This document shows positions 1 through 64,000 of a DNA stretch of 64,000 nucleotides, piece after piece (within the stretch, counting starts at the first letter, position 1; every line of letters begins with the position of its first letter). Source of the DNA: Podarcis filfolensis (Eukaryota). Made by a program: the position numbers and the translations under genes. Location: the NCBI GenBank assembly GCA_964270895.1, contig OZ185446.1, one strand, 5' to 3'. The notes beneath the pieces were generated by a model that searched no databases, had not been told where the DNA came from, and was given only the letters and a program-made list of their open reading frames with translations.

Positions 1-1174
1 CTCTTCTCAAGCGGAGGGGTGGAATAACCATCATCACCTTGTGATGAAGGGAGCAGTAAGCAAGGGAGGCCGTCAGGTTTCACGAGCACCAGAGGGAAGG
101 CCTCAAGGAATGTCTTCTGCACTCATGACTACTATGTTTTAGCCCAAACCTTAAACAGTGAATAATAAATCTAAAGTTCTAAAGCCAAGCCAGACCAAAC
201 CCCAGTGCCCTATTGTGTGCCATTCACCCATAATTGAGAAGATTAGCTTCAGACAGGCAGAGAAAAAGTTTCATTTTAGTCCGTCTTCCTCCTGTCCAGA
301 CACCCCCCCACAAACTAGGCTGGGACAAGAGTTAACAAATCAGGCACTCGGAATAAGAACCAAAGAATTTAAAAACCAGGGAGCTGTCTGTGTGAAAAGC
401 AAATCCCAGTAATGATTAGCAATTGTGCTTTTGCCAAAGAAGCTGGGTAGGTTTTTTTTTTGTTTTTTTGTTATGCTATCCTTAATGCAGCTGACAGTTT
501 TTGTAATGCTTCTTAGAGAGAAGGCAGAAGAAATTGCCTGGCATAACTGACATCCTGAGAAAGGAATTAATCTCTCTCCGCACAAAGGCAGAAGTTGACC
601 ATATATACTTTTTTATAATATTTATTTTTCATGGGTTTTTCCTTGTACCCCAACATTTCTATTCTTGTTTTAGTGATGGGTGGAAGATCTTCGCCTTTGT
701 TATGAACTGTCCTTGCATGTCCCAAGATACGCTGGAGACCTCATAGCAAGCATGAGGAGTCTGTGGCTCTCCATGTGATGGTCTTGAACTATCATCATCT
801 TGGACTAGTAGTCCAGTGACATCTGCAGGGTCACTATATTTGGGCTCAGAGAGGCTGTGGGAAATTGCCTTGGAGCAACCAATTCACAACTCTCAAAATG
901 TGCCACGTTGTACTCCAGACCCAGAGTAAAGGAAATCGGCTTCTGTCTTGCGCCTGGCTTTTTCACAAGCTCTGCAGGTGTGCCCCTAAAAATACCACGG
1001 CCACAAATTATTCCCCTGAGGTTCTAATCTCAACACAGAAGAAATACAGTATGGTGCGGGCAGATCTAGAGATCTCTAACATTCTTAGGGCCAGCCCAAT
1101 TACCATGCAAATTATGGGATTTTTGCAGAAGGGGAAAAATGGTAAGATCTTTGATACGGGTTAAGAACATGTCT

Positions 1175-1662
1175 GGCTCCTGAGTTACAGACTGGTGACT
1201 GGGAGTGGCCGCCGAGACCACATAACACCGGTCTTGAAAGACCTACATTGGCTCCCAGTATGTTTCTGAGCCCAATTCAAAGTGTTGGTGCTGACCTTTA
1301 AAGCCCTAAATGGCCTTGGCCCAGTATACCTGAAGGAGCGTCTCTACCCCCATCATTCTACCCGGACACTGAGGTCCAGCGCCAAGGGCCTTCTGGCAGT
1401 TCCCTCCCTGCGAAAAGCAAAGTTACAGGGAACCAGGCAGAGGGCCTTCTTGGTAGTGGTGCCCGCCCTGTGGAACACCCTCCCATCAGATGTCAATGAA
1501 ATACCCAACTATCTGACTTTAAGAAGACATCTGAAGGCAGCCCTGTTTAGGGAAGTTTTTAATGACTGATGTTTTAATGTATTTTTAATCTTTTGTTGGA
1601 AGCTGCCCCGAGTGGCTGGGGAAACCCAGCCAGATGGGCGGGGTATAAATACTATTATTATT
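1175..1662 (+). mobile_element. L2 LINE 3' fragment
   Basis: ORF 1282-1569 resembles the L2 ORF2 C-terminus (LVLTFKALNGLGP.YLKERL...RAF.VV.P.LWN.LP); (TTA)n tail. Confidence 0.9.
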
Positions 1663-2006
1663 AAAGGTAAAGGTACCCTTGACCATTAGGTCCCAGTCGC
1701 GGATGACTCTGGGGTTGCGGCACTCATCTCACTCTATAGGCCGAGGGAGCCGGCGTTTGTCCGCAGACAGCTTCCGGGTCATGTGACCAGCATGACTAAT
1801 CTGCTTCTGGCGAACCAGAGCAGCGCATGGAAACACTGTTTACCTTCCCGTCGAACCTTTTTATCTATTCGCACTTTGACGTGCTTTCGAACTGCTAGGT
1901 TGGCAGGAGCAGGGACCAAGCAACGGGAGCTCACCCCATCGCGGGCATTCAACCCCCCAACCTTCTGATCGGCAAGCCCTAGGCTCTGTGGTTTAGACCC
2001 GCATCC
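1663..2006 (-). mobile_element. Sauria SINE inserted in the L2 tail
   Basis: Reverse complement of the Sauria SINE consensus with (ACCTTT)n tail; TTA tail of the L2 resumes at 2007. Confidence 0.9.
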
Positions 2007-2496
2007 CATTATAATAATTATTATTAATTTATTGTAATTTAACAAATAGCAGGGTTTGGGGAGCCAGGGTTGGATTGATACCGTGGCATGCAGCGAGGGG
2101 GGAATTTAACTCTTCTCATGGCCCCGATTCAGATTGGTCCGTGGCTGCTGTTTTTTGCCCTGGGAAGAAAGCTGCTGTTGGCACTAAGACTCATTACTCC
2201 TGCAATTACATTAAAGGCCACCAGATCCAAGCTTTGCTGAGCACAATAAAACTCAGGGAAACTTCTGGCGAAAGGCTGAGAAATCTGTCACAGCTTGTTA
2301 AGAAGCTGCTTATCAGTGCCAGGCCTAATTAGGGTAACTACAGATCAAGCAATTAAGCTGTGGCGTTCCTCCCACCCACAAGGGATGTACTTTCATAGAG
2401 CAGGTGCCATGTACGGTAGGTGTCTGCAGGTACCATCATTCTTCCTCCCAAAGGAGCACAGGGCGCCAAACAACAGAAGGATAAAGAAATAACAGT

Positions 2497-2634
2497 ATAG
2501 AATCATAGAGCTGGAAGGGACCCTGACGGTCATCTAGTCCAACCCCCAGCAGTGCAGGAATGTGCAGCTGCCCCATACAGGGATTGAACCTGAAACCTTG
2601 GCGTTATCAGCACCATGCACTAACCAACTGAGCC
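2497..2634 (-). mobile_element. tRNA-Ile-headed SINE with CR1 3' tail
   Basis: rc = gctcagttggttagtgcatggtgctgataacgccaaggtttcaggttcaatccctgtatgggg (tRNA-Ile-like), then attcctgcactgctgggggttggactagatgacc...ctctatgattctat (CR1 tail). Confidence 0.85.
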
Positions 2635-3289
2635 GTGCAGTTAAAAACCAACCACTGTACAGATGCAGATTAGGTAATAGCTCCACTAGAATTCTTGTTG
2701 GAAGAGGAGTGTCTTCAGTAGGTACCAAAAAGACAACAGAGACTGTCTGATATTCAAGGGCAGGGATTTCCAAAGGGTAGAGGCCACGCCACTAAAGTCC
2801 CAGTTCCTCTATCGTGCAGAATGGAACTCTTGATAAGGTGGCACCTGCAAATCACGATAACCCAAAATATGTGGCTGCTTTGTTTATTTATTTTGTCAAG
2901 TTGGGTGCGGCAGAAGAGCAAAATCCAACAACATCAACCACCCCATAATAAATAACAATGGCGCTTGAATTTTTGGAGGTTACATTATAATGTTGTGGTT
3001 CCCTGAGCCCCTGGAAGAGGCGCCCATTAGTAAGCTGGCCTCTCAAGCCAATTTTGTTTCAGAGCCTAAAAATAGGGAAGGGAAGCAAGGAATTCTGGTG
3101 GATGGCGGAACACTCTGACCGCTGCGACCCAAAATAAAGGCCAGCGGAAAGTTCCTAATCCACGTTGCGCTCCCTGTCCCTGTTGCGGGTCTTGTTACAT
3201 CTCCGAATACCCTGAAAGGGGAGGAAAAACACAGGCTCAAGATTTTTAATATCGGGGCACAGCAGGTGGTAAAGAGCGCCTGCCTGTTA

Positions 3290-3510
3290 CCTACTGCTGC
3301 CCCAGCTGGGTCTCTTATCTTTGGCCGGTCGGACTGTGCTATAGGTATTGTTTTGGCCGTAATCCCTTCTGCACAGTGTTTGTGTTTTGAAGAAAATCAA
3401 ATTCAGTCTTGCAGGCTTTTGCTCTTGTGCTGCCTCAGCAGAAAGGAAGATAATGGGTGTGTTGGCGCAGGAAGGCTATAAAAGGAGGGGTGAGCAGTCA
3501 GTGACGGTAG
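3290..3510 (+). promoter_or_regulatory. Candidate TATA-box promoter
   Basis: TATAAAAGG at 3477-3485, Inr-like tcagt ~20-25 nt downstream, two WGATAA motifs (tcttatct, agataa) and E-boxes (caggtg, cagctg) upstream. Confidence 0.35.
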
Positions 3511-4506
3511 GAGGCTCCAGAGAAAGGTGTAACTCTTTGCTTTTTTTCCTCTTGGGACCGTTCAGTCCTCTTCCTGCCTAAGGAAGGGTCCAGGAAGGAC
3601 AGAAAAAGGTTTGAAGCAGGAGTGGGAGTTATGAAGTGCCTGGCAGTCTCAATTTGAAAGTGTGCAGAAAGCTTACATAGAATGATATTGTTGAAAGTAA
3701 TCAACATTATAAGCAGACTTGGAATCTTACTGTGAACACACCATTTGGGTTGTTATATTGCAGAATTTGCCATGGGAAATCTCAATTCATCCTCATCAAT
3801 GAGATTTCCCATGAAGATGATTGTGGCAAGTTTTACTGCATACCCATTGACGCATCAACTGTGCACCTGATTTGTACCCCTCAAGTCTTTCCCCCAAGAC
3901 TCCTGGTTTTATAAGAAAGGCAGATCTGTAGTGTGGGTGTGTCCTTCAGTTCTTAATAGATCCCAGACGGCTTGTCCATTGGTATGTGGCCTCATGGGGC
4001 ATGGAAGCTGTGAATTATTGAATTCAGGGTGGCTGAGATGGCTGAAAATGGCTGAGGCTTACCAGTCACAAAATGGCGGCAGGTGGAAGGAGAGTTTGGC
4101 ATTTACTGACATTGTTTCCTTCCGACACTGAACCCATTTTTGGAAATTGCTGAATTCTCTGTCACAGTGTTTTCTTTGTGGTGAGGTTCCGTAGCTTAGC
4201 TTTTCTGACACGAAGTACAGGAATTTGCTCCAGAGGTATTGTGGCAGCCTCCCTGTTTTAGGCAGAATTTGCTGATCCAGACTCTCCAAGCAATGAAGGC
4301 CTTTCCTTTTTAATTTGCCCCTACCCACACCAGTCCCTGTTAATTCTTCTCCCAGTTCCTTTCACATCCAACTTGGACCTTCTTCCCCTGCCTCCAACCT
4401 GCAAGGTCCTCTAATCCTCCTCTCAGGTCCTTTTCATTCACTTCTTCCTGCTGCAACGGCTCTCCTCTCTTCTCCCCTTCCTTTATATTCCCAGTTTGTT
4501 TTGTAA

Positions 4507-4713
4507 TAGGATTGCCATATTTCAACAAGTGAAAGTCCAGACACAAAAGTTGTTGAGCTTTCTGAGCTATTTTTAATGACACTCGCCAGAATCTACACTT
4601 CCGACGTGGGCTGCTATATGTCCGGATATTTTCCCGGAAATCTCAGTGATTTCCGCCTGGAGATTGCTAACAAGGACCGAATATCAGAAAATTCCAGACA
4701 TATGACAGCACCT
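4507..4713. mobile_element. Degenerate hAT(Tip100)-like non-autonomous element
   Basis: Termini taggattgccatat / atatgacagc resemble TAGGGTTGCCATAT-type TIRs; no clear TSD. Confidence 0.4.
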
Positions 4714-5944
4714 CCTCTGGCCACCCCCTCCTCCCCAGAAGGGAGACCTTCAATTGCTCATGCACCCCACCTCCCAAAAAACTTATTTACTCAACCTTTA
4801 CTTAAAATGCCAGAAGCTGCTGGTGTTGGCATTGGTTGAACTGGGGTGGCTATAGGGCAGGGCAGGCAAGGAAGGAGGCACTGGGCAGGCTGTAGCAAAT
4901 GAGACCCACCTAAAAGTGGTCCTTTGTGGGATATCTTTGGAAGAAGAAAAGGCTACACAAATCCAGAGTGGAGTCCCTAAGATGGTTGGATAATGCTTTG
5001 TATGCCTCCTTCTGGCAACTCCTGCAGCCAAGCTGGTGCCAAACACATTGCTCTGCTTTCCTTTGGACCACATCAGTGAGGCTGAGAGCTGGGTCTTGTT
5101 GTCTGGGTGGCCCAGGACCTCCATACTTGCTGCCCAAGCTTGTACCTCCACTTAGGGGCTGCCAATATAGCGGCTTAACTCCACCCCCAGAGGTGCACTC
5201 CATTGTCTCTTGAGACAGATGCCAACAACAAAAGTGGTCGAAGGCCCAGAGTTGAGAAACTCTGCTTTAATCCACACATACTATCTCCCACCTCATTCCA
5301 AGTAGCGAAGAAACAAACATGCTGAAGCAGAGAATGTGGATTGGAGCAATACTTCCTGTTTGTGTCTCTTTAAGATGCAGGTTTTAATATTTAATACACC
5401 AGTCACACTCTTCTGATTTGAGTACCAGAGACGTGCCATGTCTTCATTGCTGGCTGCCGAGAAAACATTGGTTTCCTCCCCGCACAAAAGCATATTGCTC
5501 TCATTTTAAAATTGCAACGCGTTCCCCATTTTGCCAGACAGCCCAAAGGTTTGACAACTTACCCAACAGAATCCTGCCTCTTGATTAGCTCCGATCATAA
5601 ATCCTCCTTTGCTCCTATCACAACAAGCAGCTTTCTAAGCTGGGCTAGTGATGCGTTTAATTCCTCTTTTCAAAGCAGGTAATCTGCGGTTCATAACTGG
5701 TTGAAAAGCCAAGAAGAAGAAAAAGACTGCTCTTCATCCAGATGAGAGCAGGACTGTGTGCACTGTGAAGAGAGACTTGGCAAAAGCTACAGCCTCCGCC
5801 ACCCTTTTGACTGCAGTTTGGGGGTGTTCCTGGGTTCAGCGCTGTCGCTTGAGGCTTAGGTGGCCTCGGTGGCCAAAGACCGCCTTTTTCCAGCTACAGC
5901 TGGTTCACCAGGTATGACCCCTTTTGGGCAGAGATGACTTGGCC

Positions 5945-6418
5945 ACCATACTCTGGAAACTTCCAGATTGGGTTACTGTAATACACTGTTTGTGGGACTG
6001 CCCTTGAATACGGTTTAGAAATGTACGTTGGTCCAAAATGCAGCATGCTGGGGCTACATTCAGATCTTGTATAACCCCCATTTTAAAACAGGTCGCCAGT
6101 TTGTTGCCAGGACCAATTAAAGGTGCTCATGTTAGTGTTTAAAGCCCTAAACGACTCAGGCCCCAGATATCTGAAAGATTGCCTCTTTCCTTACAGACCC
6201 TCTTAGTTGCTGAGATTGGTGGATGGGAACCTCTTAGAAGTTCCTCTGCCCTCAGAGGTTGGGGGGGGGCAGGGGAAGAGGGCCTTCTCTGTGGTGGCCC
6301 CTAAGCTCTGGAATTCCCTCCCCACAGACGTGTGTCTCTTGCGTTGTATGTTGTTTTAAATTGCTTTTAGTATTGTGTTTTAATGCTGTAACCCACCCTT
6401 AGTGTGAAGGGTGGGTAA
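5945..6418 (+). mobile_element. Old L2 LINE 3' fragment
   Basis: Degenerate homology to the L2 at 1175 (tttaaagccctaaa, agggccttctctgtggtggcccct, ctctggaattccctccc). Confidence 0.75.
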
Positions 6419-6696
6419 TTCCATGGGTGCCCAAATCCCAAAAGGGTTGGAGCCTGTCTGATACTCACCAGAACAGATTTCTTTATAAACTGGGGCTGCT
6501 AAAGACCTCAGCGGCATGCTGCATTCTAAGAAGGGACTTCCCGAATGACTGCAGTGTCCAAACTGGTATATAGGGGTTAACACGATCCCTCTCACACACT
6601 CTAAGTGGTGGTGAAGCTCCCTCACATTCATTTCTTCTGGAGAAGGGAGAGTTAGACCGGACAGGCCTGGGATAAATACTGCTGGAGAGCAGATAC

Positions 6697-7218
6697 TGTC
6701 ATGGACTGGCTGGTTGCAGAGAAGTGGTGGGAGGCAACAGCTGGAGCACCCCCAAGGGAAAAAGCCTCAGAGCCCAGGGATTGGTGGTGGGACAACAATG
6801 AGTGGTCAGAGGGAGAACAGGGAGCGGACTGGGAGCCGGAGGTGTCAGAAGATGAAGAGGCAACAGGGTTTAGTGAGCAGGAAGATTCTGCAGCAGAGAG
6901 CAGTCCTGAATCAGGGGCAGAAGCAGAGGCTGGGGAGGAGGGGGAAGAAGAGGCAGAGATGAAGCAGGCTGTTGAAGAAGCCAAGGGGTCTCCACCATCT
7001 GCTAAGATCAGCTCCCCTACCCCTTGGTCTCCCAGAACCAGAAGAGGTATGAAGAGGGTGGAACAATGGCAAACAAGGTGTTGGAGTCTCAGATTGCTTG
7101 GGATAGACCTGGGGGAGAGGGACTAGGCCTGGCCTCCTGAGCAGTTTAGTTTCTTTGAATAAAGAGTTAACTTCAGTGTGAATTATTTCTGACCTGCTTC
7201 TGAGGCACGGCTCTGTCA
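6697..7218 (+). mobile_element. Solo LTR carrying an acidic ORF (copy 1)
   Basis: TGTCA..TGTCA ends (TG..CA), flanks gatac/gataa (5-bp TSD with 1 mismatch), AATAAA 7158-63; homologous to 38678-39796. Confidence 0.8.
6701..7126 (+). CDS. LTR-borne acidic Trp-rich ORF, 141 aa, function unknown
   Basis: ATG at nt 5 of the LTR, open for 141 codons; 43/72 identical residues without gaps to ORF 38682-39074. Expression is not shown. Confidence 0.45.
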   Translation: MDWLVAEKWWEATAGAPPREKASEPRDWWWDNNEWSEGEQGADWEPEVSEDEEATGFSEQEDSAAESSPESGAEAEAGEEGEEEAEMKQAVEEAKGSPPSAKISSPTPWSPRTRRGMKRVEQWQTRCWSLRLLGIDLGERD

Positions 7219-7575
7219 GATAATGGTCAGCTGGGCAGTTTTGTACACTCATGATCTCTGTAGCACCTTCCCTCCCCCTCCCCCACTCTCCAATCTGTGC
7301 ACGGCGGCTGACACCCATCTTTCTAAGCCAGGTAGCCAGAAGAGCACCAGCATTTTAGCTCTGACCCTGGTGCTGACCGGGATGATCTTCAGGCCTGGTG
7401 CAGATCTGCCAGTTTCACAATTCAGTCTCTGATCTCTCTGTTTAACAGCTAACGCCCACCAGCCATCAGGTTGAGGATCATTATCATGCTCTTGCTTGTT
7501 TTGCAATTTGGGGAGTGGAAAATAAACAATGGGGGGGAAAGATCCAGCTCGTGGTGTTGCTCTTAGCACCACTGG

Positions 7576-7650
7576 TGTTATCTGAACTCTTAGAATAACA
7601 CAGGAGCGCAAGCTGGTTGCGGAAGCAAATCCTTTGCTTTATTATGATTG
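7576..7650 (-). mobile_element. LTR 3'-end fragment
   Basis: rc ends ...aataaagcaaaggatttgc...gagttcagataaca: polyA signal ~65 nt from a TAACA terminus. Confidence 0.45.
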
Positions 7651-8344
7651 AAATCCTTCTCTTCTCTCTCTCTCTTTCCCCCCTGTATACTTCCTCCTGA
7701 CTCATACCATTATTTTTGTGCTTTCAGATATGGGCCGCAAGTCTTCAGGGCAGGGGGCTGTTGCCTTGTCAATAAAGCACCTTCCTTTCTACAACCTCTG
7801 GGCTGGCTTGACATGAGCTCCTCTTGTTGTCAAGAGAACATACGTAGGAATAGCCCTGGGGCGGCAGCAGGGGGGATAATTTTCTATGTTTTTAAGTTAA
7901 GCCATCCTCCGGTGAGGGCAGCTGAAAAGCTCTAGGTCAAAATAGTTCTGTTTGGGATTAGAACAGCACTTGGGTCAGTGTGCAACTTGAATCAACACCT
8001 TATGGAACAATAATAACATCAGTGTAGCACAATAGCATTACAAAAATTGCTCAGGCTTCTAATAATAAATAAATAGCCCCAGGAACTTAACAAAACATAT
8101 GCAATGAACATTCTATTCTATTGTCTGAAATTACATGACAGCATTTAAATAGTGCTTGAGTAGCAATGTTTGAAGTATTCAGTGTGCATTGTCTCAATAA
8201 TCCTTACCACAACCCTTAAAGGGTTAGGGGAGATAAATTTCTCTCTCTTGTAATACTAGAAGTTGGGATCGCCCAGTGAAATTGATTGGAAAGACAAAAT
8301 TAAATTCTTCATGCAGCACATAATAACTTTTGGAACCTATTGCC

Positions 8345-8648
8345 ACAGAAGGTCGGCAGTTCAAATCCCTGCGACGGGGTGAGCTCCTGTTGTTCGGTCC
8401 CTGCTCCTGCCCACCTAGCAGTTTGATAGCATGTCAAAGTGCAAGTAGATAAATAGATACCACTCCAGCGGGAAGGTAAATGGCGTTTCCGTGCGCTGCT
8501 CTGGTTCGCCAGAAGTAGCTTAGTCATGCTGGCCACATGAACCGGAAGCTGTACGCCGGCTCCCTCGGCCTGTAAAGCGAGATGAGCGCCACAACCCCAG
8601 AGTCGTCTGTGACTGAACCTAATGGTCAGGGCTCCCTTTACCTTTACC
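8345..8648 (+). mobile_element. Sauria SINE (5'-truncated)
   Basis: Consensus body, tttacctttacc tail. Confidence 0.9.
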
Positions 8649-9750
8649 TAGCCATGACAGCTTAATTAGAAGTCCAGATTCAGAGGGAATATTCCTCTAA
8701 ACACCAGCTGCCTGGGCTGGAGGGAGATTTACAAGGCAGAACTCTTGCCTTCATCTCCTGTTTGTTGTCTTCCCAGAGGCAATTGACTGTCCGCCTTTGG
8801 AAACTGTGCACTGGGCTAGATGGGTCTTTAGTCTGGCCCAACAGGGCCTTTTTCATGTCTGCACATAAGCATACTTAGATCTATAGCCTTAGTGTAATTA
8901 TTTCCCCAGTGTTCTAGTTTCCACACTCTTGGAACTTTTTACATAGGAGGGTGAAAACCAAACAGTCTATCTGCATTCTGAAATAATAATTCTGAATTCA
9001 CCTCATTCGGCATAACATGTGGAATGGCTTTTTCAGTACCACCAAAGGTGTGCTTGCATTACTGCCTTAGAATGCAGTGAGATGCGTTTCACAGTTTTTT
9101 CTCCCCTAGCTGTTCACATCAGCGTGGCATCAGTCAGATTCTGTTGGGCAAGATGGCTTTATCCGATTCCAAGGTATTTATACCGTGGCTGCTTCCAAGC
9201 CTCTCTCGTGGTTTACTTCTCCAGGCTTACTCAGTAGCAAACCCCACTGGGTTTCTCGGTGCAGGCAGTCTAGGTTGACCTTTGGCGTATGATTGGAGTT
9301 AAATCTGTTGAGGGTTTGGACTGCATGGTCTCTCAGATGCCTCTTAGCTATCGCAGTTCTGTGATGCTTTCAGATCAGCTCATAAGAAAGAAAGAAAATG
9401 CTTGAAATAGAGATGGATATTTTCTTCCCAGGCTTTGAAGGATGGTTTGGGCCTTTGCTGCCCTTGAAAACTAAACCCAGAGACAGGGCAAATGTGCAAC
9501 TCTGTCTGCCAAAAACATAAAATAAAATATGCACCTCTTGCCAAAACCGCTTAGACCGACCTTTGAGCAACCTCTCCTAGGTTCACACACTGCAGTAACA
9601 GTGGGGTGGAAAATTGGAATGACCAAATACCCACACCAACACCTTTATAATCCTGTTAGAAGGAACAGCCCTTTTATTCCCAAGCTTTGGCTGACCCTAG
9701 CCTGTTCGTTCTCATGGCCCTAGCAGTCTGCTTGTTTCAAACATTTCGGC

Positions 9751-10002
9751 CAGGGGTGTAGCCCTGGGCACATATTTTTGAGGGGGCATGAGGCAGGCAC
9801 CCCTACCCCTCCGGCGTGGCCGGGCCCAGAATTCGTCTCTCAGCATCAGAGGCAGCAGTGTGCCCCTTTTTGGCTCTGGTGTGGGGCAGAGTCAGTGGTG
9901 AAGGCCAGGGTGCTGTGATGGACTCATTCACCCTCCACCCCTTGCCCCCCCCAGCGCCTGTGCACACTTGCCCAGGTGTCGTGAGCTCACGCAGTGCCAC
10001 TG
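9751..10002. mobile_element. hAT-like non-autonomous DNA element
   Basis: caggggtgtagc..gcagtgccactg termini; 8-bp flanks atttcggc/ctttcaac partly match. Confidence 0.5.
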
Positions 10003-10211
10003 CTTTCAACCATTTGCGTTAGGAAGCGTACAGCGTTAGGTTTCCTCTTTCTCTGTTCTGAGATACATTCTGCAGTTTTGAAAGGTTCAGCCTGCCATCT
10101 TGATTCAAAATATTGTCCAGTTGTATCCAAACATAAAGCCTGCTCCTTGATCTCAGGAACAATCATGCAAAAATTGGTTATGATCTTTTAAGAGGGGTCC
10201 AGATGCACAGC

Positions 10212-10354
10212 NNNNNNNNNNNNNNNNNNNNNNNNNNNNNNNNNNNNNNNNNNNNNNNNNNNNNNNNNNNNNNNNNNNNNNNNNNNNNNNNNNNNNNNNN
10301 NNNNNNNNNNNNNNNNNNNNNNNNNNNNNNNNNNNNNNNNNNNNNNNNNNNNNN
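10212..10354. other. Assembly gap (143 N)
   Basis: Run of N, adjacent to the (AT)n tail of an RTE element. Confidence 0.99.
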
Positions 10355-10557
10355 ATATATATATTCTTTGGCGATCACTCGTAGCCGAGTAAGATTGTCT
10401 TCCATAAACATGGTTTTAACAATGAGTCCGTAAGTGACTGTGGAGGCCAATTCTGGATCCACACGTCCTTCCACAGTGGGGACATTGGTTCCCGGGTGTG
10501 GATTTGCCAAGCGTGCCTTCCTCTTAGCACGTTTCTCCCTTGCGTCCTCTATCCACA
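10355..10557 (-). mobile_element. RTE-clade LINE 3' end
   Basis: rc encodes CPHCGRTCGSRIGLHSHLRTH, an RTE C-terminal zinc-finger-like motif; (AT)n tail at 10355-64. Confidence 0.8.
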
Positions 10558-11699
10558 CAACAGTGTCTGGATGTCTATTACATACTTATCTACATAGGTG
10601 ACGTACCCTTTTAATATGTAAGCAAAACCGGTATTTAAATATCTGGCCCCTTCAGTCTTCCCTCACTCAAATACCACATACGTTTTGTTGTTGTTTGTTC
10701 ATCCAGGACATAGCCCAGCTACAAATAAGCATTGTTAAGTTGAACTGACTTCTGTGGGGAATACGCAGACTGGAATTACATGTCTGAGCCACTGCGCAGC
10801 AACGACCAAAAGCAAAAGCTCTGCACTGCCTTCACCTCTCTGTTAAATTTAGTAAGGCAAACACAGGATGTGAGGTCGCCATGTTGCAAGTTTCCTCCAC
10901 CTCCCATATAGCAGGCAATGAAGTGGAGCTTGGGGAGACAAAGGTGTCTGTTGATGTGCCTTAACTATTACATACCCATCAACTGCACCGCCCTGATCTC
11001 GGGTTGTACTTTCTTCAGGCATGGTGCCCCAAAACACGCATGTTGGGATGTCGGCCAAGATTGCTGCTCTGGAAAAAAGCTTACAGTGGGGTCCAACAAA
11101 TTTGTCTTTCCATCTCAGTGCTTCCCTCCCCAAATTTGTACTGTAACGTTGTCCTGTCTAACAGACTTATTGAAAGAATTCCTGAAGAAAATCATGCGGC
11201 ACACTTTGAATACTACTCAAAACATATATGGAGACATTAGGATGTCTTTGTAAACTGCACAGTTCCTTAATGATGTAACTAATATGCAATTTTTTATATA
11301 TAAAAAACAGCACTTGAAAGCACCCTTAATATAGAGTAATTGTGGAAGGAGTTTTATATTTTACCTCTGCATTACAAGGTCGCTTTTAAAAGCCTGAACG
11401 TTGTGAGGAGTGTGTCACATTATGGGAACCTTGATATTTAAGCCATTTGTCCTTAAACCTCCATTTAAAAAATATTGGACTGTGCCGTTGCAAATACATT
11501 GAGTGTGGTTTTGCACATGCATGTGGAGACTCCGTCCAGGGTGCTTCAGCTGCTCAGGTTTCCAAGAAGCGACTTAACTTGCCTGTCAGGAAACTGACGG
11601 CACCTCATTCCTCGTGAGCTGGCTTGTTGCTTCTGTCCTGGAGGGGGCTGGACACGGCTGAGGTTATCAGCAGGCAGCCCTACTAAAGAGACCTAGGCG

Positions 11700-11900
11700 A
11701 CATGAATCAAAATAGTTGAGTGATGTCATAATGGGAATGTGCTCTGGCCAATTGGTGCCAGGAATTGTCTGCTCTGGGGTGGTTTCCTTTTACAGTCTTT
11801 TTTAAAGAGACATCACGCCGAACTGCACATGGCAATTACCTCCCAGGGATCTCGTGCCTACTTAGCATGTTCAGTGTTTTATTTAAAAAGAGGCAAACGG
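11700..11900 (+). promoter_or_regulatory. Candidate proximal promoter of the 3B-type exon
   Basis: CRE-like tgatgtca, ccaattgg (CCAAT) and TATA-like ttatttaaaaag (~11880), in a ~3 kb block (about 10560-13730) with no recognisable TE. Confidence 0.4.
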
Positions 11901-12338
11901 CTTATCATCCGGCCACAACCCCTCTTTGCCGAAGCCGATCTGCTGGGGGAAATCCCAGCCTCCGAGCTTCTTTTCTCCTTTTTTCCTCCTTAAGGAGAGA
12001 AGTGCCGCTGTTGCAAGCTGGACTGGGGTGTTCAGCTGCTCCTGATATCAACAGATGTTGGCAGTGCACAGCTATTTACTGTGCATTGGGAAGATATAAT
12101 TCTCCAGCTCCTCTGACTGCAGCTTCCCATTGAAAGTTGCAGAAAGTTCGTGGGCTGAAGCAGAAGGTTTTTAACTTGTTTTGATTAGCACACCTGCTGG
12201 TTCACTGGGTTTATTCCCCCCCCCCACACCTCTCTGGATTTATTTTATTTTTTGCTTGCTTCTCGGACTCTTCGTTGACAAGTTCAGTTGACGCGTTCTC
12301 CCCACCTGTGGGACGCATTTGCTTCTGGAGAGACGGGT

Positions 12339-12374
12339 ATGACTGACGGCTGGTGGTGTCTGTGCCTGTTGTAG
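12339..12374 (+). other. uORF MTDGWWCLCLL*, in frame with and ending 3 nt before the 3B ATG
   Basis: ATG 12339, TAG 12372-74, then CCC, then ATG 12378; 39 nt offset means the same frame. Confidence 0.6.
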
Positions 12375-12377
12375 CCC

Positions 12378-12471
12378 ATGAAGCGATTTGGCAGCCTGAG
12401 AGGAAGCAAGAAGCGAAAGGATCAAGGCAGGAGCTCCGAAAGGCGCAAATCTGAACCCCATGGCCTTCTAG
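12378..12471 (+). CDS. PRKAG2: PRKAG2 alternative first coding exon (gamma2-3B-type N-terminus), MKRFGSLRGSKKRKDQGRSSERRKSEPHGLL + 1 nt
   Basis: ATG at 12378, 31 codons + G, then donor gtaggc at 12472. Phase 1 matches the exon at 52928 (G|CC = Ala). The peptide closely resembles the mammalian gamma2-3B N-terminus as recalled (MKRFGSLR..KK.KD..RS.ERR.SEPHGL.ASGLSSS). Confidence 0.9.
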
Positions 12472-13730
12472 GTAGGCAAATGCTCTCTCTTGCACCTTAA
12501 AAACCTTGGATGAACCCCACAAGTTGGCAGCAGCCAGGAGCTGTGGAGAGAGCAGCTTAATTCCATATTGATTCAGCGGTTTGAGTTTTGGGGGTGGCTG
12601 TTTAAATGCAGGTGCCTGGAAGAGATTTAAGCTGCTTTCTACATGCCAATAAGAGCAGTTCCTCTCTCAAAGGCAAACTAGCTTAGCCTCTCTCATCTAC
12701 CCCCCCACCCCCAAATTTTGCTTTGCAGAATTTCAGATAAGTGTCGAAAGGTGAATTTTCTGCCTTGTTGATAATTCTAAACTTTGGTTTGGAGTTATGC
12801 GCAGGCAAAATACCAGGAGATTTCACAAGTGTCCTTTTCAGTTCTTGGAAAGCCAAGGCACCTTATGAGACAGTCATCCTTCTCTGTACACCAGTGCTAT
12901 AGGAGAAGTTCAAGAGCTGTCCGATGATTGCTTAGTTATTTGTGCTTGACTTATCCCTTCGAAAGCCTCTTCTCGGTTTTCACTCTGTTTTATAGGATGA
13001 CTTCATTGCAGGTACCCTGATATTATAGACACACGGAACTACACCAGGGACCGCAACAACATGTAGCAGCATAATGATAGGCTTATAAGATAGGTTTGTA
13101 CTCCTATACTTATTGTCAGTTGCAGTTCTGCTGAAAATGCCTCCTCTTCCTACTCATTATTACTGTTGTGATTTAACTATTCTAAATTGCCTAAACATCA
13201 CAATTGCCATAGAGAGATGAAAATGGCATCTGCAGGCGTGCAATCCCATAGCCACAGCACAAAAGGAAAATTCAATGAGGAGGGAAAAGGAAAGAAAGCA
13301 CTGGAGCAGCTGCTCCTTTCTGACTGATGGTTGGTGCATTTACTTCCCCTCTCATGATGATCATTTCTACACCATGGAATGGCCCCCTGCATTTAGGATT
13401 CCTGTGTAAAACTAGTGAATTTCTGGATGTATCTTACTGGAGGAATTCTAGTGTGATTCCAGCTTTCCAGCACCAAGGATGCTATACCAATGTGTCTGCT
13501 GAGGATATCTTTGATGCTGCAGTAGATATGCCTTTGCTTTCCTTTCCTCTGATCCAGCCCCTGTTCAAAAAGATTGTCCTTAAGCCGTTTGAAACATCAC
13601 CCAACTCCACTTCGCCTTCGTTTTGTAGAGCAAGTTCTAAGCAGTCAGGGCAATATTGCTAGCTCCTAATAATCTTTGGCTGCTTCTGTTGCTGCTTCCT
13701 GATGCATATCACAGCCCAGCGGCACCTTTT

Positions 13731-14343
13731 TGTTGTTGTTGTTTAGTCGTTTAGTCGTGTCCGACTCTTCGTGACCCCATGGACCAGAGCACGCCAGGCA
13801 CTCCTGTCTTCCACTGCCTCCCGTAGTTTGGTCAAACTCATGCTGGTAGCTTCGAGAACACTATCCAACCATCTCGTCCTCTGTCGTCCCCTTCTCCTTG
13901 TGCCCTCCATCTTTCCCAACACCAGGGTCTTTCCCAGGGAGTTTTCTCTTCTCATGAGGTGGCCAAAGTATTGGAGCCTCAGCTTCAGGATCTGTCCTTC
14001 CAGTGAGCACTCAGGGCTGATTTCCTTCAGAATGGATAGGTTTGATCTTCTTGCAGTCCATGGGACTCTCAAGAGTCTCCTCCAGCACCAGAATTCAAAA
14101 GCATCCATTCTTCGGCGATCAGCCTTCTTTATGGTCCAGCTTTCATTTTCATACATCACTGCTGGGAAAACCATAGCTTTTACTATACGGACCTTTGTTG
14201 GCAAGGTGATGTCTCTGCTTTTTAAGATGCTCTCTAGGTTTGTCATTGCTTTTCTCCCAAGAAGCAGGCGTCTTTTAATTTTGTGGCTGCTGTCACCATC
14301 TGCAGTGATCATGGAGCCCAAGAAAGTAAAATCTCTCACTGCC
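13731..14343 (-). mobile_element. BovB (RTE) LINE 3' fragment
   Basis: ORF 13743-14444(-) LLLGRKAMTNLESILKSRDITLPTKVRIVKAMVFP...WCWRRLLRVPWTARRSN...GVTKSRTRLND; (CAA)n tail. Confidence 0.95.
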
Positions 14344-15815
14344 CTTTTAGCAACCCATTTATTATTGAGGAATTCCACCAAGGATATATCTCTGGTGTGC
14401 TCTCTGCATCTGTTGCCTCTGCAGCATCCTAAATGAAGGGTCACAGGTGCCTTTTGGCGCTAACCTTGGCTGCAGGTCTCAAGGCTGATGGAGAGGAACT
14501 GAAAAGCAGGCTCGTGTCATTGCATTTCCTAGAGAGTAGCTGCTGAGCTCCCAAAGGAAATCCCAGTTCCGTTTTTCAGAAGCAAGGTTCAGCTTCGCAC
14601 ATACACCTGTGAAAAGCTGCTACATAACTGTTTTTGTAATTTATTAAGTTCCTTCATTGGAAGCTTATGGTTTGTTTGTTTTTAATGCCAAGGAAATGAG
14701 GAGCAGAATACTATGCCGTTAACTCCTTGCCTTGCCGCCCCACTCGGCTGTTTAACTCGCCTTGACTCCTTGTCAACTGGTGTTCTCTGTCGCTCCTCCA
14801 TGAAACTGATTGGCAGTAGATCTAGATCCAGAGCAGATGACAGAATCAACTTTATCAAGCCAAGCTTCCAGTAGAATTCACTGCCACTAGAATAGGGCGG
14901 TGGCTGCTGGCTTTTAAAAGTGGATTAAACAAAGCCATACAGGGTGCGCCTTATCAATGGCTATAAGTGATCTCCATGTTGAGAGTTGGGCCACATATAC
15001 ACCATACATTTAACACACATGTAAAGAGCATGGCTTTCTCCCAAAGTATCCTGGGAACTGTAGTTTGTTGTGGGTGCTGGGAATTATAGCTCTTTAAGGA
15101 GTGAACTAAGTTTCTGATTTTGGCGGCAGGTGGGAGGGTGGAGAACCATGTCTTTTAAATGTTTGGTGTAGATTATTTTACTGAATACCAGTTCCGGGGA
15201 GCAAGAACACTCCTTCACTCCTTGCTTGGGGGCCTGTGAAGGCAATGGCTTAGCCACTGTGGGAAGCAGAATGCTGGAGCAGATGGACCTTTTGTCTGAC
15301 CCAGTAACAGTCTTCTTACAATTCCTATGATGAATTGGATTCACTGTGACCATTTTCAGGCCATGTTTGGCTTCCTACAGGATCCTTACTAAAGAATAGC
15401 ATTTCACAGGGCACATCGACTCTACAGTCCTATATTGGATTTGTCTTGATTTCTGCACCCGCTTACCTGCTAAGAAACTTTTGCCAGATGTCTGCTATGG
15501 AACCCTGCGAATATTGCAAAGGATTCTGTGGGCGGGTGAATATCCTAGGAATGTGTTCTTTTGGACCTTTGCCATCATCCCATGAGGACTAAGCTGGACA
15601 AGATGTTGAGGGTCCCTATTTGGCTTGCCCACCTCTTTAAATTTCTTTACCACCACCCTGCCCCCCCCCCAAAGTTGCACTGAGGCTGTGTTTTCCTGAA
15701 GTAAATTGCCCCTCCAAAGCGAATGGAATGCAGATAATAGGGAAGATAGCAGCTTGAGGAGCACTGGTTATGTCTGGGACATGATCTTTAGGATCCTCCC
15801 AAGGTTTGTCTTTAT

Positions 15816-15964
15816 CGTAGAATCATAGAATTGTAGAGTTGAAAGGGACCTTGAGGGTCATCTAGTTCAACCCCCTGCAATGCAGGAATCTTTTTGCCCA
15901 ACATGGGGCTCAAACCCCCAACCCTAAGATTAAGCGTCTCATGCTCTGCTGACGGAGCTATCCC
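15816..15964 (-). mobile_element. tRNA-Lys(CTT)-headed SINE with CR1 3' tail
   Basis: rc head gggatagctccgtcagcagagcatgagacgcttaatcttagggttgggggtttgagccccatgttgggc matches tRNA-Lys-CTT (mostly CpG decay), followed by attcctgcattgcagggggttgaactagatgacc...attctatgattct. Confidence 0.88.
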
Positions 15965-16072
15965 ACAGATTCCCAAAGAGATCAGATCGCAAACCTGCAA
16001 CATCATGTCTTATTGGGTGTTGAGTGTTACTCTAGAATGCCTCTGGGTCTCACACTGCAGGGGAAAATGGTA

Positions 16073-16313
16073 CAGTGGTACCTCGGGTTACGTACTTAAT
16101 TCGTTCCGGAGGTCCGTTCTTAACCTGAAACTGTTTTTACCTGAAGCACCACTTTAGCTAATGGGGCCTCCCGCTGCCGCCGTGCCACCAGAGCATGATT
16201 TCTGTTCTCATCCTGAAGCAAAGTGCTTAACCTGAGGTACTATTTGTGAGTTAGTGGAGTCTGTAACCTGAAGTGTATGTAACCTGAAGCGTATGTAACC
16301 CAAGGTACCACTG
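16073..16313. mobile_element. Tc1/mariner(Tigger)-like MITE, family A
   Basis: TIR CAGTGGTACCTCGGGTTAC / GTAACCCAAGGTACCACTG, TA TSD on both sides. Confidence 0.92.
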
Positions 16314-16450
16314 TACTGACTGGCAGGTTCAAAGGATCTTCTCTACCATTACTGATCGTCTCATGGAAGAATGCCTGGTGAGCTTCAAAGGAACCCTGTG
16401 GATCCCCCAGAAGAAATCCACTGAACTATCTGCTACTTAACTTTATAAGA

Positions 16451-16640
16451 CAGTGGTGTCCAAACGTTTTTCAAAGAGGGCCAGATTTGATGAAGTGAAG
16501 GGCCGTGAAGGCCGACCAAAGGGCCGACCAAAGTTGTTAACGTTTTTTAAGGATTAAAGTTGTTGAGCTTTTTTATGATTTCACCCCAGGATATAAACTG
16601 CCACAGGGGCTGAGTAAGGCCCCTGAAATGGACATGCCTA
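16451..16640. mobile_element. hAT MITE
   Basis: cagtggtgtccaa..atggacatgccta termini; 8-bp TSD ttataaga/tcataaga (7/8 match). Confidence 0.7.
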
Positions 16641-17214
16641 TCATAAGAGTTGCCCCTGGCTCCCCTTCGACTCTCAACATGGCCAGTTGTGTTTAAACAG
16701 GTCAGGTCCCTGTTGCTGTTTGTAGATGAGATTTCTTCTTCTTCCAAGCAAGATGAGACTAATATCCCTGCCCTTTAAAGGACACCATCTGTTCAGGGAT
16801 AGGTTGAATGACACATACGAAGAACGCAAGGTTAAAACGAGTTCCCCTCTGACGAACGCGGGAGGCGGCTCTCCTCTGAGCCCTGCAGCTGTGAAAACAT
16901 CTGGCTCAGCACAACAGCAACTGGGGAAGGCCCACTCCAGCAAAGATCCAGCCTCATCCACGCCCATCTGGAGCCTGTTTTAGTAGTGGTTCTTTGGAAG
17001 GCAACCCAGATGTGGCTTTTCCCTGGGCTGCCCAGGGCTTGAACGGTCTGTTCAAGCCCAGCTTGCTCTAGTGACGGGGCTTGTTCCAAGCTCAACCCAG
17101 ATTGGCTAATTGCACTCACTGCAGCTCCTGCAGGATCAAAAGTTAACTGCATGGGTCTTCGCAATTGTAGTAGCACCATGCGCTCCTAATACCTAATAAT
17201 GGCAGCTTCTTACC

Positions 17215-17540
17215 AGGGTAGAGAAATGTGGGTGGGGTAAACTGACGGAATAAGCGCAGCTTGCGGACCTAACATATAGAATAAGAGATCAAGAAGAACA
17301 TAGGTTTAAAGAAGATTGGAAAATATTTATTGAATATATGGAGGAAAATTGTGTTTATTTGAAAATGTAGGCAGCATTAAGATAAATCCAACAGTGTAAA
17401 TAAGTTTTGATGGGAGTAAAAATGGAATATTGAATGGTTTAGTTTATTTAAAATATGAAGGTATTTATGTCGTGCAAAACGAATGATGGAAAGAGAGGAA
17501 GGGAAGTCATTGATATTTTGTCTAAGTGAATATTCTATGT
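17215..17540 (+). mobile_element. L1-clade LINE 3' fragment
   Basis: Decayed frame W..KL.E.AQLADLTYRIRDQEEHRFKEDWKIFIEYM resembles the squamate L1 ORF2 C-terminus; A-rich 3' UTR. Confidence 0.7.
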
Positions 17541-17966
17541 AAAACAGAAATTGTGGGTGGGTGCAGAAATCTCTTGCTTTTGCACGGCTGGAACATGGCC
17601 TACTGTACAAAACTAAGAGTCACATCTGTTGTTTTGCCTGCTTTCGTCAAGTGGTCCCCAAGTGATTGCACATTAGGAAATGTGGCCCTTGGAATAGGGG
17701 TTATAATCCTATCCTGGATTCGCAGGCTCAAACAGAATTATGATGCATAATGATAAAGTATACAGGAAAATTCAGGTTAAGTCATCTGCGTTTCTTTTTT
17801 CATTGCGCAGCATTTAGGTTTGGTTTTGTCCTTTGCACGGAGTCTGCACAACTATTCCTTAAACTTTGAAGTCAGAATCTGTTACTGGGTAAACAATCCA
17901 GAGTTCTCAGCTTTTATTTGATGGGGAGGGAAACAAGTTTCTAGTTCACATGGCTGCAGAGAGAGG

Positions 17967-18112
17967 CAGCATGTGGTGTACTGGTTAGAGGGCCAGACTA
18001 AGGTTAGGGAAACCAGGGTCAGCCATGAATCAACCTGGACAACCTTAGGCCAGTGGATCTCTCTTGGTCTTACCTAGCTCACAGGGTTCTTGTGAGGATA
18101 AAATGGGTGAAA
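17967..18112 (+). mobile_element. Old MIR/CORE-like SINE
   Basis: tggtgtactggttagag head; accttaggccagt and cctagctcacagggttcttgtgaggataaaatgg core-like segments. Confidence 0.6.
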
Positions 18113-18130
18113 TGAAGGAATAATAATAAA

Positions 18131-18575
18131 ATGGTCCAGTAGCACTTTAGAGACCAACTAAGTTTGTACTATGGGACGCAGGTGGCGCTGTGGGTTAAAC
18201 CACAGAGCCTAGGACTTGCCGATCAGAGGGTTGGCGGTTCGAATCCCCGTGATGGGGTGAGCTCTCATTGCTCGGTCCCTGCTCCTGCCAACCTAGCAGT
18301 TCAAAAGCACAACAAAGTGCAAGTAGATAAATAGGTACCGCTCCTGCGGGAAGGTAAACGGCGTTTCCATGTGCTGCTCTGGTTCGCCAGAAGCGGGTTA
18401 GTCATGCTGGCCACATGACCCGGAAGCTGTACACCGGCTCCCTCAGACTATAGAGTGAGATGAGCGCCACAACCCCAGAGTCGGCCACGACTGGACCTAA
18501 TGGTCAGGGGTCCCTTTACCTTTTAAGTTTGGACTGGGTATAAGCTTTTGTGTGCATGCACCCTTCTTCAGATAA
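18131..18575. mobile_element. Penelope-like terminal-repeat fragment interrupted by a Sauria SINE
   Basis: tccagtagcactttagagaccaactaagttt..gggtataagcttttgtgtgcatgcacccttcttcagata resembles reptile Penelope termini. Confidence 0.6.
18173..18523 (+). mobile_element. Sauria SINE, full length
   Basis: gggacgcaggtggcgctgtgggttaaaccacagagcc head through tttacc tail; flanks taagtttgtact/taagtttggact. Confidence 0.95.
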
Positions 18576-19764
18576 CGGAGTGTACATTTTGAGCATCAAC
18601 AGTGTCTAGAGAAATCTTTGAAGCTAGTGGGGGAGCTGTGTAGGATTTTGAGTGATTAAGAATTGAGTCTTCTGGGCACTCCGTAGCTCCTTGCCCTCCC
18701 TCCGACTAGAGAAAAGGTGCCAATTAAACTGGGGAAACAGTTTGCAGAATCCAGCTTTCTGTAGTATATATTTTGGTTTACCTTGTCTGCAGCTGTTTGG
18801 CTTCAGCTGTATCTTGCTTTTCCGGCCCTTTGCCTGTGCTCCTTTCCACTGAAAGGCTTATCTGTGTGTACTTGGGGCATTCTCGGCCTGCACATGAAAT
18901 TGCAGAAATCCCAACTTACCCTAGGGGATGGGGTTGTGCCCGAGAAGCCTGGCTCTCCATCAGCAGCGCCCAGCATTGTGGGGGGGGGGGGACCACTACA
19001 GCCTCCACGCTGAGACACAAACACGGTTGCATTCAAAGATTTGTTCGTCCGTACATTCAGGGCTGAGCGGTACAACTCGCAGCAACGCCTGTGGAGCTCT
19101 TTCATTTATTAGCTGTCCCCTTGCTCAGCCTGCTGGGTTGACGGCAATTTCAGAAAATGTGCGCTAGTGGCCGATCAATGCCAATTAATCTTGCGTTGCA
19201 GACGGCACTGGGGCCTGGGTGCTGGGAGGCTTCGCAGCAGCTGGTTGCAGTTTGAAAAGAGAAGGTGTGATGGATTGCCGTGTGGTGTGCGAAACCTCCT
19301 TTTCCCCTGGGGTTTGCTTCTAGGGATATCGCATATTTCCCTCCCTCCCTGGCCACTGTTTCTGCACTTCTCTGAAGGTGCTTTGAATGTCAGGAGTATT
19401 TCTAGAACCGCAAAATGCCTGCCTAATCTTCAGTCCCTAATTTAGGACTTTTATCAGTCAAAGAGGACCCTGGGGGTGAACCTCGATTCCTACTAAAATT
19501 ACATGCCAAAAGGCAAGCCTGGGTTTTGGGTCCATTGCTGAGTGAAAAGCCAGATATGGCCCTCCAGTCCTCTTTATATGGCCCTTGGGACCCTCCTGGC
19601 ACCACACTCCTCCTTGGCCCTTCTCCACGCTCTCCTCCAGTTCTTTTGCCTGGCTGGAATGTGTCCTTGGATAGTAGTAACATCTCTTACTTGCTTGAAT
19701 GGAGAAGGGTCCATGTAGAAAGCTTTGCAAGAAAGCCACTTCCGACCTAAGGAGGAGGTGGTGT

Positions 19765-20511
19765 TGCGGGCTTCCCACCCCCAACATTCACACGGTGGCT
19801 GACTCCCAGCCCCGCGCCACCACGGGAATCCTCTGCCGCGTCATTCCCTGGCCAGCCAATCGGCTGGCTCAGGGGGTGTGGCTTGCCCCATTTAAGGGCA
19901 AGTGTGGCGGAGGAGCGTCCTCTTTTGCTGCCGATCAGCTGGGGAATTTCCCACCCACCCACCCTTCAAGGTTCTCCTTTGACCTTGCTATGGACTTCGG
20001 TTGGTCGCCGTTAAGGGGCCTGGTAGGAATTTTTCCACTTGGCAAATTGGCACCAGCCACTTGGTTTTTTCGCCTACCTCGTAGCAAATCGTCACAACTT
20101 CTATGGTTTGGCGGTTAGGCATTGGTATGGGTATTGTTATGTAGATGAATGGGGGGGAGGAGCGCCATCACCTCCCCCCGAATAGTGAAGGGTAGTCCGG
20201 TAAAGGACTCCGGGGGCGTGGCCCTGTCCGAAGCCCATGGAGGCCAGGGCCCAAGGCACGCCCCCGAGCGGTGACCCCGGGGGAGTGCCTAGTTGATGTG
20301 CATCAGCAGGGCTTCCCCTGCTGGTGTTAACCCTTCCCGGCCTCTCAGACAGACAGACTGAAACCGGATAGTTGATTAGGACCAATGCCTAAGCCAATAC
20401 CGCTAATCACCTGTAACCAATAAAGTTGTGGCCAATTTTAGCCCATTAACCTAAATAATGTTGTCCGGTGTCTTTATTTCTACTGGTGGGAGGGGGGAAC
20501 TCGCCACGCAA
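19765..20511 (+). mobile_element. DIRS/Ngaro-like (tyrosine-recombinase retroelement) terminal-repeat remnant
   Basis: CpG-rich; CCAAT, GT-box and TATA-like motifs; ttcccacccacccaccc and ggttttttcgcctacc motifs; AATAAA 20419; internal inverted repeat 20108-26 / 20381-97; no TSD. Confidence 0.5.
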
Positions 20512-21118
20512 AGAATGGCGAGTGATTATGGGGAGACAGGCTGAGCTATTAAAACTTCCCTCAAGGGCCCCCAATATTTTTACAATTTTGTTTTTGTTTT
20601 TTTAATCCACCTATCATATTAGAGTAAGCAGGTGCAAAAGGGTTTCTGGGCCTTGTGTAGAAGAGGGAGTTTTGGCAGGTGGATGACAGGGCACCAAAAT
20701 TCCTGCCGCCACACATCTGTGGAAAATACAGAAACTCTGTTGTCATTTGCAGCCAGTCCTCCTGCATGTCTTCCATCTTAAAATAAAACATTGTCATTGC
20801 ACAACAAAGCTAACTCAAAACGTTGCACCAAATCATGCCATCTTGGGCATTAATTTAGTGGGAAGGTGGGCTGTAAGTATTACAGAGGAAGAATAAAGGA
20901 AAACCCCGAAAGCTGTGACCTGAATAATTATGCAAGTTTTTGTGGATTCTGCATCACTTTTCCGCTTCAGTTTGCCTTAGGAAAGGGCAACGGGCTTGTT
21001 GAGACTTAAGAGAAAAAGGTCATGATTTGTAAGCATAATGATTCCTAGGGAGCTCCTTGGACCCTATGCTCTGGGGTGTGGAACCATAATGTCCACAGAT
21101 AGCCCTAGATATATATAT

Positions 21119-21149
<31 letters not shown>

Positions 21150-21150
<1 letters not shown>

Positions 21151-21412
21151 CCCGTATTTTTCGCTCTATAAGATGCACCAGACCACAAGACGCACCTAGT
21201 TTTTGGAGGAGGAAAACGAAACAAAAAATATTCTGAATCTCAGAAGCCAGAACAGCAAGAGGGATCACTGCGCAGTGAAAGCAGCAATCCCTCTTGCTGT
21301 TCTGGCTTCTGGGATAGCTGCGCAGCCTGCATTCGCTCCATAACACACACACACATTTCCCCTTACTTGTTAGGAGGGAAAAAGTGAGTCGTATAGAGCA
21401 AAAAATACGGTG
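21150..21412. mobile_element. Tc1/pogo-like MITE with internal perfect inverted repeat
   Basis: TIR ccgtatttttcgctctata / tatagagcaaaaaatacgg; flanked by (CA)n and (TA)n(GA)n. Confidence 0.8.
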
Positions 21413-21851
21413 TATATATATATAGAGAGAGAGAGAGTCCAAGGATGACTGACAGCTGGGTGGAACTACTGGAACTCCAGATGTTGAAAAAGATGCATTT
21501 CAGATGAACTAACCTTCCTTTGGGAGCATGTTTCATTTAGCAACTCCCATCAGGTTCATAAACCACCATAGGACTCCCTATGGTGGTTTATCCACATGAT
21601 GAAATTTCCAGCTGGAGTTTGTTTCTCTTTTTCCTGTTGCAGTCCAACAGAACCCATGTATATTCTGCACTGGGTGCCCTGGAAGGGGACCATAGCTTTG
21701 TGGTAGAGCCCACGCACAGTCCATGGGACCTCCTATTGATAAAAAGGACCTCGAATAGAAAATGATGTGAAGGATTCTCTGCTGGGGACCTTGGAAGAGC
21801 CATTGCCTGTCAATATGCATAATATCGGGGTAGATCAATGATGGAGAATCT

Positions 21852-21962
21852 GAGGCCCTCCAGATGTAGCTGGATTACAACTCCCATCATCCTTGACCAT
21901 TGGCCATGCTGGCTGTGCAGTCCAACAGTATCTGGAGCTGCCACAAGTTCCCCATCCCTGGG
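21852..21962. mobile_element. Short palindromic squamate MITE (ctacaactcccatcatcc family)
   Basis: Shared core gccctccagatg..ctacaactcccatcatcc; further copies at 28066, ~28712, ~37122 and 51278. Confidence 0.55.
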
Positions 21963-23225
21963 CTAGAAGGGCAAATAATCTTGCCTGTGTTCCTGGATAT
22001 ATTGGGATAGTTGGCGATTTGATTTCTATTCTGCTTTGCTTCCATTCAACTCAGGGTGGTGTATGTGCATTCCCTGCCTGTCTCCCATCCGATCTGCATG
22101 GCTTTGGTGAGGCTGTTGCATTGCCCGTCCGCCGCCCATGATGATGGAGAACGTTGCATTTTTTAACTTGTAAAATGTTTACATTCCTCTCCACTTTTTT
22201 TTAAAAAAAAAGTATGTTCATTTCAGGCCAGTTTCTGCTGATGGCTGCAGTTTTCCTGTAAACAGTGGGTTGGTTGGTTGGTTGATTATTTGATTTTTTT
22301 TTTATACCACCTTTCATTATACAATCTCAGGGTGGTTCACAGAATGGATGAGGAGGTAAATGTGTGCTGTGCCCACACCATTTCACAGGGGGAGGCTCAT
22401 ATGCTTGTAGGTTCTTCTATGCCTAAAAATAAAAATAAAACAATAATCCCTGCACTGGGAAATCTAGTGTGTCAGAAGTTGGATAACAAGCAAAGCTTAT
22501 CTAAACAGCTTTGAGGTTTCGGGTTTTTAAAAAACCCAATCAAGCAGTTTATGAAATAAATAACTTCTCCTGTATAGTATGTGCAAGGAATTTTAGACAA
22601 TTTTTTTTTAAAAAAAGATGCCCCTCCCCCCGCTCCTCGCATGAGCAATCTGAAATAATTACAGGGCAGGCAGAAGGCATCTCCTCATATGTGAGAACTA
22701 GCTGTATGCCTTGGCAGAGTACAAACCCGACTCCCGACTGAGCAAAATTTAGATGTCCTCAACTCCCTTCCTTTTTCACTGCTCTTATTCGTCTACTCGA
22801 TTGAAGTATTGCAGCAGGGGCTGGGTTTGTATCTGCCAGCTGTTGCTATAGCAACGCTTCTCTTGCCCAAGTCTTGCTGCTAAAAATAGATCACCTTGAA
22901 CCCGGGGAAAGAAATCAGGGGAAATCAAAAGGTGCCAGCGTGATTGACTTCCGCGGTGGCGCTTGCAAAGCAGCTCTGCCTTTGAAATCCAGCAAATGAA
23001 AGCCTTCCACAATGCGAGGAGGCATGAGCAGCCTATTTAAGCAACAAATCGGAAACGGTAGGGTTTGAAGTCCTGCTCCGTGGTTTAAATTACACCCAGC
23101 GCCTTACAATTCTGGACGTGTGCTGCTGTCGCAGGCTACTGTCACTGAGGGGCACCCCAAAAGAGAAACCACTGGCTGCTGCCCAGAAGCGAGGGATATG
23201 TTGTGTGTGTTCCCCAGCCGGTGCA

Positions 23226-23765
23226 TATTTAAATTGAAATTGAAATACTTCATTGTCACTTGTACAACTTGTATACAGTGAGATTACACGAGCACCCCCA
23301 CTCAGCTCTCTTAGACTTAATTCCCCTCGTTTACTGACGCACACCCACCAAACCCGAAAGTCACTTGCCCTGTTGTTATCTTTTCATTCAGCAGCCTAAC
23401 AGCCCACAGATAGAAGCTGTTCTTTACCCTGTTGGTGCGACTAATCATGCTTCTATATCTTCTGCCTGAGGGCAGGAGATCAAGAAAGTGTCAGTCAGGG
23501 TTTGAATCATCCCTGAGAATTTTCCTCACTCTCCTGAGGCAATGATCTTCCGCTATTTCATCCAGCGGATTCACGGGACAGCCCATAATATCTTGTGCTG
23601 TATTCACCACCCTCTGTAGGCACTTCCTATCAGTTGATGTCAAACCAGCGTACCACACCATGATGCAGTATGAAAGGACACTTTCTGTTGTGGATCGGTA
23701 GAAGGAGATCATCAATTGTTGATTGCCATCGTTCTTTTGCAATACTCTGAGCAATACATGTGCAA
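23226..23765 (-). mobile_element. Rex1/Babar LINE 3' fragment
   Basis: ORF 23491-23754(-) FYRSTTESVLSYCIMVWYAGLTSTDRKCLQRVVNTAQDIMGCP; downstream LLPSGRRYRS..RVKNSFY; (TTCAAT)n-type tail. Confidence 0.85.
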
Positions 23766-23995
23766 AGGTCTCCTTTGCGGGGACTGATCTGGCCTCAATG
23801 GTTTGAAACCCATTTATGTCCGTGGAATAGCTCTGGCACTGCTTTCCCTTGCTTGCTTCTTTGAGACCCCCAGGAGGGGAGTTGAGAGGAAGTGGACGAA
23901 CACGATAATCTGTGCAGTGCCGGAGTGCAGACTGTCAGGGTATCACATGCATCTGATTCAGAGGGAGACAGAGAGAATTGTAGCAATCTGATATA

Positions 23996-24245
23996 CAGCC
24001 GTACCTTGGAAGTCAAACGGAATCCGTTCTGGAAGTCCGTTCAACTTCCAGAACGTTCGGAAACCAAAGCGTGGCTTCCGATTGGCTGCAGGAAGCTCCT
24101 GCAGCCAAGCAGAAGCCGTGGAAGCCCTGTCGGACGTTCGGCTTCCAAAAATAGTTCGCAAACTGGAGGAGTCACTTCCAGGTTTGCGGCGTCCGGGAGC
24201 CAAAATGTCCGAGTACTAAACTGTTCAGAAACTAAGGTACGACTG
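23996..24245. mobile_element. Tigger-like MITE, family B
   Basis: TIR cagccgtaccttgg / ctaaggtacgactg, TA TSD; partial copy at ~49752-49814. Confidence 0.85.
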
Positions 24246-24769
24246 TATACATGAGACTGGGGCGAGGAGCCTGGAGCTCTCTAGAGATTTCTGTACTACG
24301 ATTCTGCTTATCCTTGAATGTTGGTCAAACAGGCGGGGGCCGATGGGAGTTGTAGCCTAACAAGGAGGGCCGCAGGTTCTCCCCACCCAACTGCTTTAAG
24401 ATTACCAACGTTCCTGGATTTGAAAAACTTATTTTTAAGTAGCAAGGTGCTAGCATCTGGTAGGCTTTTCTTTAATGGCTGAAGAGTTTGACCAATGCTG
24501 AGGGGAAACTTGGCATCCAGTTGGCCAGTGTGAGATTAGGATGCTGGATTAGATGGGCTTCTGGCCTGATCCAGCAAAGTTCTTCTTATGGACAGCCAGG
24601 GAAGATTTGGGAGAAATGACTTGTGGCAGGAGAAAAGGAGGGGTCCCTGCGAAGGTTTTCCTTGCACTGGAATGTAGGGATGGACCAGCAAGACAAGCAG
24701 GAGATTTGTATGGGAATGGAGAGCAAAGCCAGGCAGAGGCAAGAACTCCGAGGTGCAGAGAGTCAAAAG

Positions 24770-24770
24770 C

Positions 24771-24823
<53 letters not shown>

Positions 24824-25365
24824 TCATCACCCATCTGACTGGGTTGCTGCAACCACCCTGGGCGGCTTTCAATAAAAACATAGCAAAACATCAAACATTA
24901 AAAACTTCCCTAAACAAGGCTGCTTTCAGATGTCTTCTAAATGTCAGATAGTTGTCTATTTCCTAGACATCTGATAGGTGGAGGTTCCACAGGAAGGGCA
25001 CCACCACCAAGAAGGCCCTCTACCTGGTCCCCTGTAACTTCACTTCTCACAGTGAGGGAACTGCCAGAAGGCCCGCAGAGCTGTATCTCAGTGTCCGGAC
25101 TGAGCAATGGGGGTGGAGATGCTCCTTCAGATATACAGGGCCGAGGCCATTTAGGGCTTTAAAGGTCAGCATCAGCACTTGGAGTTGGGCTCAGAAACCT
25201 ACTGGGAGCCGATGTAAATCCTTTAGGACTGGTGTTATATGGTCCTAGCTGCCGCTCCCAGTTGCCAGTCTAGCTGCCTCCTTCTGAAATAGTTGCGTAT
25301 TCCAAGTCACCTTCAAAGGTAGCCCCACATAGAGCACATGGCAGTAGTCCAAGCGGGAGATAAGG
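24770..25365 (-). mobile_element. L2 LINE 3' fragment with long (AAT)n tail (24770-24822)
   Basis: Reverse-complement homolog of 1175-1662; rc frame ISRLDYCHVLYVGLPLK. Confidence 0.9.
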
Positions 25366-25573
25366 GAGCCATTTTTCTTCAATGAAGACTTCTTTGAGGA
25401 CTGTGCAAAGCTTTCTAATAGGTTTCTGTACATGTCAGCAGCACATCCAGAATAAGAAACTGCTGTGTGGCAGTGTGTGAACTGGAATTAGCGATGAGAT
25501 AATCTTGCTGAACTGTCGGAGATAATGTAAAGGCCTCATTGCATTCCCTTGCATTCCTTCAGGCAAGAAGAGG

Positions 25574-25574
<1 letters not shown>

Positions 25575-25608
<34 letters not shown>
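25575..25608. repeat. (TG)n microsatellite
   Basis: Direct. Confidence 0.95.
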
Positions 25609-25611
<3 letters not shown>

Positions 25612-26169
25612 GAGCACGAATTAAGGTCCTAGGGTGGTGTGGTTATAATTCTTTAGGGTGATACTATGGGTCCCTAATAGCCAAGTCCTTTAGGAATGAA
25701 GGATCAGTGGTGCTTAACAGAGATGAGCCTCCTTGCGTCATAATGGCATAATAGAGCAGGGCCCCTCTAGACTGGTGTTTTGTCGTGGTTATGTTCTGCA
25801 ACATATCATTGACCCAACAGTAGTAATTTAGTGGGGGATTTAAATGGACCGTCAACACATCGTTCTGCTTCATTAGCTGTTCTGCGGTGCTTTGCAAGTG
25901 CTGCTGTCTTGCAGTATAGTGCAACAACAGCAGGGCATTCACCCACAGAAACACACATCAAACACTGTGGTATAAAAAATATTACAGGATTTCAGTAGTA
26001 TGCTATGGGACATGCCCTGATCGGAAACAAAAGCTGCGTGTTTGCCCCCAAAACGGTTGCAGAGGCAAACAGTATGGAAGCCATTAAATGGCATCTATCA
26101 AGACTAGGACTTGAACTCGGAGACCTGCTTTTACACCAATATGAATGCTCAGGAGATGGACTTGGATGA

Positions 26170-26586
26170 GTCAGGGGTCTAGAAACCAAGCCTTATGAAG
26201 AACGGTTGAAGGAGCTGGGTATGTTTAGCCAGGAAAAGAGGCGGCTGAGGGGAAATATGATGACCATCTTCAAATATCTGAAGGGCTGTCCCATGGAGGA
26301 TGGAGAAAGCTGGTTTTCTCCTGCTCAGGGGGATAGGACTTGAATCAATGGATTCAAGTTTCAGGAGGGAGATTCCGATTAAACATCAGGAAGAACTTTC
26401 CGACAGTAAGAGCTGTTCGACAGTGGAACGGACTCCCTTCGGAGGTTGTGGACTCTCCTTCCTTGGAAGATTTTGAGCAGAGGTTGGATGGCCATCTGTC
26501 ATGGATGCTTTAGTTGAAATTCTTGCATTGCAGGGGGTTGGACTAGATGACCCTTGAGGTCCCTTCCAGCTGTACCATTCTATGAA
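26170..26586 (+). mobile_element. CR1 LINE 3' fragment
   Basis: YEERLKELGMFS.EKRRLRG.M frame; CR1 3' UTR and tail. Confidence 0.9.
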
Positions 26587-26637
26587 ACCTAAATCGTATT
26601 GCCTTATCATTATTCTCCAGCTTTGCTAATATAAAGA

Positions 26638-26931
26638 TGTTAAGTTGTGGGTGAACATATCAGACAACACAGCGATTCTTCAAACAGCTCTTGTTTATTT
26701 CGAGGCCAGAACGGAACTGAACTGAAGAGCTCAGTCAGCCTGCTTATATAGAACTCCAGTACAACGTTACTGTAGCAACTTTCTAAAACTATCCAATCAC
26801 TGAACGTCACTTTCGATCCTGCATTTGCATACAAACTATCCAATCACTGAATGTCACTTTTGATCCTTCATTTGCATAACTATCTACAGTATCCCCCTGC
26901 TGGCCCAGGGTGAGAACTTCAGTACATAACA
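26638..26931 (-). mobile_element. Solo LTR (294 bp) with perfect 5-bp TSD
   Basis: TGTTA..TAACA termini, TSD aaaga/aaaga; on the minus strand two octamer + CCAAT units, TATATAAG and AATAAA. Confidence 0.93.
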
Positions 26932-28065
26932 AAAGACACATTGCTTTGTCTTATTTTCTGCCTCCCAAGAGACCTGTTTGTTTCAGTTGGGGCCTGAGGC
27001 AGAGCCAAATAACTACTTAGTAGTCACTTCAATAACTTTTATTCTTAGAAATGGGAGGCATCCCTTTTCGCTGCCTTTGTCCCAATAACCCTGCATGAAT
27101 CTTAGAAACCCCTCTTTGTCTCTCACAGAACTACAGTTCCCAGAGTTCCCTGTGAAGAGGGATTGGTTGTTAAACCTCTCTGGGACTTGTAAATCTGTGG
27201 CAGGGAAGAGGTGTCTCCTAACACCTCACAGTACCTTTAACAAACTACAACTCCCAGAATCCTTTGGGGGAAGCCATGACTGTGTAAAGTGGTATTATAC
27301 TGCTTTAAACGTACAGTGTACATGTGGCTTTTTCCAGAGTTGACTATCATTATTATTTATTTAATTTATATAATGCTCTATATCCAGAGGCCTAAGGGCG
27401 GTTCACAGAAGAAAATCAAAATATAAAACCACAAAATATATAGTCAAAACAGAAACAACAACCCAATATCCCCTTGGGTTTCCCTTGGGATTGATGGACG
27501 TTGCAGTCCAAACCATCTGGGGGACACCAGGTCTGAAACAGAAAATATTAAATGAGATGGACTCAAGTTGTCACTCCACTCCAGATGTATTTTCTTATGC
27601 TGGTTGAAGCTGAAACACATCACAGAGGGCCAAACAGAGCACACACTCTGGTGTAATGATAGCTGCTCATGCACTCATTAGCCAAATCTGAGCTGGTTTT
27701 ATTTATGCTGGAGCCCACAAGGAGAATGAATTTCTTCTGTCTCATTCTCCACTGCCCTCTCAGGCATGAAGGGAGGACAAATGAGCCGTGTGATCTGAGC
27801 ATTCACAATATGAGGCGAAGCTGGAGAAGCGTGGCTCAGGGCGACAGTGTGAGCATCAGGCAGAGCAAAGCTGTCTGACCCAGACGGCTCAGCAACCCCA
27901 CAAGCGTTTCAGACAGGGACATCAATGGAATCGGAAAGGGCAAGTTTTTTACAACACCAGCAGGGGACTCCAAACACGTTGCAAGCGCCGGGATGCAAGA
28001 AACAAGAGATAATAGTATTTGGCTCCAGCATAGGCTGGAGTCTGTCGTAGGTGTGTTGCAATCCT

Positions 28066-28210
28066 AGCCTTCCCCTACATGATGCCCTCCAGACATTTTG
28101 GACCGCAGCTCTTATCATTCCTGACCATTTGCCTTGCTGGCTGAGGCTCATGGGAGTTGGAATGGTTTGGAATCCAAGAACATTTTGGTGCAACAGATTG
28201 AGGAAACCTG
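28066..28210. mobile_element. Short palindromic squamate MITE (same family as 21852)
   Basis: agccttcccc..gatgccctccagacattttggacc..tgggagttgg..gaggaaacctg. Confidence 0.55.
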
Positions 28211-28385
28211 CCCTAGATTAGAATCAAGATAGCACCTTTCTTGATGGCCCGAAAGGTCTTCCCGTTCTTTTCTTCTTTAGCCAAAATCTTGATTGTGGTG
28301 CACAGACTGCATTTTTCTCTGACATATCCCAGGTTCAGAATGCTATGCAGACTCAAGAGTGATATCTGGAGACTAGCAATAGCAC

Positions 28386-28452
28386 TCCTATTCTATTCTA
28401 TTCTATTCTATTCTATTCTATTCTATTCTATTCTATTCTATTCTATTCTATT
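28386..28452. repeat. (CTATT)n pentanucleotide microsatellite
   Basis: Direct. Confidence 0.95.
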
Positions 28453-29225
28453 TTTCTCACCTCCACTGCCTTCTGGAGATCCAAGTTTATTGTTGGATTC
28501 TGGGCCTCTCCTTGAGTTCCTTCGAAGAGAGTAGCAAATGTTAGGAGGCACTGCAAACAGGGTTGTGTTACAAAGGAAAGATATAAGTCACTGTGCGCAA
28601 GACAGGTCGCCGGACATGTGAGAGTCTTGGGTGTCAAGGCAGCTCCAGTGCCCCACAGGCTCAAATTGCCTTTCACAAAGTCATTGTCTGTGAAAGAAAC
28701 CTTCGGTGCAGGCGTGGCTAACCTGTGACCTTCCAGATGTTGTTGAACAGTAACTCCCATCACGCCTGACCGCCGGCCATGCTGGCTGAGGCTGATGATA
28801 GTTGACATCTAACATCTGGAAGACGACGAGTTTTAGTGGCTTGTCTGGTGCATCTCCTCATGTTACAAGAGGATTGATTTCATTTTCTCTGTGAACTATC
28901 CGTGGCAGACGGGTGTTAAGCCTGCCCTTGAAATAGCAGGTTTAACCTTGACACCTTTGCTCAATTGGTAGGTGACAATCAGGATGTAATTACACCACCG
29001 AAAAGATGTTGTCTTTCTAGTTTAAGTTAGTCTCCATGGGGGTCTTGTCCTCTCCCCCCCCTTTTGAACCCTTCGCATGTGCTTTGTGAAGTTTTAATCA
29101 AATGTGTGTCTGCTCCAATAGCATTTCAGAATGTGCTACTGTCCTCTGTTGTTATTTAAAGGACCCACAGAACTCAAAAGTACATTTTACTGGATAAGGT
29201 GCTATTGATGTGGTTCTGTATCCTT

Positions 29226-29287
29226 GGGAAAGGACCGTAGCTCAGTGACAGAACATCTGCTTTGCATGCAGAAGGTTAGCATCTCCC
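29226..29287 (+). mobile_element. tRNA-derived SINE head (Squam3-like), truncated
   Basis: gggaaaggaccgtagctcagtgacagaacatctgctttgcatgcagaagg; similar to 36985. Confidence 0.65.
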
Positions 29288-29968
29288 TGAGGTGAGAGAT
29301 AGTTACGAGACAAAAGGCCAGCGTTTCAGGAAGCTGAAGTGGGGGTGGTGCCAGAGCACAAGCTGGGCTGTCTGTTTTATGCTGCAGAGAGGGCCAGACA
29401 CAATGTTTGGGGTCTCTTGCAATCAGAGTCTGCAGCAATGGAAGGAACAAGGGTCCCTCTTGGGATGTGAATGCTCTGAACTCTCTCCATCTAGACGCTG
29501 GTTGTATATATGTGTAAATAAACCATACATCATAAAGACACCATGGACTCCACTGTGCCTCATTCTTCCAAAAGGTAACATGTTGTTGTTTAGTCATTTA
29601 GTCGTGTCCGACTCTTCGTGACCCCATGGACCAAAGCATACCAGGCACTCCTGTCTTCCACTAACTCCCGCAGTTTGGTCAAACTCATGTTGGTAGCTTT
29701 GAGAACACTGCCCAACCATCTCGTCCTCTGTCGTCCCCTTCTCCTTGTGCCCTCCATCTTTCCCAACATCAGGGTCTTTTCCAGGGAGTCTTCTCTTCTC
29801 ATGAGGTGGCCGAAGTATTGGAGCCTCAGCTTCAGGATCTGTCCTTCCAGTGAGCACTCAGGGGTGATTTCCTTAAGAATGGATAGGTTTGATCTTCTTG
29901 CAGTCCATGGGACTCTCAAGAGTCTCCTCCAGCACCATAATTCAAAAGGTAACATAGACCCTGCTAAG
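29288..29968 (+). mobile_element. LTR (same family as 56227-56740) interrupted by BovB
   Basis: Shares tcttggg.tgt.aatgct and tgtatatatg..tgtaaataaaccata.at.ataaagacac with the 56 kb copy. Confidence 0.7.
29581..29943 (-). mobile_element. BovB 3' fragment with 11-bp TSD
   Basis: aaaaggtaaca at 29570-80 and 29944-54. Confidence 0.95.
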
Positions 29969-30330
29969 TGTTGGATAATCTCTCTCTGTCTGTGAGAAGC
30001 ATTTGTACCAGAAACAGAGAAGAACAGAGAAGGAAGTTTCAAGACAGCAGAAGGCTGAGATTGTTTTGTCTATGCAAGGACATTTTCTGTGGGAACTGTT
30101 ATTTGGACATGTGCAGTGTGACAGGAAGTACTGATAACAAGGTTCTGTATACCTTGTTGTGAGTCTGTTGCTTGTGCCTTGCGGTGAGAGAAGCAGAGAG
30201 TGAGTCTTGGACTCTTATTGGACTCTTAAGCATGCCTTGACCATGGCAGTGGTGAATGTCTGTATATATTTGCTGCCAACATGCTTTTATGCCTGTCAAG
30301 TAAACCTCTACACTTGACTGAATCTTTATG
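29969..30330 (+). mobile_element. Second LTR-like element
   Basis: TGTTGG start, GA-rich U3-like region, AGTAAA signal at ~30299; right end uncertain. Confidence 0.5.
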
Positions 30331-30448
30331 ATGCCCATAAGTGTTTATTGCCTGCTGTATGTGCCTTCAACCCTGAATACGCTTCCAAGGAAGGAACTGC
30401 GTTGAGATGCAACTCTGCTAGGTATGGATACTGGCGCGCGTGCACGCC

Positions 30449-30451
<3 letters not shown>

Positions 30452-30484
<33 letters not shown>
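30452..30484. repeat. (CA)n microsatellite
   Basis: Direct. Confidence 0.95.
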
Positions 30485-30487
<3 letters not shown>

Positions 30488-30621
30488 CGAAAGTGATGCC
30501 GGACCCAATCCTTCTAAATCATCCATCAGAGGTTGATGGATTGATCCAACGTGAAGTTCACCTGTACTCCTGGAATCTCACACCGCTTGAAGATCGGGGT
30601 GGTGTGTAACAGTATTATACT

Positions 30622-30715
30622 GTAGAATCATAGGACCTTAGAATTGTAGCATTGGAAGGGACCCCAAGGGTCATCTGTTCCAACCCTATGCAGGAATCTC
30701 AACTAAAGCATCCAT
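30622..30715 (-). mobile_element. CR1 3' tail fragment
   Basis: tagaatcatagg..ggaagggaccccaagggtcatct..aactaaagcatcca. Confidence 0.8.
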
Positions 30716-30838
30716 CTGATGACCCATCTGATGTGAACATCCATGTGTGAGAACATAATGCATGAACCTCTCCTTACGCATTTCATGAACACCAGAGTTG
30801 GGAAAAACAAGGGGACATAGCTGCCCTTTATTGCAGTA

Positions 30839-31064
30839 CAGTGGTACCTCGGGTTACATACGCTTCAGGTTACAGACTCCACTAACTCAGAAATATTACC
30901 TTGGGTTAAGAACTTTGCTTCAGGATGAGAACAGAAATGGTCCAGCAGCAGCACAGCGGCAGCAGGAGACCCCATTAGCTAAAGTGGTGCTTCAGGTTAA
31001 GAACAGTTTCAGGTTAAGAACGGACCTCCGGAATGAATTAAGTTCTTAACCTGAGTTACCACTG
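30839..31064. mobile_element. Tc1/mariner MITE, family A (opposite orientation to 16073)
   Basis: Same TIRs, TA TSD. Confidence 0.92.
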
Positions 31065-31473
31065 TACATCTGCTCTCTTCCTAGGAGATTGCAATTCCTG
31101 GCAGCGGCAGCCAACAGGGCAGGGCTTTGGGGCAGATGTCCATGCCCAACTCAGAAGAACGAGCAAGACCTCCGGTTGCAGCCAGGCAGTCTGGCCACAT
31201 TTTGAAATGAGTGGAGCAAAACACATCACGACCCAAGGAACTTCCCAGCTCAGTAAGACCATTAAACTCACAAGCACCTTTCACCTTGCCATGCCTCTTT
31301 CTACGTGAGGAGGAGCCTCCTGGGCTTGTACAGGGAGAGAAAAGACCCTGAGCTGCTGATTTATTAATTTCCAGGGCAGGAGCCAAGGCTGTGCGGCAGG
31401 CTTCTCAACCGTGTTGGGAATGCTGAGCCTCCGGGAATCACTGGGGCTGATTGTGAAAGGAAGGTAGGAAGTC

Positions 31474-31476
<3 letters not shown>

Positions 31477-31535
<59 letters not shown>
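31477..31535. repeat. (GA)n microsatellite
   Basis: Direct. Confidence 0.95.
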
Positions 31536-31539
<4 letters not shown>

Positions 31540-32479
31540 GCTGTTCATCATCATTTCCACCCTAAACTTTGGGCAATGGAAAATATTCCAGATTTTTTTC
31601 CTGGAAACCTCACAGCATTGGGTAGGGACATGAGTTGAAAGCACGTTTTTTGTCCAGGACTGGGGTTTTCTATGCTCATATAATTGGATTGGGGTTCATA
31701 GAGGATTGCCTCCTACAGCCTCAGGTGTGCTTATGGTCTCTTGCAAACTTGTTGAGCCTTCCAAGTTTGCTTCTGGAATGAAACTGAATTTTTGCCGCTG
31801 CCCCCTCCCCCGAGGTGTGTGAGCCTCTGCTTTCTGTGTGGCAGCGCAGGAAAGAGCCTCTGCAAAGCCAAGCCTCGGGGGCTTGACCCTGGTTTGGTCC
31901 GGATCCAGGCATCTCTTTGCCATTCAGTGGCATAATATTTATCCGAGCACGGAAGGTCTGCCAAGTCACATGGCTTGGCAGCCGGACACACTCTTGGGCC
32001 CCATTGACGTGGGTGCAGAGACACACCTCCCAGTCATGCCGCTGTGCTCTGATGACAATCCAGATAAAGTCACGCTGCGAGAGGCAAAGGACTCGCACTG
32101 CCCAGTTCTCTGCAGAGGACCAGAAAAATTCAAATCAGATGACAACGAGCCAGATATTGAGGGGGGGCAGGAATCACATGAGCATTTTAAGAATGTTGAT
32201 CTCTCCAGAATAAAGGCACCACAAGAATATAAAACATTGTGTACACCAGAAGGTTTTTGTTTTGTTTTGTTTAGTTGTGGTGTGTATCAAGGGACAAAAT
32301 GGGCATTTCTTTCATACAGAGCAAAGTACTCTGTTCTCTACATTTGGGGGATTTAAGTGATTTTTTCTTCCACTGTTTTGCACATAGTTCCTTATTCCCT
32401 CGAGCAGTAGGTAGTTCGGCTAGAGGGGGTTGGATCCAACTAAGCCCTGCTCTGAGTAGACCCATTGAAACTATTCCAT

Positions 32480-32665
32480 TTGTAGCCCACCTGTCCTACA
32501 AGGAGCTCAAGACGGTGTGCATCGTTCTCTCCCTCATTTAATCCTCACAGTAGCCCTGAGAGGGAGTGAGCGGTCCAGGTCACTCAGTGAGCTTCATGGC
32601 CACGTAGGAATTTAAACCCTGGTCTCCCAGGTCCTAGTTTAACCCTCTAACCACTGCACCACACT
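32480..32665 (-). mobile_element. Old MIR/CORE-like SINE
   Basis: aatcctcacagtagccctgagagg..ggtcactcagtgagcttcatggc..ctaaccactgcaccac. Confidence 0.65.
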
Positions 32666-32833
32666 ATATCCCAAATTAACGGAACTAAGCTAGTCATGCC
32701 ATTCATATCAATGGGTCTACCATGAGTTGGATACAGCACAAGGTCAACTTCCTTGTGAAGAGAGTGAGCTGGAGGCTTTTGGCATCTTTGTCACTCCTAG
32801 TGGAACAACAATAAAACCGCTAGCACATTTGCA

Positions 32834-32962
32834 AAGCTAAGCAGGATCCAGTATGGTTTCACGTTGGATGGGGGACCACATATTGAGATTCCTACCTTTC
32901 AGGGGATTGGACTAGATGTCCTCTCAGAGTCCCTTCAAACTCTACAATTCTGTGATCCTATG
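32834..32962 (+). mobile_element. 5S rRNA-headed element with CR1 3' tail
   Basis: aagctaagcaggatccagtatggtttcacgttggatgggggacc aligns to the 5S internal control region AAGCTAAGCAGGGTCGGGCCTGGTTAGTACTTGGATGGGAGACC, followed by gagattcc..ggactagatg..cccttcaaactctacaattctgtgat (CR1 tail). Confidence 0.7.
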
Positions 32963-35900
32963 AATGCACTCCTACGAGCACTTCTGCTGCTTTTGACTAA
33001 CAGAGCTTACCTTTGTAGGCTCTCCTTGGCAATATGTCTGGCATATCCTGAGATGGGACTGGGACTACCAGTGCCGGAACACCTGTTGGGAATATAATTC
33101 TAGACACAGTCTCTAAGCCTGCCCTACCTCGCAGGGTTGTGGGGTTACAGTCGCAGCGGTGGCAGTGAGCGCTGCAGGTTCTCCATCTCTTATCTACCCT
33201 ATCCCCAAGTGCTGGAGGAGGAGGGGGATGGAAATGCAATAAATATTAGATAGCATCCTTAGCTGTGGTTTGGTAGCAGGTCCAGAGTACGATGCCCGAG
33301 GCTACCCAGCAAGTGTAATAGGTAGCCGTGCAATGATTTGAACTTGGGTTTTCCACATCCAGACTCGAGGCTCTAACCATCCTGATAAATGGAGAGCCAT
33401 AGAGTTCAGTGTACCTTGCTCCAACTCACCGTTCTCTCCATTTTACATGCTTGGCTTTTCTAGAGAATGATTACAGCCTTGCTGCTTCGGTGAAAGGGGA
33501 GTTAAGTAGCACCTAGCTGCATTCCCAAATGCCTCTTGCCAGTATTTTTTCTGCTAAGCAGCGTGCATTTAAGCATGCATGCCATTTGAGTTAATTAACA
33601 TGTGCAAATGAAACGTAGCTTCATTACTCCTCTGGGAGCAGCGGCAACTCATCTGCCTCAGAGAGGCTCGTAAGATCGAAGCCCCCCCCCCAAATCTGCC
33701 TTGCTTCAAGCCCACACTTCTCCCCCAGTTTAGTGTGTTTAGATAAATTGTTCTTTTAATAGCAATCTAATCAAATGAGCTTTGCGTCGGGAAGAGCAAA
33801 TCGGATGACGCCTTGGAAGAAAGCGCAGAGGACGGGAGCATTGATGATAGCCGTTTTTTCCTTGCTCGCTGTTGCCGAGCACATGGCTGCGGATCACATG
33901 GTTGGCAGGCATGTGCTTTTCTCCTGCTCCCGAGTCCAGCGCTGCTGACATGCACTTGTCAGTCACACTTCCATACTGATACCAGATCCCCGGCAACTGT
34001 TGCTTCATCCAGCTGTGGTTCTATAGTTACAGTTCCTATGTGTGTTTGTGGGTGTGCACCAGAAACAAAACAGCAGCAGAAGTGCCATGGGAAATAGCAC
34101 ATCAGGCAGCAGAGTGGGGAGGAGTGTTATACTTTACTTGAGTATATTGCCCTTATATGTATATGTGTGTAAATTATAATCTTGCGGCTGGCTGTGTTTT
34201 AAAGAATGTCAGGGAATGCAACTTCAAATCCGCATTTGCCCTTTACAGTATTTCTTTTGCAAACTTGAAACCTCCCGAGACTAATGCGTCTGTCTGGGTT
34301 CTTCAGCTTTAACCAGCTCTGATTTGCAGAATCTCCTGCTATGGAGATAATTGTAATGAGAAACCTTTGGCCTACAGCATTTCTGGCGCTTTCAGTGCTG
34401 TCAACACAAGCATCAGATGTAATCCTGAGCAAGTACGTTATCTAGCAGTGCTGCCCTTACTCAGATGTAAGGACCGGTGGGTTGTGTCCAAGGTACCACT
34501 AAGGACTCCTGGGGGCCCCAAACACACTTCGGCTTGTCCCGGGTCTAAAAAGCAGAGGTCTGAGCGATTTTGCCTTATGCCCTGCAACTACACCCCCCAC
34601 AGAAAACCCAATTTCTGTTTGTTCTGCTTCAGCGCTAAACCAGGAGTTTTCCTGGGAGAAAGTGGCGAGGCAAATGGGGGTATGGATGAGCCCCCAGACT
34701 TCGCTTGTCCCACCGCTTACCCCGGGAAAACCTGATCTTCACTGCTGGATAGGAGCAAATCGGGTTCTCTGATTCAGTGCTGAAGAGCAGGAGAAAGCAG
34801 CAGTGTGGATGAGCCCCAATAAACGTCACCTAGCTGTGTATTTGTTCTGCTGGTGCAATCTTTTTTTACCAGCAGAACAATCCATAAACTGGCAGGCTGC
34901 GCGATCTGTTGCACCATGAGCTTCTGCTAGTGTAACTGTGGTGCTCGATTGCTCTGCATTAAAGCATTAAAGCTCACCAGTTTGCCAGTGCAAGGACCCT
35001 GATGTTAATGGACAGGGAAGTCTGAATATAGTCTGTCATGTTCAATAGGGCTTGTTCCCTAATCTATTTATTTCTAAGATTTCTTAACCTGCCCTTCACC
35101 ATAAGGCCCCAAGGTGAATTATGACAACATAATACACCATTTTAGGATTGTAAAACAGGTGAAACCATTCCAAACCGGAACAGTACAGTGTGCTAAGTTA
35201 GTAAAAGAGGAGGGGATCCCTCAGAGCAAAATACTTTAGCTGTCACTGTGTTTGGACTGCAGGCGGACGATGGCACTTAAGAATTAGCAGTGAAAGAGTT
35301 ACATAAAACTGCACTGTTGGGATTTTTCTTCCTTGCTTGCTTATATCTCCCCAAGGGGCTTATTCCTGCGTATGCCTTGTTTCACTTGGCTGTTTTAATA
35401 ACTAACCCTGCTCTGTCCTCATGCTTTTTTGTTCCCCTACCTCTCACCTCCTCCTGCGACCAGCTGCCGCCCTTTTCTCTTTTCTTCCTGCTCTAGCTGT
35501 TTTCATACACATTCTGAGATTTGCATTAGCGGTCTCAGGACCTTTTCTTCTCAGCTGTTGGTTTTATGCTGGCAAAAACAAACGGGGCGAATTCAGATCA
35601 CACAGGGCAAATAAAGCAAACGATAATAGCCCTTGCAGAGCAAGCCCCATGCTGTGTTTATCTCTCCTCCTTCTGCAATGTAAGCAGCGGCTCTGGCCGC
35701 TCAGAGGATGGGCCCCTGGAGAATGGTGTTGCGTAAAAATGCCTTTGGGAGCTTGCTTCTTAACCCTGAAGTCTGCATGGGGGTGTCTCTGCCTTTTGTG
35801 CAGAAACCATGATTGCTGCAAATATGCACATGCATGTGTTACAAAGCAAGGATGTTTCTAGCAACAAATATGTGGGTAACATCCCCATGTCTTCAGGAAG

Positions 35901-36012
35901 CTGCATTACACAGAATCAGACCAATGGTTCCTTCAGCTTATCAATGTCTGCACAGTGGCCGGCAATGGCTTTTCAGGGTTTCAAACAGGAATCTGTCCTG
36001 TCCTGAAGGATA

Positions 36013-36380
36013 CCTGAAGTATACCTGAAGGAGCGTCTCCACCCCCATCGTTCTGCCCGGACACTGAGATCCAGCGCTGAGGGCCTTCTGGTGGTTCCCT
36101 CGCTGCGAGAAGCCAAGTTACAGGGAACCAGGCAGAGGGCCTTCTTGGTAGTGGCGCCCGCCCTGTGGAACGCCTTCCCATCAGATGTCAAAGAGATAAA
36201 CAACCACCTGACATTCAGGAAGACATCTGAAGGCAGCCCTGTTTAGGGAAGTTTTTAATGATTGATGTTTTAATGTATTTTTAATCTCTGTTGGAAGCCA
36301 CCCGAAGTGGCTGGGGAAACCCAGCCAGATGGGCGGGGGTACAAATAATAAATTATTATTATTATTATTATTATTACTAC
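36013..36380 (+). mobile_element. L2 LINE 3' fragment with (TTA)n tail
   Basis: Highly similar to 1320-1662. Confidence 0.92.
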
Positions 36381-36388
36381 CACTACTA

Positions 36389-36630
36389 CAGTGGTACCTC
36401 GGGTTAAGTACTTAATTCGTTCCGGAGGTCCGTTCTTAACCTGAAACTGTTCTTAACCTGAAGCACCACTTTAGCTAATGGGGCCTCCCGCTGCCGCCAC
36501 ACCGCCAGAGCATGATTTCTGTTCTCATCCTGAAGCAAAGTTCTTAACCCGAGGTAATATTTCTGGGTTTGCGGAGTCTGTAACCTGAAGCATATGTAAC
36601 CTGAAGCGTATGTAACCCAAGGTACCACTG
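36389..36630. mobile_element. Tc1/mariner MITE, family A
   Basis: Same TIRs, TA TSD; sits at the end of the L2 tail. Confidence 0.92.
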
Positions 36631-36984
36631 TACTACTATCCCTACCTGGGAGTGCCAGAGAATCAACCTGGGATCTTCTACTTGCGAACCACATGCCCTG
36701 TCCTAACTCCATCTGGTGCACTCATGTTGCCCACATTTTCACATTTGCTGCAGAAAATGACAGTGCACCACCTACATGCATACAGCAGTTTTCATAGGAG
36801 CCAGTTTCTAGGTCTGAGGTCCCTTCACCCCCAACGTAAAAAAGAGGAGCCTTCAGTCACATGAATTCCCAGGCACAGGTATAGTTTCTCACTGAGAGGC
36901 AGGCCCGTGGCTTAGCCTATCACTGTTCTCCTTTTCCTTCGGTCCCCTCTCACCAAGTCTTCATGACCCGTGGGAGCCTTCAGG

Positions 36985-37120
36985 GAAGGGCTATTGCTCA
37001 GTAGCAGAGCAGCTCCTTTGCAGACAAGAAGTCCAAAGTTCAGTCCCTGGCATCTCCAGGTAGGGCTGCAAAAGACTTCTGGCTGAAAACCTAGAGAGCT
37101 ACTGGTGGCCAACGTAGACC
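36985..37120 (+). mobile_element. tRNA-derived SINE (Squam3-like)
   Basis: gggaagggctattgctcagtagcagagc..agttcagtccctggcatctccaggtagggctg..aaacctagagagctactg. Confidence 0.7.
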
Positions 37121-38681
37121 AGAGGAGGCTCACCTGTGGCACTTCAGATGCCATAACTCCCATCAGCCCCAGTCAGCATGGCTCCTGGTCTGGGCTGAAG
37201 TAGTCCAAGCACATTTAGAGGGCCACAGGTTCCCCATCCCTGGAATAGACACAACAGAGCTACTATAAGGCATCTTCCTGTGCAACACATGAGACAGGGT
37301 GATGATGGGTCTGCTTGGTTCACTTCCAGGTAAATATGTTTAGGATGAGGTAGTCAGAAGCATGCCTGAAGCCAGTAGTGTGCACCTACTACTTGGAAGT
37401 GAGCTCCACTGATGCTCATCGCTTCATTAAGTGAATGGTAATAATAAGTGGTAGCCTGAGTCTCTCTGCACAGCTCGATGCCAGCAGGAACCAGTTCCAT
37501 ATATTGTCAAAACCACTGTGCATTAAGTGTTAGATGGCTGTTGCATGGCTTCTGGTTCTCTTCTTCCACCCTTTGGCACACCCCAGCAAGGAGATAGGAA
37601 GAAGCTTGTATCTTCCCAGGAAGTTGTCCAGGCCTTTCTCACATTCTGTGTACATCTGCTATAAATGCCCAGGATTTACATGGCTCCCAAGAGCCTATTG
37701 GGTTCCTTCGCACTGAAGTTTCAACGTTACTGAATGAACAAGGGTTGGGTGTATTCTGCACAGCTGGGAATGTGTCACAGAAACAGAAAATCAACTGAAT
37801 GGCATAGAATGTGGCATATAAATCATGGTAGATTTTTGAGCGTGGTTGGTTTAAAAAGCAAGTTTTTAGATCTCATTCATTGCCATTAAAACCACTGCAT
37901 GGTCTTCCCATTCCAGGCAATCTCTAGTGAGGGCAAAAATCCAAATTATTTAGAAACCTGAAGAGCAAAACCAAATAAATTATGGAAGTTTTGAGTGGAC
38001 GTACCACCTAATTTGCACAATTGACCCTAGGTTTTTCAACCAGACAGTACTTCTTTGAGGCTGGTAGTTTGTGCAAACGCTAGAGCAGACCCTTTAGAAA
38101 GTCATGGGTTCAGGTTTCATAGATTGCCATCCATATCTAGCTGAAATCAATGCCAAGACACCTACTGATTTTAACGTATCTGGATTGCAGTTGGATTGTG
38201 CAAGTGGATTGAGCGTAGTGTCCACATGAGACTCATGGGGCAATGTAGGCAGTCTCTCGACCAAAGAGATGCAGGCTTTAATGATGTGTTTGTGACCCAC
38301 CCCCCAGGCCTTGGACCATAGGTAATATATGAACCAAGATTTCTAGATGGCAGCTACTTCTTAAATCAAGAACTCGAACTGCTGTTTGTTTTCAGAAATG
38401 AAATCCACACACACACACACACACACGGCAGCTGGGAGCAGAGGGGTCAGGCTGACTCCAGGGTAATGAGATATGGAGATTTGCACCTCCAGCTCAAACG
38501 TATCCCAGGTCAGCAGTGGTGACCACACAGGGCTGTCTTTGGACATGTCTGCAGTGCCAGAGTTTCTGGAGTGGGAAGCGAGCCTCTTTAAGGCAGCCAA
38601 ATAAGCCTCCAAAAGTTACTAGCTTGCCTTTCTTTTCTTAACCATGAAAATTGTGGTACTGCATTAGGGCATGATAATGTA

Positions 38682-39074
38682 ATGGACTGGCGAGACGCAG
38701 AGGAACGCTGGGAGGCACCAGGGAGAGAAATCCCAAGGGAAGAAGGCTCAGAGCCCAGGGAGTGGTGGTGGGACGATGATGAGCGGTCAGAAGGAGAAGA
38801 GAGAGAAGACTGGGAGGAGGAGGTGTCAGGAGTTGAAGGGGAAACAGGGCTTAGTGAGCAGGGAGAATCTGTGGCAGAGAGAAGTCCAGAAGCAGGTGAA
38901 GAGGGAGGTGAAGAGGCAGAGATGAATCAGGCTGGTGAAGAAGCTAGGGTGTCTCCCATGCCTGCTGTGACAAGCTCTCCTCCCCATTGGTATGAAGAGG
39001 GAGGAGCAAATACAGGCATGGAGCTGGCAAGTCTCAGATTGCTTGGGAAGGACCCTGGGGAGGAGACGACTTAG
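38682..39074 (+). CDS. LTR-borne acidic Trp-rich ORF, 130 aa (homolog of 6701-7126)
   Basis: ATG at nt 5 of the LTR; open frame; compensating indels near the 3' end relative to copy 1. Confidence 0.4.
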   Translation: MDWRDAEERWEAPGREIPREEGSEPREWWWDDDERSEGEEREDWEEEVSGVEGETGLSEQGESVAERSPEAGEEGGEEAEMNQAGEEARVSPMPAVTSSPPHWYEEGGANTGMELASLRLLGKDPGEETT

Positions 39075-39237
39075 GCAGTTGTGGGAAGGCAGGGACCTTC
39101 AATCTCCACAACTGCCTCATAGGAGTAAGTGTCGGACTTGCATTTGACCAAACTACTCCTCCGGTCGAGCCTTCTGAATCTCCTCCGATGATGATTAACG
39201 ACCTGAGCCTTTGATAAGGCTCCAAGCACGTTTCCCA

Positions 39238-39744
39238 TTATGCAGAGTATTCAGCACGCAGGGAAGGACGAGAAGGTTATGAGCTACTTCGCCAAAGAGT
39301 TTTATTCATAACTACACAGACAGAAAAGTAACATCCTCTCTCTGTGAAAGCAGAGAGCAACTGGAAAAACAAAGGAACAGGAAACCAGTAAACATCACAT
39401 CCGTCTCTTGTTTTCCGTGAGACTTCCAACAGTATGGAATCTCTGGAATGTAAACAGAGTCTTGTGACTCCAAGCAACTGCACAGTGGTACAAACAGAAA
39501 CTAACAGTAAGACATACCAAGAAGAGTTGCTGTGCTCATTAGACCTGGTGCTCCTGATCAGGCCTTGTTCCTTCTACTACAGGCAGCGACCATTTTGCAT
39601 GGGGGTTCCGTTTGTCAACCCCCCAATGCATCAGCGGAGTGTGCATAAGCCTGCCCCACCCTGTTACACCCCCATTCCTCCCTCTTCAGGGTCCAAAAGG
39701 GCCCACGTGTTGGTGGACACGCCTAAAATGGTCACTGCCCGTAA
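39238..39744 (-). mobile_element. Unclassified element nested in LTR copy 2
   Basis: About 0.5 kb absent from copy 1; minus-strand AATAAA near 39300; termini ttatgcag..cccgtaa. Boundaries approximate. Confidence 0.5.
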
Positions 39745-42239
39745 TGAGTTAACTTCACTTACTCTATGAGATTTATTGCTCACTGGCTCCCTGACAGATA
39801 ACTACCAACAGAATTGTACAAACATGATGCTTGAAGCCACACTAGAATATATGAGTATATTTCTGAGGGAAGCGGGGGCCAAAATAGAGACCAAAGCAGA
39901 GATGATTTTATTGAGTAAGTTGTTGGGAAGAATTTGGCGACAGTCTGAAAGGCACCATTGGGGAGAATAAGCCCACAGCGTGAGCAGAGTAGACAGAGAT
40001 AAGTTGTTTTCCCCATCTCATAGTGCTAGAGCCTTTGTTGATCTTGATTGGCACCAGACTCAGGGGAGACAAAAGGAAGGAAGCAGTACATAAGCATTTT
40101 GTGGAATCTGCTGCCACAAAATGAGATTATGGCCACAGGCTTAGATCAGATTGGACAAATTCACGTGCGGGGGAATCCATGAGGCATAGTAACCCATGGC
40201 TACTAGTCATAATAGCTAAGTGGATCTTCCATGTTCAGTGGCAAGAAACAGTGAAAGGTGCTACTGCTTGTGTACTTACCTGAGGCATCTCAATATCCCA
40301 CCCTGGTAAGAGAGAACCTTCGGTTGGGTCAGGAGTGTGCGAATCTGGGGCAAAAGGAGAAGACTTGCACCGCTCATTCAAGAGGAGGATTCCTGAAAAC
40401 AAAGGAAACCAGTGGTAGAAACCAGTGGTTTCAGGACCCTGGACAGAGCCGTGAAAGCAGGCTACTTGTTCCAAGGCACACTGAGTCCTCTCTGAGCCTT
40501 GCTGCACCTCTCATGCTCCATCTAATAAAGGGGCAACTCTCTGGTTGCAAGCCCACAGACCATCATCTCACCAGGAGCTCATGCTGTGCCTGCTGTCTCT
40601 GTTGCCCTGCTAGCTCAGCTGAGTACATTGGGGAAATATACCAGCTCCTTGGTGGAATGGGATTGGGGGCCGTCATTCCTGGGGCGTGCAGACAGCCGAT
40701 GGCCTCAGGCTTGGATGCCTCAGGTTCAGTGGTGGGGCTTAGTTCCAAAGCTTTCTCTGTTTGACCCTCAGCCTCTGTCTCTGGGTGGCTGTTGGGCTTT
40801 GGAACCAGGGCATTGTGGGGAGCAAGATGCTCAACTATATCAGCCTTTGATCTCCTTCAGCAGGGGCCTCTTACATTCTTACATTAGAAGAGAGTGCTTT
40901 TGGGTAGGGAGGCAAAGAAGTGGTGGTGGTGAGACCAGCTGGGGGTCTAAGCCTCTGAATTAGGAAAGGAAGAGTTTTCTTGTGAAGAATGCTGCTTCAC
41001 AAATCCTGTGGGAAGTGCAGGCGTGAGTTGGATCGGACGCTGCTGACAGGCCAGCCCGTCTTGTCTCTGGCCAGCCGCTTCCCGCTGTGTGCAAGAGGAG
41101 TGTTGAGAGGAACCAACAGCTGCCGGCCTCCTCAGAGCAAGACTCGGAAAGCCGCCTTGTGGTGCGTTTCATCCGAGTGTTCTCAGCCTCAAGGGCAAAC
41201 ACGTACGCTGGCAAGTGGAACTAGAGCCAGAGACAATTGCCCGCTCAGCCTCCCTGCAAGCAGCCAATAGCAGAGGAGTAGTAGAATTTCTTTTAAAGGG
41301 GCTTTCAAGGGAAACTAGCCTGGTTGCGGCAGGAGTGGCGCAACAAATAGTTTTAACTCCACTGCAAAAAAAGAAAGGAAGTCCAAATGCAAGGAAGTGT
41401 GAATGGCTGAGATACCAAGATCCCTTTTGTAAGAAGTGCAATGCCTGTCTGTACGATTACCAGGTTGTAGGGGTGGGGAAAAGCAAGAGATGACAGAGAG
41501 GGTCGTTGTGCAGAGAGGGCATCCATTTCAATGGGAGGTAGGTGAGTGGGCAGCGGTGAGATCAGCTTCTGAGAGCAAATTGCTCAAACGTGCAAGCTGC
41601 AGATGTGATCTTTTGCTATAACCGGCGCAAATTTATTTCACCAAGTACAGTAAGGAATCATAAGCGAGGCACAAGCAGTTTATTTTCTGTCAAACAGGAG
41701 CTAAGCAGTCATCACTCATTCCTCCAGGAGGGCTTTGGCAGGTGTCCAAGGAACCACACTGCGACATACATTAATAAAGAGATTAATTTCCCACGTTAGC
41801 AGGATAAGAATGATGATGAGCAGGACTGAAAGTCTGGAGCTCTCTTTCCCCACCTCACACCCCTGCTGTCTCCCCATGGGACGAGGCTGCACTCGGATGC
41901 ATTTTGAATTTTAAATGGTGTAGGTTACTTTTGGGGGGGGGGATTAATTGTTCTCCTGGCAAGGATGCAATGCCTATATGCTGAAAAAATCCAGTCTCAT
42001 AAAGGAGAAGGAATGACAAACCAAGGCTTTATTATCACAATGGCTTGCCCTCTGAGAGGCACTAGCATTTTCATGTTCAACCCCTGCAGCCCAGAGCATA
42101 AAAGCAAGTTGTATTCCCAGGTTGGGAGTCAGCTTTCTAGACATACCGTATTGCTTTGTCCAGAGGTTTTGCACAAGCCTGCCAAAGCTGAATAATTTTA
42201 ATAGCCTGATTCTATGCAGGTTCTATGCCTGATTCTATG

Positions 42240-42733
42240 TGTCCAGTTCTGGGCACCACAGTTCAAGAAGGACACTGACAAACTGGAACGTGTCCAGAGG
42301 AGGGCAACTAAAATGGTCAAAGGCCTGGAAACGATGCCTTATGAGGAACGGCTAAGGGAGCTGGGCATGTTTAGCCTGGAGAAGAGCAGGTTAAGGGGTG
42401 ATATGATAGCCATGTTCAAATATATAAAAGGATGTCACATAGAGGAGGGAGAAAGGTTGTTTTCTGCTGCTCCAGAGAAGCGGACACGGAGCAATGGATC
42501 CAAACTACAAGAAAGAAGATTCCACCTAAACATTAGGAAGAACTTCCTGACAGTAAGAGCTGTTCGACAGTGGAATTTGCTGCCAAGGAGTGTGGTGGAG
42601 TCTCCTTCTTTGGAGGTCTTTAAGCAGAGGCTTGACAACCATATGTCAGGAGTGATGGTGTTTCCTGCTTGGCAGGGGGTTGGACTTGATGGCCCTTGTG
42701 GTCTCTTCCAACTCTATGATTCTGTGATTCTAT
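42240..42733 (+). mobile_element. CR1 LINE 3' fragment, young
   Basis: Open frame [44 protein letters not shown]; gattctat tail. Confidence 0.95.
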
Positions 42734-42811
42734 GGTTTATTTGAAATAAGGTCCCACCGAGTTTAATTGGTCTTACTCCCAAGCACATTACTTCATTGTT
42801 ATTTTGTTAAC

Positions 42812-43140
42812 AGAGATTTATATCCCACCTTTCAGATAAGAATTTATTTGGGCAGCCTACACAGTTTCTCCATCAAATACAAAATAATAAAAAATAACAG
42901 ACAATAATGCAGCATAAAACCAGGTGCTATTCCAAAATTAAAGTGCTTAAAACAAAAGAACCCAAGAAATTAAAATTTTGAAAGCTCTGTGCTGGACACA
43001 CACACAAAATAGCAATGTTGGTGCCGGGCGAGCCTCCCTGGAAAGGGCATTGCAGAAATGGGGTGCTGCAGCCAAGAAGGCTGTTTTCCTGGTAGCCATT
43101 CACAGCACCATATTTAGCAGAGCCATTGGATGGTCCTGAA
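42812..43140 (-). mobile_element. Old L2 fragment
   Basis: atttatatcccacc..gggcagcctacaca tail region; gcctccctggaaagggcattgcagaaatggggtgctgcagccaagaaggc. Confidence 0.6.
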
Positions 43141-45547
43141 CAGACATCACCCTTTCAGAGAGTTGTTCTTTATGAAGGTTCAATCTGACATCCCTTTGTT
43201 CAAATGACCTTTGGCTCTTATCACTGCCAGTGGGATCCCATGAGGACTAAAGCCCTGAGCAATCAAAGTCTGAGAAATGGTCAGCGATATCTAATCAGTT
43301 CCAAAAATTATTGCACATTCGAGTGTGGCCGAGAAACAAAACCTAGGATGGGGATACTGGATGAAGGTAGGTAGGTAGCTGCCTTACACTGCATCAGATC
43401 AATACATCTACTCTGTCCCTGTGTTATGACCTCTTCACAGAGACGAGAGCTGTTCAGACCAGGGTGGGCTTGATTCTTAAGGGCTTGGATCCCTGGGAAA
43501 AACTGGGGCAGGGGAGGAAGAAGTTTAAATCTCACCCCAGTAGGTTTCCAGGACATGCCTTTACCCCCCCCCCACTTCTCCCCATTAAATGAATGGTTGC
43601 CATACACTCTTCTGGGGAAAAGTGGAGTGACGAATTAGAAGAATCCTCTTCTGATTGTGGGAGGGTCAGCCTTCACTAGCAAGTCTCCCTTCGGGAGATG
43701 CAATGTGCCACCGTGTTATCTATATATATGTAGAGTCCATCAAGACTCACTGCAATCCCCAGTGGTTCCATACAAGGTCTCTCAAAAAAAAACACACAAA
43801 AAAAAAAACAGACACCCAACCCACCATTCACCATAATGAAAGGGGGGGAGATAGAGAGAGAGAGAACCTATGCTTTGTCCTTTGAATTTAGGGTAGTAAG
43901 TAAAGCTGGCTTCAGTACACACTATAACCTGCTCCTTGATCTCTCAGACTGCCCATTTAATATTTGGGTCTTATGTCTGTATGTGATATTTTATTACTGT
44001 GTTTTGATGTTACCTTGTTTATTTCATAAGCTACTTTTGGAGCATCTTAGAAATATTAACAAACAGACAAACAAATTCATAGTTGCTCTGAGGTTGGCCT
44101 ACTCCAAGAAATACCCTAACTCAGCTGTTGGTGTTGGCATGGTTCCCCCCACCCCCCATTTTTAGAAATATCCAGCATGCATGCCAATCATATAGCACAA
44201 TGGTTTTACATGCGTTGGCATTCCATGTTCTCGATGACATGCATAATATGTAGGCTATTTTGCAAATCCTCAGTGATTTCAGAGGGATTTAGCACACCAA
44301 GATCTAGAATGTGGAATATTTTTCTCATTTCACTATATAACACAACCCGCTTCCCTGCAAATTTGTGCATGGTTACTTGGGAGTAAGTAACTCAGGACAG
44401 TGGTATTTATTTTGGAGTTAACATGTGTAGGACCTGGTTGTAGTTGGCCAAGTTTATTAGCATCTTATTTGGAGACAGGAACCTATTCTCACTGGATTCA
44501 CACAATTAAGGGGGAAGAAACCCAAATAATTAGAGGGCTCTTTCTTCAACTCAAGGTAACACCTGTTAGGTCTATTTTGAGTAAAACTTAGTTGTGTACC
44601 ACCACATCTTATGGCAACAAATTATCATGTTAATTATGGATTGTTTGAATATGAAGACATTTCTTTTGCCTGCAAATTACATGATTCGTGGTTGTGGTGG
44701 TTGTTAGAAAGAATCAAAGTAAATAAAGCTGTAGAGGAGAAACTCCCGAAGCTTTACCTAATTTGTGAGGTTTGTAAGGGGCAAATAATCAAGCATTTCT
44801 CATCACAGAATTTGGGCTCCAGAATTTGTATATATTACATTTTGCACAAAGTGTGCATGGGTTTGAGTGTAACTAATGTCACTGGTAGTACAGCCAGGTT
44901 AATGGCAATCACACTTGCATGGGTGCAGACTGGGCCCAGAACCTTGTTCCTTTAAAGCCTCACCATTGAGGAATGTGAAGTATTCTGTAAGAGAATGAGA
45001 AACCAGGTGATGTGCTAAGTAAATAAAGCCCAGGGTGCCTAGGCATTGCAACAGACTCATGGCGTAAGTGACAGGGTCGGAGGTCAGCATTTCAGGGCTG
45101 TGTTGTCTTAGCGCTTGTTGTTTCGTTAGCAGGGGCCAAGGATGTATTCGCTCAAGGACTACTTGAATGTGTTCGCTGTTTTTTGTTGGCTAATGTGTTT
45201 GAATAATAAGCTGAAGAAGAATGGTCCTTCCGATCAGCAGGAAAATATGCTACCTAGGGCAGGGGCAGCTTGCAAACGTTCCGAGTTCACCATCTTGAAA
45301 GATTTCTTGAATGCTGCGTTAATTGCAACAACAATAACACTTTGAATTTATGCCTTCTAAGCATTCAAGGCCTTTATATTAGTCATTCTTACCACAGTAT
45401 TGTCAGGTAAATTATGATCCCCGTATTATTAGCAATACCATCCCCTGCCCTCCTCACCCTGGTCCAGAAGGAGTACTTGCTTCCACATGACCCCACCTTC
45501 CCATTTTGGTCTTTGGAAGAGGCGCTGCTCTGTGTCTCAACTGGTGG

Positions 45548-45782
45548 GAGGAGAAGAAGAAGAAGAAGAGTTTGGATTTGATATCCCGCTTTATCACTAC
45601 CCTAAGGAGTCTCAAAGCAGCTAACATTCTCCTTTCCCTTCCTCCCCCACAACAAACACTCTGTGAGGTGAGTGGGGCTGAGAGACTTCAAAGAAGTGTG
45701 ACTAGCCCAAGGTCACCCAGCAGCTGCATGTGGAGGAGCGGAGACGCACAGTCTACCTCTCTTAACCACTACACCACGCTGG
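45548..45782 (-). mobile_element. tRNA-derived SINE (Squam2/Anolis SINE2-like) with (TTC)n tail
   Basis: rc ccagcgtggtgtagtggttaagag..gggtgaccttgggctagtcac..gcgggatatcaaatccaaactcttcttcttc. Confidence 0.75.
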
Positions 45783-46469
45783 GAGCGCAGGACAGGTCCA
45801 TAAGGATTGCAGCTTCCAAACTGTAGAACTCTCTCCACTAGGAGATTCATCCTGCTGGTCTCCAGAGGCCTGGTGAGAATTGCCTTATTGCAATGGGCAC
45901 TCGGTATTGGTTAGTTGTCCTAGTTAGTGAAGCCGACATCTTTGCTGCCCCTTTTGCTGCTTTGTTCTGTTGCTCAGATCTTTTTATGGATATTATTTGA
46001 CATTTGTTCATATTAATTGATTGACTAAATTTGTGTTCTTCCAAAGGTTCCTGCCAAGATGCATAGCAATATACTAAAATATACCAAATCCACACACACA
46101 AAAACAAAAATATAAAGCTATTATCAAAAACCCAAACATCACAATAGCAGAGAACCAAATTTGTTGACAACCAGAACTCAAATCTCCATTTTCTTTTTAT
46201 TGTGTTTGTCATTGTTTTCTTTTTTTAAGGGCCCTCTGTGTACAAAAAGCAGCCTATGCATTTCAGTATAAATAAATATTATAGATTGGGGTGAGGGTTG
46301 TGGGGGACAGAGATGACTTGCCTAAGATTTTATACAGCTCAGTTCTGTGCAGGGTCAGAGTGCTTATGTCCCTGACTGATTAAAATATTTACAGTTCACA
46401 AGGTAATAATGATAACAGTGCCCTGGTGTATGGTGTGTACTTCAAGGAGTGACAGGGGTCTCTGTTCAA

Positions 46470-46878
46470 CATGGCACATCCTCATGCCAAGACAAAAGTG
46501 TGTTGCATCAGGCATTAGGCCTGTCGAAAGCCCAGCTCTGTGTTACAAAGATGTCTCCAAATGTGACATGAAGGCTGGCAATGTCAACTCTGCCCTGTGG
46601 GAATCGCTTGCAGACGACCGCAGGGCCTGCAGACAGGCAGTCAGGTTGTGCATCCATAGCAGTGACCAGAGAGGAATGACCGCTGGGAGGAGCGCAGAGA
46701 GAAGAAACGCCATGGTGCATCTGCAGCAGCACAACCAGATGCCTTCACCTGCCCCAGCTGCAACAAAACATCTCTCCAATATCGGTCTCTACAGCCACAG
46801 CAGGCGCTGTAACTCTCCAACAGTTTGACGTTACCCCTGAAAGTGCACTCTACTGTTGTCTCCCGAGACAGATGGGTG
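46470..46878 (+). mobile_element. RTE-clade (non-BovB) LINE 3' fragment
   Basis: Decayed frame YKDV.K.DMKAGN..LWESLADDR.A.RQAV..FTCPSCNK...IGLYSHSRRC. Confidence 0.8.
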
Positions 46879-47008
46879 CCAACAACAGCTTTGGAATGGC
46901 ATAGCAATTGAGATTCCTCCCATCTGTTGGGGCTGGTGTAGATATGATAGGGCCAGTCATATTCATGCGTCGTTCAATATATGCATTTATTGGGGGAGTA
47001 GTGGAAGA

Positions 47009-47382
47009 TGCTTTTGAATTATGGTGCTGGAGGAGACTCTTGAGAGTCCCATGGACTGCAAGAAGATCAAACCTATCCATTCTTAAGGAAATCAGCCCTG
47101 AGTGCTCACTGGAAGGACAGATCCTGAAGCTGAGGCTCCAAGACTTTGGCCACCTCATGAGAAGAGAAGACTCCCTGGAAAAGACCCTGATGTTGGGAAA
47201 GATGGAGGGCACAAGGAGAAGGGGATGACAGAGGACGAGATGGTTGGACAGTGTTCTCAAAGCTACCAGCATGAGTTTAACCAAACTGCGGGAGGCAGTG
47301 GAAGACAGGAGGGCCTGGCGTGCTCTGGTCCATGGGGTCACGAATAGTCAGACACGACTAAACAACTAAACAACAACAACAA
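47009..47382 (+). mobile_element. BovB 3' fragment
   Basis: AFELWCWRRLLRVPWTARRS frame; TSD agtggaaga 47000-08 / 47383-91. Confidence 0.95.
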
Positions 47383-47938
47383 AGTGGAAGAATGAGCCAG
47401 GAGATTCTGTATCTCCCCCTGCGTTATATCTTTTAAAGGGAAATACAACATTTCCCAGTTGCAGTAGGGGTTGTACTGCCTAGCTGCTTGCTTCCTTATG
47501 TGGCTTCCCATCTCCAGAGAGCTTTCATTACAAATCATCAACACACTCTTCACCTGCTGCTTTGTATGTGCCTTCACAGCCATTAAGCAACTGCAGACAA
47601 CTGTTATCACGTGAAGTTTGCAGCAATTGCCTTAAATGCCTGGTATTCTTTGCAATGAATCAGCCTAATGGAGAAATAGCAGGCCCTGCTCAGTTTTGCT
47701 ACAAGCAACTGACTCTACTTAACATTCACCAGCCATAGCTTGCCTGCACCTCAGTTTTCACTGCTAGTGGAAGAGTGCAAACCTTTACGGATGGGTTGCA
47801 GGGAAAGAGAGTCCTTTGCCCCATGCCCTTACACAGTGCACATGGAATAACTGCGCATTTGAAATGCTGGCACAAAAATGGTAAGCAAATGCTTAAAAGG
47901 TATGGAAAATATTTAGCCCGGGGAGAAAGGGCTTTGCA

Positions 47939-48545
47939 TGTCAGATCCTGAGCAGTGCCAGAAAAGGAAAGCCTAAGCTGATGGGGAAATAGAAGAGTGA
48001 TTAACGGCAGATTTGGACTTGCAGCAATATTGATGCACAAATCAAAAGCAAGGGGAAAGGCTGAACCCCAAAGCCTTGTTGGAAGACACATTGCATGGGC
48101 CTACCTGTGTGGGTGCAAAACTGCTCGACTTCTGTGTGCAATCCTGGCCAATCGATAATCCAAATTAAATTACAAATCATCCATTTTAAAACCAGCACGC
48201 TTCTGTAATTGAGGCTGGCGTATGGGTGGACAAGGAGGTCTAACCCTTTCTGCCCGTGCCTCAGCCCTCCTTCAAACCCCACACCCCTAGCCCGTGAGGC
48301 CACTAGTGATAGAGATGGGTGTAGGGCTTGTTGCTCAAGCAACAAGGTTTTCCTGAACTCTGGTGTGGTATTGTATCCTTGGTTATTCTTTGATCCAGAC
48401 TTCTGACTTGCTCGTTGACCTCACCTTGTGGTTCGTCCTTTGCGTAGAGACTTACTCTTCAGTTCTGATTATTGGCTTTTCCCACAGTTCCTGGTTCCTA
48501 GCTCCTGGCTCACTTGAGACCACTATCCTTGGTTCAGCCCTGACA
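47939..48545 (+). mobile_element. Probable solo LTR (Gypsy-like)
   Basis: TGTCAG..CTGACA termini, pyrimidine-rich 3' part; no TSD match. Confidence 0.5.
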
Positions 48546-48963
48546 TACTCCCTGTCCATTCACACATTTGAGTGGGACAGGGAGAGTGAAAGTGGAGAGA
48601 AACTATATGAAGACTATCTTATACACAGCTCTGTAGTGTTCCTGAAGAAACCTCATTTGCTGACCATTTACTGCATCCTTTTATTTATTTTTTTGGCATG
48701 TCTATGACGTTGCTAACTGTGTGGCTTGGCTCCTGTGTGTCTGATTATTAGTGTTTTGGCACAGCCTGTTACTATTGGACCTCTCTTCAGCCGACATGTT
48801 AGCCCATTAGCTTTTGTGATAGATGCATCTCAGCAGTCGCATTAAGGAGCTGTAATGCAGTAAATCATATTTCCTTTGAATGGAATGTCATTTTCATCAT
48901 TTGCAGTTTCCACCAAAACTTCAAGCACTCTGAAAACACTTACCTGCCTGTAAAAACATTATC

Positions 48964-49238
48964 CCCGCGATGGGGTGAGCTCCTGTTGCTCAGTCCCAGC
49001 TCCTGCCAACCTAGTGCAAGTAGATAAATAGGTACTGCTCTGGCAGGAAGGTAAAGGCGTTTCCATGCGCTGCTCTGGTTTCTCCAGAAGCTGCTTAGTC
49101 ATGCTGGCCACATGACCCGGAAATCTGTCTGTGGACAAATGCAGACTCCCTCAGTCAGTAAAGCGAGATGAGCGCTGCAACCCCAGAGTCATTCGCGACT
49201 GGACTTAACTGTCAGGGGTCCTTTACCTTTACCTTTAA
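48964..49238 (+). mobile_element. Sauria SINE (5'-truncated)
   Basis: Consensus body and tail. Confidence 0.9.
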
Positions 49239-50480
49239 TGCACTGAACTTGGAAGAAATGAAGCATTGGGGAAGAGAGTTCAGATTTCAATCCTGTTCAC
49301 GGTTTCCTCAGAGTAAATCCCACTGAACTCAGTAGCTTAGATCTGTGTAGACATTTATAGGATTGCACAGTTCATTAACTTTTCTCACAACCTAGAAAGC
49401 TTGACTCCCATGTAGTCTGATGGGAAATGGCAAGTCTGATTAATCCTTAGTTTGTATCGTGGTCTGAAACAGTGCACTGATATCGTGTCTGACTGCAAAG
49501 GAGTATTGTTGTCTGATATCTTGACCAGGAGACTGAGGCAAGGTCTTTTCAAACATATAGAAAAGGGCATTAAATATTATCATTGCTATTCTAGCTAGAA
49601 GAAACAATGTTCTTTCTATAGTCATCTGTTAGTTAGCATTTCATTTTCTAAGAGACAAGACAGCATCAGGCACAGCAGAAGGATGTAGGGGGATTCTTGA
49701 GAATATGAATGTTCTCTAGCTTAGAATCTGTCAGGACATAGACTGCAAGCTTTGCGGTGTTCGGGAGCCAAAATGTTCAACTTGCAAGGCGTTTGAGATC
49801 CAAGGGACGACTGTATCTCCAAACAAACAGATTACCCACAGACTCTTTCCCTTTCCTTCTTATCCCAGCTCTCGCGCAAGATCCGAACTGCACGCTCCCT
49901 CTCTGCTTCTTAACAACGACCCCCACAATCTCCCACAAATGTATTCTCTTGTGTTCACCATGTCTGTTCTCTTGACCATCTGTCTCCTCTTCCTCTTTCC
50001 TGTTCCATGTGCTAATTTAGCTGGCTTTTTTCATCTCTTCTTCCTCTTGTCACTTTCCTGGTCTCATATAGCAGACCTCCATAAGTGAAATGTAATATAA
50101 TATTTTTAAACTGTGATGGAATGTGGGGCTACAGAGCAGTAGTGGGGGAAATGCTATACACATAAAAGCTCCTGTGGTTTATCTATAGCAGAGCTAGTTA
50201 AATATTATTTTAGGTAGAAGGGTAGGAAAGACCCTCTGCTGAGATGTTTCATGATGTTCCTTTATAATAACTTCAGTATCCACCTGTTGGTCCTTAAAAA
50301 CTCTCCCAAGGTGACTCACACAAAATGAAAAACAATCCAAGCCTGTTACAAAATAATGCCAGAGAGCAGCTGCTGATCAGAGCATTCAGTATTGGGTTAA
50401 GTGAGTCAATGATCATACCCTGCATAAAGCAACATCATGTGTTTAGAAATACAAATGTGCATCCTAATAACAGCGGCATA

Positions 50481-50826
50481 AGGGTGGCGCTGTGGGTTAA
50501 ACCACAGAGCCTAGGACTTCAGCAAGGTCGGCGGTTCGAATCCCCGTGACGGGGTGAGCTCCCGTTGCTCGGTCCCTGCTCCTGCCAACCTAGCACTTCG
50601 AAAGCATGTCAAAGTGCAAGTAGATAAATAGGTACCACTCCGGCGGGAAGGTAAACGGTGTTTCCGTGCGCTGCTCTGGTTTGCCAGAAGCGGCTTAGTC
50701 AGGCTGGCCACATGACCCGGAAGCTGTACGCCGGCTCCCTCAGCCAGTAAAGCGAGGTGAGCGCCGCAACTCCAGAGTCGGTCACGACTGGACCTAATGG
50801 TCAGGGGTCCCTTTACCTTTACCTTT
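50481..50826 (+). mobile_element. Sauria SINE
   Basis: Near full length, tttacctttacc tail. Confidence 0.95.
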
Positions 50827-51277
50827 TTAAGAGTATATCCAGAAGGTTTTTCTTTTTTTTATAACATGTCACAATTGGGAATCCTTATAGGAGAGAGCAA
50901 ACAACCATCTTTTCAGCATTCTTGTTTATTTACTGTCTCTCCATTCATTAACAGCCTTTAAATCTTTAGTTCAATTTCTTTGCTGCTTGGAAGTGTTCAC
51001 TTTCTCATAGCAACACCTGAGATAACAGAACTGCTGAGGAGGGCATGCATTAACAGTTTCCTGGTTCTGAACAGTACCTTAACAGCTACTGTGTGTGTGT
51101 TTTGTTTAATTTTACACAACACAAATGCCTCTTCAAACAAAAGTCAATTTCAGGTTGCCAAGATATGGTCTTTAAAATCAACGGAAACTGCTGTACAGTT
51201 GACTTTCATGATACTTTCGACCAACAGAAGACGGATTGTGTTGGAATAATGGGATTGGTACAAATCCTCTGCACAGG

Positions 51278-51400
51278 AGCCTTCCTTAGCCTGGTTCTCT
51301 TCAGACTACAACTCCCATCATCCCTGACCATCGGACATTCTGGCTGGGACTGATGGTTGTAAGCCAAGACATCTTGAGGGCACCAAGTTGGAGAAGGCTG
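51278..51400. mobile_element. Short palindromic squamate MITE
   Basis: agccttc..gaaggct termini, ctacaactcccatcatccctgacc core. Confidence 0.6.
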
Positions 51401-51687
51401 CTGCTCTAGAGACCTTTGTTAATTGTATCCACCAACTCTCCCTCCTCCATTTCCTCTAGCGGTGCTTTCTATGGAAAGTCATCATACCACATACATTTTC
51501 TGTAAGAAATCCTGTAACAGCCACTTGGCTCTGATGGACCAAAGATGTTGAAATTAACAGTCTGTCCAGTTCCAGATTCCTAATAAAGCGGGTGGGAGTC
51601 TCTTGCGGCATTTCTAACTCTGCCCTTCCCTTCCCATCTGGCTCCATCAGACATTGAAAGTGGCTAAGCTAAGCAGTATCATCTCTT

Positions 51688-52123
51688 GTTGTTGTTGTTT
51701 AGTTGTTTAGTCGTGTCTGACTCTTCGTGACCCCATGGACCAGAGCACGCCAGGCACTCCTGTCTTCCACTGCCTCCCGCAGTTTAGTCAAACTCATGCT
51801 GGTAGCTTCGAGAACGCTATCCAACCATCTCGTCCTCTGTCCCCTTCTCCTTGTGCCCTCCATCTTTCCCAACATCAGGGTCTTTTCCAGGGAGTCTGCT
51901 CTTCTCGTTAGGTGGCCAAAGTCTTGGAGCCTCAGCTTCAGGATCTGTCCTTCCAGTGAGCACTCAGGGCTGATTTCCTTCAGAATGGATAGGTTTGATC
52001 TTCTTGCAGTCCATGGGACTCTCAAGAGTCTCCTCCAGCACCATAATTCAAACGCATCAATTCTTCAGCGATCAGCCTTCTTTATGGTCCAGCTCTCACT
52101 TCCATACATCACTACTGGGAAAA
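51688..52123 (-). mobile_element. BovB 3' fragment
   Basis: Near-identical to 13731; TSD atctctt 51681-87 / 52126-32. Confidence 0.95.
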
Positions 52124-52927
52124 TAATCTCTTACAATCAGTTTTATACATTTCCACAAAAGAACTGCCTTCGCTCAGCTGAACCTGCCTGCTTTCTGCTG
52201 CACTGCTCTCTGCCTTTTCGTTTTGGGGTTGTTGTTTTTTCTAGGGTTTTTAGAAATAGCAGGCTCACAGTACAAATTTTCTGACCTTGCAATACCTGAG
52301 TGCATTAAGCTGAGATGCCTTGCTCTGAAACTCTATCCCTACCACACTACTGTTCCCAGGAGACTGTGAGAAAGCAAAACATTGCTGGGTACCTGGAGCT
52401 TTCAAAGAATGTGATCTCCCCACCTGAAGTATTCGATTTATGTGAGCCAGTAGTGATTCAAGCCAAGGGAGTTGGCATATCATTAGTTCCCCCCGCCCTT
52501 TGAACAGTCCCTGGTGTGTCTGTGTACATGTGGGGAGGAGAAATCCCTAGAAAACAGGAAGGCACAAGCATCTCTACTCTTGCTTTCACCCCTGTTTTCT
52601 TCACAGATTGCTCTACATGGCTGTCAGCAATGAATTTTCTTCAATGGTGACACCGAGGAATGGGATGGTATCTCCTCCGCAGCCACATCTGGCTGGTTGT
52701 GCTTGCTTGAGATCAACACACTCTTCACAGCAGCTACTTTATAGATTAAAAAAGGCATTTTATGGCAATGGAAGGAAGATCCGTACTTCGTAAATAGAAG
52801 GACAAGATTTCTGTTCGGTGTTGCAGTGTTGTGATGAAAATATTGGATCGAAGCCTTTGCATGGCTTAAGCCATTGCTCACCCAATATTTAATGATCTGC
52901 ATCTTTTTTGTTTTGTTTTGTTTATAG

Positions 52928-53139
52928 CCTCTGGTCTTTCCTCCTCTCCCTCGACCCCGACACAAGTGATCAAGCAGCCAACATTTCCGCTTGAATCCTA
53001 CAAACATGAACCAGAGAGGCTAGAAACACGGATTCACACGTCCTCTTCCCCCCCAGATACAGGCCAGAGACCGAGCCTTCCTCCTGGACAAAGTGTGGCC
53101 AAACCTCCCACCTCCACCCCGTGCGCTACCTCAAAAGCC
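52928..53139 (+). CDS. PRKAG2: PRKAG2 internal coding exon (equivalent to human exon 4), (A)[70 protein letters not shown]
   Basis: Long T-rich tract ending tttatag (AG 52926-27) and canonical donor gtaagt at 53140. Length 212 nt, phase 1 in and phase 0 out. Near-identical to the recalled human AMPK gamma-2 segment [47 protein letters not shown]. Confidence 0.97.
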
Positions 53140-53274
53140 GTAAGTATGGACTGTTTCATTTCTCTGTAAGACATGCAAAGTCCTGTGTGCATTTTAGGAT
53201 TAACAGGGTGCTTCTAAGTGTCCAAGTGCATAACATGGATTATCTTCTTATAATCCTTTTGATATAATTGGTCC

Positions 53275-53603
53275 AGTATACCTGAAGGAGCATCTCCACC
53301 CCCATCGTTCTGTCTGGACACTGAGGTCCAGCGCCGAGGGCCTTCTGGCAGTTCCCTCACTGCGAGAAGCCAAGTTACAGGGAACCAGGCAGAGGGTCTT
53401 CTTGGTAGTGGCACCCACCCTGTGGAACGCCCTCCCACCAGATGTCAAAGAGAAAAATAACTACCAAACTTTTAGAAGACATCTGAAGGCAGCCCTGTTT
53501 AGGGAAGCTTTTAATGTTTAATAGGTTATTGTATTTTAGTGTTCTGTTGGAAGCCGCCCAGAGTGGCTGGGGAAGCCCAGCCAGATGGGCGGGCTATAAA
53601 TAA

Positions 53604-53648
<45 letters not shown>

Positions 53649-53655
53649 AATAATT
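53275..53655 (+). mobile_element. L2 LINE 3' fragment with long (TTA)n tail
   Basis: Similar to the 36013 copy; starts only ~135 nt after the exon 4 donor. Confidence 0.92.
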
Positions 53656-54889
53656 AATTCTGCAAGATACTTAAGTCTTACAGTTATCACTATATTTCAG
53701 TTGGGGTGAGGACGGGGGCTGATGCCTTTTCTGAGGCCTCCTAATGAGTCCAAGGCAGAGGTGGGGTTTGAACCAATGGCTTCTCGATTCTTAGCAAAGG
53801 CTTTTAGACTGCAAATCTCTGCAGGTTTGCCTGGGAATTTTTCAGAAGGTGTGCCTAAATTTTAACTTGCACACTGAGTAGTTAGCCATCAGGCATTACA
53901 AATAGCAACTAATTATTGGCACCATTGTCTTCAATAGGATACAGTGTTTAATTTGTAGGATGCAGTTTTCTGTTGGAAGATAAAGCTATTTTGATTACTT
54001 GGGTTCCTTCCTCAAACCTGCTTATTCTGCTTAATCCTGTATAGGATTCTAGCTGTGAACACCCATCAGTCTTGTTTATAGTATCAATAGCTGTATTTTC
54101 TCAGGGGTAAGCAATACACTGTGTTTTACTTTATAAAATTCTAAATTCAGATATAAAACCTCACCCATAGCCAATATACTTTTGCTGAAGCTTAGAAGTA
54201 ACAAACATTTAAAGCCTGCAATTTTCAGAGAAAAATGTGAAGACAGCCAAACCTTCCACCTGCTACAGTAGAGTGACTGAGTAAGTGTGTGTGTGTGTGT
54301 GGTGTGTTTGTAAGGGCCAGAGGAAAAATGGGTTGCAGAATCTCCCACTTAACTTGGGAATTTAAAGGGTTAGCATCGATCTGGCTTGCAGTCTGACAGC
54401 TGTATTAAGCACCTGTAAATTTACGGAATTTACGTAAAGAGATGACTAATGGGAACTAGAGCAAAGGTAGCTGATATGTGCTGCTGTGAGACCTGCTGTT
54501 AGATGTGGCTGGCAAGAAGCCACTGATGACTAAACTAATACTTTGACCTCAGCTCATTCTAACATCAATCACATCAGGTCACTGTATACTTTGCTTACAT
54601 GCCAGTATGAAATAGTAGTTGACTTTGGTGGGGAAACTCTCCTGAATGGCCACTGCAGAGCCTCTGAGTGTGAAAGTCAACTGGCAACTTTCATAGGAGG
54701 AAGAAATTACTCATTTGGGGATTGGATGTATGAAATATAGCTTGGTGATTCAGTTGATAGATTATTCTTCCATCAGCCTTTCTGAGTGAACGTGAGTTCT
54801 TCAAACCATTCACCTTTGACATGAGTTGCTGATCTAAGTACGGTCCACACAATATGGCAATCAAACATGGAGGATTTATTTCAGATAAC

Positions 54890-55086
54890 AACAGAGAATT
54901 GTAGGGTTGGAAGAGACCCCAAAGGTCATCTAGTCCAACCCCCTGCAATGCAGGAACCTCAGCTAAAGCATCCTTGACAGATGGCCATCCAATCTCTAAA
55001 CTCAATGGAAGGAGAGTCCACAACAACCTGAGGGAGACGGTTCCACTGTCAAACAGCTCTTGCTGCCAGAAAGTTTTTCCAGATGT
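54890..55086 (-). mobile_element. CR1 3' fragment
   Basis: Reverse complement of CR1 3' UTR and tail. Confidence 0.85.
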
Positions 55087-55142
55087 GATCAACCTCCACC
55101 TCTGGCCATGTGAAAACCTTATGTCAGACCTTTGACTTTCTA

Positions 55143-55499
55143 AAGGTAAAGGTAAAGGGACCCCTGACCATTAGGTCCAGTTGCGGACGACTCTGGGGTT
55201 GCGGCGCTCATCCCGCTTTATTGGCCAAGGGAGCCGGCGTACAGCTTCCGGGTCATGTGGCCAGCATGACTAAGCCGCTTCTGGCGAACCAGAGCAGCAC
55301 ACAGAAATGCCGTTTACCTTCCCGCCGGAGCAGTACCTATTTATCTACCTACACGTTGACATGCTTTCGAACTGCTAGGTTGGCAGGAGCTGGGACTGAG
55401 CAACGGGAGCTCACCCTGTCGCAGGGATTCGAACCGCCGACCTTCTGATCGGCAAGTCCTAGGCTCTGTGGTTTAACCCACAGCACCACCCGCGTCCCC
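55143..55499 (-). mobile_element. Sauria SINE, full length
   Basis: TSD tttgactttcta on both sides. Confidence 0.96.
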
Positions 55500-56226
55500 T
55501 TTTTGACTTTCTAGCCCTGCGTTGATTTATACCCAGTGTTTCCTCAACAAGTACAAAGCAGCTAAGTTTTTTTAAAAAAACCCATAAACTTAGTCACAAT
55601 GATCAAACTTGCCTTGGATCAGAACAGCCATATAATATGAATACTCGGAGGTCTCCCTTCTGTCTTAAGGTGTTACGTCAGCATTTGTCCCAGGGCATGC
55701 CAACAGGACAATAACACAAAATAGGACACCTAAGTTAAGTACTAAAACTTGGTGAGAAAGAGATGGGGAGACAATAGCAAGGGGTGGTATCTTTCAAGGT
55801 AAGAGATGGGCTGACCAATCTTCTGTAGTCTACTTTTTGTAAAGCTAGAATTTTCCACCAAGGTGCATTAAATGTACCAAAAAAAGTAGTTAGTGTAGCT
55901 GAGGCATAACTAATCTGTGCTAAGTGATCCTAAATATGTATGTGTTCTTTCTTAAGAGCATAAGAAGTGCCTGGGTGGATCAGATTAAGGTCTACCAAAT
56001 TCAGCATCCTTTACAAGAAACCTGTCCATCCCCAAGCACTAAGTAACCCATATGCAGCTTGAAAGCTGTGTGCCATTTTTTATGTGCACACCTAGTCTAG
56101 GGTGAGAAGATCCTTCCCCACAGCAAGCCTTCCCAATTGCTCTTTCCTACTTATGCCATTCCTATTACCCAAAATATTTTCTATCATTTGGTTTGCCATC
56201 TCCCTATATCTGGGGTCAGTTAGTAT

Positions 56227-56740
56227 TGTTATGAGTTTGGGAAGGGGTGAGCCTAATGTCTGGACCCCCTTCTAATTTTTAATAGCCAGGCTAGCTAGCT
56301 TCCTGGTGAGGTGATAGCCTGGGTGATGGGCCATTAAGGAGAACAAAGAAAGGGGCTGTGTGCAAGATGGCAAATGGGTAGAGACCCATCCTTCATTTCG
56401 TGGGAAGCTAGAAGGACAGAGGCAGAGTTGAGATCAGAGACATGGGAATGATGTCAGCTAGAAGCTGGAAAGAAGCAGGCAGAAGCCAGAGAGATGGAGG
56501 CATGCTTGATTTCTGTTCAAATTCAAGGCTGTGGCTATTACAGAAACAATATCCTCTTGGGCTGTTAATGCTGAGAACCTCTCCACCATAGGGTCAGGCT
56601 GTATATATGCGTGTAAATAAACCATATATTATAAAGACACTACAGTCTCCGCTATCCCTTTTCCCGAAGGAAACACAAACCCTGGGTAAGTGCCTGGAAT
56701 CTCACATTGTGCTGAGATTGGGGTGGCATATTCCTAACCA
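56227..56740 (+). mobile_element. Solo LTR
   Basis: TGTTATG start, tatatatg and AATAAA at ~56600-56620; homologous to 29288-29968. Confidence 0.7.
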
Positions 56741-58846
56741 TAGGAATGGCAGGTGCTTTCTATCACCATGATCTCTTCCTAAAAATCTCATGCTGCTTCC
56801 ATATTTTTCTCCTTTACATCTAAATTTCTACCCTGCAATCTTGTTCTAACCTTAATTACTTGGTTTCTGTTTACTCCAACTCGCAACGGTTGTTTTGCAC
56901 TAAATAGTCTCCAGTCCTACATTCTGCTTTTGCATACCGCTCATCTCTTGGTGTCTCCTGTGAGTCCGCTTTTCTGAAACTACTTTTAATATGTCATTAT
57001 TCAAATCTGACGATTGCGACATAACCCTTTGCTTTTGATTAATGTCGGCACTGTGTATTTAGTTATATAATGCTTGCATACCAAAATAGTTTCAATGCAG
57101 TTTACAAGTATAAAATCAAGTATTCAATATCCACACATAGTTGAAATACAGAATAAAGCAATTCCATCGAAACATAAAAACATCTGTATTTAATATATAC
57201 GATAAAACAAGCCTGTGAAGAAACATAACAATTAAAACAGTTAAAAGAACAATTAAAACAATTAGATCAGAAAGCTCAGGTTCAGGGAAATGCTTGACTT
57301 AGAAGATGTGTCTTCGAGAGCCAGTGAGTCCTAGGATATTTTAGCAATATTGATGTATTTACTAATACTTATATTTGGTGCAAGGGACTCTGCAGATTGA
57401 AATAGTATTATCTCTTAACCTCTAGTATCACCAACATTTCTCCTCCCCTCCTTTTTTAACTGCCCTGCTTCTGTGCTTCTGATGGCAACCTAATGCGCAG
57501 AAACCTTTTTCCACCGTGGAGATAAATGGTGGGTAAAAACATTCACCTGCTAAATTTCTCTGCATGTCACTCCTGTTAAAGGTACAGGTGCAGGAATAAT
57601 TTTCCTGTGAACAATATCCCATTTGACCCCCCAAACTTTCTTTACAGCAGCAGGAAAGTTTGCTGGGAGCTTGTTTGAGAAAACCATCATGGTATGGAAA
57701 GAGGATCCTTGGTTGTATTCTTTTAGCATCCATATTTACATCTGAGACCGTCCACCAGAACAAAATTAATTTTGTTTTTTTTTTTTTAAAAAAAGGTGGC
57801 TTAGACACAGGAAACTGAGATGACTGTGAGATGGATAGCTTGCCCCTGACTGTGTACTGTACTTATCACATCTTTCATTGGCTCAATAACTCTTCCTATT
57901 TTCTGGAGCGTGGCTGCATAAGATAGCCGGCAAGTCTGACAGTGGCGGAGAAACCATGATTTATAAGCCTTGCATCACATATCCTTTGCAGCCTTTCTGT
58001 GTTAGGACTTCAGCTCTTCTGACAGGGAATAACACATCTGCTGTCTACATGCTCAGGTTGCAACCTGAAGATTTCCTCCTCTGCCTTTAAATCCACCCGT
58101 AAAGCAAAATGCTTAGCAGCTGTGGCTTGTATTGTTTACCTGACATTAGCTCCCTATATCTGTTGATGGGAGAAGAGGAAGATTTCAGAAATGGGGGGGA
58201 CACTGGAAACAGAAGCTACCTCAGCATCAGATGATGTAAAGGTAAAAAGTGAACCCCTGGTCACAGCCCAGAAAGGCAAATTTAATTTATTTGACCCAAA
58301 GCCTCCCAGCTGAGATTTCACACACCTTAACTAGCTGGACGTACTTTATGCTTTCTAATTTTTATACTTTATTTCCCATTGCTATAAGTACAGGCAATGA
58401 CCATTTTACACACATTCAATTTGTGTGTGGTCGTGCACACGCGCATTGCCGCGAACCCAGAAGTGACCGGGAAAAGGGCAACAGTGGCCCTTAAAAAGTG
58501 TGGAAAGGGCAAAAACGGTGTGAAAACAGCACCTAGCAATCCCACGAGCTTTTGCAAGTACAACCCCAAAAGCCCTTGCACCAACCATTGAGGCCTGTGG
58601 AGAGTTGGAGATTGAGAAAGGAGGTATGGAGGGAACAACTGTGGTGGAGTTTGGCATCTGGTAAGTGCTGCTGGTTTTCTAAAGGGTTTTTCTGGGGTTT
58701 ACAGAGGGTGTTCACGGGCTTTTTCTATGGGCTTCCCCAATATACGTGATTTCACTTAAACCCACAGTGCCTTGGAATGTAAGCCCCGTGTAAAATGGTC
58801 GTTGCCTGTAGTTCCACAGAAACTGAAATGCTTCTGTCTCTTTGTA

Positions 58847-59088
58847 CAGTGGTACCTCGGGTTACATACGCTTCAGGTTACATACGCTTCATGTTACAGA
58901 TTCCGCTAATCCAGAAATATTACCTCAGGTTAAGAACTTTGCTTCAGGATGAGAACAGAAATCGTGCTCCGGCAGCGCGGCGGCAGCAGGAGGCTCCAAT
59001 AGCTAAAGTGGTGCTTCAGGTTAAGAACAGTTTCAGGTTAAGTACAGACCTCCGGAACGAATTAAGTACTTAACCCGAGGTACCACTG
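58847..59088. mobile_element. Tc1/mariner MITE, family A
   Basis: Same TIRs, TA TSD. Confidence 0.92.
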
Positions 59089-59090
59089 TA

Positions 59091-59415
59091 TCTTCAGATA
59101 TCTTAAGGGCTGTCACATGGAGGAGGAAGCATGCTTGTTTACTCCTGCTCTGGAGGGTAGGACTCGAACCAATGGCTTAAAGTTGCAAGAAAGGAGATTC
59201 CAACTAAACGTTCAGAAAAACTTTCTGACGGTAAGAGCTGTTCAGCGGTGGAACAGACTCTCACGAAAGGTGGTGGATTCTCCTTCCTTGGAGGTTTCTA
59301 AGCAGATATTGGGTGGCCATTTGCATTGGATGCTTTAGCTGAGGTTCCTGCATTGCAGGGGGTTGGTCTAGATGACCCTTGGGGTCCCTTCCCACTATGA
59401 TTCTACATTTCTGTG
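59091..59415 (+). mobile_element. CR1 3' fragment
   Basis: ORF 59117 [34 protein letters not shown]; CR1 tail. Confidence 0.92.
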
Positions 59416-59818
59416 CCTTTAACAGCAGAAATGAAGCAGGTGGAAGCTGAGTGCTGGGAGCAGGTTTACTTGCAGCTTTTCTGTATGTTGTTGTTGTTAA
59501 AGGCACAGGAACAGAGCCAATATATACCGTATATATATTTAATGCAACAACCTGGCAGACAGAGTTGCTTGTTAAATCTGAGCTGGTACAGACATCCTTG
59601 CAATTGGGGTAAGGGTTGCACCCAGAGGCTTCTAGCTTTAAAGTGGCATAGTAGCTCTGGCAGCCCCTGCCTACTCCTTCCCTAATGCTGATCTGTTGTC
59701 TGGCACATCTGGAGTAGATAAAGCTTGGGCAGAGTGACTAAGGCAGAACCTGATGAGAGACTTGCCCTGCCTTAAGGAAATTTTAATGCTGTCTTGCAAA
59801 CCTCCTGGTTGCAAAGTA

Positions 59819-60173
59819 AAGTAGAGGTAAAGGGACCCCTGACCATTAGGTCCAGTCGTGACCGACTCTGGGTTGCGGCACCCATCTCGCTTTATTGGCC
59901 GAGGGAGCCGGCGTACAGCTTCCGGGTCATGTGGCCAGCATGACTAAGCCGCCCTTGGCGAACCAGAGCAGTGCACGGAAACGCCGTTTACCTTCCCGCT
60001 GGAGTGGTACCTATTTATCTACTTGCACTTTGACGTGCTTTCGAAGTGCTAGGTTGGCAGGAGCTGGGACGGAGTGACGGGAGCTCACCCCGTTGCAGGG
60101 ATTCGAACCGCCGACCTTCTGATCGGCAAGTCCTAGGCTCTGTGGTTTAACCCACAGCACCACCTGCATCCCC
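59819..60173 (-). mobile_element. Sauria SINE, full length
   Basis: Perfect 12-bp TSD ggttgcaaagta (59807-18 / 60174-85). Confidence 0.96.
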
Positions 60174-63104
60174 GGTTGCAAAGTAGCAGCTGCTTAATTT
60201 TATGGGAAAGTGTGTGTTTGTTTATGTATCTGTCCCTAGTAGGGAGTCCAAAGCACTTTTTCCAGATAAAGAGTCTAAGTTTAGCTGGATTCCTTCAACG
60301 AAAGGTTAGGCCAGCTGTGTTTAGTGGGAAGACATACAACTTCACACACACAGTAACATCTATAAGACAACAATTTGTACTTTGACTTCTTGTTATTTGA
60401 ACTGCCTGACTTTCAAACAGTAGCTGGAGGATGGTGACTTAAACTCTTCCTTAGTGTCAGATTGCCAAGTGTGAGTGGAATGCAGAGAGGTTGTAAAGGT
60501 AATGGGGGAGGCAGCTTTCTTTTGCTTCTGTTTTTGTTTTGTTTTTTGCCTGGTGTGGGGGGGGAGAGGGAGAGGGAGACTGTTCTCTTCATTCCTTTCT
60601 CTGCAGCTTTATGGTGTGGCTGGTTTGCACAGATCTGCCAGGATGCCCAGTTCCAGAGGCTTTTTCTTGCAAATATTATTGTACATCTCCCTGGAACACT
60701 TTAATTAAAGGTGGTTGAGATTTTTTTTTTTTAAGTACTTTATTTATCTGGTCAAAGAGAGCTGATGAGCAGGCAGCAATAGCCAAGTGAAGGAACAGCA
60801 GAGCTACAAGGATCCAGGGGATGGAACTGGACTTCCTGCGGGGATGTAGGTCTTGGCAGGTACCCAGGAGTGCAGCCAGACTTGCAGAATGGCACACAGA
60901 GCTAACAATGCCGTATGGTTTTTCAGTAAATTCAGCACAACTAAAAGCAGCGCTAAATAAACGTGGAACTGCATAAAGCCTACTAAAACAGCAGAGCATT
61001 GCCTGTCTAAAAATGGGAAGAGAGGGAGCCATTCACATCTCCTTGCAGAGGGCCCTCCAAAGTTGTAGTGCCACCACCCAAAAGGCCCTGTTGTAGTAAT
61101 CACCTGTTTTAATAGCCATTTATCGTGTGCACATGAGAAAGCTCCCCCAGCCCTGGAAAAAAGCTGTACCTGGAAGTGTGTCCTGGCTGTAGCCATAAAG
61201 TCAGAAAGCTGGTGTGTAAGATGACCTTACATTCCCTCCCATCCCCCTTCTATTAGCCCAACAAAGTTTCTTGTGCGTGCATTGGAAAACAATGTCTTCA
61301 TTCTACCAATCATTTCACCTAAGATTTGATAGAGCTCCAGATAGGGTTGTGTGGGGGTTTTAATACAGAGGGTGATGATAGTTTTTTTTCCCCTTTGCAT
61401 TTTCTGTGCCTTCAGAAATAGTTCCTTTTTTCCTCTCCTTGTCTCTTCCTCTCTTGCCTGACTCCATCCTTCCATTTCCCTCGACCTTTTTGCCGTGACT
61501 CTGCTTTTATAGCAACTGCCCATTCCTTTTCTCACTTAAAAAGATGAACACAAAATGTAAGAGAGCTTTTGGGTCTTTGCTTTCACGGCAGCTCCTGGAC
61601 CCTGGTGGTGAATTGCCTGCTTTCCTTTGATATGCATTTATTACATACGTTCTTAAGCTTTTGAAGCTTCACCTGGAAATGACTTGGCACAAAAAGCACT
61701 TTGTGATTTCAGACATATTGTGTGTAGCCATATAACTGAAGAAAGGCTGGCTCTAGGCAAGTCATATTTGTCCCTGGTGTCTAAAGTCCTGCTGGTGCAC
61801 CCATCCAATGGGCCTCCAAGGCTGCAGACTAAGTCAGAGTCCCAAGATTGGGTAATCTGCAAATATGGTCCATTCTCAGGCACAGGGTTTGGGAGAAGCA
61901 AGGTAAACAAGCAAACTCTTCACTGCTTAAAAGAATTAAAATGGCAATTAACTCCCAGTCACCATGCATTCCGAATGATGCCTCACATCTTTCTAATAAC
62001 AGAAAATAGTGTTGTCAGAAAGAGGTCATGCACACTAGGATTAGGTACAACCCTGCCCCCCAAAAACACTTCCTCTCTCCACCACCTCTGCATATCCCAG
62101 AATTCCACATGGAGACTGCAGCAAGAAAGGAAAGTACCTCTAGCCTGAATCTGGCACTTCTTGAGAAGAAATTAGGTGCCTTGAGGGAAAGGGAGAATGT
62201 GTGCTGTCATTGTACTGTAGACCCAGCATTCCAGTGTTCAGGTGGGCAAACATGATTTAGCAAGTTGTGCCAAGAAGTTTCTGTGACTCAGCCATGATAT
62301 GTTTACGCCCCGGTAAACATATCACAAAAGGGGATTTAGGAGCAGCTGCAAGCTCTTCTCCTTGGGCAGTGGCCAGTGTCTGTCTTGCCATCGATTCCTT
62401 AAAAATAGCATTTTGCCCAGTCTGGTTTCAGAGGCCCTCGGCTACCCACCACTTCCCTGAGGGAGATTGCTCCACACTCTAATGGATCTCGGTGGACCAC
62501 AGCCAGCAATAAATGCTTAAATAGAACTCTCCATTGACATTATAAACGCTGGTGTGAAAGCTGCTGCAGTTAGTGAAGGAAGAGCTGGCAGTTAAGTACG
62601 TCTGCCTGAAAACATCTTATGACTAGGGCTTCATAAATTTTTCACCAGGCACAGTAACTAAGTAGACAAGGAATAAGAGGGACAGGGTGGCAATGATGTG
62701 AATGTTTCCTCTAGCTGCACAGTGGTCTGTTTTTCCCTCCGTTGTTAGGGAGGTTGGCTTGCAGCACTCGAGTAGACTTTCCCAGGTCTTCTTACAACAA
62801 CCCTGTATGGTAGATCAGTAGCCTCTTCAGATATAGGCCTGGGCTGAGAGGCAGCAGCTTATCTAAAGGCCAAAGGAGACATGGCATGGGAGGTCGGGGG
62901 AAGCAGGTCTCCAAATACGAGTTGCTGGGAATCACAAGATGGAAGAGTGGCTCTTGTGTTGGAATCCTGCTTGTGGGTTTCCCACAGGCATCCGGTTGGC
63001 CAAAATGAGAACAGGATGCTGGGCTAGAGGGGAATTGGCCTGATCCAGTATGGGCTAGGTTACTTAGGGTACTTACAGACATGGATGATTTAGCATGGTT
63101 GGTA

Positions 63105-63420
63105 TCCATCTGCCTCAGGAGACAGTGGAGGAGTTTGCCTTTGGGGGTGAAGTCAAACTGTAGGAAGGTTATAGCGCCTGCTGTGGCTGTAGAGACTGAT
63201 ATGGCGAAAGATGTTTTGTTGCAGCTGGGCAGATGAAGGCACCCGGTTGTGCTGCTGCAGATGCAGCAAAGTGTTTCTTCTCTCTGTGTTCTTTCTAGCA
63301 GTCATTCCTCTTCTGCTATGGATGCACAACTTGACTGTTTCCAGGCAATGTCTGGTCATTGTTCCTCTGCTTGAAAAAGGAAGTGCAGTAGCAACATCAT
63401 CTAGACTTCTGGAATCCAAA
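63105..63420 (-). mobile_element. RTE-clade LINE 3' fragment (same family as 46470)
   Basis: Reverse-complement homolog of 46560-46878. Confidence 0.8.
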
Positions 63421-63586
63421 TTGCATTCTGTTGTGATCAGCTCACATTTCTCCAGTCCAAATGTTTATTGGGGGACATCACTTAGACTGTGCAGGGGTGG
63501 GGAAAGAAGGTGCAGTATTCTCTCACTGACTGCTGCCCTCCAAACATACTACAGTATGGCCTTTTCAGGCCACTGTTGGTCTGTGT

Positions 63587-63918
63587 AAAGGTAAAGGTAA
63601 AGGGACCCCTGACCATTAGGTCCAGTCGTGACTGACTCTGGGGTTGCGGTGCTCATTTCGCTTTACTGGCCGAGGGAGCCGGTGTGCAGCTTCCGGGTTA
63701 TGTGGCCAGCATGACTAAGCCACTTCTGGCGAACCAGAGCAGCGCACGGAAATGCCGTTTACCTTCCCGCCGGAGTGGTACCTATTTATCTACTTGCACT
63801 TTGACGTGCTTTTGAACTGCTAGGTTGGCAGGAGCTGGGACCGAGCAACGGGAGCTCACCCCGTCACGGGGATTCGAACCGCCGACCTTCTGGTCGGCAA
63901 GTCCTAGGCTCTGTGGCT
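63587..63918 (-). mobile_element. Sauria SINE (head slightly truncated)
   Basis: Consensus body and tail. Confidence 0.93.
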
Positions 63919-64000
63919 TAGAACAACTGTGTGATGGTTTATCTACACCTGAGGAAATTGCATAGCTGTTCCATCATGTAAAGAGAACAGATTTTCTGAA

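Follow-up and report, generated by a model that had tools for sequence, protein, structure and literature searches.

A multi-copy wall-lizard solo LTR with a probable but unproven protein-coding frame

A reading frame that fills most of a solitary long terminal repeat (LTR) raises the question of whether the LTR encodes a protein or is open for some other reason. Such a locus lies in a 64,000-nt stretch of Podarcis filfolensis DNA (contig OZ185446.1, assembly GCA_964270895.1; hereafter the window), where an initial annotation had proposed a solo-LTR family that may carry an acidic, Trp-rich protein gene in its U3 region. The LTR occurs twice in the 64-kb window, as copies A and B, with the following features.

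6692..6696, left target-site duplication of copy A, GATAC
6697..7218, + strand, solo LTR copy A, 522 bp, TGT...TCA, a short form in which ~470 bp of copy B are missing
6701..7126, + strand, 141-codon open reading frame (ORF) of copy A, with its ATG at LTR nt 5 (6701) and its stop at 7124-7126, covering 426 of 522 bp
7158..7163, + strand, AATAAA, likely poly(A) signal of copy A, 55 nt from the LTR end, with a G/T-rich stretch behind it
7219..7223, right target-site duplication of copy A, GATAA, matching the left side at 4 of 5 positions
38673..38677, left target-site duplication of copy B, GATAA
38678..39796, + strand, solo LTR copy B, 1119 bp (~955 bp minus its MITE), TGT...ACA
38682..39074, + strand, 130-codon ORF of copy B, ATG at nt 5, no internal stop, sharing 63 of 100 colinear residues with A
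39073..39117, + strand, predicted stem-loop of copy B right behind the stop codon (z -3.8, for a region picked after it had been seen)
39075..39539, + strand, non-coding LTR segment of copy B only, absent from A, without triplet periodicity (chi2 5.0)
39580..39741, TA-flanked MITE with inverted ends, 162 bp, inside copy B at the position equivalent to the AATAAA of A
39797..39801, right target-site duplication of copy B, GATAA

Both copies have the ends of an LTR. The termini TGT...ACA in B and TGT...TCA in A differ by one change and form short inverted repeats of the TG...CA type; the end of A reads TGTCA and not TGACA. Target-site duplications of 5 bp, within the 4-6 bp range of LTR elements, are exact around B (GATAA/GATAA) and imperfect around A (GATAC/GATAA). 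The ORF portions of the two copies share ~81% of aligned bases (316/388), and A-B divergence is ~24%. A's stop region can be aligned both to B's stop and to B from 39540 onward, so that A is most simply a short form without the middle segment; in sequencing run X18, one loose end on a single contig, judged by eye, resembles this segment, which suggests that the long form is not private to B. The segment at 39075..39539 may hold the promoter. The two copies had been described as having the same layout, and this holds for the ATG at nt 5 and the open frame but not for the remainder of B, where ~470 extra bp follow the stop and the MITE sits at the AATAAA site.

The search for further LTR copies compared contigs of 4 of 23 sequencing runs at 80% likeness. 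The stretch was matched by 5982 of 8.2 million contigs in run X1 and by 7117 of 25.2 million in run X17, and summed depth, which is 35-63 in the flank, exceeds 20,000 at 6688-6721. In two runs, 146 and 155 contigs carried unrelated sequence before 6697 (agreement 0.33 and 0.32), and this, with the jump in depth, fixes the left LTR edge and indicates many independent insertions. Contig cover is thin at the right edge, which rests on the target duplication and on copy B. A fair reading puts the copy number in the hundreds, depth itself not being a copy count. The family is thus dispersed, multi-copy and sharply bounded. Run X17, which carries another species label, has one contig each bridging 6450-6732 and 7150-7434, with 23 differences from the window in 281 bases, mostly in the flank (~8% diverged); as these contigs span both LTR-flank junctions, the insertion of copy A is older than the split from the related species. 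Protein relatives bear the names Podarcis lilfordi and P. raffonei, others coming from ENA and Logan contigs. A multi-copy wall-lizard retroelement has thus left a solo LTR at 6697-7218, and the proposal of a lacertid solo-LTR family is borne out by the 5-bp duplication, the many insertion sites and the sharing of the LTR with a related species. Contigs from two runs guessed to be RNA also cover the ORF (372 and 164), and were not counted as expression since they carry no strand, level or locus.

The frame itself was as described for copy A, with the LTR start TGTCA, the ATG at nt 5, 426 of 522 bp in the ORF and AATAAA after it, and the second copy at 38678-39796 was confirmed as open. The first 72 residues align without gaps, 43 being identical, with EPR.WWWD preserved and no stop in either copy. 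Beyond codon 72, B differs from A by 18 nt of gaps, followed by a 20-nt gap and a 2-nt offset (A-B gaps: sum 18, net 18 nt), and about a dozen codons near the end of B's ORF are in another frame than A before the register is regained at SLRLLG. The ORFs of A, B and two relatives, P0001 and P0003, terminate no more than a residue or two apart, after (S/F)LRLLG-like motifs. At the other end, the ATG has G at both -3 and +4. This ATG lies within TGTYANR, given as the integrase attachment motif at the LTR start (PMC3601003, excerpted text), so that its position is weaker evidence than it appears; since, in addition, relatives P0006 and P0008 lack a Met there, the ATG alone is indecisive.

The alternative that survives best is that no protein was ever made, a purine-rich regulatory U3 having grown by slippage in threes and taken its ATG from the TGTCATG end motif. 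We consider such a non-coding by-product possible but unlikely. Against it, composition-matched shuffles were open in only 1-2% of cases. When dinucleotides were shuffled 20,000 times, one of the three forward frames remained open in 1.6% of trials for A and 1.2% for B, and 60-nt block shuffles were open in 1.9% and 1.8%, respectively, the open frames of A and B counting as one observation because of their common ancestry. The caveat that GA-rich strands are poor in stop codons is by itself insufficient to explain the open frame. Base composition by codon position gave chi2 values of 26.6 (A) and 30.6 (B), against a maximum of 21.7 in the 435 remaining segments of 423 nt (both ORF regions excluded, LINE coding remnants included) and 5.0 in the non-ORF part of B; the highest value among 44 purine-rich control windows was 22.7, and the strongest of these were LINE coding remnants. 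This periodicity is present in codons 1-47 (p 0.016) and in codons 48-95, persists without Glu codons (p 0.009), and was not detected in codons 96-141 (p 0.37). No tandem unit was seen: TRF detected a single 23-bp doublet in B and nothing tandem in the ORF of A, and all lags divisible by 3 were raised about equally, for which reasons a minisatellite origin was rejected.

Stop-prone codons add to this picture. Among T-purine-purine triplets, 11 of 11 are TGG in A's frame versus 7 of 17 in the two other frames, the frame having been chosen as open, and all 11 Trp codons of A, each one transition from a stop, have escaped a hit. Neutral evolution would leave both copies open across the 100 colinear codons in ~2.6% of cases at 12% divergence per branch and in ~13% at 6%. 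Among the six frames, dN/dS is lowest in that of the ORF (0.64 vs 0.82-1.54), and, of the listed in-ORF sites at which most copies differ from A, 5 of 8 are third positions. Periodicity, shuffles and the common end point support a coding history of the frame.

Where the by-product gains ground is in the divergence between copies. The initial annotation had named dN/dS as a test beforehand, and maximum likelihood gave 0.64-0.75 for the single pair A-B, not significantly below 1 (likelihood-ratio p 0.15-0.37; bootstrap 0.38-1.18), with 16/21/25 differences at the three codon positions. Amino-acid identity and BLOSUM score equal the neutral expectation (z 0.2-0.5), as does the conservativeness of mismatches pooled over 10 non-reference rows of alignment A3 (z -0.04; B and 9 of 14 relatives, P0006 and P0011 being omitted as poorly aligned and P0012-14 found later). 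The conservative D/E/N changes named in the initial annotation are thus no more frequent than neutrality predicts. None of the 14 database relatives spans the whole ORF, and other copies decay at chance level: among 12 joints listed of 26, 3 of the 9 in-ORF joints keep the frame, and the in-ORF gaps, among those listed, are -3, -1, -1 and +1. Counting those of A and B, the window holds 14 ATG-to-stop frames of at least 130 codons, and several run antisense to LINE remnants. The frame under study was picked for being open, and the antisense of A is open too, over 156 codons. Set against this, most of the pairwise distance represents change after insertion, so that decay of solo copies is expected even if a master lineage was under selection; the selection test is diluted by it, and a gene is not refuted. 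Trp retention in the relatives (34/44 vs 25 expected) was left uncounted because these were found with a Trp-weighted profile. The proposed U3-encoded protein is thus partly supported, its coding history resting on periodicity, shuffles and the common end, with purifying selection (dN/dS 0.64-0.75), translation and a stand-alone gene as putative parts of the proposal. Overall, the solo-LTR family is real, and the coding frame is probably real as well, if unproven.

The antisense frame (6652-7122, - strand) lies in codon register with the ORF, is Ser-rich, and has one stop in B. We rejected it as a true gene, as its dN/dS is higher (0.82) and the placement of AATAAA favours the + strand.

Strong periodicity combined with near-neutral divergence between copies would also be accounted for by a piece of a host or foreign gene captured in U3 long ago, its codon pattern kept but useless to the element. 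We regard a dead passenger of this kind as improbable: the start of the frame coincides with the LTR edge, the frame has outlasted ~24% divergence, and a source gene was not found, the 11 matches returned by a HMMER search of 1.84 billion representatives all being to this LTR frame, and Pfam giving no match for A and one unrelated sub-threshold match for B. That copy A was instead kept open as a lizard exon or gene is highly improbable, even though A is open despite predating the species split and gene models with a SCAN domain, in two Podarcis species, have other copies annotated as their last exons. The frame of A would survive neutrally often enough (probability 0.37 at 4% and 0.15 at 8% divergence, substitutions only), and no RNA evidence is tied to the A locus.

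The annotated exons deserve mention in their own right. Some 85-90 codons of the LTR frame form the in-frame C-terminus of the P. raffonei RefSeq models P0012 and P0014, paralogues with a SCAN domain, and a matching P. lilfordi model, P0002, likewise ends in ~85-90 codons of it. Exonisation of the LTR frame in these three models, which are gene predictions, is possible.

We lean towards the reading that an active element translated the LTR frame from its 3' LTR, either as a gene of its own or as a tail of pol, and that the solo copies are relics. The U3 of a 5' LTR is not on the element RNA, while that of the 3' LTR is. The AATAAA 55 nt from the LTR end and the G/T-rich stretch behind it would place the ORF in U3, with promoter and poly(A) signal both downstream of it; of the two copies of the frame in a full-length element, the 3' one alone would then be carried on the element RNA. 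It could then be translated from its own ATG on a spliced RNA or as a continuation of an upstream ORF. The first version, a separate gene on a spliced message as for MMTV sag, is put forward tentatively. The second, in which the frame prolongs the ORF before it, probably that of pol/integrase, is put forward slightly more tentatively still. The pol of fish Sushi-type elements can continue for a short distance into their 3' LTR in this phase. A weak search with noisy alignment found the ORF as the tail of 0 of 7999 scored long proteins (341-2000 aa). An upstream stretch seemingly common to P0011 and P0012 was also considered as internal sequence of the element, and was not supported by BLASTP. 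Reverse transcription would copy U3 to both ends of the element, and LTR-LTR recombination would leave solo copies to decay neutrally, copy A being a short form still open and copy B partly decayed.

The closest parallel is MMTV sag, for which spliced RNAs allow translation out of the 3' LTR (PMC3026287, excerpted text). As in sag, the whole ORF lies within the LTR with its start, stop and a downstream poly(A) signal (the U3 limits being placed by AATAAA), would be readable from the 3' LTR only, and lengthens the LTR (PMC3026287, excerpted text). Unlike sag, the lizard product shares no detected sequence similarity with it, is predicted to be soluble and disordered, and has only putative expression, and the 5-bp duplication and end motifs point to a Gypsy or class III element rather than to a betaretrovirus such as MMTV. 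Lentiviral nef and foamy-virus bel2 likewise have coding sequence in U3 that is read from the 3' LTR, but both begin before the LTR does, as the lizard frame may do too. In plants, the additional ORFs of LTR retrotransposons are similarly orphans without database relatives and with a proposed regulatory role, some of their products being nuclear; these ORFs are described as internal to the element, most of them following pol and preceding the 3' LTR, and neither "in the LTR" nor "within the LTR" occurs in that study (PMC7264820). In the literature consulted, mainly titles and abstracts, we found neither this LTR family described nor, for any reptile retroelement or vertebrate Gypsy element, an ORF internal to the LTR, though lizard repeat libraries in supplements could hold the LTR.

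For the element class, the end motifs and the position of AATAAA fit a Sushi-type Gypsy element, and a class III endogenous retrovirus (ERV) is also compatible, so that we assign the element to neither. The Sushi 5' motif TGTYANR is matched fully by A and with one mismatch by B, the 3' motif CNTNACA fully by B and with two mismatches by A, so that each is matched in full by one of the two copies, and an AATAAA near the LTR 3' end is common to both systems (PMC3601003, excerpted text). Sushi U3 regions are T-rich (PMC3601003, excerpted text), in contrast to the G/A-rich lizard U3 with 15% T (62 T in the 423 nt of A's ORF), a difference that the coding insert may have caused. The terms "ORF" and "open reading frame" never occur in this Sushi LTR survey (PMC3601003), and V-clade Ty3/Gypsy elements are reported from sauropsids (PMC2774666, excerpted text). 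The class III ERV XtERV-S, from a cold-blooded vertebrate, resembles the lizard family in its many solo LTRs and in its TGT...ACA ends and 5-bp duplication, the last two of which do not discriminate between the classes, and differs in that its additional ORF lies in pol, none being described in its LTR in the excerpted text (PMC8278194). Identity with DIRS or Ngaro elements was rejected, as the terminal TG..CA and the 5-bp duplication argue against it.

The product would be a disordered acidic protein, predicted to act as a nuclear regulator of the element. It comprises a Trp-rich acidic N-terminus, a Glu-rich middle, a Ser/Pro stretch and a basic C-terminal predicted helix at residues 118-132, with a net charge of -26 and 8 Trp in residues 1-95 and of +5 in residues 96-141; PRTRRG is common to A, P0001, P0003 and P0005. 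AlphaFold predicted disorder (mean pLDDT 55.5) apart from this single helix (pLDDT ~71). Similarity to the MMTV Sag or lentiviral Nef families was not found in Pfam or PDB, and three lectin constructs retrieved from PDB through short W-x-W-D stretches (~7 bits each) were rejected as chance. The ESM Atlas gave no usable match for A or B; a word-indexed search with A alone as query confirmed 0 of 130 candidates, protein-pattern scans confirmed 0 of 152 and 0 of 7, and DNA pattern scans of metagenome and viral contigs gave 0 matches. Trp residues in acidic disorder are typical of activation domains and of short docking motifs, and a basic patch points to nuclear import or chromatin binding. By analogy, the product most resembles an activation-domain or a chromatin-tethering, anti-silencing module, function being the least certain part of this reading.

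LTR-borne genes have so far been established for a few complex retroviruses. If the lizard frame was translated as proposed, it would add a new orphan protein and would make it possible to test whether a vertebrate transposon encodes its own regulator in U3. Host genes, as suggested by the SCAN models of Podarcis, could then acquire coding exons, not promoters alone, from solo LTRs. For a mere pol tail or by-product, the result is a modest annotation point. In its boldest form, which we hold to be speculative and on balance doubtful, a vertebrate Ty3/Gypsy element would have carried an accessory gene wholly in U3 for an acidic, Trp-rich nuclear transactivator or anti-silencing protein, and its solo LTRs, each starting with an ATG in strong context, would have scattered hundreds of acidic-domain exons through lizard genomes, some joined to SCAN-domain genes.

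Several further features of the window were recorded. The hairpin at 39073-39117 of copy B is missing in the short copy A, and its Rfam match to a mycobacterial sRNA was below threshold and rejected; a tRNA search found none. The fragments at 13743-14459, 29590-30069, 46905-47228 and 51699-52064, up to 96-98% alike, are presumably young 3' fragments of an RTE/BovB-like LINE, and 42205-42744 presumably a CR1-like fragment; these LINE fragments contain open frames, and we take the family labels from their translations. The TA-flanked MITEs at 39580-39741 and about 58389-58812 have related inverted ends and unequal lengths; the TA duplication marks both as Tc1/mariner-like, and another repeat starts just beside the second. 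Finally, copies A and B, as independent insertions, both lie in GATA(A/C), which suggests a target-site preference.
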